Origin: an uncultured virus (IMG/VR IMGVR_UViG_3300009132_000003)
Lineage: Duplodnaviria; Heunggongvirae; Uroviricota; Caudoviricetes
IMG/VR virus record: IMGVR_UViG_3300009132_000003
Strand: one strand, 5' to 3'
Length of the DNA stretch: 20,000 nt
Part shown: in pieces, positions 1 through 20,000 of the stretch
How positions within the stretch are numbered: position 1 is the stretch's first letter
Layout: each line of letters begins with the position of its first letter
The notes under the pieces: generated by a model
The model's input: only the letters and a program-made list of their open reading frames with translations
The model's database searches: none
Told to the model about the DNA's origin: nothing
Made by a program: the position numbers and the translations under genes

Positions 1-798
1 ACCATTTACGGATGTATGATTAGACTCTAGTTCATAATAGGTTTTAGATTTTACTAACTTTACGGGACCTTGTAAAAGAATGGTTACATTTTGTCTGCCT
101 AATACTCCAGTTTTATATTTGTTCCCATATACTGACATACCCATAAGATTTTTATCTTTTACTGGTCTTCCAACAGTAGTTGCTCTTGGCATAACTCCAC
201 CAAATTCTTTTTTTACATCATTAATAAATTCCTGTGTTTCTGAGTGTGAAGCTATAAGTGGTTCGGCTCTAGCACTCATTCCACCCCACTGTTGAAAATC
301 TTTTGCTTTAGATCCATCTTTATGTGATATCCAAACAACTTCAACACCCTTATTATTTAAAAGATGAAAATCTGATTTAGGTGTTCCTGGTGTTGTAGCT
401 GCTCCAGAAACAGCATAATACTTATTACCAATTTTAAGTTTTAATTCCATTAAATTGGTTTTAGATAATTCATCTTCTATTTGTTTTTGTAATGAAGCTA
501 ATTGTGCATCTTCTTTTGCTGTTCCCCCAACACCAGATCCAGGTTCTGGTTTTACAAATAATAAAATTCCTCCAACAAATTCTACTACGGGTTTTCCTGC
601 ATTATTTCCGGTCGAAACTAAAGCACCACCTAGTCTTGATGCTATTTTATCGGCAACTTTCATTCTATTTTTTGCTGGAACAAAAATTTTAAATCTTTTA
701 GCTGATATATTTTTTAGATTTCTATAGCCCATTCTAATTATAGACTGCCTATAATCTTCTGCTGTTTCTTCTTTAAGAAATGTTGAAAATCTTAACAT
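1..798 (-). CDS. Putative PD-(D/E)xK restriction-endonuclease-like protein with capsid-targeting-like N-terminus (3' end outside window)
   Basis: Not in the ORF track. Manual translation from ATG 798 (TAATG overlap with upstream stop) is open to position 1: MLRFSTFLKEETAEDYRQ...GTAKEDAQL...TPGTPKSDFHLL...VVWISHKDG...DFQQWGG... The E...PKxD...ISxK pattern resembles the type II REase-like catalytic layout. Confidence 0.75.
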   Translation of the reverse strand, partial: MLRFSTFLKEETAEDYRQSIIRMGYRNLKNISAKRFKIFVPAKNRMKVADKIASRLGGALVSTGNNAGKPVVEFVGGILLFVKPEPGSGVGGTAKEDAQLASLQKQIEDELSKTNLMELKLKIGNKYYAVSGAATTPGTPKSDFHLLNNKGVEVVWISHKDGSKAKDFQQWGGMSARAEPLIASHSETQEFINDVKKEFGGVMPRATTVGRPVKDKNLMGMSVYGNKYKTGVLGRQNVTILLQGPVKLVKSKTYYELESNHTSVNG

Positions 799-1166
799 TA
801 TATTTTCCTTAATGCTTCTACTACTTTTTCATCCATACTAATACCCGTATATTGATCATTCTTAATATGACGTAGAAAAACTAAAAAGGGTTTAATCACG
901 CTCCAATGTCTATCATCTAATTTATATTCTAATAGTTTCAGAGATGCTTCAATATCAAATGCATTAAAAATAACAATAAGATGATTTAGTATCAATCTTT
1001 CAGATAATTTACCACTATCTAAATATCTATTCACTAATCTCTTAACATATTTAAACCTATTTAAGTCTTCATAAAATTCTTCAACATCAATACACTTCGG
1101 GTTATAGTAATTCTTTATTGCATATAACATAAATGTTTCTTCATTCAATTCATTAAAAAGTTTCAT
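798..1166 (-). CDS. Conserved T4-like phage hypothetical protein (DUF7207-like)
   Basis: 122 aa. Motifs YAIKNYYNPKC, EFYEDLNRFKYVKRL and ERLILNHLIVIFNAF are recognised from a conserved protein of marine T4-like phages. Confidence 0.85.
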   Translation of the reverse strand: MKLFNELNEETFMLYAIKNYYNPKCIDVEEFYEDLNRFKYVKRLVNRYLDSGKLSERLILNHLIVIFNAFDIEASLKLLEYKLDDRHWSVIKPFLVFLRHIKNDQYTGISMDEKVVEALRKI

Positions 1167-1179
1167 AGAATATTGTTAT

Positions 1180-3105
1180 TTACTTTCCATCATTTTTAGG
1201 CACTGTTTTATCGCCTGGTGCATCGTTAGTCTTTCCACCGCCCGCTTTTACTCCTGATGTAAATGCAGCAAAAGTTTTTGGTAAAACTCTATTTACATCT
1301 GCATACTCTGGAGTTTCAACGTCGTGCATATCTACAAAATCTTTTTCGCCTTTACGTGTTGCAAGTTGTTTGTCATATGTATCACGAGTTGCATCATCAG
1401 ACTTATGATTACCTGTAGGTGTTGATGTTTTGGTTTTAGCATCTTCTGCTTCTTGTAATTTTTTAGCTTGTAAAGCATCTAACCAATTTTCACGATTTAC
1501 GCTTTCATAAGCTGCTGCTGTTCGTTTTGTCACTGGTTCCATCCTTGTTACTGTTTTACCATCTACGTTTACATTCACAGGCCTTTTATCTGCACTACGA
1601 ACTGTTTTCTTGCCGCCTTTTGGTGCAGGTAAAGTGTTTTCCTTTTTATCCCAAGGTGCTTTTGGTAGTGTTGGTTTTTTCTTAGGTGGTTTAATACTAG
1701 CAAGAGCCCTCTTAATATCTTTTTGACTTAGATATTTTTTCTTTTCTTCCACTGATTCTTTTTTCATTGAAGCTTTATATAAATCAACTGCTTGGGCAAT
1801 CTTTGGATTTTTCATCATGCGCTTTGATTCAGCAGCATCTGGATTATCACATATCATACGAACAGTTGGTTCGTCTACATTATTCTTTTTAACAAATTTC
1901 TTATATGCATCAAACTTTTTAGAATCTACAGTTCCGTGGCCAAATTTATTTCTCATTGGAGTCATACTACGAGAAATTTCATTTATAGATTCATTTTGTT
2001 CAACTGATTCTTTTTTAGTTGAGTTATGAAGACCATGTTTATATTCGCCGCGCGCTAGAGCATCTTTTGCTTTTTGTTGATAACCCTGTTGATGCGGCTG
2101 ACCGACACCTCTATGAAATACGGGAAGCTTATGATAATCGTGACCGTCTTTTTTAGCTAAATGCTTAGCAAGTTGATGTGTATAGTAGGCACCGCCATCA
2201 TCTTCTTTGATAGCATCAATAGATGCAGCCATATCACCCACAGCAAATGTTACTTTACCATCTCTATTATAAAGAAATCTCTTCACGCTTGTAGGACTAT
2301 CTTTTCTTGCGAGTGTAATTTTTTCAACACCATTTCTTAGTGTATTTTTTGATTTAACAATATATTCAATAAAATCCTTACCTTTTTCTAAGGTAGAACT
2401 GTGTTTTATTTTTACCGTAGCTTTTGGTTTTAGTTTATTAAAAACCTTTAATAGTTTAGGGTCATTCATTTTAAGTTCACTCAGTTCATCAAGTTCTACT
2501 GATTCATTTTTCAGTCTTTTCTTTATTGTGGCTTGAACACGATCATCTTCTTTGTCTAGTGCTTTGTGTGGATTATAAATTTTTGGGTTACGATTTTTTG
2601 ATCCACGACCTTTTACAGGTTTATCTGGCGATGGATTTGCTCTCGCTGCCTTTATTTTATCGTAAAGACTCGTTTCATCAACTTGCGCTGATTCTTTTCT
2701 GCTTTTCTTACCATCACCGTCACAAGATGATTCCACTTTACTTATATGATACCCTTTATCATCACAGTGAGCACAACCTTTTCCTTCACACTTAGGACAT
2801 GGAACTTTTTTCATACCCGCTTCTTTTTCATCATTACCATCTACTTCAGTAGAAGCTTCTGGTTCATCTTCTTTAGCTTCTTTTTGTGTATCTGAATTAA
2901 TTGCTTTAGCAGCATCTTTTTTCATAGTAACTGGATATTTCTTTCCACCAAAATCAAAATGTGATTTACCCGCTTTATGTGCAGCTGCAGCTGCTCCATG
3001 AAATGCGGTTCTTTCGTTTGCCGGCACATCTTCAGGAATAATAAAATCATATCCTTCTAATACACTTAAGTAGGCGCTGGCCAATGTTTTAAAATTAAGT
3101 TCCAT
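1180..3105 (-). CDS. Modular Lys/Glu-rich putative internal head polyprotein with Zn-finger module
   Basis: 641 aa, AAGGAG RBS. Basic modules are separated by ESAQVDE/ESVELDE/ESINE/ESVEE linkers. Contains a CPKCEGKGCAHC motif and an AAHKAGKSHFDFGGKKYPV module. Confidence 0.75.
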   Translation of the reverse strand: MELNFKTLASAYLSVLEGYDFIIPEDVPANERTAFHGAAAAAHKAGKSHFDFGGKKYPVTMKKDAAKAINSDTQKEAKEDEPEASTEVDGNDEKEAGMKKVPCPKCEGKGCAHCDDKGYHISKVESSCDGDGKKSRKESAQVDETSLYDKIKAARANPSPDKPVKGRGSKNRNPKIYNPHKALDKEDDRVQATIKKRLKNESVELDELSELKMNDPKLLKVFNKLKPKATVKIKHSSTLEKGKDFIEYIVKSKNTLRNGVEKITLARKDSPTSVKRFLYNRDGKVTFAVGDMAASIDAIKEDDGGAYYTHQLAKHLAKKDGHDYHKLPVFHRGVGQPHQQGYQQKAKDALARGEYKHGLHNSTKKESVEQNESINEISRSMTPMRNKFGHGTVDSKKFDAYKKFVKKNNVDEPTVRMICDNPDAAESKRMMKNPKIAQAVDLYKASMKKESVEEKKKYLSQKDIKRALASIKPPKKKPTLPKAPWDKKENTLPAPKGGKKTVRSADKRPVNVNVDGKTVTRMEPVTKRTAAAYESVNRENWLDALQAKKLQEAEDAKTKTSTPTGNHKSDDATRDTYDKQLATRKGEKDFVDMHDVETPEYADVNRVLPKTFAAFTSGVKAGGGKTNDAPGDKTVPKNDGK

Positions 3106-3118
3106 CTGTGTTATCTCC

Positions 3119-3397
3119 TTACATCCAGATCTGAGTGGCTATAGCGCCAGCTGCCGCCACAATCGCGACCCAAAATAATTTGTTTATAATTCTAACAGTA
3201 TGGGCATTTTCATCTACTTTCTTTTCAATAGCATCCAGTTTTTCAGAAAACTTATTCATTCTAGCCCAAGAATCATCTCGGTACTTATTATAAGTTTCCA
3301 TTTTTTCTTCTACTCGAGCAAGAGTGACAAGTGCTTCTGCCATCTTGTCCATCTTATTTTCTATACGTTCTAAACGTGTTGTAGTATTTTCTGCCAT
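3119..3397 (-). CDS. Coiled-coil protein with C-terminal transmembrane helix
   Basis: 92 aa. Heptad-like RLERIENKMDKMAEALVTLARVEEK, ending in hydrophobic LFWVAIVAAAGAIATQIWM. Lies downstream of a late promoter. Confidence 0.75.
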   Translation of the reverse strand: MAENTTTRLERIENKMDKMAEALVTLARVEEKMETYNKYRDDSWARMNKFSEKLDAIEKKVDENAHTVRIINKLFWVAIVAAAGAIATQIWM

Positions 3398-3438
3398 TGA
3401 TCATTTTGCCCATACAATTTAGTAAAAGTAATTAGTTA

Positions 3439-3446
3439 TATTTATA
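3439..3446 (-). promoter_or_regulatory. T4-type late promoter TATAAATA
   Basis: Exact TATTTATA on + strand in the intergenic gap, about 40 bp upstream of the 3397 start. Confidence 0.75.
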
Positions 3447-3467
3447 TAAAAAAAACATTGAAGTATA

Positions 3468-5300
3468 TTAGCTAGTTGCTTTATAAACATGAAATGATCC
3501 TTTATGACTAAAGGACTGACCAGAGTGTGCAGTAGCCAAATATTCTCCAACTATGATGTGGTAGCCGTCCGCTGATATACCAATATCGGTTCCAAAATCT
3601 TCTTGGCTACTTGTTGGATCAGGCTGTAAAACTTCTTTCCATTCCCAGTTACCGCTTGTAGTATTTTTTCTAAAAATGTAAACAGAGCCCATTCGATTAA
3701 GATAGCTGGATTGATATGATTGTGCTGATGCTACTATTGTTTTACCATCACCATTAATTCCTACTGCTCTACCAAAGTGACGTGAGTTAGACCATTGCCC
3801 TTTTTCAGAACTTGACATTTGAGACCATCTGATAACTTGCGTCGGTGTCATTGATTGTGCAGATGGAAGGGTTGTTATATCAAAAACATTTACTTCACCA
3901 TCCGCTGGATCATAATTTCCACCGGCGATCATAGTGTTACCATCTGCGGAAATAGCGACATCCATGCCGTTCCAGTTACCGCTTTCCTGATAATATTTAA
4001 TTTGTGATGTTGTATTAGACCAGTTGGTGGAAGTATCGGGACGAGTTATTAAGTAAGCTCTAGCCTGTGAACCACTGCTATAATTAGGACAACCAACCAC
4101 TAATCGTGTGCCGATTTCATCCATTTCCATTGCACCTCTATAGTTAGATTTAGTGCCTCGTCCTCTTCCTAGATATGAGTTTGTGGAATTTAAACTGCTT
4201 ATGTCGGCCATATCATATGATTCAGTAAAGCTTGTATTTTTATCTGCTCTTGAATGAAATTTTATTCCGCCTCTATTGCTGTAAAAAGTAGGTCTGGCAA
4301 CCGCTAATACTAATCCGTCACCTGAAATAGCAATAGACATACCGAACTGGTTAGATCCAGAAATAGTTTGATCTAGCGACCAAGATGTTCCAGATCTTTT
4401 ATAAATCTTTACTTCATTATTATTTGGATCACCAATAGCCACTGTAATGCCTTCGTCATCTATAGCCAAATCAGTTCCAAAATGCTGAGATCCACTGGTA
4501 AATTCTGCTTGCTTAGACCAGTTACCGTTTCCTGTTGAATCATACCAAATTTGAACCCATGCAAGAGTCGCCTGGCTATAACCCGTTGAGATTACGGCGT
4601 AGGTGCCGTCTTTATTTATTTCAGTCATAGATCCCCATTCTCTATTACTTTGATAATAGGGCATATCTTGAAGATTATCAGCAGTTTTATTATATGAATC
4701 CCACTCAGGGCTAGGAGCTATAAAGGTAAGAGTAAAACTAGAAACATATGGTAGAATATTAACACCATCTGTTGCTCTAAAAGTAATTGTACCAGTATGA
4801 GGACCAGCTTGACTATCCAACTGTGCTTCAGTTTTTGGAGTAATCGTAAATACACTTGAATCTTGAGTTATTGTTGCCATACTGTCCATTGAACCACCTA
4901 TAATATGCGAATAAGTTATAGGTATGCCTTCTGGATCAGTTGCTGCAAGACTAACAGTAGTAGCAACACCCGAACTAGTGGCATCTAATTCATATGTTGC
5001 AAGAGGTGAGGTATCCCATGTTGGTGTCGTATTAATCAAAGCAATATTGTACCAACCTTGACCATTCCAAATATAAAGCCTATTTGTGCCTTCAATAAAA
5101 GCTTGATCACCTTGCGAATTTCCAGCTGCTGGTAAATCATCTACTGATGAATATGAAAAATTAGCATCAACCTCATCAGTTCCAGAGTCTATTGCAGAAA
5201 CCACAGAAGTTGGAACAGTAACAGAAGGAGTGCTAATAACTTCAGATAATATTGTATTATCTACTAAAGCTTTGGCTAATTGTCTTGCTTTACTTGGCAT
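3468..5300 (-). CDS. Putative virion structural/adhesin protein: N-terminal shared module plus FG-GAP-like beta-propeller
   Basis: 610 aa, S/T/G-rich. Repeats HFGTDLAIDDEG, QFGMSIAISGDG, NGMDVAISADG, HFGRAVGINGDG, DFGTDIGISADG. The N-terminal ~160 aa is paralogous to the ORF starting at 19534. Confidence 0.8.
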   Translation of the reverse strand: MPSKARQLAKALVDNTILSEVISTPSVTVPTSVVSAIDSGTDEVDANFSYSSVDDLPAAGNSQGDQAFIEGTNRLYIWNGQGWYNIALINTTPTWDTSPLATYELDATSSGVATTVSLAATDPEGIPITYSHIIGGSMDSMATITQDSSVFTITPKTEAQLDSQAGPHTGTITFRATDGVNILPYVSSFTLTFIAPSPEWDSYNKTADNLQDMPYYQSNREWGSMTEINKDGTYAVISTGYSQATLAWVQIWYDSTGNGNWSKQAEFTSGSQHFGTDLAIDDEGITVAIGDPNNNEVKIYKRSGTSWSLDQTISGSNQFGMSIAISGDGLVLAVARPTFYSNRGGIKFHSRADKNTSFTESYDMADISSLNSTNSYLGRGRGTKSNYRGAMEMDEIGTRLVVGCPNYSSGSQARAYLITRPDTSTNWSNTTSQIKYYQESGNWNGMDVAISADGNTMIAGGNYDPADGEVNVFDITTLPSAQSMTPTQVIRWSQMSSSEKGQWSNSRHFGRAVGINGDGKTIVASAQSYQSSYLNRMGSVYIFRKNTTSGNWEWKEVLQPDPTSSQEDFGTDIGISADGYHIIVGEYLATAHSGQSFSHKGSFHVYKATS

Positions 5301-5303
5301 TCG

Positions 5304-5606
5304 TCATTCCTTAATTTTTACTACATTCTGTTTGGTTTTTTTATGAAGTTTAATTTTCAAATTATCATATCCTTTTAGTAATCGATGATATTCACCTTCT
5401 GGTATTTCAAATCTCATTTTTTCTCTTAAAAGAAACGGCAGAGAATTTTCAAATTGTAATTGCCAACCTTGTCCTTCTAAAACTTCAATAACTCGATCTT
5501 CTCTATCTCTATGCCAAACATATTCTTCAGCAGGTTGATTAACATCGAAGATTCTAATATCTCCATCATCTATATAAGGTTTACCAGAAATAATTTCCAC
5601 CACCAC
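5304..5606 (-). CDS. Small cupin-like protein
   Basis: 100 aa. WHRDREDR...VLEG.GW...IPEGEYHRL matches the two-motif cupin pattern with His/Asp/His candidate metal ligands. Confidence 0.65.
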   Translation of the reverse strand: MVVEIISGKPYIDDGDIRIFDVNQPAEEYVWHRDREDRVIEVLEGQGWQLQFENSLPFLLREKMRFEIPEGEYHRLLKGYDNLKIKLHKKTKQNVVKIKE

Positions 5607-5943
5607 TCAATCCTAACTGTTTTGCATAACGAGGTAATCTACATGACCAATAACCAGCTGTCATTTTATCTGTTTTCATATCGCAATTATGACGACTAGC
5701 AAAATTTCTAGCAGCTTCTCTATCATTAATTTTAGAAGTTAAACCGCCTTTTTCGTCACCAAATTCAATCTTTCTAACGTTACCGGTTTTTCTATCTTTT
5801 ACATATACTACATATTTCTTTTTACCACTTGAGCGTTTAGGGCTATTTAGCTCTGGACCATCAGCTGCTTCAAGCATTGGTGTTTCCAAAGGAACTTGTG
5901 TGCCCTCATAAAGCCCAAATACAAATGTCTTAAATTTATCCAC
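5581..5943 (-). CDS. Conserved phage basic protein (KKY.VYV...FGD...F..RHNC...AGYWSC family)
   Basis: 120 aa, GTG start, N-terminus MDKFKTFVFGLYE. The motif set is familiar from T4-like and giant-virus hypothetical proteins. Confidence 0.75.
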   Translation of the reverse strand: MDKFKTFVFGLYEGTQVPLETPMLEAADGPELNSPKRSSGKKKYVVYVKDRKTGNVRKIEFGDEKGGLTSKINDREAARNFASRHNCDMKTDKMTAGYWSCRLPRYAKQLGLSGGGNYFW

Positions 5944-5970
5944 CGAACTCGTGCCCCGCTACTCTTTTCA

Positions 5971-8900
5971 TTATTGTGCCCTAATCTTCATATTTCCATT
6001 TATCAGCGACTTAATATTTATAGTTGATGCATTTGGAAATTCTGCGACGTAATCTGTACCACCAATCGCTTCTCTTACTATAGCTTCTGCATCATAATTA
6101 ATTGTTACACCGTCTGAAATAGGTGAGGAACCTGAAGCTGCATAAGGAGCAATCATAAGATCCAATGTGTCTGCACTGTCTTGGCTAAAGTGATATCCGT
6201 CAGCCACGGCATCAAGTTGAGCTTTGTTCATACGATTAAATGCTTGAGCTCCTAGTGCTTGCTGTAGTGTTGCGTGTTCATTATTAGTAGTGCCATTGGC
6301 CCATGTCTGATTAGTGTTATAGTTAATAGTTGTTCCACCAGTTGAAAATTCCATTATTCTCTGAGCCGGTGATGTTGAGCTATTTTGACTAACTATTGTA
6401 TACATCTTAGATCCATCGGAGTTAAAGTTAACTGCATTTGGTGACCAATTAAGGTGTGCTCCGTTCTGATCTACTTGTTTTATGTTTTCTAAGTATGTAA
6501 TTGTACTACTTATGTCCCAAGCAGTACTTAAACTAAATTTTGCAACACCTTTCAGAATATCGATGTGCGAATTTGCTGCCACAGGGTTGCCTGTATTAAA
6601 GTGAGGCAAAAAGAAATAGGTTCCGTCACTACTGAACCAAATATCATTCCCTGCAAGTGCCACCCCTTGGTTTGACACACCTTGATCTGACGGAAGGTTT
6701 ACGGTATAATCAAGACTAGCAGTAGTTACATCCCATGCGGTAGACATGGAAAACTGTTTGAGTTCTCTTCCAGTTCCATCATCTATATTATAGAATTTTG
6801 TTCCATCTGGTTTAAAGAATATTCCAGATGATGAAGTACTCATATTATACTCACCATAGGCCGATTGCGCCGTAGAAATATTCCATGCGGTATTCATGTT
6901 TAATTGACGTATGTAGTTATTGCGATCACTTATATATGCTCTAGTTCCATCTGGTTTAAAGAAAAATCCTCGAGACTGGGTTGATGTACTAAAGGACTTG
7001 GATCTTCCATACGAAACTGTGCTTAAATCAAACGCAGTTCCTATATCATACTCAAAGATAGTATCAGAAGTTTGACCACCGACCCAGACTTTAGTTCCGT
7101 CTGGCTTCAAGTGCATATACATATAGCCTTCATTTTGTGAAAGATGAGAAGACAGGGTTGTAAAAGATCCGTTCGCTAAGTCATAACCTATAGTCACTGT
7201 AGTGCCGGGCGCGTTATTATACTGCCAAGTTCCAGAATTGTTTCTTGCAATCTTTCTAACACCATCTGAACCTTTAGCCACTCCCCAGCTTGTCCGATTA
7301 TCGGTAGACACAGCATAGAAAATATCGCCGTCATTTTTAGTTTCATCTGCAGCCATTGAGTTAATATCCTGCCAAGTAGATGAATTGATTTGACCATTGG
7401 ATGAATTTGTAAGAGCTGGATAATATTGAGAGTATGGATGTGTATACGAAACACCAGTTCCAGATGTGTACTGTTTATATCTAGGATTTGCAGCACTTGA
7501 GTTATCACCTAGATATACATAATGTCCACTAGGACTAAAGCTTATTCCCCAAACATTTGTAAGCCCACTATTCCATGTAGCACCTGAATCAAGGGTTGCA
7601 CTTGTAATATCATATGCAGGAGATAGATTATAGGTTTCTGTTGGTCCGGCGCTGCGTTGTACAAATACTTTTGTTCCATCGCTATTAAATCTCATGCCCA
7701 TACAATCGGTGGTGGATAACTGTCCAGAAGTTACACTATCATAAGATGCAGTACTTATATCAAAACCGGTTGTTAAACCATATTGATAAATATTTCCATT
7801 ATAATCCATAATGTAAAGTTTTGTTCCATCGGAATTAAAATCCATAGCATTTGGCTGAGTTGATTGATTTCCAACATATAAAGAAGTCGAAACTAATGTA
7901 ACACCACTACTAAGATCCCATGCGGAACTAAGATTCCACTGATAAACTCTGTCCGAACTAGTGCCAACTACCATAAAGCTCGTACCATCCTCTTTAACCC
8001 ATATACTTCTAGGATTTCCGTTTTGGCTAGTAACGGGATAAGATATCACATTACTTATCGTGGAAACATTAAATGGTGTTGATAGAGTAGCATGATATAC
8101 AGCATCATTACCATTTCTTAGATAAAAACATTTAGTTCCATCAGTGCTAAAACCAATTTCTGTTGGATACACAACGCTGCTCCATGTATATTCACCAACG
8201 AAAGATGGAGAAGATAAGTTATATACATCACTTGTTGTAAAACCGCTTAATTCAATACCAGAACCATCAGCCTTACCTTGAGCACCAAACAGTTGCCAAG
8301 AAGAAATAGCAGACGTATCAGCGAAGGCAGTGACCGATTTATATGCACCAGCAGTAGATGTAATAATAGCAGATCCAGAATTACCTACAACTTTCTTACC
8401 TACGTCTGTAGATGAAAATGCTGTGATAGACCCAGAAATCCATTCAGTTACATTATTTGCTGATCTTGTCAAATATAATCTGGTACCACTACTACCAAAG
8501 AAAACATGACCATTAGCATATCCAGATTGACTTCCATCACTTACCCAATCCCATAAAACGCTATCATAAGTAGCAGTAGTAATGTCATAAGCAGTAGACA
8601 GAGAATATTGTCTTAATTCATAATCTGAATTTACTGTTCGACCCATAATAAACATTTTAGTTCCATCGGAATTTAAACTAACTCCATAAGGAATATTAAA
8701 AACGGAACTAATATCAAAATTAGAAACATTACTTGCTGTACTAATATCCCAAGCAGTTGTTAAATCCCAACGATATACTCTATCATTACTTGAACCAGTA
8801 CAGAAAAAACTAGTTCCATCAGATTTCCAATGCATAATACTAGAACCTGGATCAACACCTGAAAAGCTTACACTTTTATTACTATAACTTGCAGTAGTTA

Positions 8901-9654
8901 CATCCCAAGCAGTACTTAATGTATATTGATAATATCTATCGTTCATCATACCACCCACATACATTATAGTGCCAACAGAATTAAAAGCTGGTCCTCTAAT
9001 ATTTGTATCTTGAGATCCAACAGCAAAATTTCCAGTTGTACTTCCTACAGTTGAAAGATCCCAAGCAGTAGTTAAAGGATATTGTATAATAGTATCAGCC
9101 TGATTATCATGTATGTACATAACAGTTCCATCAGATTTAAACCACGTACCATTGGCTGTAACACTGACAGTAGATATGTCAAAGGTATTATTTAGAGATA
9201 GAGATGAAATATCATATGTTGATGATGTAGCAGTTGAACTTGTGAAAGTACCATCACCTGTCGCACTAGGTGTTAATGTTGTACTTGAATAAGAAATTGG
9301 TTTTTCATCAAAGAACTCGTAATTAGTGGCATTAGCATTAACATCCCAGTTACCTTTACTGCTTACTCCAGGTTGAGGTACTTCTTTAAACACGGACACA
9401 AGAGGGCTAACTGAACTAATACTGTCAGTCAAATTAAAATCTATAGTTTGATTAGAATCAAACGATTGAGTAAGAGTATTATTAGATGTAATATTTTTAG
9501 CACTAACACTAATAACGCCATCATTACTAATGGTTGCTGTTTTAGTTTCTACAGCAGCAATTTGTGTTGGAGTAGCAGTAGGATTTTCAACCATGTCACT
9601 CATAACAGGGTTACTAACCATTGCTTCTGCTAATTTAAACGCTTTACTTGGCAT
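5971..9654 (-). CDS. Large virion structural protein with three repeat (beta-propeller-like) domains
   Basis: 1227 aa, GGAG RBS. About 15 repeats of (Y/W/F)xLSTAWD(I/V)STA alternating with F(K/N/S)xDGT(K/R), grouped in three blocks. Confidence 0.85.
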   Translation of the reverse strand: MPSKAFKLAEAMVSNPVMSDMVENPTATPTQIAAVETKTATISNDGVISVSAKNITSNNTLTQSFDSNQTIDFNLTDSISSVSPLVSVFKEVPQPGVSSKGNWDVNANATNYEFFDEKPISYSSTTLTPSATGDGTFTSSTATSSTYDISSLSLNNTFDISTVSVTANGTWFKSDGTVMYIHDNQADTIIQYPLTTAWDLSTVGSTTGNFAVGSQDTNIRGPAFNSVGTIMYVGGMMNDRYYQYTLSTAWDVTTASYSNKSVSFSGVDPGSSIMHWKSDGTSFFCTGSSNDRVYRWDLTTAWDISTASNVSNFDISSVFNIPYGVSLNSDGTKMFIMGRTVNSDYELRQYSLSTAYDITTATYDSVLWDWVSDGSQSGYANGHVFFGSSGTRLYLTRSANNVTEWISGSITAFSSTDVGKKVVGNSGSAIITSTAGAYKSVTAFADTSAISSWQLFGAQGKADGSGIELSGFTTSDVYNLSSPSFVGEYTWSSVVYPTEIGFSTDGTKCFYLRNGNDAVYHATLSTPFNVSTISNVISYPVTSQNGNPRSIWVKEDGTSFMVVGTSSDRVYQWNLSSAWDLSSGVTLVSTSLYVGNQSTQPNAMDFNSDGTKLYIMDYNGNIYQYGLTTGFDISTASYDSVTSGQLSTTDCMGMRFNSDGTKVFVQRSAGPTETYNLSPAYDITSATLDSGATWNSGLTNVWGISFSPSGHYVYLGDNSSAANPRYKQYTSGTGVSYTHPYSQYYPALTNSSNGQINSSTWQDINSMAADETKNDGDIFYAVSTDNRTSWGVAKGSDGVRKIARNNSGTWQYNNAPGTTVTIGYDLANGSFTTLSSHLSQNEGYMYMHLKPDGTKVWVGGQTSDTIFEYDIGTAFDLSTVSYGRSKSFSTSTQSRGFFFKPDGTRAYISDRNNYIRQLNMNTAWNISTAQSAYGEYNMSTSSSGIFFKPDGTKFYNIDDGTGRELKQFSMSTAWDVTTASLDYTVNLPSDQGVSNQGVALAGNDIWFSSDGTYFFLPHFNTGNPVAANSHIDILKGVAKFSLSTAWDISSTITYLENIKQVDQNGAHLNWSPNAVNFNSDGSKMYTIVSQNSSTSPAQRIMEFSTGGTTINYNTNQTWANGTTNNEHATLQQALGAQAFNRMNKAQLDAVADGYHFSQDSADTLDLMIAPYAASGSSPISDGVTINYDAEAIVREAIGGTDYVAEFPNASTINIKSLINGNMKIRAQ

Positions 9655-9677
9655 TAATGTTCTCCAAAATTTCTATA

Positions 9678-10949
9678 TTATTCACTATCTTTTTTTGCAT
9701 CAAGATATGCAGCGATTGCCATATCTCTGCGTTCTTTTGCATTTTTGCCTTTAAACTGTGGTGCATCAGATTGTTTAAAATCATCTATCCATGCACCCAT
9801 ACCATCTGCTACTTCAAGCTTTTCGTTTTGTGATTTCTTTTTAAATGTATTAAGACCTTTACTTCCGCCCGAACCAATGCGATCAGCTTTATTACTTTGT
9901 GTTGTTGCAATTCGTTTCATTGCACCTTCGCCCGATAATCTTTTCTTTTCTTTTTCATAATCAGATTTACTAAGTTTCATAAATCCGGTATCTATGGCTT
10001 TTTTATTAGCATCTGCTCTTTTCTGCAAAGGATTGGTGGCTTCATCGATACTTTCTGATCTCGTACGAATGTCAGCCAATGACTTTTGAGTTGACGATAA
10101 TTTTTTCTTTTTATCGTTCTTTGCCATGTGTTTTGCATACTTGTCGGGATCTACCTTTGGTGCTTCTTGGACTTCTTCTTTTCTAAGATTATCAAAGGTT
10201 CTTCTTACTGCCACCATATCAGCACCAGTCATACCTTTTTTTCTCTTAGCCATAGTTTTAAGCTCAGGACGATGATCTGCTCTATTGCCATCTTTATCTT
10301 TACCACGAAGAATTTTAGCTGCTGCTGAGCTTGCCGCTTTGCTATAGCTTGCTTTTGCCTTATTCTTATATGACTGCATTGCCTTAGGTGTGTCAAGGAT
10401 TTCATCAACCTGCTCAACTTCTTCGTTAACTGATTCATTTGGATTCTCATCGCCAGGTTCTTCTCCAGTATCTTTTGCAAGCATATAATCTCTTACTGAA
10501 TCAAGATAATCCATTGCCTTAGTAATTTTATTTTGACACCACTCAGGCATATTCTCATCGTCTTCTAGCATATCGTGCAGTTCTTCAGCAGCGTCTGAGA
10601 TAGTGACAAGCTGGGTTTTAGCCATATCACCCTCATAGTCATACTCTCCAGCATCGACATCTTCAAACATATGAAGATCATAAAGAAGTTCGGTATCTTC
10701 TTTCATAAGGCCTTTTATTTTAGCTGCATTATAATTATGTTTAATCATAAGATTGTTTATAGCGGCCATAGAAAGGAAAGGTATATCTTTAGCAGCTAGT
10801 TGCTCTAACTCATCTTTACCAAATTTTGCGACCATAGCAGAAAGCTTAATAGCATCCGTAGGTTGGATTCTCTTACCTTTCATACCAGACCAATGTTTAG
10901 CTAATCTATCTAATTGATTCGCTGCTAGTTTTTCTTCTATAGATTTCAT
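9678..10949 (-). CDS. Modular putative internal head polyprotein
   Basis: 423 aa. Modules GEYDYEGDMAKTQL...MPEWCQNKITKAMDYL and GAWIDDFKQSDAPQFKGK...AIAAY, separated by ESVNEEVEQVDE/EEVQE/ESIDE linkers. ATGA overlap with the upstream gene. Confidence 0.75.
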   Translation of the reverse strand: MKSIEEKLAANQLDRLAKHWSGMKGKRIQPTDAIKLSAMVAKFGKDELEQLAAKDIPFLSMAAINNLMIKHNYNAAKIKGLMKEDTELLYDLHMFEDVDAGEYDYEGDMAKTQLVTISDAAEELHDMLEDDENMPEWCQNKITKAMDYLDSVRDYMLAKDTGEEPGDENPNESVNEEVEQVDEILDTPKAMQSYKNKAKASYSKAASSAAAKILRGKDKDGNRADHRPELKTMAKRKKGMTGADMVAVRRTFDNLRKEEVQEAPKVDPDKYAKHMAKNDKKKKLSSTQKSLADIRTRSESIDEATNPLQKRADANKKAIDTGFMKLSKSDYEKEKKRLSGEGAMKRIATTQSNKADRIGSGGSKGLNTFKKKSQNEKLEVADGMGAWIDDFKQSDAPQFKGKNAKERRDMAIAAYLDAKKDSE

Positions 10950-11203
10950 TTTGAACCTCTAACTTTGTCTGCCAGATCTTTATCTGCCTTGCCCCATGTT
11001 CCTGATGATTTAGTTACGAATGAATTAACTCTTGCAAAACCCCATTGTTCTGGTGTAGTGCCAGGTCTATGTCCAGTTTTCCAAGCAGCAACTCCACGAT
11101 TATATACCTGTCTTAATATACCAAGAGGCATACCAGATTTTTCTGCCTTTTTCTTAAGACCTGCTGTTGCGTCTTCGTTTATATAAGCTTTAAATTTAAT
11201 CAT
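10946..11203 (-). CDS. DUF5824-like basic protein
   Basis: 85 aa. VYNRGVAAWKTGHRPGTTPEQWGFARVNSF is the motif I associate with DUF5824. N-terminus MIKFKAYINE. Confidence 0.8.
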   Translation of the reverse strand: MIKFKAYINEDATAGLKKKAEKSGMPLGILRQVYNRGVAAWKTGHRPGTTPEQWGFARVNSFVTKSSGTWGKADKDLADKVRGSK

Positions 11204-12483
11204 TTTGTTGCCCTATTCTTTGCTCTTGCCCTTGCTAATCTAGCGCGATCTAACATTCTATCATGCTTAAGTTTATCAGTTTCTTTTTCTCTATCAATCT
11301 TAGCTTGTGCAATTTTAATTGCATCTTCACCATACATCTGTTTAAACTTTAAGGTATGTTTACTCGGTTTTGTTTTTGCTGTAGCATCACCTGGAGCTGG
11401 TTTATAAGCACTTCTATCATCATCAGCCTTTTTACCATGTTTAGCAAAATGTCTTGCTCTTGCAAGTTTAGTAGATTTTGTTTTGATTCCAGCATAATAA
11501 CCTTTTGGTTGTGTTCCTGGTCTATCTTTAATATCTGGATCTTGTGCCTGTGTTGTTTTTTCAGTAGTCTGACCTGGAGTCATCTTTTTCGCTTTCTTAT
11601 TAGAAGCATCAGTTCCCCAGTCTGGTCTATCATCATACATAGAATCTTTGCTCTTAGCCTGATACATTTTAACTGAGTCTAACCATTTTCTCATTGCAGA
11701 GCCGTCTTCTTTTTCGACTATAAGATAATTTGGGCCTTTATATATTACAATGCCTTTTTCTCCAGATTCCTTAACTTCAACCATATCACCTTCATTAAAA
11801 AGTTCACCGTTTATGTACTTTTCTCTTATATCAGAAATAGGTTCTAGTTGAATAGAATTTCTAAATTCCGTTTCTTCTTTTAATCCCATACCTTTTCTAA
11901 TATCATTAAAAAGCTTCTTTGCATCAGTATTAGACATTTTATCAGGTAAGCCTTGAGAAAATGAAGTAAAATTATTATCTGAAGCATAACCTCTTTGCTT
12001 GGTACCAGAAGCACCTTCAGCACCTTTGGCATCAGGGTCTCTTTGTCCTGCTGATACTATTTGAATTCCATCTGGAAAATTATAAAATCCATGTTTTCCT
12101 TTTTTACCGTTATAATTATTCAGTCTTATTTTATATTCATCTAAGCGATCTGAACCAGCAACCATAACAATTTTTCTATAACCACGATCATATAAGTCAG
12201 TTAAAGCATCAAAAGGAGTTTTTACTTTCTTATTAACAAGAACTTGTCTGGCGTGTTTTGGAAACATTTTACGAATATACTTAACCTTGCTAGTATATTC
12301 TAAAGGGTTATCTTTTTTATCATTAGATTGAGATAGATAAAGAAAATAAGGATTGCGAGCAGCTGCAGAAGATAACTTATCCATAAGTTTTCCATGACCA
12401 ATAGTAGGCGGATTCATTCTACCAAAGGCAAAATAAGCAACCTTTTCTTCTTCTACTAAAAACTGGGAAAATGAATTAATCAT
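11200..12483 (-). CDS. HIGH-superfamily nucleotidyltransferase (phage 'cytidyltransferase') with SH3-like and basic C-terminal modules
   Basis: 427 aa. FGRMNPPTIGH (T/HxGH motif), MVAGSDR, SAGQRDPD, GASGTKQR (SxTxxR motif). N-terminus MINSFSQFLVEE. Confidence 0.85.
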   Translation of the reverse strand: MINSFSQFLVEEEKVAYFAFGRMNPPTIGHGKLMDKLSSAAARNPYFLYLSQSNDKKDNPLEYTSKVKYIRKMFPKHARQVLVNKKVKTPFDALTDLYDRGYRKIVMVAGSDRLDEYKIRLNNYNGKKGKHGFYNFPDGIQIVSAGQRDPDAKGAEGASGTKQRGYASDNNFTSFSQGLPDKMSNTDAKKLFNDIRKGMGLKEETEFRNSIQLEPISDIREKYINGELFNEGDMVEVKESGEKGIVIYKGPNYLIVEKEDGSAMRKWLDSVKMYQAKSKDSMYDDRPDWGTDASNKKAKKMTPGQTTEKTTQAQDPDIKDRPGTQPKGYYAGIKTKSTKLARARHFAKHGKKADDDRSAYKPAPGDATAKTKPSKHTLKFKQMYGEDAIKIAQAKIDREKETDKLKHDRMLDRARLARARAKNRATK

Positions 12484-12935
12484 TTAGAAGTTCCGCCTCT
12501 TTTTCTTTGCATTTCTGCTTTACGAATAAGTGGGAACATCTTTTTAGCCAAACGATCAATACGTGTTTTCATTTCAGGCTTATCGAGTCTTTTCTCAATT
12601 TCAGCCTTACGTGCTATAGTTAATTCTCCACGTGGAATATCTTTTGTTAGTTTAAGTAAAATTTTATTGCGTGCAGCTCTTTTTGCTCTCTTTTGCAAAA
12701 CTTCTTTACTCGCTACACGTCTTGCAGCTCTTTTTCTACCAAGAGCAATCTTGGCACGATTTCTTTTAAAATCTCGGGCTTTCTTTAATCTTTGTGCCAT
12801 AGACAGAGCTTCATCTGGAGACTCGTCTACACCACCGTCTAATCCAGTTCTTCTTTTTCTATGTCTTCTATATTTGATTTCATCAGGCTCACCGGGAGCG
12901 TAATCTACAGTAATTAAATCTTTAAATTTTAACAT
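12480..12935 (-). CDS. Highly basic helical protein, putative nucleic-acid-binding internal head protein
   Basis: 151 aa, very Arg/Lys-rich after ...VDESPDE. N-terminus MLKFKD. Overlaps both neighbours (TGATG, ATGA). Confidence 0.75.
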   Translation of the reverse strand: MLKFKDLITVDYAPGEPDEIKYRRHRKRRTGLDGGVDESPDEALSMAQRLKKARDFKRNRAKIALGRKRAARRVASKEVLQKRAKRAARNKILLKLTKDIPRGELTIARKAEIEKRLDKPEMKTRIDRLAKKMFPLIRKAEMQRKRGGTSK

Positions 12936-14164
12936 CAGTTTCTTCCTGGTTTATCCCATCCCTTTAAAATATTTGGCGAAAAGTTGTTGTATGAAAATTC
13001 CATTCTATCAACAATCTTTACCGCATCACCACCAAGTCTATCAATTGCTACATAACCTTCGTGACCTGTCGTTTTAAATCCTTTTGTAGTCTGTACAAAT
13101 GTATCGATCTTTTTAATATTATTAAGTATATTTATAAGTTTTAATTTTACTAAAACAATTAGTTTCTGTAATTCAAAGACCTTTATTAAGTTTTGCTTAT
13201 TATGTGCAGAGAAAAATTTTAAGATTTCCTCTCTCTTTTTAACTTGTGCATCTTTGCCGCGTTCTGACTTGCGTTTGAGGATTTCTTTTTCGTATTTGTC
13301 TTTGATCCACTTGATGAGCCCGTCGGCATGTCTTCGAGTGTCTTTAATAATTTCGCCTTTCCGGACAAAGGAGTTGTTATAGGTTTCAATTGTCTGCGAA
13401 AGTTCGCTGTTGGACTCAATTTCTTTAAGGGTGTTACTAGATATTTGGTTAAAGAGTTTCCCAATTTCCGAAAGACGTTCATTTACTTCCTCCGTATCCT
13501 TTTCTGACATTGTTACTTTAGTCATATCTCTTAACATTGCGTCTTGAGACCAGACAGATTTTGATTTTTTAAACTTTGATATATCTACACCATAGCTTGC
13601 TTTCATTGTTTCAAAAGACGAGCCAGTGTATGTAGTATGCCAGACGATTCCGATTTTGGCCGATCTAATTTCTTTGGCTGCTGCAGTTCCTTCTGGGACC
13701 GCATAAATAATTGTATTAGGGTGAAAAGTGACATACTTTTTTCCATCTATAGTTTGATTGGACAAATCGTTGTTGCTGAATAAAAAGTCTCCTTGAACAA
13801 CACCTTTGATTCCAAGTGAAGGCAGATATTTAAGTGCATCTTTGAGCTTATCAGCAAGATCACCAGAAGTATCAGCATCGACGTCAGCTGTAGATTTATA
13901 GACCTTAGGGTTTTTATTGAATATTCCTTTTTTGGCAACGAAAAATTTATTATCACTCGGATCAATACCAGCGAAAATAGCAGGAGCGCCATCCCATTTA
14001 ACACTTACATTTCCTTTCTTAGATCCACCAAGCATATCTCTTAAATCTCTAAGAGCAAAGATTGCTTCACGCGTACCTTTAACACCACCATAAAGAACTC
14101 TATCTTCGATATGAGTCATGTGTGTATTTTTTTGTTCTTTTATAATTTCTTTAAATTTTAACAT
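12935..14164 (-). CDS. DUF6267-like protein with ATP-dependent ligase/nucleotidyltransferase motifs
   Basis: 409 aa. KNTHMTHIED family start, SVKWDG (motif I KxDG), VVQGDF (III), EGYV (IV), AVKIV (V). N-terminus MLKFKEIIKE. Confidence 0.8.
   Translation of the reverse strand: MLKFKEIIKEQKNTHMTHIEDRVLYGGVKGTREAIFALRDLRDMLGGSKKGNVSVKWDGAPAIFAGIDPSDNKFFVAKKGIFNKNPKVYKSTADVDADTSGDLADKLKDALKYLPSLGIKGVVQGDFLFSNNDLSNQTIDGKKYVTFHPNTIIYAVPEGTAAAKEIRSAKIGIVWHTTYTGSSFETMKASYGVDISKFKKSKSVWSQDAMLRDMTKVTMSEKDTEEVNERLSEIGKLFNQISSNTLKEIESNSELSQTIETYNNSFVRKGEIIKDTRRHADGLIKWIKDKYEKEILKRKSERGKDAQVKKREEILKFFSAHNKQNLIKVFELQKLIVLVKLKLINILNNIKKIDTFVQTTKGFKTTGHEGYVAIDRLGGDAVKIVDRMEFSYNNFSPNILKGWDKPGRN
13219..13482 (-). 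CDS. Candidate nested +1-frame gene encoding an 87-aa basic protein
   Basis: GGAGG at 13489-13493 lies 6 nt before ATG 13482. Host-frame codons over this interval shift towards G/C third positions and avoid NTA-purine contexts. Confidence 0.45.
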   Translation of the reverse strand: MNVFRKLGNSLTKYLVTPLKKLSPTANFRRQLKPITTPLSGKAKLLKTLEDMPTGSSSGSKTNTKKKSSNASQNAAKMHKLKRERKS

Positions 14165-14177
14165 TTGTATATATTAC

Positions 14178-14984
14178 CTATGCCCCATTATTTACAACAA
14201 GCATTGTAAAGTCGCATGAAACTGTTGCGTTTGCTGAACCACGAATACGAACGTCTATATCGGTTTTTTCTGTAAATTTAATAGGAATAGGAAATTCTAA
14301 TACCTGATTACTCTGATTTAAAGACATTGTAGTATTCACTCTAAATGCACCGTCAAATGGTCTTTGAAAAAGAAATAGATCCACTACTTGGTTTTTACTT
14401 CCACTTGCTGAAAGATTCATCAAATATGCGGTTCTATTTCTAGGTACAGTATAAAAAGCCTGAAGTGTTTGTCCAAATCCTATTCCAATTTCTGAAACAA
14501 CAGTAGCTCCTCTTTTAATTTGAATTTTACCAAGATTTGTTTCATCATTCATAAATGCTCGATTTACTCTTGTAAAATTAACAGATCCAGCAGCTGTTGG
14601 TGATGTGCCAGTTAAAGTAAATACTTCTTCAACAAAATCATAATTTGAATCTAATCCTTGAATTGTAACGTCTGTTGTATCTCCCGAATTAGTTGATACA
14701 ACAGTAACAGGACCATCAGTATATGTCCAATCATATAAGATTGTGGCGGTTGTATCTGCTGCTGTCCATAAAGTAGACATATTAGCAGATGCGGTGCCAT
14801 ATGTCCCACCAAATTTATGCACACCTTCATATCCTGTTAAAAGACCGTCTGCGATAGGCACGTTACTTGCAGCACCAAAAGTATTAATAATATTACCAAA
14901 CTGATCGCCTAGCATCATAATTTCATGAAGGTCTGTATTATTAGGACCATAATGTCTATTTCTACTTACACTAAATTGTGCCAT
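14178..14984 (-). CDS. Putative virion structural protein
   Basis: 268 aa, T/G/V-rich beta-type composition, GxxGVHKFG motif seen in marine phage structural proteins. First gene after the late promoter at 15050. Confidence 0.7.
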   Translation of the reverse strand: MAQFSVSRNRHYGPNNTDLHEIMMLGDQFGNIINTFGAASNVPIADGLLTGYEGVHKFGGTYGTASANMSTLWTAADTTATILYDWTYTDGPVTVVSTNSGDTTDVTIQGLDSNYDFVEEVFTLTGTSPTAAGSVNFTRVNRAFMNDETNLGKIQIKRGATVVSEIGIGFGQTLQAFYTVPRNRTAYLMNLSASGSKNQVVDLFLFQRPFDGAFRVNTTMSLNQSNQVLEFPIPIKFTEKTDIDVRIRGSANATVSCDFTMLVVNNGA

Positions 14985-15049
14985 TTGCTAGATTCCTTAG
15001 ATTATTACTCTTAGCTTACAAGACTTGCACCAATTATATTTTACCATAC

Positions 15050-15057
15050 TATTTATA
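15050..15057 (-). promoter_or_regulatory. T4-type late promoter TATAAATA
   Basis: Exact TATTTATA on + strand, immediately after a terminator and upstream of the long late operon. Confidence 0.8.
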
Positions 15058-15058
15058 T

Positions 15059-15087
15059 AAAAAAATGGAGGCGAAATACACCTCCAT
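15059..15087 (-). terminator. Rho-independent terminator ending the early gene cluster
   Basis: Minus strand ATGGAGGTG-TATTT-CGCCTCCAT followed by a T-run. Confidence 0.8.
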
Positions 15088-15119
15088 ACAAGTTATATCA
15101 AACAAAAGGAAAGTTATTT

Positions 15120-15383
15120 TTATCTTCGATAGATATATGCATCCATCTTATCTGCAAAAGTAAGTGGCAAGGATTGATTATATCGTTCAATACCTAGACG
15201 ATGACCACGACCTTGACATTTAACATAAAACTGATATTTTGCATGACCAAGCTTACGCAGATCAGCGTTTATGTTTGAAACTATTTTACGAACTGCAGCC
15301 AATTGCTCCATATCATTTTCATCATTCTTATAAAAGGTTCCAATATACGCATCAGTGCGTGTTGAATCGACTGTAATACCCAT
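15120..15383 (-). CDS. Hypothetical early protein
   Basis: 87 aa. TAATG-coupled to the upstream small ORF and ends just before the terminator. Confidence 0.75.
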   Translation of the reverse strand: MGITVDSTRTDAYIGTFYKNDENDMEQLAAVRKIVSNINADLRKLGHAKYQFYVKCQGRGHRLGIERYNQSLPLTFADKMDAYIYRR

Positions 15384-15526
15384 TAGTCCATCTTTCCTGA
15401 ACGAATCATTGAAAAACCAGAAGCAAACATTGTCTGGTGAACAGCCCGAGACTGTTCTTCTGTTAATCCTTCATACCGTTCCTTCTCGCCGGTATTCCAA
15501 TTCCAAATTCCCTCTACAAACCACAT
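15383..15526 (-). CDS. Small hypothetical early protein (47 aa)
   Basis: Manual translation: MWFVEGIWNWNTGEKERYEGLTEEQSRAVHQTMFASGFSMIRSGKMD*. AAGGAG RBS, TAATG overlaps at both ends. Confidence 0.75.
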   Translation of the reverse strand: MWFVEGIWNWNTGEKERYEGLTEEQSRAVHQTMFASGFSMIRSGKMD

Positions 15527-15603
15527 TATTTAACTCCTTCTATAATAGCTGTAAATAAAATTAAAAGTACAAAGAAAATTGCACAACCAACTGCAGTACC
15601 CAT
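15526..15603 (-). CDS. 25-aa single-transmembrane peptide
   Basis: Manual translation: MGTAVGCAIFFVLLILFTAIIEGVK*. TAATG overlaps at both ends, GAGGAG upstream. Confidence 0.65.
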   Translation of the reverse strand: MGTAVGCAIFFVLLILFTAIIEGVK

Positions 15604-16004
15604 TATGTATACTCCTCAAACTTAACCACTTTAAGCAGATCTTTAACTAACTGCCTACCATAGTCAGTAAACAGGATACCTTGTTCCCAGACAAAATGCT
15701 CTACACATTGCTCATGATAGAACTTTTCACATCCAGTAATCCAACGTAAAGCATCCCAGTAATCGTGAGCACCCCAGGTTTGGGCTTGATGAATGCGCTC
15801 TTTAAATTCATCAACTTTCATTTCTTCAAGCTTTTTTTCGCGAGCGGTATTCTCCTCAAGCTGATCACAAAGAGCATTCCATAGCTCTTGTTTTTGGCGA
15901 GGAGTACGATCATTCCACTCATCCATTAGAATACCACGAGGACGAAATCCATAAACATCTTTATGAAGGTCTGAGAAACAATCATCTGAGTAAGTAAATT
16001 CCAT
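15603..16004 (-). CDS. Conserved phage early hypothetical protein (SDLHKDxYGFRPR family)
   Basis: 133 aa with recognisable SDLHKDVYGFRPRG motif. Has its own early promoter and RBS. Confidence 0.8.
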   Translation of the reverse strand: MEFTYSDDCFSDLHKDVYGFRPRGILMDEWNDRTPRQKQELWNALCDQLEENTAREKKLEEMKVDEFKERIHQAQTWGAHDYWDALRWITGCEKFYHEQCVEHFVWEQGILFTDYGRQLVKDLLKVVKFEEYT

Positions 16005-16036
16005 TTTTATATCCTTCCGATTCTCTTTATACTACT

Positions 16037-16076
16037 AATATAGTATATTTTAGGGGTCTTGTAAACCCCTAAAATG
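16037..16076 (-). promoter_or_regulatory. Early sigma70-type promoter P1 with conserved 18-bp element
   Basis: TTTACA (16060-65), 17 bp spacer, TATATT (16037-42). Carries CATTTTAGGGGTTTACAA shared with P2 and P3. Confidence 0.8.
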
Positions 16077-16082
16077 TATTTT

Positions 16083-16430
16083 TTATGCAACTTCTTTGAA
16101 GCCAAAGTTTGCTACAACGTGGCGGTTACCATCTTCATCTTCAATAAGATCACCAACTGAGACAGAAGCCATCCGATCTAAACGAGTAATCTGAGACTCA
16201 GGGCCAATGTTACCAACTTGGAAAACTTCATCTAAACAAGTAGCTTCGATTTGAGCCACACCAGTATAAAGATTTTCATACAGAGCTTTTTCAACAAGAT
16301 CCACTATTTTCTCGCCGCGGAAATCCATAGTCATATCATCACGAATCTCACGCTTCATGCTTTTAGTACCAGCATTAATTCCAGCGATTTCATCTTCTGT
16401 GTAGCGGATCTGGTAAACTGTGTATTTCAT
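16083..16430 (-). CDS. YodL-like domain protein
   Basis: 115 aa. VYQI...LDEVFQVGN...SVSVGDLI...VVANFGF resembles the YodL-like pattern (YQ...LExIF..N...SLSVSDVV...GF). Confidence 0.6.
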   Translation of the reverse strand: MKYTVYQIRYTEDEIAGINAGTKSMKREIRDDMTMDFRGEKIVDLVEKALYENLYTGVAQIEATCLDEVFQVGNIGPESQITRLDRMASVSVGDLIEDEDGNRHVVANFGFKEVA

Positions 16431-16460
16431 TTTCTTATCTCCGATTCTATTTACTCTTAC

Positions 16461-16500
16461 AACATATACTATTATGCATAGTTTGTAAACCCCTAAAATG
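16461..16500 (-). promoter_or_regulatory. Early sigma70-type promoter P2 with conserved 18-bp element
   Basis: TTTACA (16484-89), 17 bp spacer, TATGTT (16461-66). Confidence 0.75.
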
Positions 16501-16579
16501 CATTTTTATGCACTTTTTTTCTCTGTATCTTTTATGTTACAGTGATTAAAAAGTAAGCAAAATATAAATTATTACATTG

Positions 16580-16586
16580 CTAAATA
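16580..16586 (+). promoter_or_regulatory. Possible late promoter variant (CTAAATA)
   Basis: TAAATA core upstream of a hairpin and the 77-aa gene. TATAAATT at 16563-70 is an alternative. Confidence 0.4.
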
Positions 16587-16652
16587 AAATCATGACCGAG
16601 TATACAAGCATATACCGTCATACTTTTCCAAAAACAATATAGGAGATATTAG

Positions 16653-16886
16653 ATGGAAATCCTTAATAAAGTAAAATCATGGGCTGGAGCGTTAGCTGAA
16701 GCAGGTGTGAGCCTAATCGGACTAGGCATCGTCCTTGAAATCCTTTTCGACGGGATGAATATTCCATTTTGGCCAGACGTCAATGTTACAGCAAACATTC
16801 TTGCGTTGCTAGGTAACTTTAGTGAACAAGGTCTGGTTGGTTTAGTTGCTTTAGCCATTTTATGGCATATTTGGAATAAAAAATAA
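16653..16886 (+). CDS. Small membrane protein (two hydrophobic helices)
   Basis: 77 aa, AGGAG RBS. Hydrophobic segments GVSLIGLGIVLEILF and GLVGLVALAILWHIW. Followed by a terminator. Confidence 0.8.
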   Translation: MEILNKVKSWAGALAEAGVSLIGLGIVLEILFDGMNIPFWPDVNVTANILALLGNFSEQGLVGLVALAILWHIWNKK

Positions 16887-16910
16887 TTAGCCAGTGAAAA
16901 TACGGGAAAG

Positions 16911-16937
16911 AAAAAAGGGGGCGATAAAGCCCCCTTT
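16911..16937. terminator. Bidirectional rho-independent terminator between convergent membrane-protein genes
   Basis: AAAGGGGGC-GATAAA-GCCCCCTTT with an A-run on the left and T-rich sequence on the right. Confidence 0.85.
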
Positions 16938-16957
16938 AGTGTTTTATATGGTTTGGT

Positions 16958-17923
16958 TTATTGAGGATTAATTACATAATGAATTAAAAGAACAAGTGCA
17001 ACTGAGGCACCAAGACCTACCATCATCTTGCCAAAGTCCTTTGCAACTAATGGGAATACAGATTTTGTTTTCTTCTTACCAAAGTATGTTGCCATTGCAA
17101 GTTCTCTACCTGCAAGTAAACCAACAAACACCCAAGTTGTACTCATAGGAATATCATTCAGTTCTTTAAAAAACCATAAACACAACCAATAGAATAAATC
17201 AATTAATGTTGCAGATCGTACATATCGAGTGTTATGCTTCTCAAGAACAATTTGCTGGATCTTACCACCACGTTCTCTAAACATAAAGAACAATCCACCG
17301 ACAAATACAAATGATATGAGTACCATTAAATCTACCGGTACTTGGCGTGGTAAGAATACTGCGATGTTAGCAATATCATGTGACAACCAAGTGTACCATA
17401 AACCACCTGTAGCAACCCATTGTGCAATACGCCAATAGTTCTTATTACTTTCACTTACAGGTGCTGTTTCATCATACCACTTACCGAAGTATTTGTGGAT
17501 TGCAAACCAAACAAAGTAAGCAAATGCTGCTGCTACACCATAACCCATGATAGATTTCATAAGCATTTTTTCTAACACGAATGTTGAAGCAAATACTGAT
17601 AAGACTAAGAATGATGTTGAAACAGGTACACCAATTCGAGTCAATGCAACTAGAATTGCAGGTGCTGCTGCATGATACCATTGTACTTCTTGCCACGGGA
17701 TCTTATTCAAACGACCATATGATATATCACCGCCGTTCATCATCCATCCATACCAAAGAGTAGCGAGTAGAACTGCAGAAGCTGCAGCCCATAATGTTTT
17801 ATATGAAAATCGCTCATTGTTTGATGCCATCCAAGTACCGAGCGTTTGTACTGAATCGTTTGCTATAACTGCATATGCAGCAAGCAGGAAGCCGATAAGG
17901 CTCCACACTGTGAGTAGTTCCAT
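16958..17923 (-). CDS. PiT/PHO4-like inorganic phosphate (or other anion) transporter
   Basis: 321 aa polytopic membrane protein with internally duplicated PiT-like signatures: IANDSVQTLGT...PVSTSF and SHDIANIA...PMSTTW.FVG. AAGGAG RBS. Confidence 0.65.
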   Translation of the reverse strand: MELLTVWSLIGFLLAAYAVIANDSVQTLGTWMASNNERFSYKTLWAAASAVLLATLWYGWMMNGGDISYGRLNKIPWQEVQWYHAAAPAILVALTRIGVPVSTSFLVLSVFASTFVLEKMLMKSIMGYGVAAAFAYFVWFAIHKYFGKWYDETAPVSESNKNYWRIAQWVATGGLWYTWLSHDIANIAVFLPRQVPVDLMVLISFVFVGGLFFMFRERGGKIQQIVLEKHNTRYVRSATLIDLFYWLCLWFFKELNDIPMSTTWVFVGLLAGRELAMATYFGKKKTKSVFPLVAKDFGKMMVGLGASVALVLLIHYVINPQ

Positions 17924-17941
17924 TTAGTTCTCCTTTTGCTT

Positions 17942-17998
17942 GACGGCTTTACCCCGTCGCTCACATTAAAAAAGACAAAGTCTTTACCACTTTGCCTT
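17942..17998 (-). promoter_or_regulatory. Twin-hairpin 5' leader with identical GGTAAAG loops
   Basis: AAGGCAAAGT-GGTAAAG-ACTTTGTCTT(TTTT) and GACGG-GGTAAAG-CCGTC upstream of the transporter RBS. Confidence 0.6.
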
Positions 17999-18003
17999 AA
18001 AAT

Positions 18004-18011
18004 TATTTATT
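18004..18011 (-). promoter_or_regulatory. Possible late promoter variant (AATAAATA)
   Basis: One mismatch to TATAAATA, just upstream of the first leader hairpin. Confidence 0.4.
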
Positions 18012-18048
18012 AAGGATGTTAAAAGTTAGTGTAACAGCTATGTAAAAC

Positions 18049-18231
18049 TTAACTATTTTCAATCATTTCTTTTAGTTTTTCATAAGATTCTTTATTTCTG
18101 GCAGTAAAGGATACCGTTATTTTAGTATCCTTTAATTCTAAAATCTTACACGTTAAATGATTTTCGTGTAACATATGAGCAAAATCTTTAAGTTTCAAAT
18201 GACTTGATATGTCCTTTACAACTTCGTACAT
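18049..18231 (-). CDS. Small hypothetical protein (60 aa)
   Basis: GGAGG RBS before ATG and a late promoter at 18263-70. Confidence 0.7.
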   Translation of the reverse strand: MYEVVKDISSHLKLKDFAHMLHENHLTCKILELKDTKITVSFTARNKESYEKLKEMIENS

Positions 18232-18262
18232 TCAAGCCTCCTGTATAGTTCCCGATAAGCTT

Positions 18263-18270
18263 TATTTATA
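18263..18270 (-). promoter_or_regulatory. T4-type late promoter TATAAATA
   Basis: Exact TATTTATA on + strand, intergenic. Confidence 0.7.
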
Positions 18271-18274
18271 GTAA

Positions 18275-18296
18275 CTATGGCCTTAGGAGGCCATAG
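18275..18296 (-). terminator. Hairpin overlapping the DUF932 stop codon (possible terminator or 3' stabiliser)
   Basis: Perfect 9-bp stem CTATGGCCT/AGGCCATAG with a 4-nt loop. The U-tract is weak. Confidence 0.45.
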
Positions 18297-19239
18297 CATA
18301 TTGCACTGCTGATTCCGCAGCTTTTACTTTACGTGTTTGATTATAACCAAACCACTGATTATAAAGACGATTTTCTGAATTCCGTCCTTGCTGATGATCA
18401 GTATAATATGTTACTGAGTTAAATGCTTGCCACCAAGTACCAGCACCAAGTTCTGCACCAGGCTGTGTTTCAAGAGCATCAAAACACATTTTAGCTCCAC
18501 GAGAAAGATCCTCATATGAAGTGATAACTTTTTCTTTCCCTTCAGTTGTACTATGTGGAGCAATATCATTATAGAAGTTAAGAAGGTCTTCAACTTTAAA
18601 CCGCTTGGAGCCTAAGAACTGAGCCATTTCTTTATATTTCGCAAACTTTTCAGTAGCAAGCCCAAGCTTTTCTTTTACAAGATCAGCATCAAACTCAGTA
18701 CGGTGACCAATTTTTACAGCACGATCTGCTTGAGCATTTAAACTCATTGTAAGAGTATTATTACAAACAACACGAATTGGTGTAAAGCGAACATCAATTG
18801 CTTTACCATATTGGTGTGGATTTGAAAATAACATATACGAATCTACACGATCTTCGCCGAAAAGATCAAACGACTCTTTTACCTTTGCAAGAGCCCATAC
18901 AATCTGACCATTTTTTAATGATCCAGCAGTATGCATCTCCATATCACCTTCCATTACAAAATCAGTAAAGAAGTCAAAGGCTTCAGAGTTTTGAACTGGG
19001 TTCCAACCTGCGCCGACGTTAGTCAGGATTGTGTTATCGCTTGTGCGTACAAGTGCTTGTTGACCAGTTTTTACTTGTTTTTCACCGATGTTGACGAAAG
19101 CATCTACTTTTTCAACATTCCAATCAAGACCGGCTTTTTGTTGCATCTGTGCGGGTGTTAGATCATTACTTACTGGAACTCCAAGACCGTGCCAAGGTAG
19201 TGCTCCAGCATATGCCATTGTTTCTACTTCGTGTGCCAT
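18283..19239 (-). CDS. DUF932 family (phage/plasmid-like) protein
   Basis: 318 aa. MAHEVETMAY..PWHGLG, AGLDW.V, PVQN.EAF.F, TAGSL, TPIRVVCNNTL and GTWWQAFNSVT.Y.DH are characteristic motifs. Confidence 0.9.
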   Translation of the reverse strand: MAHEVETMAYAGALPWHGLGVPVSNDLTPAQMQQKAGLDWNVEKVDAFVNIGEKQVKTGQQALVRTSDNTILTNVGAGWNPVQNSEAFDFFTDFVMEGDMEMHTAGSLKNGQIVWALAKVKESFDLFGEDRVDSYMLFSNPHQYGKAIDVRFTPIRVVCNNTLTMSLNAQADRAVKIGHRTEFDADLVKEKLGLATEKFAKYKEMAQFLGSKRFKVEDLLNFYNDIAPHSTTEGKEKVITSYEDLSRGAKMCFDALETQPGAELGAGTWWQAFNSVTYYTDHQQGRNSENRLYNQWFGYNQTRKVKAAESAVQYAMAS

Positions 19240-19251
19240 TATTATATCTCC

Positions 19252-19392
19252 TTATGCCACTAATTCACGAAAGATTTTATTCAGAAGTTTTATCTGATCT
19301 TCATCAGAACGTTTGACGGAAGATGGTGAAAGACGTATACCATTTTCAGTTAAAATTTTAGTCATTTCTTCAATTTGCATTTTAAGAGTCAT
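19252..19392 (-). CDS. Small hypothetical early protein (46 aa)
   Basis: Manual translation: MTLKMQIEEMTKILTENGIRLSPSSVKRSDEDQIKLLNKIFRELVA*. GGAG RBS, directly downstream of P3. Its stop TAA runs into the GGAG RBS of DUF932. Confidence 0.75.
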   Translation of the reverse strand: MTLKMQIEEMTKILTENGIRLSPSSVKRSDEDQIKLLNKIFRELVA

Positions 19393-19431
19393 CTTAGTTA
19401 TCTCCGATTCTTTTTCACTTAATATGTAAAC

Positions 19432-19471
19432 ATTATATATTATTAATTATACCTTGTAAACCCCTAAAATG
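19432..19471 (-). promoter_or_regulatory. Early sigma70-type promoter P3 with conserved 18-bp element
   Basis: TTTACA (19455-60), 17 bp spacer, TATAAT (19432-37). Confidence 0.85.
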
Positions 19472-19492
19472 CATTCTTTCTAATTATTTTTT

Positions 19493-19500
19493 TATAAATA
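19493..19500 (+). promoter_or_regulatory. T4-type late promoter TATAAATA (divergent from P3)
   Basis: Exact match 33 bp upstream of ATG 19534. Confidence 0.8.
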
Positions 19501-19533
19501 GTACTAACTGTGATATAAATTGAGAGAAACCTT

Positions 19534-20000
19534 ATGCCAAGTAAGTCAAGACTTTTATCTTCAACCATTAACAAACCAACTTCACTAATTGGCGCATCTA
19601 TAGCGCAACCAGATGAGGTTAATTTAGCCAGTTTTGAAACAGCATCTGATACTTACGCAACTGCTTCTGATCTTCCGGGTACAGGAATAGCAGGCGAACA
19701 AGCATTTGTGACAGATACGAATAGATTATATATGTGGAACGGTACTGGTTGGTTTAATATAGCGATTGTTAATGAATCACCAACATGGGATTCGAATGGT
19801 CAACCAGACGCAGCATATGAATTAGATGCAGATAGCCCACAAGATGCGACAGTTATAACGCTTGCTGCAACTGATCCAGACGGATTAGCCATAAACTATA
19901 GCTATGTTACTAGTGGATCAATGGATTCAATGGCCACTATCTCACAGGATTCAAGCGTATTTACTATTACACCTAAGACTGAAGCTCAAGTTGGAGCTGG
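19534..20000 (+). CDS. Putative virion structural protein, paralogue of 3468..5300 (3' end outside window)
   Basis: Manual translation, open to the window end: MPSKSRLLSS...DLPGTGIAGEQAFVTDTNRLYMWNGTGWFNIAIVNESPTWD...LAATDPDG...GSMDSMATISQDSSVFTITPKTEAQV. Confidence 0.85.
   Translation, partial: MPSKSRLLSSTINKPTSLIGASIAQPDEVNLASFETASDTYATASDLPGTGIAGEQAFVTDTNRLYMWNGTGWFNIAIVNESPTWDSNGQPDAAYELDADSPQDATVITLAATDPDGLAINYSYVTSGSMDSMATISQDSSVFTITPKTEAQVGA

Follow-up and report, generated by a model that had tools for sequence, protein, structure and literature searches.

Classic out-of-frame embedded phage genes are E inside D of phiX174 and Rz1 inside Rz of lambda. The o-spanins of the Rz1 type carry a lipobox Cys, and their host gene encodes an i-spanin that is anchored in the membrane by its N-terminus. 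Basic tails rich in Lys, Ser, Thr, Pro, and Ala characterize linker histone H1 and the bacterial H1-like proteins. Viral genes that arose de novo through overprinting are reported to tend to encode disordered proteins of unusual composition (PMC8227390; bioRxiv 10.1101/229690; PMC6195259), and out-of-frame internal starts have been reported in E. coli from retapamulin-assisted ribosome profiling (bioRxiv 10.1101/520783).

Here we analyzed a stretch of 20,000 nucleotides from an uncultured virus of the Caudoviricetes (IMG/VR IMGVR_UViG_3300009132_000003; hereafter the window). Like phiX174 E and lambda Rz1, the ORF studied here is a small ORF on the same strand as a longer gene, in a shifted frame and wholly inside it, with its own ribosome-binding site (RBS) and start codon and a product unrelated to the host protein. 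Comparison among homologues indicates that this unannotated 87-codon +1-frame ORF is probably a real gene, coding for a protein and overprinted on the part of a DUF6267 gene that encodes the helical domain.

Host gene and layout of the nested ORF

The features of the locus, all on the minus strand, are as follows.

12935..14164, minus strand: host ORF of 409 aa, DUF6267 protein (phrog_455), from Pfam PF19782 and phrog_455 matches
13489..13493, minus strand: Shine-Dalgarno (SD) GGAGG built from host codons ACG-GAG-GAA (Thr224-Glu225-Glu226), from the sequence
13483..13485, minus strand: +1-frame stop TAA directly 5' of the nested ATG, from the sequence
13480..13482, minus strand: nested ATG, made of bases 2 and 3 of Asn-228 (AAT) and base 1 of Glu-229
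13219..13482, minus strand: nested +1-frame ORF of 87 codons plus TAA, from the sequence
13438..13476, minus strand: code for nested residues 3‒15, the sole predicted secondary structure, from the AF2 model
13283..13480, minus strand: overlap core (host codons 229‒294), where +1 stops are avoided and third positions shift from T to C/A
13219..13221, minus strand: nested stop TAA, made of host TTA-315 and the A of AAA-316, from the sequence

The host ORF is a full-length member of Pfam PF19782 (DUF6267), matching profile positions 1‒374 of 376 with residues 13‒397 (E = 3e-105; 353 bits against a gathering cut-off of 27), and it also matches phrog_455 (E = 1e-98). The DUF6267 gene has hundreds of homologues, with 597 relatives confirmed in IMG/VR and 515 in a metagenome set. 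The AF2 model of the host protein (mean pLDDT 68) consists of an N-terminal alpha/beta part followed by a helical bundle; the helices of H221‒351 have pLDDT values of 81‒93, and confidence is low in the N- and C-terminal parts. Residues K56-W57-D58-G59 are invariant in 35 homologues; KxDG is the active-site motif of ATP-dependent ligases and nucleotidyltransferases. The label "ligase", which the initial annotation had attached to DUF6267, found no confirmation in sequence or fold searches: a PDB sequence search with the host protein gave nothing below E 0.09, a Foldseek search of the host model against the PDB gave no match at E ≤ 0.001 (one DNA ligase appeared at rank 45 with E 0.9), and VIA-align wide returned generic helical-bundle matches alone, with Z at most 7.1. 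DUF6267 was not found in a literature search by name.

The GGAGG, the 6-nt spacer (AAGTAA), the ATG, and the 87-codon ORF that had been described earlier are all present on the minus strand at the coordinates listed above. The first letter of the nested ORF is base 2 of host codon 228 (AAT), which places it in the +1 frame. Since the TAA at 13483..13485 closes the upstream +1 frame, the nested frame would be entered by initiation and not by read-in. A GGAGG with an ATG 4‒9 nt downstream occurs in just two cases on the coding strand of the window, the other lying 5' of an intergenic 60-aa ORF, and SD-like motifs precede 14 of the 17 ORFs in the window.

The codon counts that the initial annotation had made by hand proved exact. 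Codons ending in G or C (GC3) make up 39/87 of the overlapped codons and 12/68 of the next 68 codons, and they number 58/227 upstream of the overlap in the host gene. TTA, ATA, GTA, and CTA (xTA) account for only one of the 18 codons for Leu, Ile, or Val within the overlap, compared with 13/22 in the next 68 codons and 12/44 upstream, and the sole case, ATA-241, is followed by TCT, a context unable to make a stop. When the window gene was shuffled synonymously 2000 times, at least 87 codons from the nested ATG were open in 0.6% of the shuffles, and the median open length was 18 codons. One sequence by itself does not settle the matter, since a second long +1 ORF, of 85 codons (13747..14004), lies in this host gene.

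Openness of the +1 frame among homologues

The comparative set consisted of 87 dereplicated homologues (representatives with <90% amino acid identity), and their synonymous sites are almost saturated. Across host codons 229‒294, the +1 frame is open in 47 of the 87 representatives, compared with 1.3 expected from synonymous shuffles, so that an open +1 frame in about half of the distant homologues was confirmed. Over the same codons, the +2 frame is open in 1/87, and the three antisense frames in 5/87, 11/87, and 0/87. In sliding 60-codon windows, the overlap is the strongest +1-open region of the gene (31/52 vs. 2.0 expected).

Four-fold sites differ between representatives by a median of 0.61 (saturation 0.70), nine ORF-bearing representatives differ mutually by at least 0.55 at these sites, and third positions in the overlap of ORF-bearing pairs differ by 0.54. 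Since four-fold sites are nearly saturated, the shared +1 openness is, judging from these divergences, not due to mere inheritance by descent.

The openness is accompanied by specific stop avoidance. At Leu, Ile, and Val codons before a codon beginning with A or G, ATG-bearing representatives use stop-making codons in 19 of 350 cases (5%) inside the overlap and in 720 of 1782 (40%) outside, whereas representatives without the ATG use them in 50/146 inside and 272/715 outside. One alternative is that the open frame is the by-product of an untranslated C-rich, T-poor patch, otherwise selected (through mRNA structure or translation speed) or recombined. It would have to accommodate the normal rate of xTA codons in harmless contexts, 60/154 (0.39) inside the overlap and 272/691 (0.39) outside, as well as the restriction of openness to the +1 frame (47/87 vs. 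at most 11/87 in any other) and the 83 open codons retained by L058, the overall GC3 of which is as low as 0.19. A second +1-open region, at host codons 59‒130, served as an internal control that sets the overlap apart: stop depletion is only 2-fold there and independent of its ATG (0.19 vs. 0.24). A depletion of this kind would also be in keeping with a by-product, and the shuffle null is imperfect, as this other part of the gene has half the expected +1 stops although no start signal accompanies it.

Linkage of start codon, Shine-Dalgarno, and open frame

An ATG at the nested site or 2‒3 codons upstream is present in 61 of the 87 representatives. At least 60 codons are open in 45 of these 61 but in only 2 of the 26 representatives without it; the remaining 16 ATG-bearing representatives have <60 open codons. 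In a first set picked on the ATG alone, 30/37 with and 1/15 without the ATG had at least 60 open codons (Fisher 8e-7), and the association was found again in 35 new, independent representatives (15/24 vs. 1/11, p = 0.004). An independent-pairs test of ATG against openness had 4 usable pairs on supported branches and gave a median p of 0.25.

The codons that build the SD sequence follow the same pattern. Thr-224 is encoded by the rare ACG, which builds GGAG, in 19 of 30 ATG-bearing representatives and in none of 22 without the ATG, while ACG makes up 68 of 809 Thr codons (8%) elsewhere in the ATG-bearing genes. Likewise, Glu-225 is GAG in 21/28, compared with 137/565 (24%) elsewhere. The ACG pattern was replicated in the new representatives (8/21 vs. 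0/14 without the ATG). The start also appears to have been relocated: L025, L026, L029, L034, L044, and L064 are without the aligned ATG and have an ATG 2‒3 codons upstream, from which at least 67 codons are open in five of them and 55 in L029. Across representatives, the ATG, the rare codons that form the SD, and the avoidance of +1 stops are found together.

Third-position shift and synonymous variation

Third positions of the host frame are shifted in composition within the overlap. In ATG-bearing representatives, third-position T falls to 0.19 inside the overlap from 0.37 outside, and C rises to 0.24 from 0.15; in ORF-lacking lineages, this shift from T to C/A is absent. Individual codons show the same division: Val-267 is GTC in 39/47 ORF-bearing and 3/33 ORF-lacking representatives, Leu-283 ends in C in 39/47 and 3/33, and Asn-239 is AAC in 37/47 and 5/33. 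At Val-267, Leu-283, and Ile-287, the third bases give Ser over Leu in the nested frame. An antisense gene was also considered as a cause of the composition shift and rejected, since antisense frames are open in just 0‒11 of the 87 representatives.

The GC3 patch is real, as a by-product would also have it, and it is confined to ORF-bearing lineages. Because of this confinement, simple import from a GC-richer relative, which had been raised earlier as a competing cause, fails as an explanation. Close pairs of an ORF-bearing and an ORF-lacking lineage are far more diverged inside the overlap than outside, which is compatible with module exchange; for L035 and L024, the differences are 0.63 inside and 0.28 outside at synonymous sites, and 0.40 and 0.12 in amino acids. 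No part of the host protein varies more than this one, and both observations suit an untranslated patch that recombined.

The reduced synonymous variation expected of an overprinted stretch was found only in part. At deep divergence, the reduction is modest, with an identical-codon ratio in ORF-bearing representatives of 1.30‒1.36 in the overlap against 1.15 upstream, and 1.09‒1.10 against 1.10 in ORF-lacking ones. Among close relatives no drop is seen, as a by-product would allow: variable codons in the window's lineage number 15/88 in the overlap and 55/227 and 15/94 outside, and a separate close-relative count of synonymous variation gave 14/88 in the overlap and 33/227 and 13/94 outside. 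First- and second-position divergence in the overlap (p1 and p2 vs. p3) was the same in ORF-bearing as in ORF-lacking pairs. An untranslated patch is nonetheless an improbable source of the open frame, since the patch and stop avoidance are restricted to lineages that have the ATG along with the rare codons of the SD, and neither an Rfam search of the whole window (0 matches) nor a scan of positions 12800‒14300 (3 promoter-like sites vs. 4.7 expected, 0 terminators) revealed an RNA family, a terminator-like site, or an excess of promoter-like sites.

Distribution and origin

Within the window's own lineage, the GGAGG, the ATG, and all 87 codons are intact in 15 of 15 sequences, and the conservation for which the initial annotation had proposed a test, that of RBS, ATG, and +1 openness, holds in 14 of 14 close relatives (96‒97% amino acid identity). 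G001, the closest record, covers 7.6 kb and breaks off at host residue 240. Close homologues with +1-frame stops or without the ATG, which had been named as evidence against a gene, do occur at 75% amino acid identity, although not among the 14 closest: in the next-closest representatives, L009‒L011 and L013, the ATG is missing and +1 stops come early.

Altogether 33 of the 87 lineages have no ORF, including L009 and L013, the window's nearest non-identical relatives. C48C1, the only close cultured phage, lacks the ORF as well, and so do Melnitz and four homologues from cyanophages. The closest cultured relatives belong to the Kyanoviridae, and related contigs reach 151 kb. Where the ORF is present, its length differs by clade (67, 83, 87, and 96‒106 codons), and the position of the stop varies. 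We infer that the nested gene was lost at least nine times and that it was born de novo after its clade had split from the Melnitz-like and cyanophage homologues.

Nested product

The nested product of the window is strongly basic (pI 11.3, net charge +18) and rich in Ser (17%), Lys (13.5%), Thr (9%), and Pro; its Lys content is partly forced by the Lys/Glu-rich host frame. An AF2 model based on a 31-sequence alignment predicts a helix at residues 3‒15, with a pLDDT of ~75 in the first 10 residues, and no secondary structure in the rest (mean pLDDT 57). The consensus of this amphipathic-looking helix is MNIFxKLVNxLTK. An amphipathic-looking N-terminus and a basic, Ser/Thr/Lys-rich tail had been noticed at the outset. 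In sequence, the nested protein varies more than the host: distant ORF-bearers share 17‒47% identity with the window copy, and within the window's lineage 17/87 nested positions are variable, compared with 6/88 host positions in the same stretch.

Searches with Pfam and PHROG assigned the window's nested product to no family, and 31 nested proteins gave only scattered matches with E > 0.001. A word-indexed search among proteins of 47‒153 aa in a library of 5.8 billion clusters found no candidate sharing words with the nested product, and a search of the ESM Atlas gave no usable match. A profile search of 1.84 billion representatives yielded seven matches at E ≤ 0.001, and among the six of these that were inspected there was no free-standing homologue. 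Two of the six, P0001 and P0004, read as this nested frame and seem to be calls made on fragments; three, P0002, P0005, and P0006, are host/nested-frame chimeras; and P0007 (E 9.5e-4) has no clear relation to the nested product. The seventh match, P0003, is a protein of 1309 aa that aligned over 8 short stretches. The nested gene is listed at the locus in none of six annotated phage records examined.

The weak conservation of the peptide, together with the frequent loss of the ORF, would agree with a regulatory internal ORF, in which the act of +1 translation matters (through ribosome traffic, folding pauses, or mRNA stability) and the peptide is irrelevant. It would also suit such an ORF that the SD and the ATG are the best-conserved features and that, in the host model, the SD falls where the alpha/beta part gives way to the helical domain. 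Since neither 67‒106 stop-free codons nor an enforced hydrophilic composition (Ser over Leu; third-position T of 0.19 vs. 0.37) is needed for regulation of this kind, we regard it as decidedly improbable. A trans-frame product, in which a programmed frameshift from the DUF6267 frame would join the N-terminal enzyme part to a basic tail, is exceedingly unlikely: the predicted proteins P0002, P0005, and P0006 do switch between host and nested frames here, but at varied places and in both directions, as assembly indels would, while a +1 stop lies directly 5' of the ATG in the window and in 21 of the 47 ORF-bearing representatives, the +1 frame is closed 0‒13 codons upstream in ORF-bearing homologues (at least 60 codons open), and the co-conservation and relocation of SD and ATG point to initiation.

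Discussion

The overprinted +1-frame gene proposed in the initial annotation is supported by the openness of the frame (47/87 vs. 1.3), its linkage with ATG and SD, and stop avoidance. The comparison shows that, in about half of the lineages of this uncultured marine phage clade, selection has kept the start signals and 67‒106 stop-free codons. Host third positions, which are nested second positions, are shifted from T towards C/A in the same lineages, and the nested product is hydrophilic as a result, with much Ser, Thr, Pro, and Lys. Ribosomes would start independently at the internal SD-ATG on the DUF6267 mRNA. The predicted product would be a protein of 67‒106 aa, strongly basic and mostly disordered, with a short N-terminal amphipathic helix.

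A fuller scenario is tentative: the gene would have arisen de novo at the base of the clade inside a folded domain, its product would be a composition-constrained disordered polycation acting on nucleic acid with the host enzyme, and at least nine losses, possibly involving recombination, would have followed. As for the activity itself, a polycationic nucleic-acid binder or adaptor resembling a histone H1 tail, made together with the DUF6267 enzyme and maintained for composition over sequence, is speculation and rather unlikely. The proposed function is a guess from the composition of the nested product.

Gene callers miss out-of-frame nested genes. If the present reading is true, widespread uncultured marine phages carry an extra protein that is absent from current annotation. 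The linked signals (ATG, SD-forming rare codons, stop avoidance, and third-position shift) expose the gene despite a weak synonymous-variation test. The locus is unusually well suited to evolutionary study, as homologues of the host gene are so numerous, the nested gene persists in about half of the lineages but is lost from a third, and the domain beneath it is folded; if de novo birth and nine losses are true, it offers a natural series of matched genomes with and without the gene for following how an overprinted gene arises, is maintained, and disappears.

Beyond the shared layout, the locus differs from the classic embedded genes in several respects. The window's nested product has no Cys and hence no lipobox, unlike Rz1, and no transmembrane-like hydrophobic stretch, unlike phiX174 E; its host is a DUF6267 protein, unlike the spanin and scaffold proteins that host Rz1 and E; and only about half of the lineages carry the nested gene. 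A spanin-type (Rz1) reading was excluded, because the nested product is without Cys and the host is DUF6267. The composition and charge of an H1-like tail are seen in the nested product, most strongly in the longer L022, L026, L039, and L048, and curated models gave no histone H1-like family match for the window's product.

With the internal starts reported in E. coli, the locus shares an SD-ATG within a coding sequence in another frame; it differs in the length of its ORF, 87 codons, and in that its support comes from sequence comparison. The likeness to overprinted de novo viral genes extends to an orphan product without a homologue outside the locus, a biased composition with mostly predicted disorder, and a distribution narrower than that of the host gene. 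Compared with such genes, the nested ORF is different in residing in a large dsDNA phage, where genome-compression pressure is weak, and in overprinting a confidently predicted helical bundle with no disordered linker.

Start signals of the nested ORF

The nested ORF and its Shine-Dalgarno (SD)-like motif lie within the DUF6267 host gene as follows.

12935..14164, minus strand: host ORF, 409 aa, end-to-end Pfam DUF6267 match (E 3e-105), also matching phrog_455
13489-13493, minus strand: GGAGG, made of host codons ACG GAG GAA, with a 6-nt spacer to the nested ATG
13480-13482 (ATG) to 13219-13221 (TAA), minus strand: nested ORF in the +1 frame, 87 codons

The nested ATG begins at base 2 of host codon 228. 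The spacer ends in a TAA that is in frame with the nested ORF and so closes this frame directly upstream of the ATG. The initial annotation had described the motif, spacer and frame from the sequence, and all are present. Its hand counts are also exact: 39 of the 87 overlapped codons end in G or C, compared with 12 of the following 68. Upstream, GC3 is 58/227. Among Leu/Ile/Val codons, xTA forms number 1/18 within the overlap vs 13/22 just downstream. The sole xTA codon of the overlap is located where stop formation is impossible. SD-like motifs precede 14/17 ORFs in the window. GGAGG-N(4-9)-ATG occurs once more on its coding strand, before an unremarkable 60-aa intergenic ORF (18049..18231, minus strand).

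At least 87 codons are open from the nested ATG in 0.6% of 2000 synonymous-codon shuffles of the window's gene (median 18 codons), and the same gene contains another +1 ORF of 85 codons (13747..14004, minus strand). The single open frame is thus only mildly surprising, and the case therefore rests on the comparison of homologues.

The +1 frame is kept open together with its ATG

An IMG/VR scan confirmed 597 relatives among 600 matched stretches, of which the best 80 were kept (eight at 96-97% amino acid identity, the others at 66-75%), and a metagenome scan supplied 80 further loci. Homologues were codon-aligned and dereplicated to <90% amino acid identity, giving a first set of 52 representatives from 81 sequences (29 near-copies removed) and a second set of 35 new representatives from 80 (45 rows removed for gaps in the region or for identity of 90% or more, whether to the first set or to one another). 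Outside the overlap, the median difference between representatives at four-fold sites is 0.61, with saturation expected at 0.70, so shared openness of the frame cannot be simply inherited.

In the overlap core (host codons 229-294), the +1 frame is stop-free in 47/87 representatives vs 1.3 expected from shuffles; the +2 frame is open in 1/87 and the antisense frames in 5/87, 11/87 and 0/87. A 60-codon sliding scan of the host gene was strongest at codons 231-290 (31/52 open vs 2.0 expected). When representatives were grouped solely by the presence of an ATG, either at the aligned site or 2-3 codons before it, at least 60 codons were open in 30/37 with the ATG vs 1/15 without it (Fisher 8e-7), and in 15/24 vs 1/11 in the independent second set (p 0.004). 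Six representatives (L025, L026, L029, L034, L044 and L064) have the ATG 2-3 codons upstream instead of at the aligned site, and at least 67 codons are open in five of them (55 in L029). GGAG built from rare codons occurs solely in representatives having the ATG. Thr-224 is ACG in 19/30 ATG-bearing representatives and in 0/22 others at the same site, a pattern repeated in the second set (8/21 vs 0/14); in the rest of the ATG-bearing genes, 68/809 Thr codons are ACG. Glu-225 is GAG in 21/28 ATG-bearing representatives vs 137/565 elsewhere.

The RBS, ATG and open frame, whose conservation the initial annotation had proposed to test in homologues, are conserved in linkage. Close homologues lacking the frame, which it had named as evidence against the gene, do occur: the ORF is absent from 33/87 lineages, among them L009 and L013, and these two group with the window in a supported clade. 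Fewer than 60 codons are open in 16/61 ATG-bearing representatives, and an independent-pairs test of ATG against openness gave a median p of 0.25 with only 4 usable pairs.

Stop codons are avoided only where they could form

A +1 stop requires a Leu, Ile or Val codon ending in TA or TG and an A-initial codon next (A- or G-initial if the ending is TA). Where this context exists, stop-making codons fill 19/350 sites (5%) in the region vs 720/1782 (40%) outside in ATG-bearing representatives; the counts without the ATG are 50/146 and 272/715. In the second set, they are 32/235 vs 440/1180 with the ATG and 43/92 vs 197/530 without it. In safe contexts, xTA codons of ORF-bearing representatives are equally frequent in the region (60/154 = 0.39) and outside (272/691 = 0.39). 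Stop avoidance is context-dependent and not a matter of general composition.

An open frame arising as a compositional by-product is, we consider, unlikely. The shuffle null is not perfect: host codons 59-130 are depleted of stop-making codons 2-fold (0.19-0.24 vs 0.43-0.45), independently of a local ATG. The +1 frame of codons 51-110 is open in 20/52 representatives vs 5.5 expected. This second stretch (13747..14004, minus strand; host codons about 51-130), whose ATG is forced by an invariant W-D-G and whose +1 product over codons 59-130 is Leu/Ile-rich, looks like a local codon-usage effect and not a gene. With codons 59-130 taken as an internal control, stop depletion in the nested region is 8-fold and ATG-dependent vs 2-fold and ATG-independent.

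Third-position choice and possible selection on the product

Because the third position of a host codon is the second position of a nested codon, it determines which class the nested residue belongs to. With Leu, Ile, Val, Met, Trp and Phe codons set aside, host third positions of ATG-bearing representatives are T 0.19 and C 0.24 in the region, compared with 0.37 and 0.15, respectively, outside it. The shift is much smaller in representatives without the ATG, and ORF-lacking representatives are unchanged (T 0.35 vs 0.37). ORF-bearing and ORF-lacking representatives make opposite third-base choices at many sites, and the ORF-bearing choices yield nested Ser, Thr, Pro or Arg in place of Leu, Ile or Phe.

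Third-base choices in 47 ORF-bearing and 33 ORF-lacking representatives (seven with 40-59 open codons excluded)
Ser-232: ORF-bearing G 25/47; ORF-lacking G 1/33
Asn-239: ORF-bearing C 37/47; ORF-lacking C 5/33
Ile-241: ORF-bearing C 31/47; ORF-lacking C 2/33
Leu-258: ORF-bearing C 38/47; ORF-lacking G 20/33
Thr-265: ORF-bearing C 30/47; ORF-lacking C 6/33
Val-267: ORF-bearing C 39/47; ORF-lacking C 3/33
Leu-283: ORF-bearing C 39/47; ORF-lacking C 3/33
Ile-287: ORF-bearing C 32/47; ORF-lacking C 8/33

The initial annotation had also predicted reduced synonymous variation, which appears modestly at deep divergence but not among close relatives. In ORF-bearing representatives, identical synonymous codons occur at 1.36 (codons 228-250) and 1.30 (251-294) times expectation vs 1.15 upstream, and in ORF-lacking ones at 1.10 and 1.09 vs 1.10. 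Among close relatives of the window, synonymously variable codons number 14/88 in the overlap vs 33/227 and 13/94 outside (9 sequences), or 15/88 vs 55/227 and 15/94 (15 sequences).

A regulatory ORF whose peptide is itself irrelevant seems slightly less probable still than a compositional origin. Other results weigh against the gene more generally: the nested protein varies at 17/87 positions in the window's lineage vs 6/88 in the host protein over the same stretch, distant nested proteins are 17-47% identical to the window's copy, and host first- and second-position divergence in the region does not differ with and without the ORF. The third-base choices, on the other hand, bear on the class of the encoded residue.

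Host codons 316-409 (12938..13219, minus strand) have very low GC3 (0.13-0.17 in the window) and identical synonymous codons at 1.40-1.46 times expectation (1.66 at codons 331-360). This excess is common to ORF-bearing and ORF-lacking lineages, with +1 and +2 stops at or above expectation; strong local AT-ending codon bias and a nucleotide-level element are both possibilities.

Presence and absence of the nested ORF across the tree

A tree of the 87 representatives plus six isolates was rooted on four cyanophage homologues, with Melnitz-1 next to the ingroup. It requires at least 15 changes of ORF state, at least 9 of them forced by well-supported branches. The trait is nevertheless clustered (as few changes in 0/500 shuffles). 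Wholly ORF-bearing clades have clade-specific lengths of 67, 83, 87 or 96-99 codons, and wholly ORF-lacking clades also exist, such as a ten-row clade containing the cultured phage C48C1. All major subclades include ORF-bearing lineages; the outgroups lack the ORF, with nothing comparable in Melnitz-1 and the four cyanophage homologues. The simplest reading is a single origin at the clade base and repeated loss, a direction that the tree does not prove.

In close pairs differing in the ORF (L024/L035, L063/L037, L033/L014 and others), codons 228-315 have two to three times the divergence seen in the remainder of the gene, for synonymous and amino acid sites alike. For L035 and L024, the values in the region vs the rest are 0.63 vs 0.28 (synonymous) and 0.40 vs 0.12 (amino acid). 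This suggests recombinational exchange of the segment or rapid change after loss, and such exchange may explain some of the patchy distribution of the ORF.

The nested product and its host protein

All 30 nested proteins of at least 60 residues are basic (pI 9.1-11.8, net charge +3 to +25; pI 11.3 and +18 in the window), with 17% Ser, 13.5% Lys, 9% Thr and 7% Pro. The conserved Lys/Glu-rich host sequence imposes part of this basic character and of the conserved N-terminus MNIFxKLVNxLTK, and both are weak evidence of function. AlphaFold2 (31 sequences) predicts a single helix (residues 3-15) and no other structure, with a mean pLDDT of 57.

No Pfam or PHROG family matched the nested proteins, and the nested product had no candidate in a word-indexed protein library and no usable ESM Atlas match. 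A profile search of 1.84 billion representatives returned 7 matches at E <=0.001. P0001 and P0004 read as the nested frame itself, P0007 (E 9.5e-4) has no clear relation to it, and P0003 (1309 aa) aligned over 8 short stretches; the six inspected (all but P0003) include no clear free-standing relative. The nested product is therefore an orphan. Its orphan status and predicted disorder fit de novo birth, and overprinted genes tend to encode disorder according to bioRxiv 10.1101/229690 and PMC8227390.

The remaining matches, P0002, P0005 and P0006, are chimeras that switch between the DUF6267 and nested frames, in one direction or the other. They are the sole hint of trans-frame products, but their switch points differ and are most likely assembly indels. 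A frameshift fusion of the two frames is very improbable.

In the host AlphaFold2 model (mean pLDDT 68), the overlap lies within a confident helical bundle (helices 221-351, pLDDT 81-93) preceded by an alpha/beta part. The label "ligase" given by the initial annotation was not confirmed: host residues K56-W57-D58-G59 are invariant and resemble a KxDG motif, but PDB sequence and fold searches with the host protein gave nothing significant.

The window resembles a segment of a large tailed phage. Its ORFs lie nearly all on one strand, and its PHROG matches are phage families of unknown function; none of the four long ORFs at 1180..10949 (minus strand; 641, 610, 1227 and 423 aa) matches a PHROG at E 1e-5. 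Among cultured phages, the nearest relatives of the host gene are in Phage C48C1 (67% amino acid identity) and in the Melnitz phages of Methylophilales. Both are assigned to Kyanoviridae, and T4-like cyanophages come next at 24-36%. A cytidylyltransferase-like gene (11200..12483) lies two genes downstream, separated by a 151-aa Arg/Lys-rich ORF (12480..12935, minus strand; phrog_23027); in cyanophages, the cytidylyltransferase directly follows DUF6267. Fused forms seem to exist, because the phrog_455 profile (764 positions) spans both genes (DUF6267 at positions 21-342, the cytidylyltransferase-like gene at 420-722).

Discussion

The overprinted gene proposed by the initial annotation is probably real, translated and under selection, judging from the open frame, its linkage to the ATG and SD motif and the context-specific stop avoidance. 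The alignments show that, across near-saturated divergence, the start signals have been kept together with both a long open frame and a hydrophilic composition. Independent initiation on the DUF6267 mRNA would yield a small, basic, largely disordered protein, which might, speculatively, bind nucleic acid or act with the DUF6267 protein. A search of one literature library for the term DUF6267 found no paper, and the nested gene is unannotated at this locus in the six annotated phage records examined. Phage genes nested out of frame are of a known kind, and the interest of this one lies in the strength of its comparative signal and its probable repeated loss.
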